The notes beneath the pieces are model-generated. The model saw only the letters and a program-made list of their open reading frames with translations, did not search any database and was not told where the DNA came from. The position numbers were made by a program, and so were the translations under genes. A stretch of DNA of 64,000 nucleotides, from assembly GCA_000004985.1 (NCBI GenBank), contig GG738928.1, one strand, 5' to 3'. This document shows, one piece after another, positions 1-64,000 of this stretch. The stretch comes from Naegleria gruberi. Taxonomy: Eukaryota. Each line of letters opens with the position of its first letter. Positions within the stretch are counted from its first letter, which is position 1.

Positions 1-10727: not shown

Positions 10728-11525
10728 ATGATAAACACTTCTGATATTGCCACACAAAACTATTTCAATGATCATTCCATGTCATTGAAAATTCAATCGA
10801 TTTCGAATAGTAATTTCATCTTGCTTTCCTTCATGATGAGCATGTACTTGCTGACAGTTGGCTACTATTTAATCTTGCTGACAGAATGGTTCATCCATAA
10901 ACTCGTAGCTAAAAGACATTCTCTGTATAATAACAATAACTGTGTTGATGACAATTCGCCAACAATGATCAAAAACCAACAAGACGATAGTAATAATAAT
11001 AATTCTGTAATATATACAACAACAACCAACAACGAGTCATCACAACAACAATTAATTAATTCAGAATGTACATTATCCGAGACACCAGAAAATACAAATT
11101 CAAATAATAATCAACACGAAAATGATGAAAGCCTTGCTTCTTATATTCATCCAGATCTTTCTCCATCATCAGTAACTTCAACCTCCGAGAGTATTTTCAC
11201 CTCCAAACCAGCCACAGAGACTGTGCAAGCCGAATCTCTGCTCACCATCTTTAAAGAATTGGTTCAAAGAGTCATTGATATTGAAAAGGAGTGGACAAGA
11301 ATAATTTCTTCCCAATTGGAGAATAGCAAATTGGTTTACTATCATGATAGTTCTGATTCATCGTTGTGTTGTTCGAACTCTTCATCCTCCTCTTCTGATG
11401 ACTATTGTTATGAGAGTGGTAGAACAACTTTCCAGAATGTGAGAATGAGAAGAACAGCCAAATCACCAACCATGAAACGAATGAATTCCTTCCAATTTCC
11501 TCGTGGTATCAACTTTGCTCTGTAA
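10728..11525 (+). CDS. Ser/Asn-rich membrane protein, divergent family member 4 (C-terminus ...MKRMNSFQFPRGINFAL)
   Basis: 265-aa ORF with hydrophobic segment 'FILLSFMMSMYLLTVGYYLILLTEWFIHKLV'. Its C-terminal 'RMNSFQFP' resembles the 'RLNSFKFP' of member 1. It is oriented head-to-head with member 3. Confidence 0.45.
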   Translation: MINTSDIATQNYFNDHSMSLKIQSISNSNFILLSFMMSMYLLTVGYYLILLTEWFIHKLVAKRHSLYNNNNCVDDNSPTMIKNQQDDSNNNNSVIYTTTTNNESSQQQLINSECTLSETPENTNSNNNQHENDESLASYIHPDLSPSSVTSTSESIFTSKPATETVQAESLLTIFKELVQRVIDIEKEWTRIISSQLENSKLVYYHDSSDSSLCCSNSSSSSSDDYCYESGRTTFQNVRMRRTAKSPTMKRMNSFQFPRGINFAL

Positions 11526-11852
11526 AATAAAACTTAATATATGATCCCTTTAATTCATCATTAAAAATCTAACCGTTACACAAATTCCCTCCAAGAGAAT
11601 TAGCTGGAAAAAAATATTTCTATTCAACACAATAATATGAATTCCCTCTGCAAGAGTTTCACTTCATCATCATGAAGGAAATTCTTTGGTAATTCCTCTA
11701 GAAACTATTTCAAACTATATGAAGAGGAGAAGTATCCCGAATCAAGATCATCAATATATTAAACAAAATAACTCTATTCAATAATATTATAGTTGATAGT
11801 GTTATAATAACTACTTCATTAGAAATATATTCATAATAATAATAATTAGAAA

Positions 11853-13172
11853 ATGGTCATGTTAGAAAAACAAACTTGTTTGAATTTTGGTGCTAGTGAG
11901 ACTTCCTCTTTTTCCTTTGGTGCTGCTACAACTGCTGCTTCCACTTCCAATACCAACACTTCTTCCACAACAACCACTACAACTTCTCAACCAGTTAGCT
12001 CTTCCTTTGGTACTACCACAACACCTTCAGCAACTACATTTTCCTTTCAACCACTTCCAACAACAACAACAAGTAACAATACCAAACCAATAACAGGTTC
12101 CTGCTTTGGTACAACACCAAATCCTACAAGTACACAACCTCCTTTGGCAAGCACTGGTGCAACTTTTGGATCTTTTTCAGCTACACAAGCTCCTAGTTCT
12201 ACTGGAGGATTTGGTACATCACCATTTGGTTCTGTTCAAGCCACCACTGCAAGCAACAGCAATCCATCTGTTGGTTTTAATTTGAATTGTACATCTACCG
12301 TATTCCAAACCTCTACCGTCAATACTGGAGATTATATTCCTCTTAGTGGTCCTAATGGTATTGATTTGATTAAAAAGTGCACTAATTTCAGCGATTTGGA
12401 TATTAAGATTCTTTCCAATGACAAAGTATACACTACTTTAAGTTGCAACAGAGTACTAATCACTAATTTATCCGACAAATTCGATAAATTGGTCAAGAAT
12501 AAGATTGTTAAGGATTCTGACAAGTTTATTCTCACAATTTCTACTGAGGAATTTGAATCAAGTATTGGAAAAATTGATGCTCAAGTTTTGACTCACTTGT
12601 TTGAATGTATTGTTAGGGAATCAACTCAAGTGCATGTTAATCACTCATTCCATTTACTGGTTCTTCTCAATCAATTGGATTTATTGAGTACTATGAGAAT
12701 TTTAAGAAACTTGATTTGTAACAGCTTTACACAACCACATGCTCTTTTATTCGCCACTAAATTCAATAATTACTATACTGAAGGTCGTACGGTTAATGTT
12801 GAATTAATGAGTTTGTTCCTCACCTCTATTAACAATGTAGTTGGTGGAATTGACAAGATTTCAAATCAATTTGCGTTTGGAAAAATTAATCAACATCTCT
12901 TAGAACATTTCCTCAGCTCTAAATCCAAGACAGCTCCTTTGAGATGCATCTTTCATTCTATTGATATTTGGTTGGAAAGCAACAAGACCATTGCAAGTGA
13001 TCCTATTCAAGTGGCCACTCTTGTTGATTCCATTCATTTAGAAGCATCAAAGGATCATTCTCAAATTATTTCAACTCTCAGTTGTTGCCCATCCAGATTC
13101 CAATTCCTCAATACTTTGGATCCAGTTATGCGTTTGAAACTTATTCACAAACATGCCCTTCTCATTAAATAA
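11853..13172 (+). CDS. FG-repeat nucleoporin-like protein with structured C-terminal domain
   Basis: The N-terminal 160 aa are Ser/Thr-rich with repeated FG/SFG/GFG motifs (FSFGAATT, SSFGTTTT, CFGTTP, TFGSFS, GGFGTSPFGSV). The C-terminal ~270 aa are non-repetitive. Confidence 0.5.
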   Translation: MVMLEKQTCLNFGASETSSFSFGAATTAASTSNTNTSSTTTTTTSQPVSSSFGTTTTPSATTFSFQPLPTTTTSNNTKPITGSCFGTTPNPTSTQPPLASTGATFGSFSATQAPSSTGGFGTSPFGSVQATTASNSNPSVGFNLNCTSTVFQTSTVNTGDYIPLSGPNGIDLIKKCTNFSDLDIKILSNDKVYTTLSCNRVLITNLSDKFDKLVKNKIVKDSDKFILTISTEEFESSIGKIDAQVLTHLFECIVRESTQVHVNHSFHLLVLLNQLDLLSTMRILRNLICNSFTQPHALLFATKFNNYYTEGRTVNVELMSLFLTSINNVVGGIDKISNQFAFGKINQHLLEHFLSSKSKTAPLRCIFHSIDIWLESNKTIASDPIQVATLVDSIHLEASKDHSQIISTLSCCPSRFQFLNTLDPVMRLKLIHKHALLIK

Positions 13173-13550
13173 AGAATTATTGAACTGCATCAAATTTTCA
13201 CTTTAAGCATAGGGAATAACATGTTTTCAAATATCTTTCTTTTGAAAGCATAGTATGAGAGGATATATTGTACGGAATGGATTTCCTTCATTCCTCATAA
13301 CAAGAATCTCCAGAAAGAAATATTTGAGAAAGGAGAATGAAACAATACAAACTTATCGTTTAATTAAGTGAAATACTGTGGCAATTTTCGCCAATCGTCG
13401 ATCGCCAAAATGTGTGTACTCATTGTAGACCAGAGACGTTAATAAATATTACAATTTAGAGTTTTCTTTTATTTTATTTACATAAAGATTCAATTTGAAA
13501 TAAACTAGACACTGTAATTTTATAGGAAAGTAAAAGCAAATAGATGATAT

Positions 13551-14537
13551 TTATTTGGTTGCCTTCTTCTTAGTTCCCTTTTTAGCAGTCTTTGGTGGAG
13601 GAGGATCGTGTACATTTGTGTTAGACAAACAGGTCTTTAAGAATTCATCATAGGCAATGCTCTTGTTTTCTGGATTGGTGAATGTAAGAAGAATTTCATC
13701 AATTTCTTCTTGTGTCATTAAATCCTTTTCTCCCATAGTTGCTAAAATGAATTTGAGTTTTTCAGGTTCAAATTCTCCCTTAAAATCATCGTCAAAAGTT
13801 TCAAAAGCATCCAAAATTTTAAAGTGATCGTCTTGATTAGGAATTGGTGCATTTTGCATAATTCTTAAAAATTCATCAAGATTAAGTTGACATCTATTAA
13901 CTACTTCCTCAGAATTTGGAAGTATGCTTAGGTAGAGAGGAAGATCTTTTTCCTTTGGATTCTTCATTAATGCTCTCATCAGTGTCAGTAAATCAGAAAT
14001 CAAAACGTGACCTTTTAAAATGGTAAATGTTGGTTGAGGAGGAGCTTGCACTGCTGGTTCAACTACAGTCTTATCATTCTTTCCTCCCTTTTTATCTGTT
14101 CCCTTCTTTGCAGGTGCACTCTTCTTTTTATCATCTCCCTTCTTTGCACCCTTCTTATCGTCTCCTTCAGCAGGTGGTTGTGCTTTACCTGGTTTAATCG
14201 TCTTTTTAGCTTCATATAATTTAAATGCATCAGTATATCTCTTGATAATATCAGGAGGAATATCTTCTGGTTTTAAAATCATTGAGGAGGATAATCCCTT
14301 TCCAGATAATGATGTTGCAGGTCTGCTAGAGTCCCTAGTCATGTTTGGATCGGCAAAGGATGAATCTAGATTCATTCCTGACATATTCCCAATACCTGAC
14401 ATGTTATTCAATCCCGATGCATTATTAATACCTGAAATATTCAAATTAGACCCTTCCTCCACAGCAGCCATCGATATCGAATCATTCAATCCATAATTCG
14501 GAGTTGGTGTTCTTGGTAATTCCTCAGCTGTTGCCAT
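13551..14537 (-). CDS. EF-hand protein (paralog B of 3974..4885)
   Basis: Collinear with paralog A: 'IKRYTDAFKLYEAKKTIKP', a Lys-rich linker, 'LKGHVLISDLLTLMRALMKNPKE', and the EF-hand 'LDAFETFDDDFKGEFEPEKLKFILATMGEKDLMTQEEIDEIL'. Confidence 0.65.
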   Translation of the reverse strand: MATAEELPRTPTPNYGLNDSISMAAVEEGSNLNISGINNASGLNNMSGIGNMSGMNLDSSFADPNMTRDSSRPATSLSGKGLSSSMILKPEDIPPDIIKRYTDAFKLYEAKKTIKPGKAQPPAEGDDKKGAKKGDDKKKSAPAKKGTDKKGGKNDKTVVEPAVQAPPQPTFTILKGHVLISDLLTLMRALMKNPKEKDLPLYLSILPNSEEVVNRCQLNLDEFLRIMQNAPIPNQDDHFKILDAFETFDDDFKGEFEPEKLKFILATMGEKDLMTQEEIDEILLTFTNPENKSIAYDEFLKTCLSNTNVHDPPPPKTAKKGTKKKATK

Positions 14538-14833
14538 TTTGTATTTTCAATTATTATTATTAAACCTCTTCTATATTATTTATATTAAATTACTCGTATT
14601 AATCTATCTGTACAATTATTCTCTGTGTTGAAAATATGGTGTGTGCTCTGCCTAAATAATTTCTAATGCATTGAGCAATAAAAAATCAACTTGTTTCTAG
14701 CCTGCCGAAAATGTTCTTCTTTAAAAACAACCTTCCAAAGTTGTTTCTTTTTTTTTGTAGTTAGTTTTTCATCGTAGATGAATTTGGCGGTTCTTTTTTG
14801 GAACTGGTCATTCTAGGATTCTTTCAAAAAAGG

Positions 14834-16048
14834 TTAGTAATTATTGGGATGAATGAAGGGATTACTGAATGGATTGGTGAATGGAAGGGATGGTGATGAG
14901 GTGATGGGTATTATTGGTTGAGTATTTGTAGTCAATTCAGGTGTTGGATCAGTAGGAGTGAAATTTTCTTCCAAATTTGATGAGAAAGTTGTTGGAAAGG
15001 GTATTGAAGATGATCCAGATAATCCAGGTAATGGAAATGATGGATTTGATGAGGTTATTGTGCTATTATTCAAAGTAAATGATGGAGATTGTTGTAAATT
15101 TTCAAATTGAGGAAATGGAATAGGATTTGGATTGGATGATTCTTCCTTTGCTGGTTCTTGTGCAAATTTCTTTTCAGTATTCATTAGCAATTGTCTATAA
15201 GCATCACTCAGTGGCGTGTGGTGTGAAAACTCACAGGAGTCACCCTTCTTACATGAATTGTACAAGTGGAAGAATTTACATGGGAAAGTCTTCTTGTCAT
15301 GACTGAATGGACAACTATCTCCCTTATGGCAATTACCGTGAAGGAAGAATTTGCAGAAATCCTTGACTAGTGGCTCTTTAGGTTCCATAACTTTGAATTT
15401 TTTGTGAGCTGATCTATCATCCTTCTTTTGTTTTCTCTTTTTGTCCTGTTTGGTCTTGTTTGATTTGGAAGGACTACTCTTTTTCTTTCCTTGCTTTGTT
15501 ACTTTTTCATGTTTTTGTGTTTCATCAATTTTTTCAACCAAGAATTCTTCTCTTATTTGTTTTGAATTATTTTCCAAATTATTGATTGGAACAATTTCAC
15601 TTGGAATTTCTAAATTAGATAAAGATGGATTAGCAACAGTTTCATTACTAGATGCTTCCTCACTTGTAATATTCTTCTTCTTTTGTTTCCGTGTTACTTT
15701 CTTAATTTTAGGCTTTTCATTAGAATTTGATTTTTTCATTTCCATTCCGAAATTATTTCCTCGATCCAATGAATTATCCTCCTCAGTACCGACTTTATTT
15801 TCCAAAGCTAGACCTCTCAAACTATCCAATCCTTTTTTCTCATCCCTTTGTCCTTCATATTTCCTCGTCAAATCAATTTGTTTTGGTGTTTTAATAAATT
15901 CATCAAAAATCGAGAGCATTTCTGGTTTGTTTTTAAACCACTCGGAAGAAGCCTTCTCTCGGAGACATTTCTGCAATGCTTCTATCGAACATTCATTGGT
16001 GTTATCAGCAAGTGTTTGGGTAGAGTGATCATGTTGATGTTCTCCCAT
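14834..16048 (-). CDS. Tandem CCCH zinc-finger protein
   Basis: Two C-x7/8-C-x5-C-x3-H fingers: 'CKFFLHGNCHKGDSCPFSH' and 'CKFFHLYNSCKKGDSCEFSH'. A Lys-rich central region is present. Confidence 0.65.
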   Translation of the reverse strand: MGEHQHDHSTQTLADNTNECSIEALQKCLREKASSEWFKNKPEMLSIFDEFIKTPKQIDLTRKYEGQRDEKKGLDSLRGLALENKVGTEEDNSLDRGNNFGMEMKKSNSNEKPKIKKVTRKQKKKNITSEEASSNETVANPSLSNLEIPSEIVPINNLENNSKQIREEFLVEKIDETQKHEKVTKQGKKKSSPSKSNKTKQDKKRKQKKDDRSAHKKFKVMEPKEPLVKDFCKFFLHGNCHKGDSCPFSHDKKTFPCKFFHLYNSCKKGDSCEFSHHTPLSDAYRQLLMNTEKKFAQEPAKEESSNPNPIPFPQFENLQQSPSFTLNNSTITSSNPSFPLPGLSGSSSIPFPTTFSSNLEENFTPTDPTPELTTNTQPIIPITSSPSLPFTNPFSNPFIHPNNY

Positions 16049-16191
16049 TTTTTTTCTTCATGTTCAATTTATTAACCTATCAAATATTCATCATACCACT
16101 GTTTTACAAAATATTATTCAACTGATTCATATGTAACCATATTAAACAATATTTATTCAACTCTTCACATATGTTGAACACTTAAATGTAA

Positions 16192-16264
16192 GTACCCTTG
16201 GCTCAATTGGAAGAGCATCGGCCTACGGAGCCGGGGGTTGTGGGTTCGAGTCCCACAGGGTATA
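16192..16264 (+). tRNA. tRNA-Arg (ACG)
   Basis: GTACCCTTGGCTCAATTGGAAGAGCATCGGCCTACGGAGCCGGGGGTTGTGGGTTCGAGTCCCACAGGGTATA folds as a cloverleaf. The anticodon loop CTACGGA gives anticodon ACG, the T-arm is GTGGG/TTCGAGT/CCCAC, and the acceptor stem has a G1-U72 wobble. Confidence 0.85.
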
Positions 16265-16476
16265 ACTTTTTACTACATTGCAAACTATCTTTATCTTCTT
16301 TATTTTCGTTGAATCACAATTCATTTAGATATTTGAGGAATTTAACATAAGTTGAATAAATTCAAATATTTACAAGAAGGGATTCAGAAACAAAGGTTTA
16401 CTTATATTGAGTTTAAGAAAAATTAGAAAGATGTGTTGAATAATTAAACAAAATTTAATTTTTTATCTTGAATTCC

Positions 16477-18099
16477 TTACAATTCAAAAACTTTACCAGT
16501 ATTAAGAACAAGATTCTTATCGATAGCTCTCTTAAGAACTCTCATAAGATTGACAGCTTCTGGATCATGTTCAGTGTAGAGACCTTCTTGCTTACCAATA
16601 CCAACACCATGTTCACCAGAGCAGGTACCATCTCTTTCAATGGCTCTCTTAATGAGAACGTCATTGAATTGCAAGATGGTTTCCAATTCTTGCTTGTTGC
16701 TATCCAAGTATGGAATCATAAAGTGGAAATTACCATCACCAACGTGACCAACAATTGCAGGTGGGAGAGTAAAGTTACCAGTCTTGGCTTGATTTTCATT
16801 GAATTCAACAACATCACGTTCACTCAATTCAATAATATCAGCAAGCTTTGAAACTGGAACACAGACATCAGTGACGTACAATTTAACATCACCCTTCTTT
16901 CCTTCCTTCAACTTGAAGGCAGCATAATAGACATTTCTTCTAGCATGCCAGACTTCCTTTTGTTCATTTTCATCAGTGGTTGCAAGATACTCACGACCAC
17001 CATGCTTCTTGGCAATTTCTTCGACAATTTCAGAAGAAACCTTCAATGAAGCTTCATCAGCGCCATGGAATTCAAAAAAGAGGGTTGGACTAACTTCAAA
17101 ATCTCTGTTAAATTGCTTGTTAACAGCCATAATACCATACTTATTGATGAGTTCACATCTGGCCATATTTGAAACACCTCTTGATTTAACTTCAATAACA
17201 GTCTTGGCAGCATCACTGATAGAATTGAAAATGACACGACTGGCCAAAACCTTTGGTGGCTTGCTGATAATCTTCAAAGTAGCTTCAAGAATGATACCCA
17301 ATAAACCTTCACTTCCGACAAACAAGTGAGTCAAATCAAATCCAGTACTGCTCTTCAAAGCACGAGTTCTTGTAGTAATAATGGTACCATTTTCATCTGG
17401 CAAGACAACCTTAATTTGTAAAACATTTTCACGAATAGTTCCGTGAGCAACAGAGAGAGTACCACTAGCACCAGTTGATAATTGACCACCAATACTACTG
17501 TCACTTCCAGGATCGACAGCAAACATTAATCCCTTATTTTCCAAATATTCATTCAATTCAGATTTCTTAATACCAGTTTGAACTTTAACTTGTAAATCTT
17601 CTTCATACAAGTGGAGAACTGAACGCATCAATCTCATATTAACAGCAACACCTCCATGATATGGAACTGCACCACCTTCCAATCCAGTCAATGTACCTTG
17701 AGCAACAATTGGTAATTTTTCACGAACACACAAGGCCATAATCTTGGAAACTTCTTCATTACTAGTTGGGAAAACCAAAACGTCAACCTCTCCACGATGG
17801 AAATGAGAAGCATCAATGGTATGTTTAGCAATAGTTTGTGTTTGATTAGCATCAGCCATATTCTTTCCAAACTTGGTACTAAATACTCTGCTCTCATCTC
17901 CTCCAACAATTGAAAGAATTGTTTCATAGTGTTTATCAGTAAACTTTTGATAGGAAGCCACTCCTTGTTTTTCCACCACTTTGGATCCGACAACATTTTG
18001 CTTTTGAGCAACCAACAATTGTTGTTTAATTTCCATATTTTGATAATATAAGAAAGCCACGAGTGGCACCAACACTAAAATCAAGAGTTTGGATAACAT
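16477..18099 (-). CDS. DLD1-like: D-lactate dehydrogenase (cytochrome), FAD-linked oxidase family, with N-terminal membrane anchor
   Basis: 540-aa single ORF with FAD_binding_4-type and C-terminal FAD-oxidase regions, ending in 'GTCSGEHGVGIGKQEGL'. The N-terminus 'LLILVLVPLVAFLYY' is a TM anchor as in yeast DLD1. Confidence 0.85.
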   Translation of the reverse strand: MLSKLLILVLVPLVAFLYYQNMEIKQQLLVAQKQNVVGSKVVEKQGVASYQKFTDKHYETILSIVGGDESRVFSTKFGKNMADANQTQTIAKHTIDASHFHRGEVDVLVFPTSNEEVSKIMALCVREKLPIVAQGTLTGLEGGAVPYHGGVAVNMRLMRSVLHLYEEDLQVKVQTGIKKSELNEYLENKGLMFAVDPGSDSSIGGQLSTGASGTLSVAHGTIRENVLQIKVVLPDENGTIITTRTRALKSSTGFDLTHLFVGSEGLLGIILEATLKIISKPPKVLASRVIFNSISDAAKTVIEVKSRGVSNMARCELINKYGIMAVNKQFNRDFEVSPTLFFEFHGADEASLKVSSEIVEEIAKKHGGREYLATTDENEQKEVWHARRNVYYAAFKLKEGKKGDVKLYVTDVCVPVSKLADIIELSERDVVEFNENQAKTGNFTLPPAIVGHVGDGNFHFMIPYLDSNKQELETILQFNDVLIKRAIERDGTCSGEHGVGIGKQEGLYTEHDPEAVNLMRVLKRAIDKNLVLNTGKVFEL

Positions 18100-18684
18100 T
18101 CTCTCCGATGTGAGTGTTGTTGTATAGGTATGTCTTGTTGTATTTTTTTTTGATTTTCCTAAAAAGTTTCTGATTGTTTTGATTGAGCGTCTTGTGCAGG
18201 TGTGGTGATATTAACTTCATAGTAGTTGAATATTGAGGTTGCATGATGACCATTATGTTATAATTGACTATTGAGGACCTCACTCGATACTGAGCGAAAA
18301 AAAATTAAGGACATTTAGAAGGATATTTAAAAAGCTGAAAGCCGAATGGATATTGAATAAGACCTCTTACTCCTTCATTCCGAAAATTAATTTTCAAATA
18401 TTTGCATAATATTTATATCTAAATAATATTTAATAAAAAGGAAGAACTTGAACTCATAGAATGATGAACCTTGGGAAAAGCTAATGATGAACTTGGTTTT
18501 TATTAATAACGATAACATTGAACCAACCAAACACCAAATCAAAACTTTGAAAAAATACAACAACTAGTAGTAGGAAGAAGAACTTCTATTTGCAATTCAT
18601 CACTACAGTCGATTTCATTAAAAAAAGAAGAGGAAATTTATAGTAGATCAAATTGTCAATTGTTATTGAAAAAATAGTATCATC

Positions 18685-19827
18685 ATGAAGGCGTTTTTAA
18701 AGAATTTTGCAAAGGCTATTGGAGGTTCCGATAAAGTTTCTTCTGAAAGTCAAGTCTTGTTGGAGAATATTCCATTCGAAGCCAAAATGAGGGAACAATA
18801 TCCTTGTAATGTGCTTGGTTATAGTACTTTTTACAATGATCAAGGACTACCAAATGATAGAACTCAACAATGGTGTCCATATCAAGTTATTGGACCACCT
18901 ACTTGTTATCCAAATTTAGGAGATAATGTGACTGCTTGGTGTCCTGCTGGAATGGCTGGTCCTGAACACATTATTGTAGAATATGAAAAGCCAGTTATTG
19001 CAAAGGAAGTTCATGTTTATGAAACCTTAGGACCTGGATCAACTTGTAAAATATCTTGTAAAGTATATAAGGGAGAGGAAGATAAATCAGAAGAATGGAT
19101 TGTCTTGTGGGAAGATAAAACAGTCGTGACAAATGTTTCGGCTACAGCAGCAAGAGATTTTTCTCCTCCAATCTCTCAACTAGTTCTTACCAAGGTTATA
19201 AGGGTAGACTTGAATATTACATCCACTTGGTCTGAAATTGATACAATTAAATTAGTAGGAAATTATGATGTGGATCATGTGGAAATTACAGAACTTGGAT
19301 CAGAATATAGACAATTGTTCACTCAAGCTCAGGAAGATGGGCAAAACTACTCCGATGTCACCATTTCTTTGGTTAATTCTGACAAGCAAATTAATGCACA
19401 CAAGGGAATTATTGCTAGTAGATCGCCATATTTACTCAAACAATTGACTGTTCAAGATGGTCCACAGATTCATTTAGGGCTTGATGTCTCTTTTGAAAGT
19501 TTAAAACAAGCCATCTCATTCTTGTATTGTAATCATTGTGCTGTTTCTCTTGATACACTTTTTGAGCTCTATGCAATTGCCAACATTTTTGATTGTGATG
19601 ATTTGAAAGAGTTTTGTGAACATAATTTGACACTCTTGCTTACTCCAAGTAATCTTCAGGAAGTTTATGATAAGGCAGTTCAAAACCATCATACATCATT
19701 AACAGATACCATCCTTAGAGTTATGTTCAAGCACTACGATAGAATACAACAACTTGGTTTACAACAAATTCTCACAGAGAAAGATGCTCTCACCCTTAAA
19801 AATATGAGACGATCAAATAGTAAATAA
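18685..19827 (+). CDS. BTB/POZ domain protein with N-terminal beta-sandwich (APC10/DOC- or PHR-like) domain
   Basis: The C-terminal BTB is 'VTISLVNSDKQINAHKGIIASRSPYLLKQL...LYAIANIFDCDDLKEFCEHNL'. The N-terminal domain is Cys/Trp-rich and globular. Confidence 0.6.
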   Translation: MKAFLKNFAKAIGGSDKVSSESQVLLENIPFEAKMREQYPCNVLGYSTFYNDQGLPNDRTQQWCPYQVIGPPTCYPNLGDNVTAWCPAGMAGPEHIIVEYEKPVIAKEVHVYETLGPGSTCKISCKVYKGEEDKSEEWIVLWEDKTVVTNVSATAARDFSPPISQLVLTKVIRVDLNITSTWSEIDTIKLVGNYDVDHVEITELGSEYRQLFTQAQEDGQNYSDVTISLVNSDKQINAHKGIIASRSPYLLKQLTVQDGPQIHLGLDVSFESLKQAISFLYCNHCAVSLDTLFELYAIANIFDCDDLKEFCEHNLTLLLTPSNLQEVYDKAVQNHHTSLTDTILRVMFKHYDRIQQLGLQQILTEKDALTLKNMRRSNSK

Positions 19828-19903
19828 TTTACGCATTCCTCTAATACTCTAAATTATTTAGTGAATTATTCAAAGTCTAAAATTTCATTTATTTGGGAAA
19901 ATC

Positions 19904-20467
19904 CTAAATTCCTAAAATAACTCTCTTCTTTGCCGTAAATTCCTCCTCAGTCAAAATTCCAGAATCTCTCAACGAGGCCAATTTTTCCAAATCCTGAATA
20001 ATTGAATCATTCTTTGATTTTCCAATTTGACTTGTTGAAGTTGATGAGCTAGTGTTATTCGATTTTTCATTTACAATAATTTTTTGATAATTAGTTTCAC
20101 CAGTTTTCACATCATATTCGAAACCAGTTTTTTGTGGAGATTTCTTGAAATTCTTTGAATTTTCAGAGATTGAAGTAGCATGAGATGAATGTTTAGATGT
20201 AATGTAAGCTTGACCAAAGTTTCCATCAAATCTTTGTTTGAAACGAAGTCCTTGAGAGCCATCAAACAAGATAAAAGTTCCATCACTTGTCAAGTTGAAA
20301 GGAAATTTCTTTTCCAGTCTAACTTCTGGCATACAAAGTTTAATTTCAATTTTGTGTTCACGAGAAATATTTGGAAATGGTATGTTTAGAATAACGTGTT
20401 CATTCATATCGGAATCTCCACTTTCGAATACTTTTTCAAATTCAGCATCCGACGTGACTGTTCTCAC
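19904..20467 (-). CDS. Protein with C-terminal SHOCT-like motif
   Basis: The C-terminus 'IQDLEKLASLRDSGILTEEEFTAKKRVILGI' matches the SHOCT consensus (L..L..L...G.IT.EEF...K..LL). The N-terminal ~120 aa look like a globular domain. Confidence 0.5.
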   Translation of the reverse strand: MRTVTSDAEFEKVFESGDSDMNEHVILNIPFPNISREHKIEIKLCMPEVRLEKKFPFNLTSDGTFILFDGSQGLRFKQRFDGNFGQAYITSKHSSHATSISENSKNFKKSPQKTGFEYDVKTGETNYQKIIVNEKSNNTSSSTSTSQIGKSKNDSIIQDLEKLASLRDSGILTEEEFTAKKRVILGI

Positions 20468-20754
20468 ATGAATAGTCTAAAGAATGATGAATTATTGAAA
20501 AGTTAATGAATAATAATATACATACTGTTGGAAACTCTTCGGAAGTTGGAAGTTTATAAATGAAAAGGTTTAGTTCAGTTGTTATTGACATTTTTTTTGG
20601 TTTTGAAATTGATAAGAAATCAGTGATTACCGATTTGTACATTTTCTAATGAGTACTTGTCAGTGAAATAAATGTCATGCCTCCATTACACAGTTGCTCT
20701 ACCTTGATACAGTGATTTAGTGCCAATATTAATAAATTCGAAAATTGAATGCAA

Positions 20755-20828
20755 GCGCCGTTAGATCAGTTGGTTAGATCGTCAGCTTTACACGCTGAAG
20801 GTCAAGGGTTCGACTCCCTTACGGCGTA
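20755..20828 (+). tRNA. tRNA-Val (TAC)
   Basis: GCGCCGTTAGATCAGTTGGTTAGATCGTCAGCTTTACACGCTGAAGGTCAAGGGTTCGACTCCCTTACGGCGTA. The anticodon arm TCAGC/TTTACAC/GCTGA gives anticodon TAC, and the T-arm is AAGGG/TTCGACT/CCCTT. Confidence 0.85.
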
Positions 20829-21270
20829 TCTTTTGCCAAGTTTTTGAATTTGACCTTATTCCAGGAAGTATGTGTGCTACCTAAACGCATCACTTCCTTT
20901 CAACAATGACCGAAAATACCATGCAAAATGATGATGTACATCAAAGAAACTTCAATTTTTTCACATCAATATTGGCGCCATAAACAATAAACTTTTATTC
21001 TCCCAGACACCTGATTTGCTTGTCAATCAAATCTAACAAAAAATCCATCAATCGAAACACTTCAATTCATTGTAAAGTGATTGACAGGTTCGGAGGTTAC
21101 ATCCTTGACTTCAACGAACACTTAGCAGCATCATCTTTGCACACACCACGTCTCAACCAACTTTTGCACAAACCCATCACACAACTTGTCAACCTGCACG
21201 TCAGTTGTTTAAATTTTTCACACCAATCAACTCTTTCAAAAAAAACAAAAACACAAAACAATCAATACAA

Positions 21271-21687
21271 ATGGCCGGTGTCCCAATCCACGATGATGTT
21301 GTCGGTGACTTCAACGCAATGAAATTGAAGAAGGAATCCCAAGCTATCAAGTTTGGTATGACTGCCAAGTTGGATCAAGTTGTCGTTGTTGAAAAGCTTG
21401 CCTATGGTACTTCATATGATGATTTCATCAACTCCTTGCCAGATAACGACTGTTTGTATGCCGTCGTTGACTTCCACTACGATAACGAAGATGGTCACAG
21501 ACAAAAGATGATCTTTATCAATTGGGCTCCAGTCAAGGCTCCAATCAAGAAAAAGATGGTCTATGCTGCTACTAAACAATCTGTTAAGGATAAGTTGGTT
21601 GGTATCTCCTTGGAAATTCAAGCTACCGATAAGTCAGAAGTTGAAGCTTCCGTTGTCATTGAAAGATGTAACGCCATCTCCAAGTAA
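21271..21687 (+). CDS. COF1-like: Cofilin / actin-depolymerizing factor (actophorin-like)
   Basis: 139 aa. 'LPDNDCLYAVVDFHY...KMIFINWAPVKAPIKKKMVYAATKQSVKDKLVGISLEIQATD' matches yeast Cof1 and Acanthamoeba actophorin closely. Confidence 0.85.
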   Translation: MAGVPIHDDVVGDFNAMKLKKESQAIKFGMTAKLDQVVVVEKLAYGTSYDDFINSLPDNDCLYAVVDFHYDNEDGHRQKMIFINWAPVKAPIKKKMVYAATKQSVKDKLVGISLEIQATDKSEVEASVVIERCNAISK

Positions 21688-21897
21688 ATTTTTTCTACTA
21701 CTAAAAAACAACAACACTAAAGTAAAAACACACGAGAGATTTTGTATCATAATTAGTATATGTTAAATTGTTGTTCTTCTATCTCGATGTCATCATTCGT
21801 AAAAGAATTTATGTAAAAATTAGCAAATTTTTGGTATTATTTAATTTTTAATGAATGAGCTACGTAAAATCACCTTATTATATTAGATTAAGTGTAA

Positions 21898-21969
21898 GGG
21901 ACCATGGTCTAGTGGTATGATTCTCGCTTTGGGTGCGAGAGGCCGTGGGTTCGATTCCCACTGGTCCCC
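21898..21969 (+). tRNA. tRNA-Pro (TGG)
   Basis: GGGACCATGGTCTAGTGGTATGATTCTCGCTTTGGGTGCGAGAGGCCGTGGGTTCGATTCCCACTGGTCCCC. The anticodon loop is TTTGGGT, and the sequence matches the canonical eukaryotic tRNA-Pro. Confidence 0.9.
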
Positions 21970-22527
21970 ATTTCCTTTTACATCTCATTCACTTGTTGTA
22001 ATTATTCAATTCTGTTTTAATTTGTTCAACCCTACATTCAAATCTATCCCAGGAGTGAAATTTCCTTTTGCCTTAAATCTAAATCTCTTGACCTTTCTTT
22101 TCAAAATTATCAAAAAAAATAATCATGCGTTTCTACCCTGCACAAACCACAACCGAAACAGCAGAACAAAAGAGAGAACGCTTGGAACGAGCCAGTAAGG
22201 TTGCAATGACTCTGTTCATTGAAGAGATGCGATCAAATTCAAAGCCGAAATTGGTGCCGCTGAAGAAATGAAACATTTGTTATTCATCAGAAAATAAACA
22301 GAAGCTCCATGTGAGATTGGTGTGGTAGCCTTAGTTAATTAACAAAAGACGTTCTAAAGCCACTCCGGCTTGGTAACTCCTTACAAACAGTCGTCAATCG
22401 TCTTTATCATCTTCCAAATTCTCGCAGGCCATTTCCTTTACCTTCTTCTTACTGTTGAAATGGTATTCCATCTGATTACATTTCTTGATAGCATTGGATT
22501 CAGCAATACGCAACTCATCTATATTTC

Positions 22528-22546
22528 TCGATTCCCACTGGTCCCC
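22528..22546 (+). repeat. 19-nt exact copy of the 3' end of tRNA-Pro (tcgattcccactggtcccc)
   Basis: Identical to 21951..21969 (T-loop 3' half, acceptor 3' strand and discriminator). It lies 577 bp downstream of the tRNA-Pro gene in the same orientation. Confidence 0.6.
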
Positions 22547-22560
22547 TTCTATTTTAATTT

Positions 22561-23520
22561 ATGTATACTCTCTTAAAAAATCAATTTGTGGCATCAGATC
22601 AATATTTGAAAAAAATGCCACTAACCAAGCTTGACGTAGTGATTGAATTATTTCAAACTGAAGTTTCGTTTATTCAGCATGTGCAACAGGCAGCTATGTC
22701 GACCGATAAATCACGCTACAATCAATTCTACAATTCACATTTACAAAAGTTTCTAAATTTCGTCTCACCAAACTCTCAATTAGTTTCCCAATATTCTAAA
22801 ATAATCAATTCCGATAATTATCAATTTTTATTAGAAGAATTCACTTTAAATTTTATCAAAGTACTAAACAGTGACGATTTCCTCTCTACTTACATTGTTC
22901 TTTGTCAATTCGAATTGAGAAAGGAATCGGCATGTTATTTTTGTGGACGAATGCCAAGATATAAATTGATATTTGATGAATTTTTGAAAAGGGAATCAGA
23001 TGAGCAGATCAAGATTAGAATCATTAATCCAATTTTGGAAAAATTAAAGGAAATTTGTACAATAATCAATTTAAACTTTGGAATTATTTCAATGTTGAAT
23101 GTGAAGGAAACCAAGTTTTTTCAAATTGAAACTCTGATTTATGAATTGGTGATTTTGGATGTGAATTTCAATATTAACAAGTACATTTTTGGGAAGTTGA
23201 TTTACAAGAAGAGAAAATTAGAACATGGAATGATTTATATTCCCATTAATAGTAATCAACTCATCTTGTTGACAGTAAATGGTCCAATTGACCAGCTTTC
23301 TTCAATTCATTCAGCAGTTGATTTTGGAAATGAAGGAAAAATTGTATATTCCAAATATTCAATTTACAAAATTATTGACCTAATGAAATGTGAAATTTCC
23401 TACAAAGAGGAAGGAATTGAAATCAAGACAAAATCAAAAACAATTACAATGAACTTGAATTTATTCGATTCCAAGATTAATATTTGGAAATTGATGTGTT
23501 TGAGGAGATTTAAATTGTAA
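22561..23520 (+). CDS. Hypothetical Asn/Lys-rich protein, possible DH-PH (RhoGEF-like) fold; upstream exons possible
   Basis: 'KLDVVIELFQTEVSFIQHVQQ' resembles the start of a Dbl-homology domain. The assignment is weak. Confidence 0.3.
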   Translation: MYTLLKNQFVASDQYLKKMPLTKLDVVIELFQTEVSFIQHVQQAAMSTDKSRYNQFYNSHLQKFLNFVSPNSQLVSQYSKIINSDNYQFLLEEFTLNFIKVLNSDDFLSTYIVLCQFELRKESACYFCGRMPRYKLIFDEFLKRESDEQIKIRIINPILEKLKEICTIINLNFGIISMLNVKETKFFQIETLIYELVILDVNFNINKYIFGKLIYKKRKLEHGMIYIPINSNQLILLTVNGPIDQLSSIHSAVDFGNEGKIVYSKYSIYKIIDLMKCEISYKEEGIEIKTKSKTITMNLNLFDSKINIWKLMCLRRFKL

Positions 23521-23602
23521 ATTATTATCACTATTGTACTCTTTAAATTGTATTTAAAATTGGCGGGAACCAATTCTAATTCATGTTCCAAATACAAAAA
23601 AA

Positions 23603-24598
23603 ATGTATGACGATGAAAAAGTAACTGCCCTAGATAATTATCAGAGAGGTTCTTATCAAGGAGTTTCGCAAAGGTTTGTATTTAATATTTAAATTATTTA
23701 AATTGATGATGAATTGATGATGGAAAAAACTGATTCCGATCGGAATGAATCATTTGCATGATACAGTGATGAAACCAATGATAAATTGAGTAAAGATACT
23801 TTGGAAATTATTGAATCTTATAATTCTGTAAATAATTCATTCACTCACACTTCTCCGATTCGTATGTATTGAATAATTATACAAGTTTGAAAATATATTA
23901 ATTATTCTCTCATATTGTTCAAATATTAGCTGAGGGAAAGGTAATTCTTGTGGGAGAGACAATGGTCGGAAAAACATGTTTATTCGTTAGGATTACAAAG
24001 AATGTTTTTGGAAGTAATTATAGACCTACAATAGGAATGGATTTTAATATTAAGAAATATAAAATATATGATATACCATTTTCATTGGTATTGTGGGATA
24101 CTGCAGGTCAAGAGAGATTTAAGAGGTAGGTTTGTCACAATTCACACAATTTGATTTATTTAAATGGAAAATAGTCTTTCGACATCCTATCACAGAGGAG
24201 CTAGTGCTTGCATTTTAACATTTGATCTTAATGCTCCAGACACCTTACATGCTGTCAGGGGATGGTACAATCAAGTGAAAACACATGCTGAGGAACCAAA
24301 TATCAAGTGGTATCTCGTGGGAACAAAATGTGACTTGGTGAAACATGTTGATGAAGTGGAAGTTAAACAATTGGCTGAGGAATTGAAGGCAGAATATTGG
24401 GAAGTTTCATCTAAGGAAGGAATTAATGTTGATAAATTATTTAATAGAATTGCCTTTGTTGCTTGGAAGGATAAATTGATAAAGTGGAATGATAGTAACA
24501 CTTCAACAAATACCATTCCTTCAAAACCTAAGGTAGATATTCAAAAGCCAACTCAGGATGGAACATCTCAAACGAACAACTCTAAATGTAATTGCTAA
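23603..24598 (+). CDS. Rab-family small GTPase, 4 exons: join(23603..23673,23767..23861,23930..24125,24175..24598)
   Basis: Motifs are G1 'GETMVGKT', RabF-like 'YRPTIGMDF', G3 'WDTAGQERF', 'SYHRGAS', G4 'GTKCD', G5 'SSK', and a C-terminal 'CNC' prenylation motif. Introns of 93, 68 and 49 bp have GT..AG boundaries and consistent phases. The splice after 'ERFK' restores the 'ERFKSLSTSYHRGA' switch II. Confidence 0.7.
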
Positions 24599-24825
24599 AA
24601 CAAGCAATTCAAATAATTATTGAAAATAATGTAAATTAACTTATTCACGACTTGAGCACTTTCAAATAAAACTAGTGTGTTTATAATGATTCCCAGAATA
24701 CTATCGTTTGGTATTTTCTAATCTTTCAATTTAAATTCATGAAATAATCAATTTACAATCACAGTTCATCCAAGCTTGCAATACAGAACGACGATTTCCA
24801 ATAAGGTTAGTAATAATACTATAAA

Positions 24826-26340
24826 TTAATCTAATTTGCTTGTTCTCTTTGTTAATCCTTCTCTCCATTCATCCATACTCTTTACAATTTGTACAGAGGT
24901 TCTTTCCATCCAACTCTCCTTCTTTGGTGCAAAGAAACCATCAAGAGAGGCAATGTGACCACCACGAGTAGTTGTGACAAGCATCAACTTGTCATAATTC
25001 ACAAAGGCCTCGAAAGGAATGGAAGAATATGTTGAAATTGGATCATCAAGAGCATTTAAACAAATAGTTGGGACTGTAATCTTCTTCATCTTATTACCAG
25101 AACTGTGGAATTCATAAAACTTTTCCACATTTTCAAATTTACCTTCACAGAGTGGTCTATTAATCTTATCATCGACATCTCTGGTAGTACGAAGAGTTGG
25201 TAAGAGTTTGATATAATCTTCTGGAAGCAATTCCTTATTCTTCTCATATAATTCAATACGTTCCTTGGCATAGGCCCTATCGTATATCATTCTTTGGAAA
25301 ATGTTTGATTGAAGAGCAAGAGTAGCAGCATTCAAATCGAATGGATTACCAATTGAAATTGCATAGGCAAATTCATTTCTCGATTCATCGCCATCATCAT
25401 TAGGAAGATGAATATGATGGTCCTTCAACTTTTTAGCTCCTTGTTTCTTTGGAGCATCCTTTCCAACATGTTCCGATAGATAGGTTAACAGAGTATTAGC
25501 TCCGAGACTGAAACCAACACCAACCAATGTTTCATCCTTTCCAACTTCCTTTCTAACCAATTGAATAACATTTCTAATATCCTTCACAGTGTGAGTCAAT
25601 CCAGGAATTACCTTGGTAGTTTGATTTGTGGATTTTGGCTTATCCAAATCAATTGGATCCAAGTCACCAACAATCGGAGGCAAAGTATGATGACCATGTT
25701 GAATAGTGGATGATTCATTCGATGTAGTCTTGTAATCCATAACAACACATCTGTATCCAGCCTTCACAAACGAACTAATTAAATGTTTAACTCCTACAGC
25801 ACCTGTTCCTCCAGATAAACCAGGAAGAATAAAGATTGTTGTCTTTTTCCTTTCGGATTGTTGTCCAGTAGTAGCAGCAGCAGCACCACCATCAGATGAT
25901 GAATTTGTTGTTGTTGTATTAGCAGGTTCAAACCAATCCAAATTAATAGTTGCTCCATCTTCAAATTCATATTGATTTCTCTTCTTCTTGAAAAGTGCTT
26001 CATCCTGATCATCAATAATGTGTCTACAGGCTGCTCCATATATTGTCTGAGCATGGGTATTGATTAACCACGGAGTTGGACAGAATCTCCTATTAAAATT
26101 CTCTACACTTCTCTTTAAATGTTCTTGAAAAGCATCGGCATTATGAATTGCTTTAGGATGATAAATCCAAGGCTTTTGGCACAATACAAAAGTATAATAT
26201 CCAGCAAATCCTATACATGCCCATTTAAATAGCTTGGATTTGGAGTGTCTTTTGAAGAAACTTTCCCTCTTCTTTTTTCTGAATTCATTATAAAACTCTT
26301 GTTTGTTAGAGTTTGAATCATTGTTTGATGATGAAGACAT
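24826..26340 (-). CDS. Alpha/beta-hydrolase, ABHD1/ABHD3 (YheT/EMB8)-like
   Basis: 504-aa ORF with the nucleophile elbow 'VGVGFSLGANTL' (GxSxG) and an N-terminal hydrophobic segment. The domain layout resembles abhydrolase domain-containing protein 1/3. Confidence 0.7.
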   Translation of the reverse strand: MSSSSNNDSNSNKQEFYNEFRKKKRESFFKRHSKSKLFKWACIGFAGYYTFVLCQKPWIYHPKAIHNADAFQEHLKRSVENFNRRFCPTPWLINTHAQTIYGAACRHIIDDQDEALFKKKRNQYEFEDGATINLDWFEPANTTTTNSSSDGGAAAATTGQQSERKKTTIFILPGLSGGTGAVGVKHLISSFVKAGYRCVVMDYKTTSNESSTIQHGHHTLPPIVGDLDPIDLDKPKSTNQTTKVIPGLTHTVKDIRNVIQLVRKEVGKDETLVGVGFSLGANTLLTYLSEHVGKDAPKKQGAKKLKDHHIHLPNDDGDESRNEFAYAISIGNPFDLNAATLALQSNIFQRMIYDRAYAKERIELYEKNKELLPEDYIKLLPTLRTTRDVDDKINRPLCEGKFENVEKFYEFHSSGNKMKKITVPTICLNALDDPISTYSSIPFEAFVNYDKLMLVTTTRGGHIASLDGFFAPKKESWMERTSVQIVKSMDEWREGLTKRTSKLD

Positions 26341-26430
26341 TTTTTCCGATGATTAAATTTTTTTCCATGTACAAATGTGGATTAAGCTTAATCCAAACTG
26401 TTAAACTTTCAAAATTTGTAATTAAAAGAT

Positions 26431-26504
26431 TGCCTCCCTTGGGAATCGAACCCAAGACCTCTGTCTTACTAGGACAGCGCTACTGCCAACTGAGCTAGGA
26501 AGGC
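26431..26504 (-). tRNA. tRNA-Thr (AGT)
   Basis: Reverse complement reads GCCTTCCTAGCTCAGTTGGCAGTAGCGCTGTCCTAGTAAGACAGAGGTCTTGGGTTCGATTCCCAAGGGAGGCA. The anticodon loop CTAGTAA gives anticodon AGT. Confidence 0.85.
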
Positions 26505-27095
26505 TTACATCAAATGTAAAATTATTATTAACGCAGATTACCAACCTCATTGAAAACTTCTCCTCTGTTATCAAAACTGAGTATACAGTGCAACCAACAA
26601 GTGAGAAAAAGAAGCCAGTTGTCACTTTTTTGATTGACCAGCCATTATTGAATCCAGTGGTTATATTGCTTCTTTGAAGCTTCATTGTGATACTAAGCAA
26701 AAAGCATAATAGGAAGTGCTTTTTTAATAATACATATATAGACTTTCGAATAAATAGTTAGTAGCATTCACTGGCAGGTAACCTTCTAGTATGGTCAATC
26801 AACGAAGAGAAGAAGTTTACAATAATTTGATACAATCCAATATTACTCAGCATTTAATACACAGCAACCGTTTTACAATTGCATAATTCGATCATTTTTC
26901 AATTAATATTGGAAATCGGTAATGAAAGAAACGAACATTTCACACTCGGTTGACCTGTGTTATCCAGCAATTTTTGTTGACAAGTTGTGTGAACTGGAAG
27001 GAAGTGTCGCGAACCATTTAAACCTTTCGGAGGTATGAAAGGTTTAGTTGACTAACAAATTGGCAAACTAACCGAAAAAAAAGTCAAATCAAACA

Positions 27096-29594
27096 ATGTT
27101 TGAGAAATATAAATCTCACGTATTGGTAATTGTGTTGTTGGCCATTCTATGTGTTTCCAATACTTTGTTTTTGACACATGTTAAAGCTGCCACTCGACCA
27201 GCTCCTTTCGTTGGTGTCAATACAGCTGCAGGAACTAATTCAGTTGGAGATGGTCTTCCACCTGATGGTGCCACATATGTAAGACCAGTCAGTGTAAAGA
27301 TTGCTCAAAATGGTGATGTTTTCATTGCTGACCATGATCATTACACCATTCGTAAAGTTTCAAATGGAAAGGTTTCGACCATTGCTGGTAAAAATCTTGT
27401 ACAAGGTGATTCAGGAGATGGCACATTAGCTGCTAATGCTCTATTATCTGGTCCATCAGATCTCCTTCTTACAAGCTCTGGTGAATTACTCTTCATGGAT
27501 GGTGGTCCAAGGCTTAAAAAGATTGACAAGAATGGATTTCTGACGTGTCTTGCAGGAAATGGCTCTGAAATTCTTCCAGATGGTTTTCCAGCAAAAGATA
27601 CAAGATTCACTTCTATTGCTTCTATTGCACAACATCCAGTGACTGGTGAGATTTACTTGTCAGAAACTGGTAATCATACCATTAGACGAATCTCAACTAA
27701 TGGAAATGTTTATACAGTTGCAGGAACAGGTGAATTTGGATTCAGTGGAGATGGCGGTCCAGCTTTCGACGCCCAATTATTCTTTCCAAGTAGTATTGCT
27801 TTCAATAATGGAGGAGAATTGTTTATTTCAGATTTAGGTAATAATCGTATTCGAAAGATTGACAAAAATGGAATAATCTCAACAATTATAGGTGGTAGTA
27901 AAGGATATTCTGGAGATGAAGGCAATGCTGCTGATGCCATGATAGATGGTCCATATAGTTTAGCCTTCCATCCTGTCAGTGGTGATTTGACTTTTGTTGA
28001 CATTAACAATTACAGAATTCGAAAGATTTCTAATAAGGGAATAATTTCAACAATTGCTGGAAATGGTGAAAAGGGATCAATTGGCGATGGTGGTTCAGCA
28101 CTTAATGCACAAATTTATTATAGTGTTTCAATTTCATTTAGTCCAAATGGTGAACTATATATTGCAAACGAATGGAACAATAGAATTAGAAAGATTTCAT
28201 TATCTGGAATTATTTCAACCTATTCTGGTGGTACATTCGGTGATGGGTATGATGCTTCAAGTTGGGGTGTTTTGTTTTTACCTCAAGGTGTTTCCATTAC
28301 TCCAAACGGTGATGTGTTAATTGCTGATTCGAAACATGCACTTATTAGAAAGCTTTCTAATGGAGTTCTTTCAACAATTTACACCAAAACTGAGTTGAGA
28401 AATCCAACTTCTGCCATTATGAGACCTAATGGTGATATTTACTTTGCTGATCAGGATGAAAATAGGATTCGTAAGATTTCGGCAACAGACGGAACAGTTT
28501 CCATTATTGCAGGCAATGGAGCTACCTCTGGTTTTGAATCAGATGGAGTATTAGCACTTGATGCCACAATTGCCTCACTAGGCACCTTTGATTTCAATTC
28601 TAAAGGTGAAATTTTATTCACCGATTTGGAAAATCAAAGAATTCGTAAAGTTGCCTTAAATGGAAGTGTTTTAACAGTTGCTGGATTTAGTGCTGGTATT
28701 AATGGAACAATTGCTCCTTCCTATAGTGGAGATGGTGGATTGGCTACTCAAGCTGGTCTTAATAGTCCTTATGGAATTGTTGTCACTCCATCAGATGAAA
28801 TTTATTTGGTTGACAAGGGAAATTTCAGAATTCGTAAAATTTTGACAAATGGCACAATTATTACAGTTGCAGGAACTGGTACGCAAGGATTTTTAGGAGA
28901 TGGAGGTTTGGCCACCGCTGCAAGAATAAATCCAAGAGGTGGACTTGCAGTTTCGTCTAAGGGCGACATTTACTTTACTGACAATTACAGAATTCGAAAG
29001 GTGTTTGCAAATGGAAAGATTACAACTCTTGGTGGATTTTCATATGGTGGATTCTCTGGTGATGGTACTTTGGCAACTAATGGTGTATTTGATGCTCCAT
29101 TAGGAATTGCAGTTGACTCAAATGATAATGTCTTTATTGCAGATGTCAATAATGACAGAATTAGAAAGATTGGAAATATGTGTGCAGCTCCATATGTTGT
29201 TTCTGGATCTGAATGCATTCCAGTTTGTTATGGAATTAATTCGAATAATGTTTCGAGTGTTTGTTCTGGACGCGGTTCTTGTAATGATCCAAACAATTGC
29301 ACCTGTCAAGCAAATTATTATGGAAATAATTGTGAATTATTCAAATGCAAGGGAATTGCCAGTACTGATTCATCAGTTTGTTCAGGAAGTGGTCAATGTA
29401 TTGCTCACGATACTTGTAAATGCAGTGGAAAGGCTTATGGAGCTAATTGTGAGTTAGTTCTTGCTATTTCGAATGTCAATAGTGGAAAGGTTATTCCTAA
29501 AAACACTCTTTCTGATAGATTGAACGATGGCGTTTCAGTTTCCATTTCTCTATTGAGTATTATTATTTTCAGTATTATTCTATTGTTACATTAA
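27096..29594 (+). CDS. Secreted/surface NHL-repeat protein with three C-terminal EGF-like modules and hydrophobic C-terminal tail (GPI-anchor- or TM-like)
   Basis: It has a signal peptide 'HVLVIVLLAILCVSNTLF' and more than 10 NHL-type repeats (x-Y/F-IAD..N.RIRKI). Three Cys-rich EGF-like units are 'CSGRGSCNDPNNCTCQANYYGNNCE' and similar. The hydrophobic end is 'ISLLSIIIFSIILLLH'. Confidence 0.75.
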   Translation: MFEKYKSHVLVIVLLAILCVSNTLFLTHVKAATRPAPFVGVNTAAGTNSVGDGLPPDGATYVRPVSVKIAQNGDVFIADHDHYTIRKVSNGKVSTIAGKNLVQGDSGDGTLAANALLSGPSDLLLTSSGELLFMDGGPRLKKIDKNGFLTCLAGNGSEILPDGFPAKDTRFTSIASIAQHPVTGEIYLSETGNHTIRRISTNGNVYTVAGTGEFGFSGDGGPAFDAQLFFPSSIAFNNGGELFISDLGNNRIRKIDKNGIISTIIGGSKGYSGDEGNAADAMIDGPYSLAFHPVSGDLTFVDINNYRIRKISNKGIISTIAGNGEKGSIGDGGSALNAQIYYSVSISFSPNGELYIANEWNNRIRKISLSGIISTYSGGTFGDGYDASSWGVLFLPQGVSITPNGDVLIADSKHALIRKLSNGVLSTIYTKTELRNPTSAIMRPNGDIYFADQDENRIRKISATDGTVSIIAGNGATSGFESDGVLALDATIASLGTFDFNSKGEILFTDLENQRIRKVALNGSVLTVAGFSAGINGTIAPSYSGDGGLATQAGLNSPYGIVVTPSDEIYLVDKGNFRIRKILTNGTIITVAGTGTQGFLGDGGLATAARINPRGGLAVSSKGDIYFTDNYRIRKVFANGKITTLGGFSYGGFSGDGTLATNGVFDAPLGIAVDSNDNVFIADVNNDRIRKIGNMCAAPYVVSGSECIPVCYGINSNNVSSVCSGRGSCNDPNNCTCQANYYGNNCELFKCKGIASTDSSVCSGSGQCIAHDTCKCSGKAYGANCELVLAISNVNSGKVIPKNTLSDRLNDGVSVSISLLSIIIFSIILLLH

Positions 29595-29664
29595 TCAACT
29601 TTCACTATTAAGGAAACTTTACAACAATCTTTAGAATAAAAAATTATCCATTCTATTACTACCA

Positions 29665-30081
29665 CTACTTTTTGATACACTGTGTATTCTTCTTTATGTT
29701 ATGACAAGAACAGCTACAGACAACACCAGCTCGCTGACAAGGACACTTCTTTGTCTTGCAAGCTCCAACACAGTCACACCCTTTCGAATCAAAAAAAACT
29801 CCAGCAACTGCTGTTGCTTGGTTTCGTCTTGAGAATTTATCTGTGTTTCTTCAACTTGCTCTTCATCTACTTCCTCACCCAAATTGCTATCATCCATACT
29901 CGTCGATTTTCTTCTCCAGTTCCTTGAATTTGCGATTACAAATCCAATCACCCAATTTAATATTCTTCTTGAAAAGTTTAATAGCATAGTATGTTCCAAT
30001 TTCATTCAAACTAAATCCTCTTACCCATCCAGATGGTCCGTGAGCAACATTATGATAGGCACATTTAATATTCCGTGGCAT
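29665..30081 (-). CDS. Small Cys-rich protein, 2 exons: join(29665..29827,29900..30081)
   Basis: Exon 1 encodes 'MPRNIKCAYHNVAHGPSGW...KFKELEKKIDE'. A 72-bp GTATGG...CAAG intron precedes exon 2, which encodes 'GCDCVGACKTKKCPCQRAGVVCSCSCHNIKKNTQC'. Phases are consistent, but the model is tentative. Confidence 0.3.
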
Positions 30082-30420
30082 GCAGTGGCCTCATGGTGTG
30101 AATGAAAATATTAGTGCATTTTTTTTTTGTACAGTGATTGTAAAATAATCTCTTGATTTGGTCAAATTCTGAAATAATAAATCAAATGATAACAAGTTAA
30201 AGATTACAACATGAATGATACTTTCACATGTTGCCAAATTGAGAAAGAGAAGAACTGAACGATTGAGACAAGTTAAACAGATGGAAAGTCCAGTAAAAAC
30301 CTCATATCCATACCTACCTAATTGAAATCCTCAAGTATTTGTTGCCAGCAAACATAAAAATTATCAACCTCCTTAATTGTCTCTTTCAATTCCATTTTAA
30401 AAGTAAAAACTCGAAAAAAA

Positions 30421-31509
30421 ATGGAACAAAACATCATTCTCGATACCGATGTAGGATTTGATGATGTTTTTGCCCTGTGTTTGCTGTTGTGGAAGATGAG
30501 TAGTAGTGGTGGTGGTGGTGATGATGATGATAGAAAGATGATGAATTTGAGAGCAGTATCAACAGTGAAGGGTTTGCAATTGGACACCAATCACGCTGCT
30601 AGAATTGTAGAAAGGATATTAAATTCATGTTCCGATTTGATTGTTGGTGATGATGATCATAAATTTTCATCATTAAATATTGATCCAGTGTCATCCATCA
30701 AGATTTTCAGTGGAAGTCAAGAACGGATACTACCAGAACATGGTCATTGTTTTAGTGAAGGAGAATGGTTTACGAAGGAATATCAATATAAAACTGATAA
30801 TATGGCTGACTTGTTGGAAGCATTACCTTTGCTAAATTCGAATAAGGAGTATGAGAAATTGAATGACATGTTAGAATGGATGAAATCATTCCCTGATCAA
30901 TATTTCACTCTGTTATGCACTGGACCTCTGACTAACATTGCAAAATTATTGGAAATGGATAGAGAATTAATATTGAGGAAGGTTGGAAAACTTGTAATTA
31001 TGGGAGGTTCATTATTTAATGAACTGGAGCAGGATGTTTTACTGAATGGAAGTGAATGGAATTTCTATTGTGATGGAAAGGCAGCCGAAATTGTATTAGA
31101 GGCATTTGGAACAAAGGTCGAGTTGATGAGTATTTATGTGGCCAACTTGAGGGTTCTTAATCAAGAACAGATTAAGGAATTAGCAAGTCATGTCCACTCT
31201 GATAGAGCTGTTCAGCAAGATGAACTGGAACCAATACGAAGAATGCTCAAAAAGCTTCTCACCATTTCATTTGATTCGTATGCCTATGATCCTGTAGCTG
31301 CAACCTATCTATTCAATCCATCATTCTTTGAAATGAGAAATGTAAAGGTAAAAGTTTATTCCGAGAAACCTCTCGAAGGATTAATCAAAGAGGTGGAATA
31401 TTTAAAAACTGACCTCGAAAGAAATAGTGGCAAGGAAGTTGAAATTACAGCTGCTTGCGGATTCAATAGAGATGCGTTCTTTGAAATGCTCAAATCTCTA
31501 ATCGCTTAA
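30421..31509 (+). CDS. Inosine-uridine preferring nucleoside hydrolase (IUNH family)
   Basis: The N-terminal hallmark 'IILDTDVGFDDVFAL' fits the DxDxxxDD aspartate cluster. The length is 362 aa. Confidence 0.8.
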   Translation: MEQNIILDTDVGFDDVFALCLLLWKMSSSGGGGDDDDRKMMNLRAVSTVKGLQLDTNHAARIVERILNSCSDLIVGDDDHKFSSLNIDPVSSIKIFSGSQERILPEHGHCFSEGEWFTKEYQYKTDNMADLLEALPLLNSNKEYEKLNDMLEWMKSFPDQYFTLLCTGPLTNIAKLLEMDRELILRKVGKLVIMGGSLFNELEQDVLLNGSEWNFYCDGKAAEIVLEAFGTKVELMSIYVANLRVLNQEQIKELASHVHSDRAVQQDELEPIRRMLKKLLTISFDSYAYDPVAATYLFNPSFFEMRNVKVKVYSEKPLEGLIKEVEYLKTDLERNSGKEVEITAACGFNRDAFFEMLKSLIA

Positions 31510-31551
31510 ATTATTAAAACAATTTTCTGAAATGACATTCTACAATCCATT

Positions 31552-32763
31552 CTACAGTACAATCCACAATCCAAACATTAAAATCAAGGTAAAGTGTAAA
31601 GAGCTGGCTATAAAATTAGAGCAACCAATTAGATAGGTGCTTTCAAAAGGATAACTATTCGTACAGTTTTGAAATTCCTCTTCAGACATTGTCCTGCTAC
31701 GCAGCAACATGGTTGGACGAGTATTAATTGGATCAGCAGAATAGTTTAAATTTGGAGGGGTCAACTGACATCCATTATCCTCACCAATATTGTATCCATG
31801 AGTATTGATACTATAAGGATGCACAGTACTCTTAATAAAATCCAAATAATGAGTGACATTGGTGTAGACTCCAACATTTGTTCCTCCACAAATTAAGGAA
31901 GGTCCATAAGAGATTATTCCCTCCAGTACGAAAATAACCTCTCCATTCATTCTTACCCTTCTAAACAATCCACCTCCTGAATCACCTAGGCAAGCATCTT
32001 TTCCATCTCCATAACCAGCACAAAATTGATTCGGTTCAGTTGCTCCCAACAATCTCCAATTGCAAATATCAACTGGAGAAATTTGAATAAATGTTCTTTT
32101 CAATTTCCTACTTGGAGTAGTATCACCATCAGAATCTATTCCCCAACCAGCAATTAATGATGTCGAGTCAATTGGTACTGATGAATTTTCCAAGAAGGAG
32201 GTTACAATCCTATTTCTAATGAGTGGAACAGTTTGATCCATTTCAATAATCCCAATATCATTCTTAATACTATGTGAATCAAAATGAGGATGTGAAATAA
32301 GTTTGGAGACACCTCTAGAAATGCCATACCTCCTTTCCAATACACTCGTTCCCAACACTAATCTATACCTCGAAATGTCAGAGAACTTGGCCAGACAATG
32401 AGCAGCTGTTAAAACATGCCTTGGACTAATCAAAATTCCTCCACAAAAGTGAATTGAGCTTGCCATGTTGTTATTATTGGAATATTGCAAACTGACCATG
32501 ATAGGAAATTCTCCCTCCCTAGCATCATCACCTCCTGCAATATTATTCTCTCTAGTGAATCTGATGGTTTGATCCGTGGTGTGTGCTCTTCCGAAATTTA
32601 CATCAACAAGCAGAAGAAGAATTAATTTAATAATTAATAATAACAAGAAGTATAAATTGTTATTATGATGATAATAATAACGAATATTACTTCTATTTAT
32701 CATCATCATCATCAATTGACAAATAGATGACGAAGATGATGATGTTCGATGATGGAGAGCCAA
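31552..32763 (-). CDS. Trypsin-like (S1) serine protease with N-terminal signal anchor and hydrophobic C-terminal tail
   Basis: Catalytic motifs are 'VLTAAHC' (His) and 'GDSGGGL' (Ser). The hydrophobic N-terminus is 'LYFLLLLIIKLILLLLV' and the C-terminus is 'FTLILMFGLWIVL'. Confidence 0.8.
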   Translation of the reverse strand: MALHHRTSSSSSSICQLMMMMINRSNIRYYYHHNNNLYFLLLLIIKLILLLLVDVNFGRAHTTDQTIRFTRENNIAGGDDAREGEFPIMVSLQYSNNNNMASSIHFCGGILISPRHVLTAAHCLAKFSDISRYRLVLGTSVLERRYGISRGVSKLISHPHFDSHSIKNDIGIIEMDQTVPLIRNRIVTSFLENSSVPIDSTSLIAGWGIDSDGDTTPSRKLKRTFIQISPVDICNWRLLGATEPNQFCAGYGDGKDACLGDSGGGLFRRVRMNGEVIFVLEGIISYGPSLICGGTNVGVYTNVTHYLDFIKSTVHPYSINTHGYNIGEDNGCQLTPPNLNYSADPINTRPTMLLRSRTMSEEEFQNCTNSYPFESTYLIGCSNFIASSLHFTLILMFGLWIVL

Positions 32764-33038
32764 GAAACTGCAAAGGCTTTTTTTGTTCTTGTTAATTAAC
32801 TATTGTTGTTGTTATTCGTTAGAAATTTGTTGTATCGTATTGAAATGACAACATGTGTTGAAATATTAGCCAATCTTTCCTATGGTCCAACAACAAAACT
32901 GTTGCTGCTTGCTGGTTATCATTTGCCAGAAAAACAATTTTTTCTTTTGATTTTTCAACATATTTGTTTGGCGGCAAAATGATGCGCTTTAAAAAACCGT
33001 TATTTAATATCTATTATTTCAAATCACTATGATAAAAA

Positions 33039-33728
33039 ATGAGCAAACGAAAGAGACAAGATTTTCAAAATCATGATCAATTAATTAATTCGGAGGAGGA
33101 AATCTCCACTAACAATAATATAGATACGGAAGAGGAAGCAAAACAGAAAAAATTTGTAAAACTCCAACAAGAAGTATTTTCAGATGATGTTTGTTTTGAA
33201 ATAATTTCCATGATTGATGATTCGTGGTTTATTTTGAATAATTGTTCCTTAATTTCAAAACAATTCTTTAATGTGATCAAGGAACGTTCCAAACTTGTTA
33301 TTAAATTTGACAAAAAATTTACAGAAAAAAGAATTGAATTATTGATGAAAAGTCAATTTATGAATAGTATTGTTAATGTTGAATTTTCTAGAAATTTGCT
33401 TGGCTCTATAGAAACAACCAAATTCATCAGTGAAATGAAGCAATTAGCATCACTTAATATTTCTAACAATGAAATTGGTGATGAAGAAGCCAAACACCTA
33501 GGTGAAATGAAGCAATTAACATCACTTGATATTTCTAACAATCTAATTGGTGATGAAGGACTCAAATTCATAAATGAAATGAAACAACTAACATCACTTG
33601 ATATTTCTAACAATCTAATTGATGATGAAGGACTCAAATATTTAAGTGAAATGAAACAATTAACATCGCTTAATATTTCTAACAACGTAATTAGTGAAGG
33701 AGTTAAATACCTAAGTGAAATGAAATAA
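33039..33728 (+). CDS. F-box-like / leucine-rich-repeat protein, LRR array interrupted by an in-frame TAA (possibly truncated gene)
   Basis: The N-terminal region is F-box-like: 'VCFEIISMIDDSWFILNNCSLISKQFFNV'. It is followed by 24-aa LRR units 'EMKQLTSLDISNNLIGDEGLKYLS'. The fifth unit reads EMK* where the others read EMKQ. Confidence 0.5.
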   Translation: MSKRKRQDFQNHDQLINSEEEISTNNNIDTEEEAKQKKFVKLQQEVFSDDVCFEIISMIDDSWFILNNCSLISKQFFNVIKERSKLVIKFDKKFTEKRIELLMKSQFMNSIVNVEFSRNLLGSIETTKFISEMKQLASLNISNNEIGDEEAKHLGEMKQLTSLDISNNLIGDEGLKFINEMKQLTSLDISNNLIDDEGLKYLSEMKQLTSLNISNNVISEGVKYLSEMK

Positions 33729-33822
33729 TTGACATCACTTGATATTTCTAACAATCTAATTGATGATGAAGAAGCCAAATACCTAAGCGAAATGAAACAA
33801 TTGACATCACTAGAAAAATAAT
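33436..33822 (+). repeat. 72-bp tandem repeat array (about 5.4 units) encoding LRR units
   Basis: Units 'gaaatgaaacaattaacatcacttgatatttctaacaatctaattgatgatgaaggactcaaatatttaagt' are about 90% identical. One unit is 69 bp and the last unit is partial. Confidence 0.8.
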
Positions 33823-34353
33823 CTGGTTAGAGAAAGTAAGGATGTTGCTCGGAAATGCTGTCTTTTATCATTAACTTTATTTAGCATTGCTTAGATTTTA
33901 AACGAGTTTGAAGAGAAATAACTACCCAAAAAAGTGGAGTATTTTAAGAAATTTAACACTATTGGATTTTTAGATTGTCTTTACACCAATGAAATTAGCA
34001 CTGCATCAACAATTAGTTTCAGGTCAAAAGATAGGTAGGCTCTCTTGATGGACACATAATCTGGGTTACCATTATTCATATAGTCCAACAGTTAAATTAC
34101 TCTTCTTTGTGATAACTGTGGAGACTCAAATCTTTGGTAATACCACAAGCGAATAAAACTCAACAAACGGCTTTGAATGAACTGAAACACTGGTCGAATA
34201 TGGAATTGGATTGTTGAAAGAATTCATCAATTTCACATTTTTCACAATTTCTCCAACCAGCTTTGTTCATGCCAAAATGTTTCAAACAAGTCGAACATCT
34301 TACAATAATACAATTGCAATATGATTATCAAAATAATTATGAGCATTTTATAA

Positions 34354-34635
34354 TCACTCATTGATTTTCAAGATAATATCAAATGCCCACTCCCAAAATT
34401 CAAGCTCTTTTCTGTTTGTGTCTTCATCTTCTTGATCTGCCCAGGTTAAAATGATCAAATCGGAGAATCGAGAGTTGTGTTTTGCTTGTCGTAACAAATT
34501 GAATTGGATTCGCAACTCGTTCCAAAGAAGAATACTTCTTGCAATGTCGGCCTCAAAAAGTGGACGATTCCAGATTGGGATTGGTCTCATTTTTTTCAAA
34601 TTCAAGAAACCTTTCATTGTAACACTCTTTTTCAA
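34354..34635 (-). CDS. Hypothetical small protein (93 aa)
   Basis: ORF only. The product is not recognised and upstream exons are possible. Confidence 0.25.
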   Translation of the reverse strand: MKKSVTMKGFLNLKKMRPIPIWNRPLFEADIARSILLWNELRIQFNLLRQAKHNSRFSDLIILTWADQEDEDTNRKELEFWEWAFDIILKINE

Positions 34636-34686
34636 ACAAAGACTCTGAAATAGTTACACAGAATTAAAAAAATTTGGTAAATGTAT

Positions 34687-35646
34687 TTACAGAATTAAAC
34701 AACAAGAGCTTTCTTTTTTCTGTTCCTGTTTCACTGCAGATTGTTCTTTAGCATTCGTAGTATTAGTTGAGCTCTTCTCTTGGACTGGCGCTTGCTTACT
34801 TGGTTCCACTGTAGTTGTTGCTGCAGTACTTGTGCTAACTACTGTATTATTAGTACTATTTGATGTTGGCTTTGCAATTGGTTGTTCACTTGTTGTTGAC
34901 AAGACAACTTGTTCAGATTTTGTTTCCATTTTCAATGGGCTGTATTCCACTATTTTCTTGGCAATCGATGTCACGTGTTTACCATGAGCTTTGGCAATCT
35001 CTTTCTCTGCAGCAGATAACATTCTTTCACCTGCTCCACCAGCAATAGTTCCACTTCCGTAACAAGATCCACCTTCAATTTGGTCAATTGTCATGAGCTC
35101 AGGAATAAATGGAACACCTGCATAGATCATACCATGATGGAGAAGTGGAATCATGGAATTTAATGCAGTAACCTCTTGCCCACCATGTTGTGTTGCAGAG
35201 GATGTAAAGAAAGATCCAACCTTTCCAATTAATTCTCCATTCGTCCAAATCTGACCTGTGGCATCGAGGAAGGTTTTCATTTGAGAAGCCATTGTTCCAA
35301 AACGAGTAGGTGTTCCAAAGATAATGGCATCATATTGAGGTAATTCATCATAACTTGCCTATAGAAATAATTATTTTGAATTTAACACAATTATAATTTT
35401 CAATATTTTCATTTTGTTTTAAAAATCAAAATTAAATATATAACAACTTACAATTGGAATGTGTTCCATTGCTTTTTGAGCATCTAATGCACCCATCTTT
35501 TCCAAAACTTCCTTCGGAAGAGTTTCTGGCACTCTCTTGAGTGTCACTTGAGCATTTTCCACCATGGAAACTCCTTCAGCAATGGCCTCAGCCAATTTAA
35601 AGATGTGAGTATATGTAGAGTAGAAGAGAATTAAAACCTTGACCAT
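34687..35646 (-). CDS. wrbA-like: NAD(P)H:quinone oxidoreductase, WrbA-type flavodoxin-like protein, 2 exons: join(34687..35358,35452..35646), with Ser/Thr-rich C-terminal extension ending CCLIL
   Basis: Exon 1 'MVKVLILFYSTYTHIFKLAEAIAEGV...VKRVPETLP' and exon 2 'YDAIIFGTPTRFGTMASQMKTFLD...LLHHGMIYAG' are collinear with WrbA. The 93-bp intron runs GTAAGT...CTATAG. Confidence 0.8.
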
Positions 35647-36052
35647 TTTCCAATATCTGTTATTGTGTTGAATTTCCTTAAATATATTATTAATATTAAG
35701 AGGTAGATGTTGACTCGTTTTTTTACAGCAATATTACCTTTCGAGATTCTTTTGAGAGTTTTTAAGTATTGTGTGTGGATGCAATAGTTGTTCAACTCGT
35801 TTGTGTTGGTGTTGGTGGTCAAATGTTTGAAATGTTTGGAATTTACTAGAGAGGATATTTTAGTCCCGAAAGCATGATAATAAGAACGCACGCTTAATTT
35901 GAGACCACTAGATATGGCTCAATACATTCGTGAGCACAATATGAAGGGTTAGTGCGCACTCAGAATCTGAGATGGAAGAAATTACTAAATTAAATATTAA
36001 GAAACTGTAGTTCAATGGATGACAAGTGTACATGTATTTGAGGTTAAGGAAT

Positions 36053-36631
36053 TTATTCTTCATCTGAATCTTCTTCTTCTTCTTCAGAATCATCTTCACT
36101 TTCTGTCTTTCCTACTAAATCTTCAAATACTTCCTTTGCATGTGTTTCTGGTTTGACACTTCCATAAACCTTGACAATTTTCATGTCCTTTCCAATAACA
36201 TAGGTTATTCTACGTGCTGATTTACTTCCAGCTCTCTTAGATTGAGCATTATACTTTTCCAAAATGTCTCTATCGGCATCAGAAATTAGGGTATGTTTCA
36301 AAGCTGCCTTTTCACAGAAACTCTTGTGACTCTTGACAGAATCTGTAGAAACACCCAATAATTTGATATCATTCTTTTCAAACTTGTCAGAATACTTGCT
36401 GAATGCAATATTTTCCTTCTTGCAACCTGGTGTATTATCCTTAGGATAGAAGAATAGGACCACTGTCTTTTTAATCTCTGAGAGTTTAACAGTTTCTCCA
36501 TCTTGATCCTTTACTTCAAAATCTGGAGCAATAGAATCAACTTCCAACAAGTCAGAATCTGATGTTGTCTTTTTCTTCTTACTCTTGGTTGATGATGTTT
36601 CCGAGTCGGCTTTCTTTCTCTTTCCTGCCAT
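36053..36631 (-). CDS. Peroxiredoxin, PrxQ/BCP type, with Lys/Ser-rich N-terminal extension and acidic C-terminal tail
   Basis: 'APDFEVKDQDGETVKLSEIKKTVVLFFYPKDNTPGCKKE' matches the PrxQ active-site region (FYPKDxTPGC). The N-terminus is 'MAGKRKKADSETSSTKSKKKKTT' and the tail is 'SEDDSEEEEEDSDEE'. Confidence 0.8.
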   Translation of the reverse strand: MAGKRKKADSETSSTKSKKKKTTSDSDLLEVDSIAPDFEVKDQDGETVKLSEIKKTVVLFFYPKDNTPGCKKENIAFSKYSDKFEKNDIKLLGVSTDSVKSHKSFCEKAALKHTLISDADRDILEKYNAQSKRAGSKSARRITYVIGKDMKIVKVYGSVKPETHAKEVFEDLVGKTESEDDSEEEEEDSDEE

Positions 36632-37174
36632 CTTTGAATTACTTCTCTGTGAATGATGTTATTGTGAATTTTTTTGTTATTTGATGAAGAATTTATAATT
36701 GAATTAATTTTGGCTCCTTGATGATGATGAAATTATATTAGATAGATTGTTATTACTTGAAGGAATGTAATAGTAATATTGCTATCATCAATTCCATTAT
36801 TATAATAAAAATTAAAACAAAATCTTCCTCTCCATATCATCCACTAATGCCATCAAAATTCCTTCCTCCCACCACACATGTATCTTTCTCCAATGAATCC
36901 AGCAACAAACAAGAAAACTAGCTTGGCAAGCAAATGCCTTCCAAAAAACACCTTCTTTTGTACCTAGTCGCATTTCGGGATTTTTCTTCTTCAATGTCCT
37001 TCATTGTCCTGCAAGCTCCTCCTCCACAACAAAAAAATATTTCGCTTTGTTGTCTCTTGTACAGTACTCACACACACTTGTTTTTAGCCTTTCTCATCAT
37101 CAACTCATTGGCTTGTATCGAGAACAATTTTAGGCTTTTTCATTGAATAATAATAGTAATAATAATATTGGAAA

Positions 37175-40100
37175 ATGAGAACAACACTGAATAAGAATGC
37201 TATCAAACACTCTTCGGCAACACTTGGTGTCTTGATGAAGAAATCATCATCATCTTGTGGAGTGTTTGTAAAGAAGAATGATTTGAATTTTGGAAATAAT
37301 AATTTAATTGATAGTAATATATCAAGAGGGTTAAATAGTAATGTTGCTAGTTTGTACAATGCACAGACAAAGAGAAGAAACATTTCGGAAGAATTGCAAA
37401 AACCTAACACTGTAAATTTGGAACAAGTTCATGATGTCATCAAGAGAAATTTGAATACCAATGAATTGGATTGTATTTTTAAGCCAAAGAGCATTTGTGT
37501 TATTGATGATTTCAATCCTGATGTTCATGCTAGTCCAGTTCCTGTACCTAACGATAGTATTAGTAGTACTTTGGCTAGAAATGTTCTCTGGAATTTAATG
37601 TCTGTGTCACAAGTCAAGGTTTATGCAGTTTCTAAACATGTGGAAAGAGTTGGCAATGAACCAAAAACAAAGAGAAGACCACATTTATTGGGTGTACCAA
37701 TGTATCCATCTCTGAGTGAATTGTCAGCATCTAAATCTACAGAACAAAAGAAATTAGAAATTGATTTGGCTGTCATTTGTTGCCATCAAGTCGAAACCAT
37801 GTTCTATGCTTTGGAGGAGTGTATCAAGAATGGTGTTAAAGGATGTGTCATTATTGGAAGTGTTTACAGCAAATTTTATGAAAAATTCAGTGAAAATGAA
37901 ACAAAGAATATTGAAAAATTCAAGGAAATTGTCAAGGGATCTGACATTAGAGTTATTGGTCCTGGTATGGGTCTTATAACACCTCTTGTAACTCAATCAG
38001 GTCAATATCACGTTGGTGAAATTTACAATAACTTTTTGAATATTACTCCAACAAATAGAAGTTCTGAACTGACTCGTGGTAAAATTGGTGTTGTTTCACA
38101 ATCTGGTGCTTTGGCAACAACCATTCTCGATTGGAGTTTGAAGCAAGGAGTAGGATTGAGTGGTTTTGCCTGTGTTGGTGCTAATCAAACTGATGTTAAC
38201 TTTGCAGATATGGTTGAACATTTTGGTAATGATCCAAATACTCATGCCATCTTGTTGTACATTGAAGATTTGGGAAATAATGAACATATTAAGAGATTTG
38301 CCAGTGCTGCCAGAAGTGTAGCTTTAAAGAAGCCAATTATTGCCATGAAGATGAACACTAACAATAGAGACGAAGACAATTACCTTAATGCCCTCTTTGA
38401 AAGAGTTGGTATTTTAAGAGTTAATTCTATTGAAGAAATGTTTTACATGTCACAGCTTATTGGAAAACAAGCCATTACAAAGGGAAACACCATTACTGTT
38501 ATTTCTAACTCTGGTGGTGCTGCAACACTTGCTGTTGACGCCATCTACCAATCTAACATTACCGAATTGGGAGCTATTTCTAACAAGAGTGCAAAACTTT
38601 TGCAAGAGAGTGGAATTGATGTAGAAGAGGCTTTACTTTCTGGAAAGAAGGCTATTCCTGTAAATATCAGAAACACAGCCACTCCTGAACAATATGTTGC
38701 TGCTTTGGATATTGTATATAACGATCCAAAGACTGACAGCGTTCTTGTCATGTTAACTCCTCAAACAAGAACAGAACCAACAAGAACTGCTCAATTCTTA
38801 CAAAGATATATTGTTGAAAAGACAAAGGAAGGAAAATTATCCAAGCCAATTATGTGCTGTTTTATGGGTGGTAGAGATGTTGAAGCAGGTAGAAGTATCT
38901 TGTTGAGTGCTAACATTCCAGCTTTTGCCTTCCCAGAAATTGCTACCAAAGTATTCCAATACAATTACAGATACTCTAAGAATTTGGAAAATTTATATGA
39001 AGATCCAAGTCTTCTCGACAATGATGATGCCAGCCAAAATGAATCATCAAAACAAAAGGCTAGAGAATACATCAAGTCCTTACTTGAAAAGAATCCAAAC
39101 AAGGAAGCTCTCAATGAATATGAGAGTCAACATCTTCTTTCACTCTATGGTATTGGCGTTCCTCAGACAAGAATTGCTAACTCTGCTGAAGAAGCTGTGG
39201 AAGCTGCCAAACATATTGGATATCCAGTTGTGCTCAAATTGCACAATAGTGATACCACCATTTCCAAGTTAGATTTGGGTGGTGTTCTTTTGAATTTGAT
39301 GGATGAAAAGCAAGTTAAACAAGGTTTCAATTCTATCAAGCAATCAGTTGAAAAGAGTAATGTCAAATTTACTGGAGTTACTGTTCAATCAGATTGTAAG
39401 AAGATTGCTACTGGTAAGAGAGATTCCATTTCATTCGAATTGTATCTAGGATCTGAAGTTGATGAAAAGTTTGGACCAGTTATTTCATTTGGTACAGGTG
39501 GCTCTTTGCATCAAATTTACAAGGATAAGAGTTATGGCATTCCTCCACTTACTGCTCCTTTGGCCTATCAACTTTTGAGAAAGACAAAGATTTCTGATGC
39601 CCTCGTTGAAAGATTCAGAAATAAGCCAGCCATTGATATTGAAGGTTTAAAGTCTTTGCTCGTTCGTTTCAGCAGAATGGTTCTTGATAATAGCGATTTG
39701 ATTAAGGAATTTGAAATTAATCCTCTTCAAGCTCTTGCTACTGACAATGAAAAGTCCTTCACTGCTCTCGACTGCAGACTCACTCTCCACAAACCAAAGG
39801 CCAAGAAGGCTCAAAATGTCATTCGTTCCTACGAAAGAAAGTATGTCACCAACGTTAGTGATGATATCCTTGTTAGACCATCCAAGTTTTCTGATTTTAG
39901 AAAGCTTCTCTCATTCTTTACCAATCTCTCACCAAAGACTTTGGAATCTAGTATTAGAGAGTCAGCTCTTCGTTCACAATGCTCCATTGCTTTCCTCAGT
40001 TTGAAGAATCAATACAATAAGGCCAAGAATCAAGATGCTCCACAACCATTGGATCCATATGCATTGAGTCTTAACACAGATGGAGACTCTAAGGAGATTT

Positions 40101-40477
40101 ACCAAGAATTGGTTCAGTACGTTTCCAGTGACTTTGACAGAGAAGTTGTATTGTTCGCTATCGATAAGAAGAGCAAGTCCATTATCGGCATGGGTGTCTA
40201 CACAATTATGCAACAATCCATTGTTAGTTCAAAGAAGAGAAAGGCCGAACTCCAACTCCTTGTTGGTGAACAAGCTCAAGGAAAGGGTATTGGTAAATAC
40301 CTCTTGGAACAATTAATTCACATTGCCAAACAAGAAGGAAACATTTCACAACTCATTGCCTACACTCACCACTCCAACATTGGTGTTCAAAAGTTGTGTA
40401 CTCGCGCTGGATTTGTTGAGCAAGACAATTCAGAACTTTTTGAACAAGGTGTTCTAGTTTCAACCTTGGATTTGTAA
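37175..40477 (+). CDS. Pat-like protein: NDP-forming acyl-CoA synthetase-like region (CoA-binding, ligase-CoA and ATP-grasp) fused to C-terminal GNAT acetyltransferase
   Basis: 1100-aa single ORF. The CoA-binding region is around 'KSICVIDDFNPDV'. The succinyl-CoA-ligase-like region is 'GKIGVVSQSGALATTILDWSLKQGVGLSGFACVGANQTD'. The ATP-grasp region is 'GYPVVLKLHNSDTTISKLDLGGVLLNL'. The C-terminal GNAT region is 'LLVGEQAQGKGIGKYLLEQLIHIAK'. No His aligns at the position of the ACD catalytic HTGA histidine. Confidence 0.75.
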   Translation: MRTTLNKNAIKHSSATLGVLMKKSSSSCGVFVKKNDLNFGNNNLIDSNISRGLNSNVASLYNAQTKRRNISEELQKPNTVNLEQVHDVIKRNLNTNELDCIFKPKSICVIDDFNPDVHASPVPVPNDSISSTLARNVLWNLMSVSQVKVYAVSKHVERVGNEPKTKRRPHLLGVPMYPSLSELSASKSTEQKKLEIDLAVICCHQVETMFYALEECIKNGVKGCVIIGSVYSKFYEKFSENETKNIEKFKEIVKGSDIRVIGPGMGLITPLVTQSGQYHVGEIYNNFLNITPTNRSSELTRGKIGVVSQSGALATTILDWSLKQGVGLSGFACVGANQTDVNFADMVEHFGNDPNTHAILLYIEDLGNNEHIKRFASAARSVALKKPIIAMKMNTNNRDEDNYLNALFERVGILRVNSIEEMFYMSQLIGKQAITKGNTITVISNSGGAATLAVDAIYQSNITELGAISNKSAKLLQESGIDVEEALLSGKKAIPVNIRNTATPEQYVAALDIVYNDPKTDSVLVMLTPQTRTEPTRTAQFLQRYIVEKTKEGKLSKPIMCCFMGGRDVEAGRSILLSANIPAFAFPEIATKVFQYNYRYSKNLENLYEDPSLLDNDDASQNESSKQKAREYIKSLLEKNPNKEALNEYESQHLLSLYGIGVPQTRIANSAEEAVEAAKHIGYPVVLKLHNSDTTISKLDLGGVLLNLMDEKQVKQGFNSIKQSVEKSNVKFTGVTVQSDCKKIATGKRDSISFELYLGSEVDEKFGPVISFGTGGSLHQIYKDKSYGIPPLTAPLAYQLLRKTKISDALVERFRNKPAIDIEGLKSLLVRFSRMVLDNSDLIKEFEINPLQALATDNEKSFTALDCRLTLHKPKAKKAQNVIRSYERKYVTNVSDDILVRPSKFSDFRKLLSFFTNLSPKTLESSIRESALRSQCSIAFLSLKNQYNKAKNQDAPQPLDPYALSLNTDGDSKEIYQELVQYVSSDFDREVVLFAIDKKSKSIIGMGVYTIMQQSIVSSKKRKAELQLLVGEQAQGKGIGKYLLEQLIHIAKQEGNISQLIAYTHHSNIGVQKLCTRAGFVEQDNSELFEQGVLVSTLDL

Positions 40478-40840
40478 AATAATAAAACCTCACTCTCGAT
40501 AATTCAATGAGTGTTTCAATATTTTGAAATTTGTTACTACCTGCTGCGCTCAATACAAGTTCGAGCTGCCCCTTCCAAATTGCATAACAATATTCGCCAT
40601 ATTTACTAACACACTCTCAATGCCAAACAAGTTCTCCTCAACAATTACCACTACATTACCTAAATAGGTCCAAATTTTGAGAAAAGGCTCCTCAACAACA
40701 TTTATTTCACACCAAACAAAAGAACACAACAAATTGATAGGTTCACCACCTACCGCACCATAACACAGAAATTTTGAAAGAGTGGAAAACCTAATACTTA
40801 TCCCGATTTTAATAATATTCAATTAATTAATTAAATACTA

Positions 40841-42274
40841 GTGTTAATAAATCAAGGAAGAAGGATGACTTATCACGAAAAGAAAGAAAGCAAAGGAATT
40901 AAATATTCCTTAATAAGCACCATCATGGTAATCATATTCATCATCATGATGGCAATGAACACTTTTGCTTACGGAAAAAAGGAAATATCAACCTCTTCAA
41001 CACCAAATACTAATATTTACTATTCATTATTGAATGAAAATGGTTCGATATCGACTAATGGAACCATAACTCCAAATCCTAGTACAGCAATGGATTGGTT
41101 CTGGGTTATTGTCAAGTCAATTTACTTTAATGCAATCATGAGTGGATTATTTGCAGGTGCTGTTACAATTTTTGTAACTGTAATTATTGAAAGATTTGGA
41201 CCTCAAATTGGAGGAGTTATTGCAACCTTGGTAAGTTTTATATGTGAAATGGTTCCAAAACTAATATATACGAAACAGCCAAGTGCTATCGTTCCAGCTC
41301 TAATTGGATTTGCATTCGATGCCAATAGAAATTATGAAACAGATGAGGAAAATAGAAGACACGTCCTAATTCAACAATTCTTCTCTGTTCCAATTGCTGT
41401 TTTCTGCAATATCACCATGATGGTTGTGTGGAAATATGGTCCAACTTTGTTGAATTGGATTATTTCCAAAATTCACAACAAGAAACAACATGTCAATAAT
41501 AAGGAAACTTTTAATTCTAGTGGACCAGCAGTATCCCTGGAAGATCACTTTAAGGAACATCATGATGATCATTTGGAATTGAAAGAAGTTGATTTGAATC
41601 ATGATAAAGAAAATCTGGTTGACCAAAAAGTGGAAGAAACAAAACCAAACAAGCACGAACTCTTGAAAAAGATTGGAAAGATGCTTATTGTTTGTTTCCT
41701 TTCCTTAATTGCTTGGTTTGTTGTAGCTGCAGTTTTTGTAGTTGTTACAAAAATTGTAAAATTATCGGATGACATTTTGATGGGTGTCAGTATGGGTTTC
41801 TATGGGTTGACCATAATTTCCAGTTTGATTTTCAATTGGAAACAGCCAACTACCAAACCAGGACCAGCCAAGAAAGTTGCTTGGTGGTTACTTTTGAGTA
41901 GAGGCATTTTGGCATGTGTCATTATCTGCATTTCAGTTTTGATGGGTGGCTTGAAATTGACATTTATTTCTGGCATGTTCTCAGTTTTTCCAGTAATCTC
42001 ACTTTCTTCCTTAATTTCCTTATGGTTATCTCAAGGAGAAATCCCAACCTCCAATGCATCTTCAACAATGATGGTTGGCAGTAATAGTTTACCAATTTTT
42101 GCTGCTGTCATGTGTGTTTGTTTGTGGTATATGAATATTGCGTTGGCTTTCTTGGTTGGATATGTTGCTTCTGCGTTGGTTGCTGTGTTGTGTTATGCTT
42201 ATTTGTGGTGGAGAAAGAAAGTTGCTCTCTCTTCTATGGTTGATGAAACGAAACTTGACGAAAGTAAACATTAA
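40841..42274 (+). CDS. Polytopic membrane protein (about 9-10 TM), unknown family
   Basis: 477-aa ORF with many hydrophobic helices and a central hydrophilic loop 'HVNNKETFNSSGPAVSLEDHFKEHHDDHLELKEVD'. Confidence 0.45.
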   Translation: MLINQGRRMTYHEKKESKGIKYSLISTIMVIIFIIMMAMNTFAYGKKEISTSSTPNTNIYYSLLNENGSISTNGTITPNPSTAMDWFWVIVKSIYFNAIMSGLFAGAVTIFVTVIIERFGPQIGGVIATLVSFICEMVPKLIYTKQPSAIVPALIGFAFDANRNYETDEENRRHVLIQQFFSVPIAVFCNITMMVVWKYGPTLLNWIISKIHNKKQHVNNKETFNSSGPAVSLEDHFKEHHDDHLELKEVDLNHDKENLVDQKVEETKPNKHELLKKIGKMLIVCFLSLIAWFVVAAVFVVVTKIVKLSDDILMGVSMGFYGLTIISSLIFNWKQPTTKPGPAKKVAWWLLLSRGILACVIICISVLMGGLKLTFISGMFSVFPVISLSSLISLWLSQGEIPTSNASSTMMVGSNSLPIFAAVMCVCLWYMNIALAFLVGYVASALVAVLCYAYLWWRKKVALSSMVDETKLDESKH

Positions 42275-43209
42275 TGTTGATTTATGAAATATTGAATAAA
42301 TACTTGTATTTGAAATTTCCAAATTGTAAACATTTACAAAGATGACAGCCATTTACAGTTGACTAAACAAGTTCAGTAGTGAGGACTTTTTTAGAGAGAA
42401 TCTGTCCATCACCCACAGGTATTCGAAATTATTTTTACAATTTAAAATTAAGTGTTGGTGATTTAACGGTTAGAATTTTTCAAACCTCACTACAATTTGT
42501 TATTCGAAAGTAGTCGAAGACCGAAATGGAGAGTAAGTTTTCTTTCTGGGGATTCTTTCTCAACGTTACCCTGAAATCTAATTTTGAAAATTGTTGAAGT
42601 TTCGTCGTCTATGAGTTGTATTGAAATAGCCATGCCGGTTGTAGATAAGTTTCGAATAGAAAAAAACAAAACAACTCTAAAACTAACACACAAGAAGATT
42701 CTTCTTAGGATTCTCTCTTACTGCGCATAAACATTACCTGTGAATTTTAAACTGAAATCACACACTACGTTATTGATTAACGAAACTAAACGAAACTCTA
42801 AAATGGTCACATCAGCTGCATTCAAATATACAAATTCATTTGCTAAGGCTTCTTTCAACAAGCTCTCCAAGTCCGCATTCAAGAATTCATCAGCATCTGC
42901 CTCAAGTCACAATTTTAAATCCCAACTTTCGAATTCAAATTTTACTAGCACTACCAGTTCACAACAACGAATCGAATCCAATTTTGATCTTTTCATTAGA
43001 GAAATGAATAGAAAATAAATATTTTTTGAAAATATCCTAAAATAGAAATTGATTTTTCAAAAATAGACGTCTATTGCTTGCTTTATTTGATAAATGAATC
43101 AGTAGGTGGCTCTTTCAATCATTTCTTATTGCAGTTCTATCATTAGAATGGAACATCAATATCATGGTAGTTTTGTTATGAATCGAATGAAATATTTAAT
43201 GGATGAAAG

Positions 43210-44163
43210 CTATCTCAAAATTGTGAGCATATTTCCAAATCCAACGTACATTAATCCTGACTTGTCATCTATACACAATCCAGAACATGATCCATCATGC
43301 TTTCCCAGAAATTCTCCAGTATTCTTAACTGCATAGACTCCTTGAAATCCAGAGAAATAGAGGTTACCTGAAACCTTGTCCATAAAAAGTCCATCTGTTG
43401 TCCCCAAACTAATTTCATGTTGTTTTCCAATCCAATCTCCATTCACGTACTCGTATCTGTTAAGGCTACCAGCCAAGAAATAAATTGCATTCTTATTCGT
43501 ACGATCCACTTCAATGCATCCACTAACGAAATTATCATTTTCCAGAGGAATTCCAGTATCTGCTACCATTCCAAATGCAGAGTCTATAAAATGAATATGG
43601 GTTTGGGAAAGAACTATAACTAAACGCCTTCCATCTAAATTCATCCAATTTACCGTATCACAAATAAATCCTCCATGATCTGGAATAGAATAATTCCACA
43701 ATGGTTTACACTCTTCCTTCTCATGAATAAACCTCTTCAAATCATACTTGCTCACCACTCCCATCCTATTCGTCAATAATGCATCATTTCCCAAACCATC
43801 ATAATCCTCTTCAATCGTAAAATACAAACAATCAGTCTTGATCCTCGTTCTGATCTGATGTGTCGAATAATCAATCACTAAAAAAGCCGAATCAGTCAAG
43901 GCTAAAATACACGAACAAGTACTCGATATTCTGACATCATATATTTCTTTATCGGGAGAACAATCAATCTCTCCCTCCCATTCAAACTTGTTGGAAAAGG
44001 CTAGCCTATTCTTTGATCGTAATTTTTGTTTCAACATTCCAAAATTACAAGTTAAGGAATTGTTGTCGGTGTCTTGATCATCAAAATGGTGCTGATGTAC
44101 TGTATTGAATTTGATACGGAAATCAAAGAGTGTGAGGGTTACTGCCGATTCATCTTGAGCCAT
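43210..44163 (-). CDS. Hypothetical protein (317 aa), possibly beta-propeller
   Basis: Long ORF on the minus strand with coding-like composition and no recognised motifs. Confidence 0.4.
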   Translation of the reverse strand: MAQDESAVTLTLFDFRIKFNTVHQHHFDDQDTDNNSLTCNFGMLKQKLRSKNRLAFSNKFEWEGEIDCSPDKEIYDVRISSTCSCILALTDSAFLVIDYSTHQIRTRIKTDCLYFTIEEDYDGLGNDALLTNRMGVVSKYDLKRFIHEKEECKPLWNYSIPDHGGFICDTVNWMNLDGRRLVIVLSQTHIHFIDSAFGMVADTGIPLENDNFVSGCIEVDRTNKNAIYFLAGSLNRYEYVNGDWIGKQHEISLGTTDGLFMDKVSGNLYFSGFQGVYAVKNTGEFLGKHDGSCSGLCIDDKSGLMYVGFGNMLTILR

Positions 44164-44276
44164 TTTTTTTAAATAATTTTTTAAAGTTTTTATTTAATCA
44201 TGAATTGTAAACTGGTATTTAAATATTGAACCCACTTTACAAAAACTGAAACTTTTTCAGAATTGAACAAGAAAAA

Positions 44277-46373
44277 ATGCAACAACTCGATGATATCGAA
44301 CCTGGTCCTGTCCACAACGTGTCCGACTTGATCCAATTCATCTCCAACTGTGATCAAATCATTCACCACCACCCGAAGCCACTTTATCACTCCTACCAAC
44401 ATTTCGATGGTGATGATGAAGAATTTAGGTGTGATTTTTTATTGATTGGTTCCCGTGCATTGAATGATCATTGGAAAAAGGCAAATAATTTATCATCATC
44501 ATCGGAAGAAGAAGAACCATCAAGATGGTCATGGACACAGAAGGTTATGAAGAAATGGTCCGATGAGAGATTTAATAGAAAATCCGCCGATTGGGATTTA
44601 ATTTGTCTGAACAGGGATGCACTTGTGAATTTGTTAAAATCGAAGGAATTTAAAGAAATTTCTCTAAATTATGCCCATCATGTCCATTTGAAAAAGAAGA
44701 ATATTTCAAATAGATATGAAAGCTCTGATTTTTATGATTGGGTTCTTGGTGGTGGACAGGCAAGGAGATGGATTGAATTTTCTATTCGATTGGAACAATT
44801 TGATGGTGAAATTATTGAAATTGAGTATTGTACAGATAGATATCACTTGTTGAAATATTTGGAAATGAGGGAAGTGTCTCGATTGGATATTCTTCCTTCA
44901 TCACTGATTGACTCTTTTTCATGTGAAATAGCTCCATTACAATTATTGGAAATTATCAAGAAATCACATTTACAATTCAATATTGATGACGATAATTGGA
45001 CGAAACACATTCTCGATATAGAGTTAATTCATCTCATTCTACCAACATCAGAGCAATATCATGAAAAATCACTTCGCAATTCAATTTATGATTTGGCAGG
45101 GCTGGTGCATTATGATCGTCTCACGAAACGAATTGTGAAATATTTGCACGATGAGGGAGATTCTGATTTTGCTTCCAATTTCAATATGTTCATGTTTTCC
45201 AGTACTAAGGATGATATCTATGATGTGGTTAGTCCACTCAATGAGGAAATGTTGTATAGTGCATTTGGAGTTTCGTCCATCTCAATGAAACCCTATCATA
45301 TACAGAATAATTTGAACTCTTTAAGGTTTATTTCACAACAAGTTGCGGCCAATTTACTTTCATCAGTTGTGCATGCAATAGATTCGAATGAATTGGAGAA
45401 ATTAGTTTTCAAATCAATGAAGAATGCTATAGAACAAAATATTGATACTTTTCTGTTTGGGATCATGAGGGATAATTTTATGAAATTGTCTGAAATGGTT
45501 TTTGACATGCTGAATCAACCACTAATTTTCAAGAAATTATTCGAAACAAAAGCTGAAATGAACCAATTCAGATTTAAGAATGCTCCAATTGACTTTGAAA
45601 ATGTGAAGGAAATTTCAAATAAGGAAGGTGCCACTCTCTCACATCATTATCTTCCAATTGAAATTGTCATGACAATTGCATCATATATACCAAAGGCAAT
45701 TGATTTAACAAATTTAATGAGATTAGACAAGAGTTGGAATAATGTATTTGAATCTAATGACGTTTGGAAGTATCTTTGCTATTGTAGATATCCAAAACCA
45801 GCTCACTACTCTCTAGAAAATGATTCTTTCCAAGTAGATGATTGGAAATATTATGTTCTTTCCAGATCCATGTTTGAAAGAGTTCAGTTTCCAACTATTA
45901 AGGGATTGGACTGTCTTTTGAATGCTTTCAGAGTAAAGTTTATTGACAAATCAACAATATTCAAGCAATTTGTCAATGATTTCTTTACTAACACTTACAT
46001 AGCCACCAAGACATTGAATGATGACAAGATGAATGAATATAACACCATGAAGGCCACCTTAATAACATACTGGCCTTGTCAGTCTCCTCTCAAATATGAT
46101 ATAGAAATAGTTTTGGATTTAGCTGAATACAGAAGTGGGGATAGTAAAGGTGGAAGTAGAAGTACAGTGAGTGGAAAGTTGCACAACTCTGAACACTTTT
46201 CAAATCCTTTAAGACTTGTCAAATTCAATAAGGCACAAAATTTCATTGGAAAGTACTATCTCCAAAACATGAACCCCGATCAATATGCATCTCTTTTTAC
46301 TACCTTATTGGTTCTTGGATTGGGAGATAATGAATTCATTAGAACAGTGTTCGGCTATGGGTGGTCCAAATAA
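44277..46373 (+). CDS. Hypothetical 698-aa protein with internal F-box-like motif
   Basis: 'LPIEIVMTIASYIPKAIDLTNLMRLDKSWNNVFESNDVWKYL' is F-box-like. The rest is unassigned. Confidence 0.45.
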   Translation: MQQLDDIEPGPVHNVSDLIQFISNCDQIIHHHPKPLYHSYQHFDGDDEEFRCDFLLIGSRALNDHWKKANNLSSSSEEEEPSRWSWTQKVMKKWSDERFNRKSADWDLICLNRDALVNLLKSKEFKEISLNYAHHVHLKKKNISNRYESSDFYDWVLGGGQARRWIEFSIRLEQFDGEIIEIEYCTDRYHLLKYLEMREVSRLDILPSSLIDSFSCEIAPLQLLEIIKKSHLQFNIDDDNWTKHILDIELIHLILPTSEQYHEKSLRNSIYDLAGLVHYDRLTKRIVKYLHDEGDSDFASNFNMFMFSSTKDDIYDVVSPLNEEMLYSAFGVSSISMKPYHIQNNLNSLRFISQQVAANLLSSVVHAIDSNELEKLVFKSMKNAIEQNIDTFLFGIMRDNFMKLSEMVFDMLNQPLIFKKLFETKAEMNQFRFKNAPIDFENVKEISNKEGATLSHHYLPIEIVMTIASYIPKAIDLTNLMRLDKSWNNVFESNDVWKYLCYCRYPKPAHYSLENDSFQVDDWKYYVLSRSMFERVQFPTIKGLDCLLNAFRVKFIDKSTIFKQFVNDFFTNTYIATKTLNDDKMNEYNTMKATLITYWPCQSPLKYDIEIVLDLAEYRSGDSKGGSRSTVSGKLHNSEHFSNPLRLVKFNKAQNFIGKYYLQNMNPDQYASLFTTLLVLGLGDNEFIRTVFGYGWSK

Positions 46374-46387
46374 TTGGTGTTTAATCA

Positions 46388-46870
46388 TTGTTCGAATGCT
46401 TTCTGCTCTACTTTTGGAATTGGTTTGGTAGGATCTGTGGTGATGGTGGTCTGGCAACAGATGCCAAACTCTATCAACCAACTGGAATTGCTTTCAATTC
46501 AGATGGTGAGCTATTCATTTCTGATAACAATTCCACAAAATTCTGGTCTTTAACAATGTTCCTGTTCAACTCTATCAACCAACTGGAATTGCTTTCAATT
46601 CAACCAAATTATTCAATCCTTCAATTGTAAGGGAATTATCAATAGCAATGTTGGTGTTTGTTCTGGAAGAGGTCAATGCTCAGCACCTGACACTTGTAAA
46701 TGTTCTGGAAATGCCTATGGACCTAATTGTGAGCTTGTTCCTGCCACTTCAACATTCAATGCAGTTCCAACACCTTCTCATTCTGCCAGATTGAATCAAG
46801 GAATGTCAATTAGAGGAGATTCACTCTTGTGTTTGCTTACTTGTTATCTCGCATTAATTTGTGAATTGCA
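46388..46870 (+). pseudogene. Degenerate partial copy of the NHL/EGF gene (one NHL unit, one EGF unit and hydrophobic tail) with frame disruptions
   Basis: 'GDGGLATDAKLYQPTGIAFNSDGELFISDNN' is an NHL unit. 'CKGIINSNVGVCSGRGQCSAPDTCKCSGNAYGPNCELV' matches 'CKGIASTDSSVCSGSGQCIAHDTCKCSGKAYGANCELV' of 27096..29594. A hydrophobic tail 'LLCLLTCYLALICEL' follows. The pieces lie in different frames. Confidence 0.6.
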
Positions 46871-47189
46871 AATAAACTACTGAGCTAAATTTGAACGAAA
46901 GTTATTCAGTTAGAAATTCATCTTACTTGATGCTTGTCATCACTTCATTGCTACTTGTTCTGGCCTTTAACAACTATGTTACACCAGAACTTTTTTACAA
47001 GTTTTCATTGTAAACAATTTCAAATAATATTATTAGCAACGCTTCAAGTTCAGAAATGATTCAAAGAACTTCAACTCCTAAAAATAAGTTTAAAAAAACC
47101 AAAAATTTCAAAATCAAAAAAAATCATCACATCACGTGAAAATTAAATTCAAATAATAATAACAATTAATAACCAGTACAATAATACAA

Positions 47190-47913
47190 ATGGCCAAAGG
47201 AGGAAAAACAGCAGCTAGTGTAAAGAAGGGATCATCATCTGGAGGTTCTCTAGAATACAATCCGAAGAAAAATCTTGTAGAAATAATTCCTGGAGTTGTT
47301 GGGCCGGTTTTACTGCCCACTTTACCAACACCAGGAACACCATTGAATACAAACTATGCAGGACCAACAGATTATTCAAATTGGCTGATACCACATCATA
47401 TTTGTGTCGGAGGATATCCAAGATCAAAGGAAGTTGATAGTATTGTATCGAGTGGAGTGACAACTTTTGTTAATTTAGTGGAGGAAGATGAACAATTGAG
47501 ATGTGGACCATTCTATTTTGCAAATGCATTGAAAAAGACAACAAGATCTAAATTGAATTATGTTACATTTCCAATAAGAGATAAGAATATTGCTGAAGAT
47601 GACAAAGTGACGGAATTAGTGACATTGTTAGCTCAATTGGTGAATAGAGGTGAAGTTTTATACGTTCACTGTGTTGGGTAAGTACTATACTATATGTTTC
47701 GAATATATATTGAACTCAATATTTAACAGAGGACATGGAAGAACAGGAACAGTCGCAGCCATTCTCCTTGGTCAACTCTTCAATATTTCAGCCTATGACA
47801 GTTTAAAGTGGGTTCAACTTTTCCATGACGAACGAAAAGTAACAAATGGAAGAAAGAGTCCAGAGTCAACCGTTCAAAGAGATCAAGTTTTCAGACTTTT
47901 ATCAAAGAAATAA
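47190..47913 (+). CDS. Dual-specificity/PTP-like phosphatase, 2 exons: about join(47190..47678,47731..47913); coordinates +/-1-2
   Basis: The splice across a ~52-bp GTAAGT...TTTAACAG intron restores the P-loop 'VHCVG|GHGRTGT' (HCxxGxxRT). My base count differs by 1 from the ORF track in this stretch. Confidence 0.6.
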
Positions 47914-47962
47914 AAAAACAAGGCTTTGAGAATTTAAGCGCCAAAAAAAACCTTAAAAAAAA

Positions 47963-50940
47963 ATGTCAAACAATCATCCACTCAACTTGTTCTCGGCTGA
48001 TTTGTATTCATCTGATGAGGATGAAGATTTGATTCAGAATGGTGGCGATCAGCATGGTAGTATGATGATGAGGATGGAAAATGGTGGTGCTTTGGATAGA
48101 TCCTTTGGGAGAGGAGGAGGACAACCTCAACAATCAACATCACATTTGAATCAATTGAATGATTCTTCTTTCGTTTCGGTAGCCTCTACTGGTGGAGCTT
48201 CTTCTTCTCTCAGTGTTGGTACTCCTGCAAGGAACACTGTTCGTAGTACTGATGCTAATAATGATGAAGATGAAGAAGCCTTAGAGAATGAGACTCCAGT
48301 GATACTCTCGTTGTGTTATCAGAGAGGAAGACTTGGCGTTGCTGCTTTTGATATGAATTCAGGTGAATTATTGTGTGGAGAAACCAATGAGAATACTCTC
48401 TTTGAAGCAACAGAATTCGGTATGTTTCTTATTGTTCAAATATTATTGAATTGGTCGAATTGATGATGAACAGTCAAATTTGAAGTAAAGCCTAATTTAA
48501 TTCTTGTTCCTTCCCGACTGGAACAATCCTTCATGAAACATGTTAAAAAGCCAATCGAAGGAGCAAAAGAGCAACAAATTGAAGTCAAGCTACTCAAGTC
48601 TTCTGATTTTAGTGCTGAGAATGCCACCAAGAAGATTCAATTATTAGAGAATGTATTACTCGGTAATCAAAATGATAGAATGATGACAGATGAGGAACCC
48701 TCCACTCCCATTCTTAACAATGGACCAGCATTTCTTAAACAAGCAAATAGATTAAGGCAAGTCAGTGAGAAGAATGATAACATGTTTGATTTTTCCTCAC
48801 TCTACGTTGAGGAGAATACACAGACAGTGAGAGCTTTGGGAGGATTATTGTGTCATATTCAAACCAATAGACTCTCTTTTGGTGAGCTTGATGATATTGA
48901 AGTCTTAAAGAACATCAAGAATATCAAAAATTTCAAGTTGTAAGTTGGTCAATTCACAGATATTACAAACTCATATGAAGTGAAGGATTTGTACAATTAG
49001 ATTTGAATACGTTGAAGGCTCTGTCAATATTTAGTTGTAAGTAGATTTTCAAATCAAAATTCTCATGCTCATGTTGTCACAGTGGAATCACATCCTTCAA
49101 GTTCTCTCGGTAAGCCAAAGGAAGGATTGTCATTATTTGGTATTATGAATAAGACAAAATCATCTGTTGGTAAAGATCTTCTTCGTCAATGGTTTTTGAA
49201 ACCAGTAATGGACTTGGATATTATCAAGAAGCGTCATGATGCCATAGATTATTTTAGCAGATTCTCAGATGATATTATTGACGAAATAAGGGAAAATCTC
49301 AAATTTGTTAAAAACACCAAACGTATCATCAACAGAATGAGAGAAGCAAAAGCAACAGTGAATGATTGGAGTAATCTCTACAAGACCTTGTACTGTTACA
49401 AGAATATTACTGAAATTCTGTCAGAAATGGATGATAATCCTTCCGTAGAAGTAGCCCAAGACTTGCTTAACCACGACAATGAGTCTATCATGAAAGTATT
49501 ACAAGCAATATCAAAAATTGTCGATCTCAAAGAGTCAAGAAGTCAAAACAGATTGGTCATAATGACAGGAGTCAACTCTGAACTTGATAATAGAAGACAA
49601 ACATATGAATCGTTAGATACATTCCTTGATCTGGTTGCTCAACAAGAATCCAACTCATTTCCTGAGGATTTCCCCTTCTCATTCAAGGCAGTGTACTACC
49701 CTCAACTTGGATTCCTTCTTGTGGTTGATAAGAATGAAACCTCTGAGAATTATTCAGAGTATGCTCAGTATGGGCTACGTTTTCATTTTTCCTCAGATCG
49801 TTCCTTGTACTTTAAAAACGACACAACTGATGAGCTGGACACAGAGGTTGGAGATATACACCACTTGATTATTGAACAAGAAACCTCCATTTCAGTTAAA
49901 TTGGAAAAATATGTGCTTCAATACCATGACCAAATTAACAAATCCAATGATCTTTGTGCCAAACTTGATTGTATCATTTCTATGGCTAATTGTGCCAGTG
50001 AGTTCAACCTATCAAGACCAGTAATGACCAACGAGAGTAAGCTCAATATTAGGGAAGGTAAGAATATTCTCCAAGAGTTAACAGTAGATACTTTCATTCC
50101 CAACGACACAAATATATCTGAATGTATTCAAATTATTACTGGTCCAAATAATTCTGGTAAATCTTGTTATTTGAAACAAGTAGGTTTAATTGTATTCATG
50201 GCTCATATTGGATCATTTGTGTCAGCATCTCCAGAATCAGTAATAGGAGTTGTAGATAGAATAATGACAAGAATTCAATCACAAGATAGTATCAGTGTTA
50301 GTCAATCCACTTTTGCCATTGATGTACTCCAAATGAAGGCCATGGTTGACTTTGCTTCTTCAAGATCTCTTCTCCTCATTGGTAAGTTTTTCAAACGCAC
50401 TTAATTCCAATAATATTATCAAAAGATGAATTTGGAAAAGGTACTTTGGCACTGGATGGAATAGCTCTCTTATCAGCAATCCTCAAACATTTCCAAGAAA
50501 GAGAACATGTACCGAGAGTGATTGTCACTACTCACTATGTTGAAGTGCTTCAACACAAAATCATTGATGTAAACTCAACATCTATTCAATTCATGACCAT
50601 GGATGTATTGATTGATTCAGTCAATGAATTGCCAAATGATATGGAAGATGAACACTTTGTGGTTCCAAGTGCTGAGGATTTAGTGTTTTTGTACAAATTG
50701 ACACGTGGTAAAATAATCCCAAGTTACGGCATAACTGTTGCCTCACTCGCTGGTCTTCCAAACCAAATTATTGAGAGAGCAAAATTTGTTGCCGAAAGGT
50801 TATCCAAATCAAAACCTATTGAAGCTGTAAAAGACAATGAGAAGGGAAAACTGTTCTATGAATTGTATGACCGTTTCAGAAAGTGTGACGGTTCTGAAGA
50901 GAGTATCAAGCAACTCTTCAACTTTGTCAAGTCAATTTGA
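47963..50940 (+). CDS. MSH5: MutS homolog 5 (MSH5, meiosis-specific), 5 exons: join(47963..48419,48474..48939,48981..49036,49083..50381,50426..50940)
   Basis: Walker A 'IITGPNNSGKSCYLKQVGLIVFMAHIGSFV' and 'DEFGKGT' are split by an intron. N-terminal 'ILSLCYQRGRLGVAAFDMNSGEL' and 'SESHPS...EGLSLFGIMNK' are collinear with MSH5. Introns are 54, 41, 46 and 44 bp, and exon 3 is a 56-nt microexon. Confidence 0.8.
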
Positions 50941-51141
50941 GCATAATATTTTTTCATTCTATTAAGCAGCTTTTTTGGTGACTGAAAAATATTGAATACA
51001 TCTTTCAATGATATAACTCTCCACTTTCTCTAGAGTCATATTTGCCAAATGTGCACCTTTCAATCTGTAATTGTTCATTTCTTTGAGATTGCTTAATAAG
51101 GGTTATAATTTTGGAAAAGTTCATCGACACAATAAAAAAAA

Positions 51142-51894
51142 ATGACTGGCAATCAAGGTCCACCATTCGACAGATCCCAAGATCCTCAGAATGGACTCAT
51201 CTACCCAACATTCTTTTGGTGCCACTATTGTCAAGAAAATCCAAGTGGAAGTGGCTGGCGTTATTCCTACGAAATGACCAACTTTGTTTGTATTCCCTTA
51301 ATATTTAATTATTAACAAGTTCATGATGATTCATTTACAACAATACTTATTACTGATGTGGTGAATGTACAGAGACCACGTATTACTTGCAAAGGGGATT
51401 TGATTGGCTTGGAACAAACCTACAATGTTGATTTATCATTTGCATCACACGGTACTGATGTTTCTGATATTTCAGAGTGTTGCAATGTCTGGTTTGGTTA
51501 TCCACATAATTCACTATTCGAACATGCAGTAGATGGTAACTTGACTGCCTTAAAGAAATGTTTAGAAAATACTAATAACAGTCATGATATCAATGAAAAA
51601 CTCCAATTCGGTGATGAATGGACTCCTTTACATGGTGCAGTCGTTTACAATCAATTGGAAATTGTTGAACATTTGTTAAAACATGGTGCTGATTATACAA
51701 TTACCGATAAAAGAGGAAGATCGTGTCTCACCTTGGCTAGGATTTTGAATTTTACACAATGTGTTACCATGTTGAAGAAATATGTTAGTTCTGATTATTT
51801 ACAAAATCAATATCAAAATGAATTAGCAGAAAATGAACGTCAACTTGCTCAAACAAGATCAGAACTTATTACAAGTTATGGAATGAATGCATAA
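51142..51894 (+). CDS. Ankyrin-repeat protein, 2 exons: join(51142..51285,51373..51894)
   Basis: 'GDEWTPLHGAVVYNQLEIVEHLLKHGADYTITDKRGRSCLTLA' are ankyrin repeats. An 87-bp intron GTTTGT...TGTACAG links a 48-codon first exon in phase 0. The first exon is tentative. Confidence 0.5.
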
Positions 51895-52441
51895 ATTTAT
51901 TATTTGATAGTAATTCAATTATTAAATTCAATTATTCAAAATTCAATTTGCACTAATTCAAATTTAAAAAAATGCAAGTAAAGGTTGAATTTAGGTAAGA
52001 GGATAATTTCATAGTACTGATATCATCAAATCTTCGGAATAGTGGTGGATGCGAATTACTTTTCGATAATCAAACTTCAATGAATTTGGAAGTTGAAGAA
52101 GGATTGACAATGCAACAATTAATTCTCTTGTTGAAAGAAAAGCACTTGAAAGAAAAACCAGAACTTTTCATCAATAACGAAAATACATCAGTGTAAGGAT
52201 CATCACAGTGATTAGATATATTATAATATTATTTTTTTAATTATTACATCAACAATATTCATAACGATCAACATCTTCATCATACCAATAATCATCATTA
52301 TCAAATAATTTAAATAATTTAGGAGACCTGGTATTTTAGTAATTATTAATGATACTGATTGGGAATTATTGGACGAATTAAGTTACAAGATTCAAGCCAA
52401 AGATAACATTGTTTTCATTTCAACTCTTCACGGAGGATAAT

Positions 52442-53553
52442 TTATTGCATATACCAACCATGTGAAACAATCATTGATTGACCAGTTAAAGCATTAGTTG
52501 GATGTGAAGCAAAGAATAAAGTAGCTTGAGCAACATCATCAATTGTAGTAAATTCACCATCAACAGTGTCTTTTAACATGATATTCTTAACAACTTCTTG
52601 TTCACTAATGCCCAATTCCTTAGCTTGTTCTGGAATTTGCTTTTCAACAAGAGGAGTCAAAACGAAACCTGGACAAATAACGTTGGCACTAACACCCTTC
52701 TTAGCACCTTCCTTAGCAACAGCACGACACAAACCCAAAACACCATGTTTAGCAGAAACGTATGGAGCCTTCAATGGAGAAGCAAGCTTTGAGTGAACTG
52801 AACCAATATAGATAATCTTACCATACTTTTGTTCGTACATTTGCTTCAAAGCTTCACGAGTACACAAGAAAGCAGCATCCAAATGAACAGAAACAATCTT
52901 TCTCCAATTATCAAAACTCAATTTGTCAACTGGGTCAATATGTTGAACACCAGCATTACAAATTACAACGTCGATTGGCTTACCGAAATGCTTCTTAATA
53001 GCTTCATAGGTTTCAGTAACAACTTGTTCCTTGGTAACATCCATACCAACAGCCAAGTGTTGTGTAGCATTGTCAAGACCAGCAACAGTTGCTTGAGCAG
53101 CAGCCAAGTTCAAATCTCCAACAACGACTTTACCTCCTTCTTTAGCAAATAATTGAGCAATACCCTTTCCGATACCACTTCCAGCACCTATTATTATTAA
53201 TTGATGATGAATATTAATTATAATTATTAGTATGAGTATTATTATTAATAGTAATATTTTAATATAATCAACAAGTAGCAACGTGATTAATAGATGAGGA
53301 AAATAATAGATGAATATTATAATAGATGAAAAAACATATAATTGTACGACAGATACAAACGATCAAAGTTTTAAAACAATCCAATCCTTTAAAAAAACTT
53401 ACCAGTAACGAGACAAACCTTTCCTTCCAACTTTCCAGCCATTGGATTTTGGGAAGTAGAGAAGAGTCTTTGGGAGGCAGCCAAATTAAATTGTGGAGCA
53501 GTGGAGGATCTGAAGGCGAGTCTTTGAGATTGAGCAAGGGCGCGTTTGAACAT
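52442..53553 (-). CDS. bdhA-like: D-beta-hydroxybutyrate dehydrogenase (bacterial BdhA-type SDR) with mitochondrial-type presequence, 2 exons: join(52442..53187,53403..53553)
   Basis: Exon 1 encodes 'MFKRALAQSQRLAFRSSTAPQFNLAASQRLFSTSQNPMAGKLEGKVCLVT'. The 215-bp AT-rich intron runs GTAAGT...AATAG. The splice yields 'LVTGGAGSGIGKGIA'. The catalytic region is 'SVHSKLASPLKAPYVSAKHGVLGL'. Confidence 0.75.
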
Positions 53554-53852
53554 TTTTTCTGTTTTGAAAAAAAAGCGAAAATAAAACGCGAAAGTGTCAA
53601 AAAGGTGAATTGAGGTTGGTGGTTGAATTATTCATGTGTGTTTAAGCTGTTAGCTTGCAGTGAATTGGAATTCTAATTTGGAAATGTGGATTTTCTTGTG
53701 AGGTGGAGCTCGGTTATTATTCAAATGTTATTAAAGAATAGTAGTATGGAAGTTGTGTGACAGTGTTCACGTAATATTTTTACAATCATGTTCAATACTG
53801 TTACAGTAATGGAGTAATAATAATTGAAAATATTTTTTATAGTTTAGTAAGG

Positions 53853-55034
53853 TTACAAAATTTTCTTAAGCTCATCTTGTTGTGCAGTAGTGAGACTAGT
53901 TGGGAAAATGACATTGAATTCAATGTGAAGATCACCCCTTTGAGCTGGGTTTTCCTTTCTTGGCATACCTTCACCCTTTACAACTCTAATACTGTTTGGT
54001 TTGATGACGTTATCAATCTTAATTTGTAAATTTCTGTCATCCAAATGTTTGATAATTTTGGTGAGTCCAGTCAAACTTTCCTTCAAAGAAATATCCATCT
54101 TCATCTTTAAATCGTCACCAACTCTAGTAAATGTAGAGTGTTCCTTAGTCTTGACAATAAAGATCAAATCACCACTACGATGAGATCTGGTAGCATCACC
54201 TTCACCATAGAAAATGATTTCTTCACCATCTCTCATACCTCTATCAATTTGTATCGTTAATGCAGTAGCCTTTTGAACAACATCGAAACGATTCTTACAT
54301 TCTTCACAATTATTTTCAGTCATTCTCTTCATAACACCATTGATAACCATCATTCTGATAACCTTATTTCTACATTCACATTTCTTTGGTTGAGAATTTC
54401 CTTCATGAGCAGTTCTAACTCTCTTAAAGTTCATAAGTCTACCATTGTAGAGATTTTCCAAAGTAACTTCGAGTGGGATTCTCAAATCTTGACCCTTGAA
54501 TTCATCTTCTTCTTCTTGTCCATCATTACCTCCACCAAAATTGAAATGGAAACCACCACCTCCACCAAAGAATTCAGAGAAAATATCCATTCCTCCCATT
54601 CCACCACCAGGATGACCTCCTCTTTCTTGTTGTTTTAATCCTTCTTCTCCATATCTATCATAAACTTGTCTCTTTTTTTCATCGGATAAGACTTCATAGG
54701 CATGTGAAATTTGGGCATACTTTTTTTGAGCATCAGCCTTATCATCACCCTTGTATCTATCAGGGTGATATTTCATTGTCAACTTTTTAAATGCTCGTTT
54801 AATTTGGTCTTGAGCAGCATTCTTTGGAACGTGTAAAGTTTCATAAAGATCAGCAGCTAAACAACTACCAATAAACAAAATACAACAACACAATACAAGA
54901 AGGAGAGAAAATCTAATAGATGATGATCTTCGGGAAGTAGTCATTGTTTGATGATGAAAATTTCCGCCACCTGTTGAGAAGGAATTCATTTTTTTTCTCT
55001 TTGCTTTTTTGCAAAGAGTTTTCATTCCGAACAC
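53853..55034 (-). CDS. DnaJ/Hsp40 chaperone (type I/II, ER-luminal Scj1/ERdj3-like with signal peptide); true start probably an internal Met (about 54944)
   Basis: The J-domain is 'DLYETLHVPKNAAQDQIKRAFKKLTMKYHPDRYK'. It is followed by a Gly-rich region, a partial CxxC zinc-finger region and a C-terminal substrate-binding domain. The N-terminal hydrophobic segment is 'FSLLLVLCCCILFIGSCLA'. Confidence 0.8.
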   Translation of the reverse strand: MFGMKTLCKKAKRKKMNSFSTGGGNFHHQTMTTSRRSSSIRFSLLLVLCCCILFIGSCLAADLYETLHVPKNAAQDQIKRAFKKLTMKYHPDRYKGDDKADAQKKYAQISHAYEVLSDEKKRQVYDRYGEEGLKQQERGGHPGGGMGGMDIFSEFFGGGGGFHFNFGGGNDGQEEEDEFKGQDLRIPLEVTLENLYNGRLMNFKRVRTAHEGNSQPKKCECRNKVIRMMVINGVMKRMTENNCEECKNRFDVVQKATALTIQIDRGMRDGEEIIFYGEGDATRSHRSGDLIFIVKTKEHSTFTRVGDDLKMKMDISLKESLTGLTKIIKHLDDRNLQIKIDNVIKPNSIRVVKGEGMPRKENPAQRGDLHIEFNVIFPTSLTTAQQDELKKIL

Positions 55035-55211
55035 GTGTCCTTTTCATTGATTTTTGTTACCTTGATGATGGTGGAAATATGGATATATGTTTAATAGATT
55101 ACGATTGTTAATAATTGTTTTTAGTATCTTGAAGAAGATGGTAAGGATTTGTTTCTTTGGAAGAAAGATGTTCGTCAGCATTTGATAGTGATGAAGAGTT
55201 GGAAAGAAGAA

Positions 55212-56701
55212 AATGAGTCAACAGCAACAACAGGACTTGGTGGAGGAATTTAAAAAGATTGCCGATCGTTTGAAAAAGTAAGTGATTTGTTGGAGTGGTG
55301 TGATTTTGGAACAAGGTGATTTATAATTATCTATTATAATTTGGAATTTATATCGGATGGAAATTATCAAACATAATTAATATTAAATCGTTAATTAATA
55401 ATATAAAATTATCTGCCACATGTGATCAATTAATTAAATAATAGAAAGATGTTTAGGAAAATACCCTACGATCAAATCTCTGAACAATATGCAAACTTTT
55501 CCCTTCATCTTCAAAGAACTGGACAAAAACATTATACAGCAGTTTCAATGTTGTGTGCTGCCAAGTAAGTTTTCTAGCCTAATAACTCTTGGAAAATAAC
55601 ATCTATACTAGTGCTGAGAAGTTGAACAAGACACCACTCAATGCAGCCTTCTTTTACGTCTACTCGGGAAGAATCTTCTCGGATCAGGCTTGTAGTGAAA
55701 ACTTAATTCAATACTTTACAGCAGAGGAATTCATATCCGAAGCAATTGATGCTTTTAGAGAAGCTATAGAGGTTTGTTTCACAATGAGCTTGAATTAATT
55801 TATATTAATAATTATTAAATTTATATTATTACATGATGATAATATTAAAATTTATTGAATGAATTAATCCTATCAATTAATTGTATCGGACTGGCTTTAA
55901 TATTAAATTGACCATAATTTTGGATTGAATATTTACAATGATCATTCATGATAATAGATATACGATTCCAATGGAGTTTATTCAATGTGTGCTTCATTAT
56001 GTTTTGAAGTGGCTCATGTTCTTAAAGTTTTAGGAAAATATAGTGAGAGTTCACACTTTTATTCGAAATGTTACTTTTACACTGTAAAACAGGGAAAACT
56101 AGGAGAAGAACACTACGATTCTTCAGATGTAGATTATTTATCAAATTTATCATTGAGTAGAGATACTTCTCATTCGATGGAATTGAATGCACTTCAAAAT
56201 GCTATTGATTGTCTATTGGAAATTAAGGATTTTGAAATGGCTGTTTTGAGAATTAAGATTTATATTGGTATTTTGGAGGAGAGAATTGATGCCTTTTCAA
56301 ATCCATACACTTCAGATCATTCTACAAAAGTTCCAGAGTGGAGGCCAATATTTAAAATCTACATTAGACAATGGATGGATACACAAATAACGTTACTTCT
56401 AGTTTTATTATTACAAAAGAGAAAGGAAGAAGCAACTGAAGTATTCGAGACACTGACAAATAACGGAGATGGAGATAATTGGATTTCGAGTGAATTTCCA
56501 TTTTTCAATGAAAATGTATTACCAATTTTAGAGGCCCTTAAGGAAAATTGTCTGTGTGACAATATTGATGGAATTGAACAAGTCATTTCACAAGAATTAC
56601 AATTCTGTGTTACTGAGCAACAACAAACTCTGCTCAATATTTTGAAACACACCTATGAAAATCCACTTTTCATGGACATTTTGGAAAAGAAAGGTGAATA
56701 A
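55212..56701 (+). CDS. SNAP (soluble NSF attachment protein, gamma-like) TPR protein, 4 exons: join(55212..55276,55445..55564,55612..55771,55958..56701)
   Basis: Spliced segments 'AEEFISEAIDAFREAIE|IYDSNGVYSMCASLCFEVAHVLK' parallel gamma-SNAP 'PEAVQLIEKASMMYLENGTPDTAAMALERAGKLIE'. Introns of 168, 47 and 186 bp have GT donors and consistent phases. The family call is moderate. Confidence 0.5.
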
Positions 56702-56712
56702 ACTATTTACAA

Positions 56713-57576
56713 TTACATGGACTCATAATAGGAGGCAATAATAGTTACGAGAGCCTTATTATGCTCCTCTTTTGGGAAAATTCTCGATTCGAATCCTTCT
56801 ATTGCCTTCCTTGAAATTATATGTTCTACTGTACAACCATTATCATTCAGCACTTGAAATACTTCACTAATAGTATTTGGTGCAGATAATTGATTTGAAG
56901 TTTTGGAATTCAAACCTTCACAATTTACAAAGCTCACTAATTTGAACTTGTCAAATCCAACACTGACTGATGCAAATTTTTTCTTTCTCGTTAATAAAAA
57001 TTGGATAGCTTCTGACATTTCCATGAATGAAAAGTAAGAAGCTTCAATACTCAATCTTTGTAATAAATTTAAATCATTGGTTGGTAGACATTGTTTCATT
57101 TCATTCTTATCCAACATTCGCATACAATCCAAAACATATTTAAATAATTCGGGATTTCTATCAATGAAAATATTATTCTTCTTTCTCTGTTGATTTATAA
57201 TAAGTGGTTCATTAAAAATCATAGATGGATTCGAATAGAAAGCATCCGAAATTGTAGCTCCATTAATACTTCCAATCGGAGAAGTGACCCCACTCAATGG
57301 AGAAACAGATAACGATCCACCTCCACTAAAAACATTTAATAAATTATTCGATTGTTGTTGCTGATGATGAAAATGCAGCTGCTGCTGTTGCGAATATTGA
57401 TGCTGCTGAGATTCGTGGAACCGAAAGTGAGCTGAAAAGTAACATTCATATCGACTCAGGGTTTCACGAAGGGCCTGAAACACTGTTCCTCCTACATTGA
57501 TGGTAATAATGTCGTCATCTTGTTGATCAGCCACATCGAATTGGTTAACAAAGAGATTGGGAGATGTGACTGACAT
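56713..57576 (-). CDS. BTB/POZ (KCTD/T1-type) domain protein with Gln-rich insert
   Basis: 'IITINVGGTVFQALRETLSRY...YFSAHF' and 'IFIDRNPELFKYVLDCMR' are the two halves of a T1/BTB fold. They are split by a polyQ/His stretch. Confidence 0.55.
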   Translation of the reverse strand: MSVTSPNLFVNQFDVADQQDDDIITINVGGTVFQALRETLSRYECYFSAHFRFHESQQHQYSQQQQLHFHHQQQQSNNLLNVFSGGGSLSVSPLSGVTSPIGSINGATISDAFYSNPSMIFNEPLIINQQRKKNNIFIDRNPELFKYVLDCMRMLDKNEMKQCLPTNDLNLLQRLSIEASYFSFMEMSEAIQFLLTRKKKFASVSVGFDKFKLVSFVNCEGLNSKTSNQLSAPNTISEVFQVLNDNGCTVEHIISRKAIEGFESRIFPKEEHNKALVTIIASYYESM

Positions 57577-57801
57577 GTTTTAATAATATTGAATTTTTTT
57601 AAGTTGCAGCTACTGTAGGAACAAAGATGGTTTGACAGATTGATGATGACACTCCGAATGAGACATGCAATTATCCTTATGAACTCACCAGTTGTGAACG
57701 AATGACTTGGTTGGGAACGTGACAGAACTTTGCCTTATTTAAAAGAAAAAGCATCAATTCTATTGTACAAAAGAGTAAAGTTGATAACATCAACATGAAC
57801 T

Positions 57802-57874
57802 GCTGGCGTAGCTCAGTCGGTAGAGCGTTGGTCTAATAAGCCATTGGTCGCCGGTTCGATCCCGTCCGTCAGCA
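57802..57874 (+). tRNA. tRNA-Ile (AAT)
   Basis: GCTGGCGTAGCTCAGTCGGTAGAGCGTTGGTCTAATAAGCCATTGGTCGCCGGTTCGATCCCGTCCGTCAGCA. The anticodon loop CTAATAA gives anticodon AAT, and the sequence is close to the canonical eukaryotic tRNA-Ile(AAU). Confidence 0.85.
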
Positions 57875-57910
57875 TAAGTTTTATTTATAATAAAAAGCAA
57901 AGATTTTTAT

Positions 57911-58138
57911 TTATGCTCTTTGTCTAAACAACATATTTACAGTTGATTCTTGTTGAATATTATAATCCATCAATGTTCTCTTATCTTCCATTTCCTTTCC
58001 TGAGAATAACAAACGTTGCTCCGTTGTTGGGACACCTCCCTCATTAGCAATTTTTTCTTTCAATTTCTCAATAGTATCGTTGGTCTCAACATCAACACTA
58101 AATTCCTGTCCATAGAGTGGTTTAATCTTTAATTGCAT
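57911..58138 (-). CDS. Small ubiquitin-like protein (single UBL domain, no C-terminal GG)
   Basis: 'MQLKIKPLYGQEFSVDVETNDTIEKLKEKIANEGGVPTTEQRLLFSGKEMEDKRTLMDYNIQQESTVNM' has the ubiquitin-fold signature and resembles UBL4A/NEDD8-like proteins. Confidence 0.55.
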   Translation of the reverse strand: MQLKIKPLYGQEFSVDVETNDTIEKLKEKIANEGGVPTTEQRLLFSGKEMEDKRTLMDYNIQQESTVNMLFRQRA

Positions 58139-58477
58139 TCTTTTTTTGTTTTGATTTCAAACTGTTTTCAAACAATTTAGAGAGTTAAATAGTTTTTCAA
58201 GTAATTGATATTTTTAAACTGTCGTGTGAAAAGGGTTACATGAATTTTTGTAAAGGTATTGAAAATGAATGAATGATTATAATTTTTACTATTACCAAAG
58301 TTCAACTGCATATACTTATAGAATCCAAAGAATATTTTATCTTTCCTTAGGTCACAACACTATCAAAAACCTTATTTCTATGTAACATTTCCAAGTGGTT
58401 TCCACTTAGTCTTCCTTCCAATTCCCTTCCAATCACAAGTAAAAAATATTAAATTTTAATTAATAAATAAAAAAAAA

Positions 58478-58921
58478 ATGGTCAGCTTCAGGATTGTATT
58501 TGGGCTTCTTGTTGCCGTTGCTGCAGGTGTATCGATCGGAGTCATGTTGGCAATTATTGGATGTGCTGTTACATGGGGAGGAGTTGAACATCCAGAAAAT
58601 TGGTTTGCACTAATCACGGTGCTTTGTTATATAATTGCACCTTTCCCAGATATTATTGCAAGAGCCTTCTCATCAAGATTTGAAAAGGAAGATCCTGAAG
58701 ATGCCACAGTGTGGGAACATTTCGGAGCCTTCTTGACATCATTTATTGCTACTATCGGATTAGGATTATTATTTGTTTTGGCCCATACTGGAATTATTCA
58801 ATGGGAAACATTTGCTTTTGAAATTTCAGGAGGAATTGTCATTGTAGCAACACTCTTTATCAGTTTCCTTGTTTTTACAATTGCCAAACGTAGAGAAGAT
58901 GCCGAAAATTATACCTATTAA
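58478..58921 (+). CDS. Vps55/LEPROT (OB-RGRP) family four-TM protein
   Basis: 147 aa with four hydrophobic helices. 'ALITVLCYIIAPFPDIIARAF' resembles Vps55 'LLAPIPNTI'. Confidence 0.5.
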   Translation: MVSFRIVFGLLVAVAAGVSIGVMLAIIGCAVTWGGVEHPENWFALITVLCYIIAPFPDIIARAFSSRFEKEDPEDATVWEHFGAFLTSFIATIGLGLLFVLAHTGIIQWETFAFEISGGIVIVATLFISFLVFTIAKRREDAENYTY

Positions 58922-59066
58922 CCTTAACGTCGATTCATTTGCTTTTTGTATTTGTATATTGTTGTAATCATGATATTATTATTATTGGATTAATATTATT
59001 GTAGAATTGATAATTCAATGATATTATATATTGAGAAATTAATGAAAAACAAAATTTTAATTTATT

Positions 59067-59808
59067 ATGAACGTGTTCAAAGTTCTTTTTAGTAAATCCC
59101 AAAATACAAATGAACTTGGAAAAAAAATGGGACAAAGTCAAAACCAATCTTTGTCTTCCTTAGACAACAAGAGCAAGAACATCAATACACTTCCACAGCC
59201 GCAACATGATGAGGGAAGTAGTATTGTTGATTTGAGTAGTGTAGCACAACTTCCGGATGAAGTTTTGGAGCAAGTGCTATTCTTTCTGGACCATAAATCA
59301 TTGATGCGATTGAGGGTATCATGTAAATCATTTTCTGAAAAGATTGTCTATAGGAAAATTATCGATACAAACAAGATATTGAAGCCAACACATGATAATC
59401 AGGATGATTTGTACCATTATGAGTCTTTACAGATATCTGATATGGCTAATGTGATTGGATTTCATGTTAGTGTTTTGTCTCATGATCAGGGATGGGCATC
59501 TGTAAGTATTTGAATATATTGTCGTAATATTAAGCACAAAAAAGGTTGGAGGATCTTATACTTGGGGAGAAATGTCATTCTTGGAGAAATCAACTAAGAA
59601 GGAGCTCACTCCAAGGATTAGAATTTTCACTGGAAAGGCAGCAACCAAGCAGTTTGAAAAGTATCAAAAATTTGTACATAAAGGAGAAATTGAGGGGTTT
59701 GAAAAGCTTGGTCCAAATCCATGTATTGGCATTTGGGCTCGTTCCTGTTATGCATGTTGGGAGTGTTATATGGGTGGTGCTCATGTTGGAGTAATTTATC
59801 TCAAATAA
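59067..59808 (+). CDS. F-box protein, 2 exons: join(59067..59501,59545..59808)
   Basis: The F-box is 'LPDEVLEQVLFFLDHKSLMRLRVSCKSFSEKI'. The 43-bp intron GTAAGT...AAAAAG leaves both exons in phase 0. Confidence 0.55.
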
Positions 59809-59827
59809 CCAATTTATATCTGAATAT

Positions 59828-61099
59828 CTAGTTATCATACAATGAATATGATAAGCATTTGAATGAAATATCATAATAAACAGAAGATTGTAAACTCTCA
59901 CACAATCTTATTCTGAAAAGTTGTAAACCTTGTTTTGAGAATAATAGTATTGGATTGTGGGTCTTTCTATATACAAACATGTTTTCTGACCCTTCCACAC
60001 TGAAATACTTATTCTCTGTCTCGATGATATTCAAATTTTTCATCTTGATATTGTGTCTTTTTAGTTTCATTCTCTGAATATTATCAACATGCACATTTCC
60101 AAAGACTATATGAAATGAGGGTGTTGAAATAACTCCATACAACCCAAAAGCATTCACTGATACAATATTTGGTAAAGAAATATCTATTTGATAATAAGTG
60201 TCATTATATCTTGTAAATACCTGAATATCGCCTCTTGCCCAAACTGTTCCATTCTCCAAAAGAGCAATGCTGAAAAAGTAACTTCCCACAAGTTGCTTAA
60301 TTGGGCTAATCTTTTCAAATGGTGTAGAAATATATTCCAATGATGAATTATCCTCCAATAATTTTAAATATCTATTCTCAGAATCAATGATGACATGGTT
60401 GTATGGGGAGAATAATTTAGCAATTTTAACAAAAGTTGGTATTTTGAAAGTTTGTGCTTGAGGTCTTGAGTACAAGTACAATGTAGAGGGTTCGTCCTCT
60501 TTCACAAAACAGATTTCATCACTATACATGGTTGCTGAAATCATTTCAATCTGACGACTCATCAACTCCAGCTTTTCCCAGCAATAAGGTACTCTAAATG
60601 ATTTATGAAAACCGTACAAACTCCCATCACTCATTTCAAATATTGTGTCCTTAGCACTGCCACACAATATTCTATTAAATTCGACTCCATTTCTCTCTTT
60701 TCCATTAAATAATTCCTCAAATGAAACCAACACCCACTTTAAGGTACACAACATGTAGAAATAATCCCTTATTCCATCAATAAAGAATAATCGATATCGA
60801 CTCGTAGCATGAATCAAACTCACAGTCCATGGTGCTTTCGGATCTTGCTTGCTCCTTTCTAACTGTTCACACTTTAGCAGTTTATCATTTGATAGCACCA
60901 CTCGTTGACATTTAGTATCGGAATCATCATCATCATTTTCATAATAAATATCATCAAAGTCTTCTTCATCATCATCATCAGAATCCGCAATGTTGAGATC
61001 AGCTAAATCTCCATAATACCAAAATCCATATTTTTCCTCTTCATCAGTGACGTATTCTTGGTAATCATCATTAAATTCTTCATCAACTTGTGGAGTCAT
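59828..61099 (-). CDS. Hypothetical 423-aa protein with acidic N-terminus
   Basis: Long ORF with an acidic stretch 'DSDDDDEEDFDDIYYENDDDDSD' and no recognised domain. Confidence 0.4.
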   Translation of the reverse strand: MTPQVDEEFNDDYQEYVTDEEEKYGFWYYGDLADLNIADSDDDDEEDFDDIYYENDDDDSDTKCQRVVLSNDKLLKCEQLERSKQDPKAPWTVSLIHATSRYRLFFIDGIRDYFYMLCTLKWVLVSFEELFNGKERNGVEFNRILCGSAKDTIFEMSDGSLYGFHKSFRVPYCWEKLELMSRQIEMISATMYSDEICFVKEDEPSTLYLYSRPQAQTFKIPTFVKIAKLFSPYNHVIIDSENRYLKLLEDNSSLEYISTPFEKISPIKQLVGSYFFSIALLENGTVWARGDIQVFTRYNDTYYQIDISLPNIVSVNAFGLYGVISTPSFHIVFGNVHVDNIQRMKLKRHNIKMKNLNIIETENKYFSVEGSENMFVYRKTHNPILLFSKQGLQLFRIRLCESLQSSVYYDISFKCLSYSLYDN

Positions 61100-61184
61100 T
61101 TTTTTTAAATAAATATTTAAATTTTCATTGTAAAATTTATTGTAATGTTGTTAGAATTAATGATTGATCAAGGTTTTCTCTGAT

Positions 61185-61757
61185 TTAGTCGCTGTGTTTC
61201 AATTGTTTATTCAACTTTTGAACACAATTCATCAAGGACAATAATAAATCGTTCATTTCTTCTAAAGTTTCCTTCAACCCATTCTTATTCGAAACTACTT
61301 GTTTCTTACTGATTGTTGCATTATTCCTTATTGAATTCTTCTTCTCTTCCATACTAATTGATTGAACATATTTTCGAGCCTCCCTCTCCAACTCTCCACT
61401 CTCAATTCGTTTCTCCAATTCTGAAGTAAATTGCGAAAGGCTCATCTTTCTCTTCTTATTCATTTGTTCAATTAATTGTAGTGGAGGTGTTGAATTCATT
61501 TGTGTCTTCTTCTTCATCTTCTTATTCACCACCCGATCATGATCATCGAGGCTTTTTTCTTCATGATCATCATCTTGTTCATCATCATTTTCTGATGAAT
61601 CTTCATCTCCGAGAATAATTTCTTCTTCATCATCATCGTCATCGTCATCATCTTGGAAGGAAATTCTTTTTCGCTTGGAATCTGAAAAGCCTTTGAGAAT
61701 TTTTTTTTGATTTTTTTTTAAATATTAAGGAACATTGTAAGCTTTACCTTTTTGCAT
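61185..61757 (-). CDS. Small acidic/basic (nuclear-type) protein, 2 exons: join(61185..61681,61748..61757)
   Basis: Exon 1 'MQK' plus the partial codon 'G' is followed by a 66-bp GTAAAG...TTTTCAG intron. Exon 2 encodes 'DSKRKRISFQDDDDDDDDEEE...KKMKKKTQ...'. The start-codon choice is tentative. Confidence 0.3.
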
Positions 61758-61865
61758 TTTTTTTTGTAGTTGTGTTGGCGATTGAACATATCGGGCGCTA
61801 TTCTAAACTACAGACGAATCCGATAGAGCAAATTTCATGCTAGCCATTGTAACTTTACAAAAAAA

Positions 61866-62357
61866 ATGTCTCTTCTCCAACTTGACAATGAAACTCTGCT
61901 GATCGTCTTTTCCTTTCTCACATTGAATCAGGCAAGGAATATTTTCCAACTCAATCACGCCATCAATAAAATCACAGAACAATCTCTCAATTTTTGGACT
62001 CGATTAACACTAAATTACGATCAACAAGCCAGCAGACAATGTCAAATTAGTTCAATTTCGAATATAGATAATGTTTCGTCTATTAGGGATTGTAAAGTGA
62101 CAATTAAACGAATTAAAAGATTGAAAAAATCACACTGTGCAGCAACATTATCAAGAAGGAACAAATTTAAACGAACACTTCAGAGTCTTATTCAGGATAG
62201 AAATGATTGTGCATTTATTATTCAAACAACGAGAGAAGTGTTTCGAATAGGAACATTGAAGGAGGATATTCAAATATCCAATGATAGAATTGCAGCAGTT
62301 TCACTTTCCATTAGTAGGGAACAAGAGAAAATTAATAGTATAAATTCGGATTATTAG
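61866..62357 (+). CDS. Small F-box-like protein (163 aa)
   Basis: 'LDNETLLIVFSFLTLNQARNIFQLNHAINKI' is F-box-like. Confidence 0.4.
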   Translation: MSLLQLDNETLLIVFSFLTLNQARNIFQLNHAINKITEQSLNFWTRLTLNYDQQASRQCQISSISNIDNVSSIRDCKVTIKRIKRLKKSHCAATLSRRNKFKRTLQSLIQDRNDCAFIIQTTREVFRIGTLKEDIQISNDRIAAVSLSISREQEKINSINSDY

Positions 62358-62475
62358 AATTATTGAAGAATTTCATTACTGTTCGAAGAAAGACTATGCG
62401 AAATGATTCGACTACTTTCAGCCGAATCCTATTCGAATCTCTGGTTCTTTAAACATGTTTAAATAGCAAAAAAAA

Positions 62476-63476
62476 ATGGAGAGTCAAAACCCTTCTTCCA
62501 CATCTTCATCCACTTCTTCATCCTATCGAATAATCAAGGAATTAGGTAAAGGAGCCTCGGGACTTGTTGTTTTAGCTTTAAACCCAACAACGGAAGAACA
62601 AGTTGCCATCAAGCAAATTCTCTGTAAAGATGAGTATGATTTTAATATTGCCATGAAAGTATGTTTTCCATCATTTATACGATATCAATATCACAATATT
62701 AACTTTCGAATATAATAATTTAAATTTAAATTCCCATTAAAAAATTATAAATCAATTGTTTGGAACTTGAAATAGGAAGCTTGGCCATTGAGAAAGTTAG
62801 ATCATGAAAGTTTGTGTTCCATCAAGGATATTTACTTTGAAAAGATTGATTTCCATGGGATGGAATGTTACAATGTTAATTTAGTGATGGAATATTACAA
62901 AAATGGAGATTTTAGTGTTTTCCTAAAGAGGAGATGTACGAAAGAGAAACAATTGCTGAGTACGAGTGAGATTTTGGAATTTATGAGGCAGATTGCTGAG
63001 GGAATTGATTATTTGCATGAGAGAAATTTAATGCATAGGTAAGGAAATTAGAATAGTATTTTTGATTATATTCGAAATTTAGAGATTTGAAACCTCAAAA
63101 TATTTTTGTAACAGATGAAAATTCATTGAAAATTGGAGATTTTGGACTCATGAAGNNNNNNNNNNNNNNNNNNNNNNNNNNNNNNNNNNNNNNNNNNNNN
63201 NNNNNNNNNNNNNNNNNNNNNNNNNNNNNNNNNNNNNNNNNNNNNNNNNNNNNNNNNNNNNNCAAGTTGATAGTGGGAATGTTGGAGGTAGATCCGAAGA
63301 AACGACCAACATCAAAAGAGCTTGTACAAATGATTCGAAATATGATTGAAGGAAAGTCACTGGGCTGGGAAGAAAGTAGTGGAAATGAGGATTCTTCCAC
63401 TTTAAGAAAAAGGAGAGTTGCCATCACGGTATCAAAAACAGCACTCACACCCATTCAGAAATTATTTTACAGTTCA
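62476..63476 (+). CDS. Ser/Thr protein kinase, at least 3 exons: join(62476..62658,62776..63038,63083..about 63476), interrupted by an assembly gap at 63156..63262
   Basis: The Gly loop is 'LGKGASGLVVLA' and the VAIK lysine 'VAIKQI' is present. The splice at 'MHR|DLKPQNIFV' restores the catalytic loop HRDLKPQN. The DFG motif is 'DFGLMK'. After the gap, subdomain XI reads 'LIVGMLEVDPKKRPTSKELVQMI'. Introns are 117 and 44 bp. Confidence 0.7.
63156..63262. other. Assembly gap (run of about 107 N)
   Basis: Contiguous N characters inside the kinase gene. Confidence 0.95.
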
Positions 63477-64000
63477 GGTGTGAGTAAAATAAGAATGGAT
63501 CCAATCATGTATGAGGATTTTGATGGAAGTGAAACTAATTTATCTGCTTTTTGCATTCATCAGGATTTGTTCCAGTTGGAAACAAGTTCAACAATTCCAA
63601 AATTTGATAATGATACGGAATTGTCATGGATTAATTCGTACCATCCACAATATTTGAATACCATTAGCTCCATGTCACTCAATCAATTATTTCTCATACT
63701 GGCCTCTCCAATGGTTCATTTTCTACCTCTATTTCCTCAATCCGTGCAAAATAGGAAGGAAAGGTTTATAGAGACAATCCTTTTCACCTATCCAATCTTT
63801 ACAACCCCACAAGTATTGTTAAAGAAGTGCTTTGAGACGCTTTCGAATATTCCACTCCAATTTTTAGAATTTCCAATCATGTATGAGGATATTGATGCAG
63901 AATGCGAAGATATTTGGAAAAATGATTATGGATTCCAAATCAATGAGAAATATACATACTGGAGATATTGCAATTCATTATATGAGTACAAGATATTTTC
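63477..64000 (+). CDS. Probable further exon(s) downstream of the kinase, or a separate gene, running off the window
   Basis: After a GTGAGT at 63478 there is an open frame encoding 'MDPIMYEDFDGSE...FPIMYEDIDAECEDIWKNDYGF'. It contains an internal repeat of a PIMYED(F/I)D motif and has no stop before the window end. Confidence 0.25.

What the first reader, a model, noticed from the sequence alone, without database searches (positions are those of the whole stretch)
19904..20467. SHOCT-like C-terminal motif in a eukaryotic protein
The 187-aa protein ends in 'IQDLEKLASLRDSGILTEEEFTAKKRVILGI'. This fits the SHOCT (short C-terminal) motif, a module that is predominantly bacterial and of unknown function. 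Its presence downstream of a globular N-terminal domain in a eukaryotic gene is unusual. It may indicate horizontal transfer or an undescribed eukaryotic use of this oligomerisation/binding motif.
Basis: partly seen in the sequence, partly recalled or inferred. Interest (0 to 1): 0.5.

Follow-up and report, generated by a model that had tools for sequence, protein, structure and literature searches.

The report
Naegleria β-sandwich protein with SHOCT tail
The C-terminal SHOCT motif is real, but it sits in an ordinary, vertically inherited Naegleria gruberi gene, and SHOCT domains in this amoeba were already described in 2013; the only new detail is that its N-terminal half is an uncatalogued β-sandwich domain that nearly always travels with SHOCT.

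Summary
The ORF at 19904..20467 (-) ends in a SHOCT domain: Pfam PF09851 scores 38.4 bits against a cutoff of 27 (E = 9e-10). The ORF is really exon 2 of a two-exon, 212-aa gene, identical to Naegleria gruberi NAEGRDRAFT_75710 (UniProt D2W2T9).

The "unusual in a eukaryote" reading is already covered. Eberhardt et al. 2013 report 14 SHOCT proteins in N. gruberi, and the orthologues are labelled "SHOCT domain-containing protein".

Recent horizontal transfer of the gene is not supported. It has orthologues in N. lovaniensis, N. fowleri and Willaertia magna, a shared phase-0 intron, conserved microsynteny and ordinary GC content. No bacterial relative of the N-terminal domain was found.

One detail is new. 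Residues 1–117 form a confident β-sandwich (pLDDT 90) with no Pfam, PDB-sequence or specific fold match. Only 15 relatives turned up among 1.84 billion representatives. All named ones are Heterolobosea, and nearly all also carry SHOCT, some with 6–8 or more repeats. One N. fowleri member ranks fourth in an extracellular-vesicle proteome.

The likely role is a cytosolic adaptor whose SHOCT hairpin docks the β-sandwich to a conserved partner. That is inferred, not shown. Interest is low.

The parts
20526..20591 (-). Exon 1 (codons 1-22, MSITTELNLFIYKLPTSEEFPT). It encodes the first β-strand of the N-terminal domain.
   Evidence: Splice model. The spliced product is 100% identical to the annotated N. 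gruberi protein.
20477..20525 (-). Spliceosomal intron, 49 nt, GTATGT...TTTAG, phase 0.
   Evidence: The same aligned position and phase is used in the N. lovaniensis (133 nt) and W. magna (49 nt) orthologues.
19904..20476 (-). Exon 2 (codons 23-212 plus the TAG stop).
20192..20591 (-). N-terminal β-sandwich ('BS') domain, residues 1-117 (the span includes the intron). It has eight β-strands and the family signature IPASEExPF ... FNLTxxGxxI ... KQrxDDnFG.
   Evidence: AF2 domain model with mean pLDDT 90.0 and pTM 0.82. 23-copy alignment A3. No Pfam family. No PDB sequence relative. Only generic fold matches.
20015..20191 (-). Disordered Ser/Thr/Asn/Gln-rich linker, residues 118-176.
   Evidence: pLDDT 31-49. 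49% S+T+N+Q.
20144..20170 (-). Conserved linker motif ISENSKNFK (residues 125-133).
   Evidence: Present in all five orthologues, in further close orthologue sequences and in Acrasis kona P0011.
20087..20125 (-). Conserved linker motif GFEYDVKTGETNY (residues 140-152). The family pattern is GF[EVI][YVI][DNH]x[KIE..][TS]G[EQR]...
   Evidence: Found in orthologues other than W. magna and in more distant single-BS relatives P0011, P0015, P0016, P0021, P0022/P0024.
19913..19990 (-). SHOCT domain, Pfam PF09851 match at residues 185-210. The predicted helix-turn-helix hairpin spans residues 177-210 (19913..20014).
   Evidence: 38.4 bits against a cutoff of 27. Predicted helices 177-193 and 199-210 at pLDDT about 83. 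69% invariant columns.

Best explanation
Shown: this is the nuclear Naegleria gruberi gene NAEGRDRAFT_75710 (D2W2T9). It encodes a 212-aa soluble protein with no signal peptide or transmembrane segment. The protein has three parts: an N-terminal ~115-residue β-sandwich, a ~60-residue disordered linker with two conserved short motifs, and a canonical C-terminal SHOCT two-helix hairpin. It belongs to a small family in which the β-sandwich and SHOCT occur together in varying copy numbers (1 BS + 1 SHOCT up to 3 BS + at least 8 SHOCT). All named members are Heterolobosea. The gene is old and vertically inherited.

Inferred: the protein acts as a cytosolic adaptor. The SHOCT hairpin is a docking module whose surface is conserved from bacteria to amoebae. 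It most likely binds protein, either another SHOCT hairpin or a common conserved partner, and so places the β-sandwich (the specific binding module) at that site. In the multi-repeat paralogues the number of hairpins would set the valency. My estimate is about 0.45 for protein docking, about 0.3 for direct membrane-surface anchoring and about 0.1 for nucleic-acid binding. The confidence given (0.45) is for the inferred docking mechanism; for the identity, gene model and architecture my confidence is above 0.9.
For: Identity and gene model. SHOCT membership. Three-part structure. No hydrophobic segment (maximum Kyte-Doolittle 19-residue window 0.24). Family and architecture: the profile of the N-terminal part alone found 15 representatives in 1.84e9, and Pfam or local HMM scans find SHOCT in nearly all of them. 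One apparent BS-only member (P0023) continues past an uncalled intron into a SHOCT-like tail. All named members are Naegleria, Willaertia or Acrasis. Vertical inheritance: shared intron, microsynteny, eukaryotic neighbours. Docking role: SHOCT is the most conserved region, including its charged surface residues (69% invariant columns), and it is nearly identical to presumed prokaryotic copies. That implies a partner common to very different organisms. The 35 SHOCT copies in the family average a net charge of -0.97, and the two helices have only modest hydrophobic moments (0.27 and 0.24). This fits protein contacts better than electrostatic binding to anionic lipid or nucleic acid. A family member is expressed and abundant: N. 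fowleri A0A6A5CG58 is protein group 4 in an EV shotgun proteome with 23 peptides, two of which map at positions 460 and 538, at the edge of and inside its first BS domain.
Against: No experiment addresses this protein, and its identifiers appear in no searchable paper. The only published test of SHOCT self-association was negative: size-exclusion chromatography of one bacterial SHOCT fused to rat Cd4d3+4 (PMC3581485). The published context-based prediction is anchoring to the inner leaflet of the membrane, not protein docking (PMC11237479). The β-sandwich has no identifiable ligand site and only generic fold matches. Its direct N. fowleri orthologue A0A6A5BJ06 is absent from the two proteome tables checked. 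EV preparations also contain abundant cytosolic proteins, so EV presence says little about localisation.
Confidence: 0.45

Rival explanations
1. SHOCT is a direct membrane-surface anchor. The hairpin binds the cytosolic leaflet and holds the β-sandwich, possibly itself a lipid- or glycan-binding module, at the membrane or cortex.
For: Ravi et al. 2024 predict from bacterial domain and gene contexts that SHOCT-like domains anchor disparate domains to the inner leaflet. Two N. fowleri SHOCT proteins are prominent in EV and secreted fractions despite having no signal peptide in the member examined. Generic fold neighbours include membrane-associated β-sandwiches such as C2 domains, pneumolysin domain 4 and TssJ.
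Confidence: 0.3
2. The β-sandwich is itself the receptor for SHOCT hairpins. BS and SHOCT would form a lineage-specific domain-peptide pair that builds multivalent networks.
For: BS is almost never found without SHOCT, whereas SHOCT occurs in 63 other architectures. Large members carry several copies of each module separated by long low-complexity linkers.
Against: This rests purely on co-occurrence. No interface prediction could be run. SHOCT functions without BS in all prokaryotes, so BS cannot be its general partner.
Confidence: 0.12
3. SHOCT is a helix-hairpin-helix-like nucleic-acid-binding motif.
For: Eberhardt et al. raised this hypothesis from the two-helix topology and from co-occurrence with zinc ribbons and HhH motifs.
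Against: The family's hairpins are on average acidic. There is no Pfam HhH match. The protein has no nuclear or nucleic-acid context.
Confidence: 0.08
4. The gene is a recent bacterial transfer, or bacterial contamination of the assembly.
For: SHOCT is predominantly prokaryotic. The hairpin core is 21-24/29 identical to presumed prokaryotic copies.
Against: A spliceosomal intron is conserved in three species. There are orthologues in at least four heterolobosean species and microsynteny with N. lovaniensis. The gene lies among eukaryotic genes and tRNAs at typical GC content. No prokaryotic relative of the N-terminal domain was found.
Confidence: 0.02
5. The C-terminal match is a generic amphipathic helix, not a true SHOCT domain.
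For: The domain is only 28 residues long and helical.
Against: It scores 11 bits above Pfam's gathering cutoff, E = 9e-10. The conserved Gly and Glu and the indel-free hairpin are present, and it is the most conserved region across orthologues.
Confidence: 0.01

Closest known systems
SHOCT domain proteins (Pfam PF09851; Eberhardt, Bartholdson, Punta & Bateman 2013, PMC3581485)
   Same: The C-terminal 28-residue two-helix hairpin scores above the curated threshold, follows an unrelated globular domain and is joined by a flexible linker. The paper explicitly lists N. gruberi (14 proteins) among 19 eukaryotic species with the domain.
   Different: The partner domain here is a β-sandwich with no Pfam model. 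It is not among the partner domains named in the passages of that paper I read (Band 7, bacterial PH, CorA, zinc ribbon, kinases, PLD-nuclease and others).
Multi-SHOCT heterolobosean paralogues: N. gruberi D2W1V1 and D2VS68, N. fowleri A0A6A5CG58, Acrasis kona A0AAW2YY45, Willaertia magna KAL9642511
   Same: The members examined here (not D2VS68, whose sequence I did not see) carry the same two modules, BS β-sandwich and SHOCT, separated by low-complexity linkers, in the same clade.
   Different: Those proteins are 600-1070 aa with 2-3 BS domains and 3 to at least 8 SHOCT repeats. The window protein is the minimal 1+1 form with its own conserved linker motifs.
SHOCT-like bi-helical domains (DUF1707 and related; Ravi et al. 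2024, PMC11237479)
   Same: A short bi-helical module appended at the N- or C-terminus of diverse soluble intracellular domains, predicted to act in localisation.
   Different: Those are divergent bacterial variants linked to PSP/Toastrack envelope-stress systems. The window copy is a canonical SHOCT in a eukaryote with no such context.
Generic eight-stranded β-sandwich modules (PepT1/2 extracellular domains, HGSNAT luminal domain, CBM41/CBM26, TssJ and transthyretin-like, C2 domains)
   Different: Sequence identity is only 3-17% across the listed hits. There is no Foldseek hit at E <= 0.001 and no Pfam or PDB-sequence relationship. No calcium-, sugar- or ligand-binding signature could be identified. 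Membership of any of these families is not supported.

Membership tests
SHOCT (PF09851) | Pfam HMM score at or above the gathering threshold (27 bits) | tested here: met
   38.4 bits, E = 9.4e-10, residues 185-210 aligned to model positions 3-28 of 28.
SHOCT (PF09851) | Two α-helices joined by a short loop, with no insertions or deletions | tested here: met
   AF2 predicts helices 177-193 and 199-210 at pLDDT about 83. The orthologue alignment has no gaps in this region.
SHOCT (PF09851) | Strongly conserved Gly in the loop and conserved Glu, plus conserved hydrophobic positions (as described in PMC3581485) | tested here: met
   G195, E199, E201, L185, L188, L191, I196, L197, F202 and L210 are invariant in five orthologues.
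SHOCT (PF09851) | Predominantly C-terminal position after an unrelated domain | tested here: met
   The match ends 2 residues before the stop codon, and the β-sandwich lies upstream.
SHOCT (PF09851) | A defined molecular function | not testable with these tools
   None is established. Oligomerisation was tested once and not supported. Membrane anchoring is only predicted.
Heterolobosean BS+SHOCT family (defined here) | N-terminal domain matching the BS profile, with the signature IPASEExPF / FNLTxxGxxI / KQxxDDxFG | tested here: met
   The window protein seeded the profile. Independent relatives were recovered at E from 1e-14 to 3e-4, and the signature is visible in A3.
Heterolobosean BS+SHOCT family (defined here) | BS always accompanied by SHOCT | tested here: inconclusive
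   This holds for nearly all members. P0023 gains only a sub-threshold SHOCT-like tail (20.5 bits) after intron correction. P0014 has no detected SHOCT. D2VDI7 (107 aa) could not be checked.
Bacterial PH domain + SHOCT architecture (bPH, PF03703/PF14470) | N-terminal PH-like fold or a Pfam bPH match | tested here: not met
C2 / transthyretin-like / carbohydrate-binding-module β-sandwiches | Specific sequence or structural relationship to the family | tested here: not met
Recently horizontally transferred gene | Closest full-length relatives in prokaryotes, no spliceosomal introns, atypical composition, patchy presence among close relatives | tested here: not met
   Full-length relatives occur only in Heterolobosea. 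A phase-0 intron is conserved. GC is 0.33-0.35, like the rest of the window. The gene is present in Naegleria (three species) and Willaertia, with a more distant relative in Acrasis.

The most novel reading that the evidence does not exclude
The N-terminal β-sandwich is a previously uncatalogued, Heterolobosea-restricted domain that is functionally bound to SHOCT, either as its receptor or as an obligate co-module. The resulting BS+SHOCT family, from this minimal 1+1 protein up to proteins with 3 BS and at least 8 SHOCT copies, would form multivalent cortical or vesicle-associated scaffolds in Naegleria. If so, this eukaryotic family, which includes some of the most abundant proteins in N. fowleri extracellular vesicles, would give an experimental handle on the still-unknown function of SHOCT.
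Probability: 0.15. Interest if true: 0.5.

Novelty: already known. Interest (0 to 1): 0.2.

Why it matters
As framed, a SHOCT motif in a eukaryote, it matters little. The domain's presence and expansion in Naegleria gruberi has been in the literature since 2013, and this gene is an ordinary vertically inherited one. The residual value is modest. SHOCT remains a widespread domain of unknown function. Here it is coupled to a compact, confidently folded, lineage-specific β-sandwich in proteins that are abundant in the vesicle and secreted fractions of the pathogen N. fowleri. The small 1+1 protein in this window would be a convenient construct for testing what SHOCT binds.

Tried and rejected
1. 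My first exon-2 coordinate was off by one base (one search gave a frame full of stops). It was corrected.
2. The afdb50 fold library was unavailable, so no AlphaFold-database comparison was made.
3. The word-indexed search with the 23-copy BS alignment returned only two already-known proteins.
4. I considered a PH-like N-terminal domain, because bPH+SHOCT is a known bacterial architecture and P0006 has it. I rejected it: there is no Pfam bPH hit and no PH fold among the structural matches.
5. For SHOCT it is uninformative, because core identity to orthologues equals identity to presumed prokaryotic copies. For the N-terminal domain there is no outgroup outside the family.
6. I considered reading the linker motif GFxxDxxTGxxxY as a partial WW-like hairpin. 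There is no Pfam WW hit at E <= 10, so it is left as an unexplained motif.
7. Literature searches for the gene and protein identifiers found nothing. The 2013 paper's held supplements do not list N. gruberi accessions, so I could not confirm that D2W2T9 is one of the 14 proteins counted there.
8. D2VDI7 (BS-only, 107 aa) could not be located on a contig to test for a missed SHOCT exon.
9. A search of PDB sequences with the SHOCT tail found no solved SHOCT structure.

Full report
**1. The observation**

The minus-strand ORF 19904..20467 is present and translates to the 187 residues quoted, ending ...IQDLEKLASLRDSGILTEEEFTAKKRVILGI. The ORF lister begins it at a GTG. Upstream on the same strand there is an ATG at 20591, 22 codons, then a GTATGT...TTTAG intron. 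After I corrected an off-by-one error, the gene model is:
- exon 1: 20526..20591
- intron: 20477..20525 (49 nt, phase 0)
- exon 2: 19904..20476, including the TAG stop

The 212-aa product is 100% identical over its full length to an annotated Naegleria gruberi protein: XP_002669354.1, NAEGRDRAFT_75710, UniProt D2W2T9.

Pfam SHOCT (PF09851) matches residues 185-210 at 38.4 bits, against a gathering cutoff of 27 (E = 9.4e-10). The isolated tail scores 43.5 bits. A six-frame scan of the whole window with a small SHOCT profile finds no other copy.

**2. The gene is eukaryotic and old**

- The window is about 34% GC throughout, with no local anomaly.
- It carries six tRNA genes.
- The neighbours are typical eukaryotic genes: an FAD-linked oxidase, a BTB protein and a cofilin/ADF.
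- Full-length homologues exist in N. lovaniensis (57% identity), N. fowleri (FDP41_006316, A0A6A5BJ06), Willaertia magna (51%) and two unnamed assemblies.
- In N. lovaniensis the gene lies next to the same BTB and FAD-oxidase genes, with one extra WD40 gene between them.
- Mapping the orthologous proteins onto their loci shows that the first intron has the same aligned position and phase in N. gruberi, N. lovaniensis and W. magna. W. magna has two further introns.

Contamination, or a recent transfer of the gene, is therefore excluded.

**3. Anatomy of the protein**

AlphaFold2 on the five-orthologue alignment gives three parts:
- a confident N-terminal domain, residues 1 to about 117, with eight β-strands
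- a disordered stretch, residues 118-175, at pLDDT 31-49
- a two-helix hairpin (helices 177-193 and 199-210) at pLDDT about 83

Re-predicting residues 1-120 with a 23-copy family alignment gives mean pLDDT 90.0 and pTM 0.82, and all five models agree. There is no hydrophobic segment, so no signal peptide or membrane span is indicated.

Conservation among the orthologues is highest in the hairpin: 20 of 29 columns are invariant, against 44% in the β-sandwich and 32% in the linker.

The otherwise low-complexity linker holds two conserved short motifs. ISxNxKNFK is at residues 125-133. GFEYDVKTGETNY is at residues 140-152, and this second motif recurs in more distant relatives as GF[VI]VDPxTGxK[KR]Y.

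**4. The N-terminal domain**

No catalogued family matches it:
- It has no Pfam or NCBIfam match.
- None of 23 domain copies gives a consistent Pfam hit.
- A profile search of PDB sequences finds nothing.
- Foldseek against the PDB has no hit at E <= 0.001.

A profile of the N-terminal part alone, with SHOCT removed, was scored against 1.84 billion representative proteins. It found only 15 proteins. Every one that carries a name is from Heterolobosea: N. gruberi, W. magna or Acrasis kona.

Nearly all of them also contain SHOCT. They range from 1 BS + 1 SHOCT proteins, including a second N. gruberi 212-aa paralogue (D2V671), to proteins of 600-1070 aa with 2-3 BS domains and 3 to at least 8 SHOCT repeats.

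The exceptions are few:
- One apparent BS-only protein (P0023) is an artefact of intron-blind gene calling. Past a GTAAC...TTTTAG intron the frame continues to a SHOCT-like tail, although that tail scores only 20.5 bits, below threshold.
- P0014 has no detected SHOCT.
- D2VDI7 could not be checked.

So the β-sandwich appears to be a lineage-restricted domain tightly coupled to SHOCT. No bacterial donor of the whole architecture exists in the data searched.

**5. What was already known**

The paper that defined SHOCT (Eberhardt et al. 2013, PMC3581485) reports the domain in 19 eukaryotic species, including trypanosomes, Dictyostelium and N. gruberi. It has a section titled 'SHOCT domains in Naegleria gruberi': 14 proteins, usually with a C-terminal copy, two with three copies and one (D2VS68) with eight. 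The precomputed Pfam annotation of this very protein is PF09851, and its orthologues are named 'SHOCT domain-containing protein'.

That paper proposed oligomerisation, nucleic-acid binding or localisation as possible functions. Its one experiment, size-exclusion chromatography of a bacterial SHOCT fused to Cd4d3+4, did not support oligomerisation. Ravi et al. 2024 (PMC11237479) predict from bacterial contexts that SHOCT-like domains anchor diverse domains to the inner membrane leaflet. No solved structure with a SHOCT sequence was found.

**6. Expression of the family**

The identifiers of this gene and its orthologues appear in no searchable paper.

The larger N. fowleri family member A0A6A5CG58 (P0032, 681 aa; several SHOCT copies plus two BS domains) is better documented. 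It is protein group 4, with 23 peptides, in a shotgun proteome of extracellular vesicles. It also appears in an immunoreactive band of about 140 kDa. Two of its listed peptides start at residues 460 and 538, at the edge of and inside its first BS domain, which spans 463-555.

A second N. fowleri SHOCT protein, A0A6A5CCE5 (69 kDa), is among the most abundant proteins in conditioned medium. Its peptides QQFNDTFG... and NGTFLFFG... resemble the BS signature. That is my inference from the peptides only, since I did not see its sequence.

The direct orthologue of the window gene is not in those tables.

**7. Horizontal transfer**

For the gene as a unit, transfer is not supported (sections 2 and 4).

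For the 28-residue module alone the question cannot be answered. The 29-residue core of the window copy is 24/29 identical to its own orthologues, 21-24/29 to presumed prokaryotic SHOCTs and only 15-17/29 to several of its own paralogues. It sits near the family consensus and carries no usable phylogenetic signal. The prokaryotic origin of P0006-P0009 is inferred from their architectures and from one source name, not shown.

If the module did come from bacteria, it did so before Naegleria and Willaertia diverged. A more distant BS+SHOCT relative is present in Acrasis.

**8. Mechanism (inference)**

The hairpin's surface residues are conserved from prokaryotes to amoebae. That argues for a partner common to all of them: itself, a membrane surface or nucleic acid.

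The 35 hairpins in this family average a net charge of about -1 (range -6 to +2). The two helices here have modest hydrophobic moments of 0.27 and 0.24. This fits protein-protein contacts better than electrostatic binding to anionic lipids or nucleic acids. Arrays of hairpins separated by long disordered linkers, as in the large paralogues, are typical of multivalent docking modules.

I therefore favour a cytosolic adaptor model. In it, the SHOCT hairpin docks to another SHOCT or to a conserved protein partner and so positions the β-sandwich, which supplies the specific binding surface. My estimates:
- about 0.45 for protein docking
- about 0.3 for direct membrane anchoring
- about 0.1 for nucleic-acid binding

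A more speculative variant is that the β-sandwich itself is the SHOCT receptor (about 0.12). It overlaps with the docking model above, so it is not additive with those estimates. None of this has been tested.

**9. Verdict**

The interpretation that it is unusual or undescribed is not: SHOCT in N. gruberi has been documented since 2013, and the gene is an ordinary vertically inherited one. The one piece not found in the literature or libraries searched here is the N-terminal β-sandwich family and its near-obligate pairing with SHOCT in Heterolobosea. That is a modest annotation-level result. Interest is 0.2.

Noticed in passing
window 20087..20125 and 20144..20170 (-): Two short motifs are conserved inside an otherwise low-complexity, predicted-disordered linker: ISxNxKNFK and GFEYDVKTGETNY. 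The second recurs in more distant single-BS relatives as GF[VI]VDPxTGxK[KR]Y. They look like short linear binding motifs or a small β-hairpin. No known motif was matched.
   Followed up: partly
window 20755..20828 (+): A tRNA-Val (TAC) gene lies 164 bp upstream of the SHOCT gene's ATG on the opposite strand. A tRNA-Pro (TGG) is at 21898..21969, and there are six tRNA genes in the window in total.
   Followed up: no
window 19827..19904: The BTB gene (18685..19827, +) and the SHOCT gene (stop codon at 19904..19906, -) converge with only about 76 bp between their stop codons. That leaves very little room for 3' UTRs or terminators.
   Followed up: no
L003 3001..3640 (Logan SRR22388222 contig): The 99-aa 'BS-only' protein P0023 is a truncated call. 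A GTAAC...TTTTAG intron follows codon 99, and the frame then runs through a Thr/Asn-rich linker to a divergent SHOCT-like end (...EFDKLKVLHAKGLVTDDELEQKRLQLGL*; 20.5 bits, below the Pfam cutoff). Prokaryote-style gene calls on eukaryotic contigs in these collections can hide domain pairings.
   Followed up: yes
P0032 (N. fowleri A0A6A5CG58) and P0034/P0035 in the same 90% cluster: The N. fowleri locus FDP41_007455/007456 is annotated as two adjacent genes (436 aa and 681 aa) in one assembly and as a single 1144-aa product (CAG4707696.1) in another. This suggests a split or merged gene model for this abundant EV protein. It was seen in a band of about 140 kDa, which fits the longer form better.
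   Followed up: no
L001 8881..10252 compared with window 19828..19903: N. lovaniensis has a 387-aa WD40/PROPPIN-like gene between the SHOCT gene and the BTB gene. It is absent from the corresponding N. gruberi interval, so a gene was gained or lost within an otherwise syntenic block.
   Followed up: no
window 22561..23520 (+): A 319-aa ORF has no Pfam match at E <= 0.001. It was not examined further.
   Followed up: no
P0014 (Willaertia magna KAL9642838, 745 aa): This protein has four BS-domain copies but no SHOCT detected by Pfam or by the local profile. A segment around residues 440-470 (…LIKIQKLEDQRILSKEEADIERKSVIG…) looks like a degenerate SHOCT by eye.
   Followed up: partly

What the first reader, a model, noticed from the sequence alone, without database searches (positions are those of the whole stretch)
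37175..40477. Eukaryotic homolog of bacterial protein acetyltransferase Pat (acyl-CoA-synthetase-like domain lacking catalytic His + C-terminal GNAT)
A single 1100-aa ORF carries the full domain set of an NDP-forming acyl-CoA synthetase (CoA-binding, succinyl-CoA-ligase flavodoxin-like and ATP-grasp). It is fused to a C-terminal GNAT acetyltransferase with the Q/RxxGxG motif 'QGKGIGKYLL'. Where ACD enzymes carry the phosphorylated His (…SHTGA…) this protein has 'KMNTNNRDEDNYLNAL', with no His. That matches the architecture and catalytically inactive regulatory domain of bacterial Pat/YfiQ lysine acetyltransferases. I am not aware of a described eukaryotic member. The about 150-aa Lys/Ser-rich N-terminal extension could be an organelle targeting sequence. 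Horizontal acquisition is possible, but the gene has eukaryotic codon usage and flanks.
Basis: partly seen in the sequence, partly recalled or inferred. Interest (0 to 1): 0.75.

Follow-up and report, generated by a model that had tools for sequence, protein, structure and literature searches.

The report
Mitochondrial Pat-like acetyltransferase in Naegleria
This Naegleria gruberi gene encodes a bacterial Pat/PatZ-type protein (a catalytically dead ADP-forming acyl-CoA synthetase module fused to an intact GNAT acetyltransferase) that has already been detected in the amoeba's mitochondrial proteome, and it is the most degenerate end of a stepwise decay series seen in related eukaryotes, so it is a candidate enzymatic acetyltransferase inside mitochondria.

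Summary
Window 37175-40477 (+) is one intron-less 1100-aa ORF, identical to N. gruberi XP_002669321.1. It carries CoA-binding-like, Succ_CoA_lig, Ligase_CoA_2, ATP-grasp and C-terminal GNAT domains. Its best sequence and fold match is full-length E. coli PatZ.

- The alpha phosphohistidine loop is cleanly deleted.
- The second relay His in the ATP-grasp domain is Ser697.
- All three CoA-contact motifs of the N-terminal domain are destroyed.

The GNAT catalytic Glu1025 and P-loop are intact.

Three points need correcting:
1. The closest relatives are a His-retaining 'bifunctional' bacterial clade, not enterobacterial Pat, so the loss is independent.
2. Other eukaryotes carry the fusion: Galdieria, Cyanidiococcus, Cyanophora, Cryptosporidium and unnamed heterolobosean-like contigs.
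3. The heterolobosean-like contigs show a graded series, from intact to partly decayed to Naegleria.

[quoted passage not shown] This fits the roughly 80-90-residue disordered, basic presequence.

The best reading is a mitochondrial GNAT protein acetyltransferase with a pseudoenzyme scaffold that probably no longer senses acetyl-CoA as PatZ does. Activity and substrates are untested.

The parts
37175..40477 (+). Whole gene: single-exon ORF of 1100 aa plus stop, identical to N. gruberi XP_002669321.1 / UniProt D2W2U9
37175..37411 (+). Residues 1-79: disordered, basic, Ser/Thr/Asn-rich N-terminal extension absent from bacterial homologs. Likely a mitochondrial presequence (7 K+R and 1 D+E in the first 40 residues).
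   Evidence: AF2 pLDDT is below 50 for residues 1-79. The published table gives TargetP mito 58 and MultiLoc mito 55, and places the protein in the mitochondrial proteome.
37460..38065 (+). Residues 96-297: degenerate CoA-binding (Rossmann) domain. The fold is kept but all three CoA-contact motifs are lost.
   Evidence: Pfam CoA_binding is only E=0.094. AF2 predicts a beta-alpha-beta fold with pLDDT of about 60-92. Identity among Naegleria species is 80%, against 29% to bacteria.
37499..37582 (+). Residues 109-136, 'VIDDFNPDVHASPVPVPNDSISSTLARN': replaces the invariant Gly-rich loop 'IGASExxGSVGRN' and contains a 14-residue insertion. The EcPatZ acetyl-CoA ligands K23 and R26 map here and are Ile and Thr.
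37625..37684 (+). Residues 151-170, 'AVSKHVERVGNEPKTKRRPH': replaces the conserved 'PVNPKR' motif and carries an insertion
37853..37888 (+). Residues 227-238, 'IGSVYSKFYEKF': replaces the conserved 'ISAGFKE' motif
38066..38464 (+). Residues 298-430: Succ_CoA_lig (ligase-CoA) domain. The phosphate-site motif SQSGA (308-312) is retained.
   Evidence: Pfam E=3.6e-33. S308, Q309, S310, G311 and A312 are invariant in alignment A1.
38348..38395 (+). Residues 392-407, 'KMNTNNRDEDNYLNAL': site of the 13-residue deletion that removes the alpha phosphohistidine loop ('TxAAAKAAASHTGxLTG' in relatives)
38465..38989 (+). Residues 431-605: Ligase_CoA_2 domain, the most conserved part within Naegleria (95% identity)
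39098..39790 (+). Residues 642-872: ATP-grasp domain. The conserved Lys688 is kept.
   Evidence: Pfam ATP-grasp_5 E=6.8e-57. K688 is invariant across the 55 fusion proteins of alignment A2.
39263..39265 (+). Ser697: occupies the position of the second relay histidine (EcPatZ H531; the 'VVHKSDVGGV' His of the ckcACD1 beta subunit)
   Evidence: His is present in 85/85 ACDs and 97/100 His-type fusions, and is Ser in all four Naegleria proteins. The direct alignment to 4xyl_B confirms the position.
39845..40474 (+). Residues 891-1100: GNAT acetyltransferase domain
   Evidence: Pfam Acetyltransf_1 2e-11 and Acetyltransf_3 6.2e-09. The domain aligns to the PatZ GNAT.
39926..40099 (+). Residues 918-975: equivalent of the PatZ 'gating motif' (alpha1-alpha2 loop), expanded from 18-21 to 58 residues. 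The insertion is shared with P0139 and P0300-P0303.
   Evidence: AF2 confidence is low for residues 929-968.
40247..40249 (+). Glu1025: equivalent of the proposed catalytic base E809 of PatZ
   Evidence: the role of E809 is taken from PMC12184503
40277..40294 (+). Residues 1035-1040, 'QGKGIG': the GNAT acetyl-CoA pyrophosphate-binding P-loop (Q/RxxGxG). G1038 and G1040 are invariant.

Best explanation
The gene encodes a nuclear-encoded protein that is imported into Naegleria mitochondria. It is built like a bacterial type I GNAT protein acetyltransferase (Pat/PatZ).

Shown:
- The C-terminal GNAT domain keeps the catalytic Glu and the acetyl-CoA P-loop.
- The N-terminal 700-residue ADP-forming acyl-CoA synthetase (ACD) module keeps its four-domain fold and is under purifying selection.
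- That module has lost every element needed for ACD chemistry: both relay histidines and the CoA-binding motifs.
- The protein is expressed and co-fractionates with mitochondria.

Inferred:
- The GNAT domain transfers acetyl (or another short acyl) groups from acyl-CoA to lysines of mitochondrial matrix proteins. AMP-forming acyl-CoA synthetases are the prime candidate substrates, by analogy with Pat.
- The dead ACD module acts as an oligomerisation and substrate-docking scaffold, as it does in PatZ.
- Unlike PatZ, it probably no longer senses acetyl-CoA through the CoA-binding domain. The retained phosphate-site motif (SQSGA) and ATP-grasp Lys leave open regulation by phosphate or nucleotide.
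- The enlarged gating loop probably redefines substrate access.

Evolution: the gene derives from a His-retaining ACD+GNAT fusion of bacterial type. It acquired a presequence and the gating-loop insertion in an ancestor shared with other heterolobosean-like eukaryotes. It then lost its ACD catalytic elements stepwise.
For: Architecture and fold:
- Pfam and NCBIfam domain hits.
- The top PDB sequence hits are PatZ entries 9it0/9isq, with both modules aligned.
- The AF2 model (pTM 0.82) has PatZ as its best Foldseek match over about 1030 columns, target-normalised TM 0.78-0.81.

Dead ACD module:
- The alpha-His loop is deleted.
- The beta-His is Ser697.
- The Gly loop, PVNP and ISAGF motifs are replaced.

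Live GNAT: E1025, G1038/G1040 and R1077 are conserved.

Purifying selection on all folded domains: 74-95% identity among four Naegleria species, against 47% in the presequence.

Mitochondrial localisation:
- XP_002669321.1 is listed in Sheet 1, the putative mitochondrial proteome, of PMC8134430 Supplementary Data 2.
- It has 38 unique peptides and 49.1% coverage.
- LFQ intensity rises 23.6 to 27.2 to 29.6 toward the mitochondria-rich fraction.
- TargetP mito is 58 and MultiLoc mito is 55.
- An AMP-dependent synthetase is in the same proteome.

Stepwise decay:
- P0302/303 are intact, P0139/300/301 have lost the alpha-His motif, and Naegleria has lost everything.
- Clade support is 96-100%.

Eukaryotic context of the intermediates: neighbours are RPS23, MyTH4/RhoGAP and RasGEF.

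PatZ precedent: the regulatory domain is required for activity and for shaping the substrate pocket.
Against: - No enzymatic assay exists for this or any eukaryotic member. Lysine, N-terminal and small-molecule acceptors cannot be told apart from sequence.
- The acetyl-CoA allosteric site that defines PatZ regulation is not conserved: K23, R26 and R81 map to I, T and T, and the Gly loop is destroyed. The analogy with PatZ therefore fails for the regulatory step.
- The gating loop is heavily modified and modelled with low confidence.
- Fractionation proteomics gives co-fractionation, not proof of matrix localisation. PsortII preferred the nucleus (N52).
- No sirtuin or acetyl-CoA synthetase was found by name in the portion of the mitochondrial table that is held. 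That table is truncated.
Confidence: 0.6

Rival explanations
1. The GNAT domain is active but acts on something other than protein lysines, for example a small-molecule amine, a metabolite or toxin, or protein N-termini. The dead ACD module serves only as a scaffold.
For: - GNAT Pfam hits are generic (Acetyltransf_1/3/4/7). The weak NCBIfam hits are to ArsN1, RimI and PseH-type enzymes.
- The gating loop that shapes the PatZ substrate pocket is replaced by a 58-residue insert.
- The function of the His-retaining bacterial clade from which the protein derives is itself uncharacterised.
Against: - The whole-protein fold and domain arrangement match PatZ best.
- All characterised type I and II GNATs are protein lysine acetyltransferases.
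- A conserved 700-residue scaffold is more easily explained by docking of a macromolecular substrate.
Confidence: 0.17
2. The protein is a full pseudoenzyme. Neither module is catalytic, and it functions as a structural or regulatory subunit, for example by binding acyl-CoA, phosphate or nucleotide, or a partner enzyme.
For: - The ACD half is demonstrably dead.
- In the related Galdieria protein the GNAT P-loop has also degenerated. Complete loss of catalysis is therefore tolerated in this family.
Against: - In all four Naegleria species and in P0139 and P0300-P0303, the GNAT Glu and Q/RxxGxG loop are strictly conserved.
- GNAT core identity within the genus is 75%.
Confidence: 0.12
3. The protein is still an active ADP-forming acyl-CoA synthetase (bifunctional ACD+GNAT) that uses alternative residues, as its 'acetyl CoA synthetase subunit alpha' BLAST label suggests.
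For: - The closest bacterial relatives retain both histidines and may be truly bifunctional.
- The phosphate-site SQSGA motif and ATP-grasp Lys688 are retained.
- A Naegleria-specific 'NEH' insertion (residues about 369-371) adds a conserved His in the ligase-CoA domain.
Against: - The whole swinging phosphohistidine loop is deleted rather than substituted.
- The second relay His is Ser.
- All three CoA-contact motifs are lost.
- No aligned His is recovered in any of four alignments or by HMMER against solved ACDs.
Confidence: 0.04
4. Artefact: an assembly chimera of two genes, or bacterial contamination of the N. gruberi assembly.
For: The gene is intron-less and of bacterial type.
Against: - The same full-length architecture is present in independent assemblies of N. 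fowleri and N. lovaniensis, in an ENA contig, and in hundreds of bacteria.
- Neighbours are eukaryotic and GC/GC3 match the host.
- The 122-kDa protein was detected by 38 peptides at 49% coverage in N. gruberi organelle fractions.
Confidence: 0.01

Closest known systems
E. coli PatZ / Salmonella Pat (YfiQ, Pka): type I GNAT protein lysine acetyltransferase (PDB 9it0, 9isq)
   Same: - Same domain order: CoA-binding, ligase-CoA, ATP-grasp, GNAT.
- It is the best sequence and fold match among solved structures.
- The ACD-like module lacks the catalytic His.
- The GNAT catalytic Glu (E809/E1025) and P-loop are conserved.
   Different: - Only about 24-27% identical, and it belongs to a different subclade.
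- The His is lost by deletion of the loop, whereas PatZ has a substitution (T).
- Naegleria also lacks the ATP-grasp His that PatZ keeps (H531).
- The CoA-binding-domain acetyl-CoA site (Gly loop, K23, R26, R81) is destroyed.
- The gating motif is three times longer.
- It carries a mitochondrial presequence and is eukaryotic.
Bacterial 'bifunctional acetate--CoA ligase family protein/GNAT family N-acetyltransferase' clade (Chloroflexota, Acidobacteriota, Verrucomicrobiota, Cyanobacteria, Planctomycetota and others; about 905-930 aa)
   Same: - These are the closest bacterial homologs: 31-35% identity over about 90% of the length, up to 459 bits.
- Same architecture, and the family from which the eukaryotic clade derives.
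   Different: - These proteins keep both relay histidines and all CoA motifs.
- They are 60-73% identical to each other across phyla.
- They have no N-terminal extension and no gating-loop insertion.
- None has been characterised, to my knowledge.
Archaeal and bacterial ADP-forming acetyl-CoA synthetases (ACD; ckcACD1 4xyl, P. horikoshii 2csu/1wr2, N. maritimus 4-hydroxybutyrate-CoA ligase 8wzu)
   Same: The N-terminal 870 residues are homologous, and the fold of all four ACD domains is retained.
   Different: - ACDs have no GNAT domain.
- They have the phosphohistidine loop and beta-His, which are absent here.
Eukaryotic ACD+GNAT fusions found here: unnamed heterolobosean-like P0139 and P0300-P0303; Galdieria sulphuraria XP_005704786; Cyanidiococcus KAK4531373; Cyanophora paradoxa (2 copies); Cryptosporidium muris XP_002140975
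   Same: - Same fusion, and most have N-terminal presequence-like extensions.
- P0139 and P0300-P0303 share the gating-loop insertion and form a 96%-supported clade with Naegleria.
- Galdieria has independently lost the alpha-His and the Gly loop.
   Different: - Most keep the catalytic His (P0302/303, Cyanidiococcus, Cyanophora, Cryptosporidium).
- Those that carry a functional name (Galdieria, Cryptosporidium) are called ACD; Cyanidiococcus is a hypothetical protein and Cyanophora has no name.
- Naegleria is the most degenerate member.
Proposed mammalian mitochondrial acetyltransferase components (GCN5L1/BLOC1S1). This comparison is from my own knowledge.
   Same: Both are candidates for enzymatic protein acetylation inside mitochondria.
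   Different: They are unrelated in sequence and architecture. GCN5L1 lacks a canonical GNAT catalytic site, whereas the Naegleria protein has a complete one.

Membership tests
Type I GNAT protein acetyltransferase (Pat/PatZ type) | N-terminal region of about 700 aa homologous to an NDP-forming acyl-CoA synthetase (CoA-binding, ligase-CoA and ATP-grasp domains), followed by a C-terminal GNAT of about 200 aa | tested here: met
   Pfam and NCBIfam hits. phmmer to 9it0 aligns both parts. The Foldseek top hit is 9it0/9isq with TMt 0.78-0.81.
Type I GNAT protein acetyltransferase (Pat/PatZ type) | The synthetase-like domain is catalytically inactive because the catalytic histidine is absent (PMC3195501, PMC8556138) | tested here: met
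   The alpha-His loop is deleted and the beta-His is Ser697. This is sequence-level evidence only; no enzyme assay exists.
Type I GNAT protein acetyltransferase (Pat/PatZ type) | GNAT catalytic machinery: general-base Glu (PatZ E809) and the Q/RxxGxG acetyl-CoA P-loop (G822-G824) | tested here: met
   E1025 and QGKGIG 1035-1040 are conserved in all Naegleria orthologs.
Type I GNAT protein acetyltransferase (Pat/PatZ type) | A second, regulatory acetyl-CoA site in the CoA-binding domain (PatZ K23, R26, R81 and the Gly-rich loop) that gives positive cooperativity | tested here: not met
   G19/A20/S21/G28 map to D/N(S)/D/A with a 14-residue insertion. K23, R26 and R81 map to I, T and T. The PVNP and ISAGF motifs are replaced. 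Binding itself was not measured.
Type I GNAT protein acetyltransferase (Pat/PatZ type) | Homotetramer through CBD-LCD and CBD-CBD interfaces | not testable with these tools
   Only a monomer model was made.
Type I GNAT protein acetyltransferase (Pat/PatZ type) | Acetylates the active-site Lys of AMP-forming acetyl-CoA synthetase and other proteins | not testable with these tools
   No assay was possible. An AMP-dependent synthetase is present in the same mitochondrial proteome.
Type I GNAT protein acetyltransferase (Pat/PatZ type) | Orthology with enterobacterial Pat/YfiQ | tested here: not met
   The protein groups with the His-retaining clade (79% bootstrap) and not with the EcPatZ/Vibrio/P0092 types. 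Scores are 459 bits to the near tier against 224-239 bits to the PatZ type.
ADP-forming acyl-CoA synthetase (ACD, EC 6.2.1.13) | Phosphorylatable His in the alpha 'SHTG' swinging loop | tested here: not met
   The loop is deleted.
ADP-forming acyl-CoA synthetase (ACD, EC 6.2.1.13) | Second conserved His in the beta subunit / ATP-grasp domain | tested here: not met
   The position is Ser697, whereas 85/85 ACDs have His.
ADP-forming acyl-CoA synthetase (ACD, EC 6.2.1.13) | Rossmann CoA-binding Gly-rich loop | tested here: not met
   G is present in 85/85 ACDs and is Asp in Naegleria.
Mitochondrial matrix protein | N-terminal presequence and experimental co-fractionation with mitochondria | tested here: met
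   The N-terminus is basic, acid-poor and disordered. [quoted passage not shown] Sub-organellar location is not resolved.

The most novel reading that the evidence does not exclude
Naegleria and a wider, patchy set of eukaryotes possess a dedicated, bacterial-type enzymatic lysine acetyltransferase inside mitochondria. It evolved by stepwise pseudoenzymisation of an ACD+GNAT bifunctional enzyme. It controls mitochondrial acyl-CoA synthetases and carbon flux by reversible acetylation, using a regulatory input other than acetyl-CoA (phosphate or nucleotide). If so, it would be the first clear mitochondrial GNAT-type protein acetyltransferase, with living intermediates that document how the regulatory pseudoenzyme domain arose.
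Probability: 0.35. Interest if true: 0.75.

Novelty: new variant of a known kind. Interest (0 to 1): 0.62.

Why it matters
Whether mitochondrial protein acetylation is enzymatic at all is a long-running question. In animals it is largely attributed to non-enzymatic chemistry, and no canonical GNAT acetyltransferase has been established in the matrix (this is my own knowledge).

Here a complete Pat-type acetyltransferase is encoded in a eukaryotic nucleus, carries a presequence, and has already been detected in purified mitochondria. The question therefore becomes directly testable in a culturable amoeba whose close relative, N. fowleri, is a lethal pathogen lacking this enzyme's human counterpart.

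The graded series found here runs from intact to partly decayed to fully dead ACD module. It is a rare natural record of how a catalytic domain becomes a regulatory pseudoenzyme domain. It also shows that this transition happened independently of the one that produced enterobacterial PatZ.

In addition, the work flags likely misannotations. The Galdieria protein is called an ADP-forming acetyl-CoA synthetase, and the review statement that type I GNATs lack the catalytic His applies to only about a third of the sampled fusions.

Tried and rejected
1. **Chlamydial donor.** I suspected a donor among amoeba symbionts because P0008 is labelled Parachlam... This was rejected. The GTDB scan shows the family in many phyla at equal distance, P0008 is not closer than the others, and bootstrapped NJ never nests Naegleria inside a phylum.
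2. **Recent Naegleria-specific HGT.** Rejected after the exhaustive search found P0139 and P0300-P0303.
3. **The Acanthamoeba 'acetyltransferase-like' LGT gene (PMC7281194).** It is an unrelated 345-aa GNAT-only protein.
4. **The eukaryotic GNAT classification paper (PMC7790372).** It makes no mention of ATP-grasp or CoA-ligase fusions or of Naegleria.
5. **Literature searches** by accession, for 'ADP-forming + Naegleria + acetyltransferase', and for eukaryotic ACD-GNAT fusions. These found nothing relevant.
6. **Monophyly of all eukaryotic fusions.** Not supported. Cryptosporidium and Cyanophora copy 2 fall elsewhere. The heterolobosean-like + red algae + Cyanophora-1 grouping gets only 56%. 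These are NJ trees with Kimura distances only, because no ML program was available.
7. **Sirtuin or acetyl-CoA synthetase in the mitochondrial proteome table.** No hits by name, but the stored table is truncated by 344 rows.
8. **Cluster-name look-ups** for the taxonomy of the nearest bacterial proteins were mostly uninformative.
9. **Wrong ORFs.** Four GTDB loci (L029, L047, L065, L076) yielded the wrong longest ORF and were excluded.

Full report
**1. What is there**

Window 37175-40477 (+) is a single uninterrupted ORF of 1100 codons. [quoted passage not shown] The source contig is 160 kb.

The window is therefore N. gruberi nuclear DNA. Overall GC is 0.34. The ORF has GC 0.366 and GC3 0.302, the same as its neighbours.

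The flanking ORFs have eukaryotic domain content: Teneurin-NHL/EGF, nucleoside hydrolase, trypsin, LRR, a peroxiredoxin, F-box-like and a split MutS.

Orthologs at 77-82% identity exist in N. fowleri, N. lovaniensis and an ENA contig. On the ENA contig the gene lies next to trypsin and RasGEF genes. Contamination and chimerism are excluded.

**2. Domain anatomy**

Pfam finds Succ_CoA_lig (301-428, 3.6e-33), Ligase_CoA_2 (490-603), ATP-grasp_5 (642-871, 6.8e-57) and GNAT (981-1080, 2e-11). The N-terminal CoA_binding domain is barely detectable (E=0.094).

Among solved structures the best sequence matches are the two full-length E. coli PatZ entries (9it0 and 9isq, E about 1e-65, with both the synthetase-like and the GNAT parts aligned). 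ADP-forming 4-hydroxybutyrate-CoA ligase and ckcACD1 follow.

An AlphaFold2 model built on a 55-sequence alignment is confident (mean pLDDT 79, pTM 0.82). Disorder is confined to residues 1-79, 119-123, 279-284 and 929-968. Its best Foldseek match in the PDB is again PatZ over about 1030 columns, with target-normalised TM 0.78-0.81.

**3.

I aligned 200 homologs: 4 Naegleria proteins, about 100 His-type fusions, PatZ-type proteins and 85 GNAT-less ACDs.

- **Alpha phosphohistidine loop.** The Naegleria proteins are the only members of their neighbourhood with a clean 13-residue deletion of the loop 'AAASHTGxLTG'. Direct HMMER alignment to ckcACD1 alpha (4xyl_A) and to 8wzu shows the same gap.
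- **Second relay histidine.** This is the ATP-grasp His, EcPatZ H531, the 'VVHKSDVGGV' His of ckcACD1 beta. I recall it as the His71-beta of Bräsen et al. 2008, from memory. It is invariant in 85/85 ACDs and in 97/100 His-type fusions. In all Naegleria proteins it is Ser697.
- **CoA-contact motifs of the Rossmann domain.** All three are replaced:
  - 'IGASExxGSVG' becomes 'IDDFNPDVHASPVPVPNDSISSTLA', with a 14-residue insertion.
  - 'PVNPKR' becomes 'AVSKHVERVGNEPKTKRRPH'.
  - 'ISAGFKE' becomes 'IGSVYSKFYEKF'.
- **What is retained.** The phosphate-site motif SQSGA (308-312) and the ATP-grasp Lys688 are kept.

Despite these losses, every folded domain is 74-95% identical among the four Naegleria species, against 47% for the N-terminal extension. 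The module is therefore maintained by selection for a non-catalytic role.

**4. The GNAT module looks alive**

The equivalent of PatZ's proposed catalytic base E809 is Glu1025. The acetyl-CoA P-loop is QGKGIG (1035-1040), with both glycines invariant. PatZ K860 is Arg1077.

The main difference lies in the segment equivalent to PatZ's 'gating motif' (V746-T763). In PatZ this segment opens the substrate channel upon acetyl-CoA binding. It is 58 residues long here, against 18-21 in bacteria, and it is modelled with low confidence.

**5. Relationship to bacterial proteins**

The nearest bacterial homologs are not enterobacterial Pat. They are a clade of 905-930-aa proteins annotated 'bifunctional acetate--CoA ligase family protein/GNAT family N-acetyltransferase'. 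Identity is 31-35% over about 90% of the length, with scores up to 459 bits.

This clade is found in Chloroflexota, Acidobacteriota, Verrucomicrobiota, Cyanobacteria, Planctomycetota, Myxococcota, Actinomycetota and others. Its members are 60-73% identical to one another across phyla, and they all keep both histidines.

Bootstrapped NJ (100 replicates) gives these support values:

| Grouping | Support |
|---|---|
| Naegleria monophyly | 100% |
| The bacterial clade, excluding Naegleria | 93% |
| Naegleria + that clade | 79% |

Loss of the His in Naegleria is thus independent of the loss in E. coli PatZ, which has Thr at that position.

In an exhaustive sample of cluster representatives, 47 of 144 GNAT-fused proteins lack the alpha-His and 97 keep it. 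Reviews describe type I GNATs as defined by an inactive, His-less synthetase domain. That holds for only a subset of the architecture.

**6. Other eukaryotes and a decay series**

The exhaustive HMMER search of 1.84 billion representatives returned a 1069-aa protein, P0139. It is 42% identical and scores 630 bits, well above every bacterial hit.

P0139 sits on metagenomic contigs next to a eukaryotic cytosolic RPS23 gene, a MyTH4/RhoGAP gene and a split Methyltransf_16 gene. The best named matches of that RPS23 are Willaertia magna (88%) and Naegleria (87%), against 85% or less for other taxa. The host is probably another heterolobosean.

A search with P0139 found P0300, P0301, P0302 and P0303 (1014-1079 aa). 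P0302 is flanked by RasGEF and an E1-E2 ATPase.

All of these share a basic N-terminal extension and the gating-loop insertion with Naegleria. They form a clade with it at 96% bootstrap, and Naegleria + P0139/300/301 has 100%.

Within the clade the catalytic elements decay stepwise:

| Member | Alpha-His | Gly loop | Beta-His |
|---|---|---|---|
| P0302/303 | 'AAASHTG' kept | kept | kept |
| P0139/300/301 | motif lost | kept | kept in P0139 only |
| Naegleria | lost | lost | lost |

Named eukaryotes also carry the fusion:

- Cyanidiococcus yangmingshanensis (His kept).
- Galdieria sulphuraria XP_005704786, annotated 'acetyl-CoA synthetase (ADP-forming)'. Its alpha-His loop, Gly loop and even the GNAT P-loop are degenerate.
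- Cyanophora paradoxa, two copies (His kept).
- Cryptosporidium muris, andersoni and serpentis (His kept).

The heterolobosean-like clade groups with the red-algal and one Cyanophora sequence in 56% of replicates. Cryptosporidium and Cyanophora copy 2 fall elsewhere. Whether there was one early eukaryotic acquisition or several remains open.

However, I found no paper that describes any of them as Pat-like.

**7. Localisation**

Relative to bacterial homologs the Naegleria proteins have an extension of about 85-115 residues. In N. gruberi the first 40 residues contain 7 K+R and 1 D+E, and residues 1-79 are predicted disordered.

The NCBI N. fowleri model is truncated. A longer Logan model (P0138, 1119 aa) restores a presequence like that of N. 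lovaniensis.

Horváthová et al. 2021 (PMC8134430) fractionated N. gruberi organelles on OptiPrep gradients, quantified 4198 proteins and defined 946 putative mitochondrial proteins. XP_002669321.1 is listed in that mitochondrial sheet, because the Sheet 2 header appears only at the very end of the file. The row gives the following:

- 38 unique peptides and 49.1% coverage.
- Median LFQ of 23.6, 27.2 and 29.6 across the three fractions of increasing mitochondrial enrichment.
- TargetP mito 58, MultiLoc mito 55, and PsortII mito 21 with best hit N52.

The protein is therefore expressed at full size and co-fractionates with mitochondria. An AMP-dependent synthetase is in the same list.

**8. Mechanism proposed**

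Shown:
- The architecture, the dead ACD chemistry and the intact GNAT motifs.
- Purifying selection on the folded domains.
- Expression and mitochondrial co-fractionation.

Inferred, by analogy with Pat/PatZ:
- The GNAT acetylates lysines of mitochondrial proteins. AMP-forming acyl-CoA synthetases are the obvious candidates.
- The ACD-like module provides oligomerisation and a docking surface.

Departure from PatZ: the acetyl-CoA sensor site of the CoA-binding domain is gone. Cooperative activation by acetyl-CoA is therefore unlikely. The conserved phosphate site and ATP-grasp Lys leave other inputs possible.

Confidence in this model is about 0.6. The rivals are another acceptor class (0.17), a full pseudoenzyme (0.12), a still-active ACD (0.04) and an artefact (0.01).

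**9. Verdict**

The protein works like, and is built like, a type I GNAT. It is not an ortholog of enterobacterial Pat, and it fails the regulatory-site criterion. I therefore rate it a new variant of a known kind.

Interest is moderate to high, for three reasons:
- It is a concrete, already-detected candidate for an enzymatic acetyltransferase in mitochondria.
- It comes with a natural series that documents pseudoenzymisation.
- It has a patchy eukaryotic distribution that had gone unnoticed.

Limits:
- There is no biochemistry.
- The phylogenies are NJ only.
- The lineage of the intermediates rests on one marker.
- The proteomics shows co-fractionation, not matrix localisation.

Noticed in passing
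P0145/P0291 (Galdieria sulphuraria XP_005704786), not in the window: This protein is annotated 'acetyl-CoA synthetase (ADP-forming)'. It lacks the alpha-His loop and the CoA Gly loop, and its GNAT Q/RxxGxG loop is degenerate ('ENNTLANELF'). It is probably misannotated and may be a doubly inactive pseudoenzyme. This looks like convergent decay in a red alga.
   Followed up: partly
P0148 (Cryptosporidium muris/andersoni/serpentis), P0146 and P0151 (Cyanophora paradoxa), P0142 (Cyanidiococcus): These are His-retaining ACD+GNAT fusions in an apicomplexan lineage, a glaucophyte (two paralogs) and a red alga. Most have presequence-like N-termini. The fusion is patchily but widely distributed in eukaryotes.
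   Followed up: partly
P0002 vs P0138 (N. fowleri); P0004 (N. lovaniensis): The NCBI N. fowleri model FDP41_006314 (1052 aa) starts at an internal Met. A Logan model (1119 aa) restores a presequence matching that of N. lovaniensis. The N. lovaniensis model lacks about 48 residues of the GNAT N-terminal part, probably because of a falsely called intron.
   Followed up: partly
Bacterial representatives, analysed: Of the GNAT-fused ACD-like representatives, 97 of 144 retain the catalytic alpha-His and 47 have lost it, in many different ways. The textbook definition of type I GNATs as His-less covers only a minority of this sample. The His-retaining clade is 60-73% identical across phyla and is uncharacterised.
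   Followed up: partly
L081 6475-7584 (-) and L086 3675-5081 (-): A RasGEF gene lies convergently just downstream of the homolog on both the Naegleria-like ENA contig and the P0302 contig. This could be conserved microsynteny that supports vertical inheritance. The arrangement is not seen in the N. gruberi window.
   Followed up: no
window 40841-42274 (+): A 477-aa ORF directly downstream looks like a multi-pass membrane protein and has no Pfam family at E<=0.001.
   Followed up: no
window 27096-29594 (+): An 832-aa Teneurin-NHL/NHL-repeat/EGF protein has GC3 of 0.197, clearly lower than neighbouring genes (0.29-0.33).
   Followed up: no
window 37105-37410 (-): A 101-aa GTG-initiated ORF lies antisense to the 5' end of the gene. 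It is low-complexity (poly-Tyr, poly-Phe) and almost certainly spurious.
   Followed up: no
window residues 367-371 of the ORF (nt about 38273-38287): There is a Naegleria-specific 3-residue insertion, 'NEH', in the ligase-CoA domain ('LGNNEHIKRF' against the bacterial 'IG---DARSF'). It adds a genus-conserved His whose position relative to the phosphate site was not examined.
   Followed up: no

What the first reader, a model, noticed from the sequence alone, without database searches (positions are those of the whole stretch)
47963..50940. Meiosis-specific MSH5 with a 56-nt microexon and 41-54 bp introns
The MutS homolog here is collinear with MSH5, not MSH2/3/6. It lacks the mismatch-binding N-terminal domain motifs and has MSH5-like 'LSLCYQRGRLGVAAFD' and 'SESHPS' blocks. 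MSH5 functions only in meiotic crossover formation, so its intact presence is evidence for a sexual or meiotic capability in this organism. The gene model requires a 56-nt microexon (48981..49036, encoding 'EGFVQLDLNTLKALSIFS'), which ab initio gene finders usually miss. All four introns are 41-54 bp.
Basis: partly seen in the sequence, partly recalled or inferred. Interest (0 to 1): 0.5.

Follow-up and report, generated by a model that had tools for sequence, protein, structure and literature searches.

The report
Naegleria gruberi MSH5 gene, mis-annotated exon

Summary
Window 47963-50940 (+) carries a five-exon, 930-codon MutS-family gene with four GT..AG introns of 54, 41, 46 and 44 nt and a 56-nt third exon.

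The window is Naegleria gruberi. The gene is NAEGRDRAFT_75725 (XP_002669325.1). Herman et al. 2021 already list JGI 75725 as Msh5 and JGI 442 as its partner Msh4, so the meiosis-toolkit reading is textbook for this organism.

My tests agree with MSH5:
- The best named hits are vertebrate MSH5.
- The precomputed Pfam family MutS5_N is on the public protein.
- There is no MutS domain I.
- The MSH5 split has 100% NJ bootstrap support, against 0% for a split with MSH4.

The one useful new point is annotation. The public 924-aa model uses a single 105-nt intron, skips the 56-nt exon and translates intron 3. Four results support it:
- N. fowleri and Willaertia magna have 56-nt exons at the same position and phase.
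- Substitutions between species fall mainly on third codon positions.
- It ranks first of 52 possible splice structures.
- dN/dS is about 0.07 over the whole gene.

No transcript data could be checked. At 56 nt the exon is a short exon rather than a strict microexon. Low interest.

The parts
47963..50940 (+). Whole MSH5 coding region, ATG to TGA: 5 exons, 930 codons. It is locus NAEGRDRAFT_75725.
   Evidence: Splice and translation. Public protein P0001 maps exactly here. Accessions. Published as Msh5.
47963..48419 (+). Exon 1. Residues 1-~110 are a low-complexity tail. The conserved body starts at ~113 (LSLCYQRGRLGVAAFD at 115-130), which is the start of the MSH5 N-terminal/connector domain.
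   Evidence: Alignment A1. Model residue 113 aligns with bacterial MutS residue ~126, i.e. after domain I. The start and the first ~25 residues are conserved in N. fowleri.
48420..48473 (+). Intron 1, 54 nt, GTATGT..AG, phase 1 at codon 153.
   Evidence: Same position and phase in N. fowleri.
48474..48939 (+). Exon 2, 466 nt (rest of the MutS5_N / connector region).
   Evidence: Precomputed PF27035 MutS5_N on the public protein, which is identical over this part.
48940..48980 (+). Intron 2, 41 nt, GTAAGT..AG, phase 2 at codon 308.
   Evidence: Only 16-42% alignable identity between species, so it is intron-like.
48981..49036 (+). Exon 3, the 56-nt short exon, encoding (F)EGFVQLDLNTLKALSIFS(L). 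This is the conserved motif at the start of MutS domain III. The public N. gruberi model lacks it.
   Evidence: 56 nt in N. fowleri (L001 3849-3904) and in Willaertia (L002 4088-4143). Nucleotide identity is 71-75%, with 12 of 14 N. gruberi/N. fowleri differences at third codon positions. The motif aligns with all MSH5 and MutS references. Best of 52 in-frame splice structures.
49037..49082 (+). Intron 3, 46 nt, GTAAGT..CAG, phase 1 at codon 327. The public model translates 49045-49082 of it as 'LFSNQNSHAHVVTV'.
49083..50381 (+). Exon 4, 1299 nt: ESHPS..KEGLSLFG MSH5 signature, MutS domain III (aa 317-628), weak domain IV, and the first part of domain V.
   Evidence: Pfam. Alignment A1 invariant columns.
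50141..50164 (+). Walker A / P-loop, GPNNSGKS (aa 680-687).
   Evidence: G680, N682, G685, K686 and S687 are invariant in A1. Coordinates read from the sequence.
50382..50425 (+). Intron 4, 44 nt, GTAAGT..AG, phase 1 inside the Walker B aspartate codon 760.
   Evidence: Same position and phase in N. fowleri.
50369..50445 (+). Walker B, LLLIDEFGKGT (aa 756-766), interrupted by intron 4.
   Evidence: D760, E761, F762, G763, K764, G765 and T766 are invariant in A1.
50426..50940 (+). Exon 5, 515 nt including the TGA stop: rest of domain V (TTHY at aa 794) and the C-terminal helical region.
   Evidence: The last exon is also 515 nt in N. fowleri, and the C-terminus ...FVKSI is conserved.

Best explanation
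The locus is the single-copy Naegleria gruberi orthologue of MSH5. MSH5 is the MutS homologue that pairs with MSH4 to form MutS-gamma.

Shown here:
- The gene is an intact five-exon gene under strong purifying selection.
- The product has the MutS connector, lever/clamp and ATPase domains, with intact Walker A and B motifs.
- It lacks the mismatch-binding domain I.
- It groups with MSH5 and not with MSH2, 3, 4, 6 or bacterial MutS.
- The correct mRNA almost certainly includes the 56-nt third exon, which supplies the conserved helix that opens domain III. The public model XP_002669325.1 is wrong at that point: it joins the donor at 48940 to an AG that lies inside the next intron's GTAAGTAG.

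Inferred from established knowledge of the family (Hollingsworth 1995; Snowden 2004; summarised in PMC12292046 and PMC2488364):
- With MSH4 (JGI 442), the protein forms an ATP-driven sliding clamp.
- The clamp embraces recombination intermediates (D-loops, Holliday junctions) rather than mismatches.
- It stabilises them and hands them to MutL-gamma, giving interfering (class I) crossovers.
- Its conservation is therefore indirect evidence that Naegleria can carry out meiotic or meiosis-like recombination.
For: Gene model:
- In-frame 930-aa product with canonical splice sites.
- The annotated N. fowleri gene has a 56-nt exon at the same place, and the Willaertia gene shows one on manual reading of its sequence.
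- All four N. gruberi introns sit at the same codon and phase as in N. fowleri.
- The short exon is 71-75% identical between species with third-position-biased changes, while the flanking introns are 16-48% identical.
- It encodes the conserved hydrophobic-x-hydrophobic-D..T...L.IF motif, where the public model has unrelated residues.
- It ranks 1 of 52 in-frame GT-AG structures; the public model ranks 20.

Family assignment:
- Pfam MutS_III and MutS_V, no MutS_I.
- Top named hits are MSH5, and PF27035 MutS5_N is precomputed on the public protein.
- Paralogue scores: MSH5 211 bits against 113-123 for MSH4, MSH2 and MSH6.
- NJ bootstrap 100% for the MSH5 split and 0% with MSH4.
- Synteny with N. 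fowleri and Willaertia: phosphatase, MSH5..., Urm1, SDR, DnaJ.

Selection: dN 0.22, dS ~3, so dN/dS ~0.07.

Literature:
- Herman 2021 Table S2 gives Msh5 = 75725 and Msh4 = 442.
- Dereeper 2023 Table S6 gives one MSH4 and one MSH5 in N. gruberi.
Against: - No cDNA or RNA-seq could be examined. Exact spliced-junction searches of metagenome contigs found nothing.
- The AlphaFold model of the N. fowleri orthologue is poor (mean pLDDT 59, about 30 around the short-exon segment), so structure adds little.
- My tree is neighbour-joining with a simple distance. The MSH4 references are diatoms only, and there is a single MSH3 fragment.
- The papers read here report genetic evidence for sex in Naegleria (heterozygosity, recombination) but describe no meiosis.
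- Some downstream partners are reported inconsistently: MER3 and MLH3 are 'not found', while Mlh3 is listed.
- MSH5 may have non-meiotic roles in some organisms (my own knowledge).
Confidence: 0.93

Rival explanations
1. The public gene model is right: one 105-nt intron (48940-49044), no 56-nt exon, a 924-aa protein reading ...NFKLFSNQNSHAHVVTVESHPS...
For: It is the deposited RefSeq/JGI model. It is in frame and uses GT..AG.
Against: - Its acceptor AG is the last two bases of the next intron's donor, GTAAGTAG.
- It removes a motif that is invariant or nearly so across MSH5 and MutS and replaces it with non-homologous residues.
- Both sister taxa encode the 56-nt exon.
- It ranks 20 of 52 candidate structures.
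Confidence: 0.03
2. Both isoforms exist. Use or skipping of the short exon is regulated, for example a non-functional in-frame isoform in vegetative cells and the full isoform in a sexual stage.
For: The alternative acceptor keeps the frame, with an 18-nt difference. Nothing here excludes it.
Against: No transcript evidence either way. A gene predictor will always pick an in-frame option, so the frame agreement is not informative. No such isoform is annotated for the N. fowleri or Willaertia orthologues retrieved here.
Confidence: 0.07
3. The gene is a true MSH5 orthologue, but in Naegleria it serves a non-meiotic process (mitotic or parasexual recombination, or repair). Its presence would then say little about sex.
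For: The papers read here describe no meiosis in Naegleria. Toolkit papers themselves warn that presence is only supportive. Some ZMM partners are reported missing.
Against: MSH4, SPO11, DMC1, HOP2, MND1 and HAP2 are retained alongside it. Heterozygosity and recombination consistent with sex are reported for Naegleria. Purifying selection is strong.
Confidence: 0.12
4. It is another MutS paralogue (MSH4, MSH2/3/6, MSH1 or MutS2) that merely resembles MSH5.
For: Domain V alone scores well against human MSH3, at 37% identity over ~300 residues.
Against: Full-length collinearity exists only with MSH5, including the N-terminal domain. Bootstrap support is 100% for the MSH5 split and 0% with MSH4. 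There is no domain I. Separate N. gruberi genes are published for Msh2, 3, 4 and 6.
Confidence: 0.01

Closest known systems
MSH5 of animals and fungi (human NP_002432, yeast NP_010127), a subunit of MutS-gamma
   Same: The domain order is collinear: MutS5_N/connector, III, IV, V, with no domain I. The signatures IF..E.HPS...KEGLSLFG, TGPN.SGKS.YLKQVGLI, STF.ID and DEFGKGT are present. Identity is 29-35% over about 730-830 aligned residues.
   Different: A ~110-residue low-complexity N-terminal tail, heterolobosean-specific insertions (aa ~215-255 and ~825-845), and retention of the His in TTHY where vertebrate MSH5 has ATNF. Function is untested in Naegleria.
Naegleria fowleri FDP41_006291 (XP_044559530.1) and Willaertia magna ABK040_013943 (KAL9652174.1)
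   Same: They are positional orthologues, 72% and 60% identical. They share the 56-nt exon and conserved synteny, and the intron positions and phases match those of N. fowleri.
   Different: N. fowleri has one extra phase-1 intron at the Walker A codon (N. gruberi codon 680). Their public models include the short exon, whereas the N. gruberi public model does not.
MSH4 (the partner subunit)
   Same: It also lacks domain I and shares the MutS III-V core.
   Different: Identity is only ~19-20%, and it forms a separate 100%-supported clade. It lacks the ESHPS/KEGLSLFG signature and MutS5_N.
MSH2 / MSH3 / MSH6 and bacterial MutS (mismatch repair)
   Same: The ATPase domain V and lever domain III are shared. 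Fold search of the orthologue model returns only these structures.
   Different: They carry domain I with the Phe-x-Glu (GDFYE) mismatch-binding motif, which is absent here.

Membership tests
MSH5 (MutS-gamma subunit) | MutS core: domain III plus ATPase domain V with intact Walker A and B | tested here: met
   PF05192 E 2.4e-30 and PF00488 E 4.6e-48. GPNNSGKS at 680 and LLLIDEFGKGT at 756, in invariant columns of A1.
MSH5 (MutS-gamma subunit) | Absence of the mismatch-binding domain I (Phe-x-Glu motif) | tested here: met
   No PF01624 hit at E<=0.1, whereas almost all bacterial MutS hits carry it. Only an acidic low-complexity tail lies opposite GDFYE, and the conserved body starts at bacterial residue ~126.
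MSH5 (MutS-gamma subunit) | MSH5-specific N-terminal domain (Pfam PF27035 MutS5_N) | tested here: inconclusive
   It is precomputed on the public N. gruberi protein, whose first 307 residues are identical to my model. It is only 'weak' on N. fowleri and 'faint' on Willaertia. My own hmmscan did not list it, perhaps because the local Pfam copy predates it. The N-terminal blocks do align with vertebrate MSH5.
MSH5 (MutS-gamma subunit) | Groups with bona fide MSH5 to the exclusion of MSH2/3/4/6 and MutS | tested here: met
   NJ with 300 bootstraps gives 100% for the MSH5 split including the heteroloboseans, both on domain V (281 columns) and on 761 columns, and 0% with MSH4. Limits: a simple distance method, and diatom-only MSH4 references.
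MSH5 (MutS-gamma subunit) | Best database and paralogue matches are MSH5 | tested here: met
   Named MSH5 proteins at 316-382 bits and an unnamed homologue at 447 bits, against <=198 bits for MutS. Seminavis MSH5 211 bits against MSH4 123. Published assignment of JGI 75725 to Msh5.
MSH5 (MutS-gamma subunit) | Partner MSH4 is encoded in the same genome and forms a heterodimer | not testable with these tools
   Only this window of the genome is available, and it holds no second MutS gene. The literature lists N. gruberi Msh4 = JGI 442 and one MSH4 orthogroup member. The physical interaction is untested.
MSH5 (MutS-gamma subunit) | Meiosis-specific expression and a role in crossover formation | not testable with these tools
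   No expression or genetic data are accessible. This feature is inferred from the family only.
MSH4 | Groups with MSH4; has the MSH4-type domain III/IV | tested here: not met
   0% bootstrap with MSH4 and ~19-20% identity. Diatom MSH4 scores 123 bits against 211 for MSH5.
MSH2/MSH3/MSH6/MutS1 mismatch-repair proteins | N-terminal mismatch-binding domain I and connector domain II (PF01624, PF05188) | tested here: not met
   Neither family is detected.
Microexon (strict sense) | Exon length at or below the usual cut-offs (about 27-30 nt, at most ~51 nt in looser definitions; my own knowledge) | tested here: not met
   The exon is 56 nt. It is a short exon that a gene predictor missed, not a microexon by the common definitions.

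The most novel reading that the evidence does not exclude
The in-frame alternative acceptor used by the public model (49044) is real and regulated. Naegleria would then switch MSH5 between an inactive form that lacks the domain-III entry helix and the active form. That would give a splicing-level switch for a cryptic sexual or meiotic programme that has not been seen directly.
Probability: 0.04. Interest if true: 0.5.

Novelty: already known. Interest (0 to 1): 0.15.

Why it matters
The biology is established. Naegleria's meiotic toolkit, including this very gene as Msh5 and its partner Msh4, has been published since 2010-2021.

The practical value is a correction of the reference protein (XP_002669325.1 / D2W2V4). 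That record lacks 20 conserved residues at the start of MutS domain III and carries 14 spurious ones. The corrected 930-aa sequence is not in the 15-billion-protein collection searched. Alignments, phylogenies and structure predictions that use the N. gruberi entry therefore inherit the error.

It is also a small worked example of short exons flanked by ~45-nt introns being lost by ab initio prediction in heterolobosean genomes.

Tried and rejected
I predicted the N. fowleri orthologue instead. The model is poor (pLDDT 59, pTM 0.42). Its fold search returns only MutS, MSH2, MSH3 and MSH6 structures, which adds nothing beyond the sequence evidence.
- Two exact searches for the spliced exon2/exon3 and exon3/exon4 junctions in metagenome contigs gave 0 hits, so there is no transcript evidence.
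- The look-up of encoding contigs had no record for the public N. gruberi protein.
- The PDB holds no MSH4 or MSH5 sequence match, so no direct structural reference exists there.
- A database search with a diatom MSH4 returned mostly diatom or unnamed environmental sequences. The 120 listed hits included no Naegleria MSH4 and no animal or fungal MSH4. MSH4 presence therefore rests on the literature.
- The Fritz-Laylin 2010 genome paper is not held. No paper mentions the accession numbers of this gene in its main text.
- I considered and rejected that the gene is MSH4 or a mismatch-repair paralogue, that it is a pseudogene (intact ORF, dN/dS ~0.07), and that the public model is correct.

Full report
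**Observation.** The region reads as an AT-rich eukaryotic gene (window GC 31-37%) made of open frames interrupted by short GT..AG stretches. The introns are 54, 41, 46 and 44 nt. Omitting the 56-nt exon while keeping the other junctions shifts the frame into stops. The quoted peptides are present, except that 'SESHPS' is really 'SLESHPS'.

**Organism and public record.** The best database hit is a 924-aa 'predicted protein' of Naegleria gruberi, 98% identical to my model. It is EFC36581.1 / XP_002669325.1 / D2W2V4 / NAEGRDRAFT_75725. Threading it onto the window reproduces it exactly with four exons, so the window is the reference N. gruberi sequence at this locus.

The public model uses a single 105-nt intron (48940-49044). 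It therefore skips the 56-nt exon and translates 49045-49082 as 'LFSNQNSHAHVVTV'.

**Which model is right.**
- The N. fowleri orthologue (P0002, 72% identical) and the Willaertia magna orthologue (P0003, 60%) read ...NFKF(D)GFVQ(L/M)D(M/I)NTLKALSIF... at this point. In their genomic loci this peptide is encoded by a separate exon of exactly 56 nt, flanked by introns of 52 and 69 nt in N. fowleri and 54 and 50 nt in Willaertia.
- All four N. gruberi introns lie at the same codon and phase as in N. fowleri: 153/1, 308/2, 327/1 and 760/1.
The flanking introns are only 16-48% identical.
- The exon encodes the conserved motif that opens MutS domain III (hydrophobic-x-hydrophobic-D..T...L.IF). This motif aligns across MSH5, MSH4, MSH2, MSH6 and bacterial MutS, while the public model has unrelated residues there.
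- I enumerated 580 GT-AG structures (0, 1 or 2 introns) in 48900-49110. The public one ranks 20th (254).

Transcript evidence could not be obtained. Spliced-junction searches of metagenome contigs were empty. The exact 930-aa sequence is absent from the 15-billion-protein collection.

**Family.** Pfam gives MutS_III, MutS_V and a weak MutS_IV, with no MutS_I or MutS_II.

Among database hits, the named ones after the three heteroloboseans are vertebrate 'mutS protein homolog 5', at 316-382 bits and 28-34% identity, most covering 84-90% of the query. An unnamed homologue scores 447 bits and a fungal one 352 bits. All carry the precomputed Pfam family PF27035, which names MutS5_N. Bacterial MutS follows at 198 bits or less. 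In the PDB, human MSH3, MSH2 and MSH6 reach only 174, 131 and 110 bits, and no MSH4 or MSH5 sequence was matched there.

To include MSH4, I took the Seminavis robusta MSH2, MSH4, MSH5 and MSH6 proteins from the supplement of PMC4647503. I added further diatom MSH4 proteins from a second database search and human MSH2, MSH3 and MSH6 fragments from PDB alignments. BLASTP of my model gives 211 bits to the truncated diatom MSH5, starting at residue 99 of my protein, against 123 to MSH4, 123 to MSH2 and 113 to MSH6.

Neighbour-joining with 300 bootstraps recovers the split 'named MSH5 plus the three heterolobosean proteins' in 100% of replicates, both on domain V alone (281 columns) and on 761 well-occupied columns. 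The heteroloboseans never group with MSH4. The region opposite the bacterial GDFYE (Phe-x-Glu) mismatch-binding motif is an acidic low-complexity tail, and real homology begins where bacterial domain II begins.

Gene order is shared with N. fowleri: phosphatase, MSH5, Urm1, SDR(-), DnaJ(-). Part of it is shared with Willaertia.

The limits of the tree are a simple distance method, diatom-only MSH4 references and a single MSH3 fragment.

**Integrity.** Walker A (GPNNSGKS), Walker B (LLLIDEFGKGT), STF and TTHY are intact and fall in invariant columns of the MSH5 alignment. Against N. fowleri, dN is 0.22 and dS about 3 (saturated), so dN/dS is roughly 0.07. This is a functional gene, not a relic.

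**Mechanism.** Shown here: an intact MutS-type ATPase clamp protein without a mismatch-binding domain, orthologous to MSH5.

Inferred from the family (summarised in PMC12292046 and PMC2488364): it heterodimerises with MSH4, and the ATP-bound clamp encircles recombination intermediates, stabilises them and promotes interfering crossovers together with MLH1-MLH3.

The inference to sex is the standard toolkit argument. Malik et al. state that presence supports sexuality but does not prove it. For Naegleria the argument is already published:
- Herman et al. 2021 list Msh5 = N. gruberi 75725, which is this locus tag, and Msh4 = 442.
- Dereeper et al. 2023 list one MSH4 and one MSH5 in N. gruberi, and cite heterozygosity and recombination as signs of sex.
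- The two papers disagree on MLH3 and MER3.

**Verdict.** What is new is modest: the public N. gruberi protein is mis-modelled at one short exon, and the corrected sequence appears not to be in public collections.

Calling the exon a 'microexon' is generous, since 56 nt is above the usual cut-offs (my own knowledge). Short introns are ordinary at this locus. The upstream phosphatase gene has a 52-nt intron at 47678-47729 (read). The genome-wide mean intron length for N. gruberi is given as 203 bp.

**Dead ends.** The N. fowleri surrogate model was of low confidence, and its fold matches were generic MutS-family structures.

Noticed in passing
window 47993-48034 (aa 11-24 of MSH5): Inside the otherwise unconserved low-complexity N-terminal tail, a short acidic motif S(A/S)DLYSSDEDEDLI is nearly identical in N. 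gruberi and N. fowleri and recognisable in Willaertia (SSSLYSDDEDDETL). It could be a phospho-regulated or interaction motif. Vertebrate MSH5 has only a loose acidic run there.
   Followed up: no
L001 5039-5107 (N. fowleri), corresponding to window ~50141 (codon 680): N. fowleri MSH5 has a fifth intron, phase 1 and 69 nt, at the first Walker A codon. N. gruberi lacks it, so an intron was gained or lost within the genus. The other four intron positions are identical.
   Followed up: partly
window 47190-47913 (+), intron 47678-47729: The upstream gene is a dual-specificity/PTP-like phosphatase (PF22784 PTP-SAK). Its HCxxGxxR active-site motif (VHCVG|GHGRTG) is split by a 52-nt GTAAGT..AG intron. 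A PTP-SAK gene also lies upstream of MSH5 in N. fowleri, where a phytochelatin synthase gene and an unannotated 114-aa gene are inserted between them.
   Followed up: partly
window 51142-52446 (+): An ankyrin-repeat gene (51142-51894, with an intron at about 51286-51362) lies between MSH5 and a three-exon Urm1 gene (~51966-52446). N. fowleri has Urm1 directly after MSH5, and Willaertia has a different gene in between. This is a small lineage-specific insertion in otherwise conserved synteny with SDR (52442-53281, -) and DnaJ (53853-55034, -).
   Followed up: partly
window 37175-40477 (+): An uninterrupted 1100-aa ORF combines Succ_CoA_lig, Ligase_CoA_2, ATP-grasp_5 and a C-terminal GNAT acetyltransferase domain. 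This is the architecture of bacterial Pat-type (ADP-forming acyl-CoA synthetase-like) protein acetyltransferases, so it is a possible bacterial-type gene in Naegleria.
   Followed up: no
alignment A1, columns ~925-935 (window ~50527-50538, TTHY at aa 794): The heterolobosean and fungal MSH5 proteins and one unnamed homologue (P0004) keep the His of the MutS 'TH' motif (TTHY, TTHF, STHF). All vertebrate MSH5 sequences in the alignment have ATNF.
   Followed up: no
PMC9928731 Table S6 versus PMC8296547 Table S2: The two Naegleria papers disagree on crossover partners. MLH3 and MER3 are 'not found' in the pangenome study. Mlh3 (N. gruberi 70637) is listed by Herman et al., and the pangenome paper says Herman et al. 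also detected MER3.
   Followed up: no
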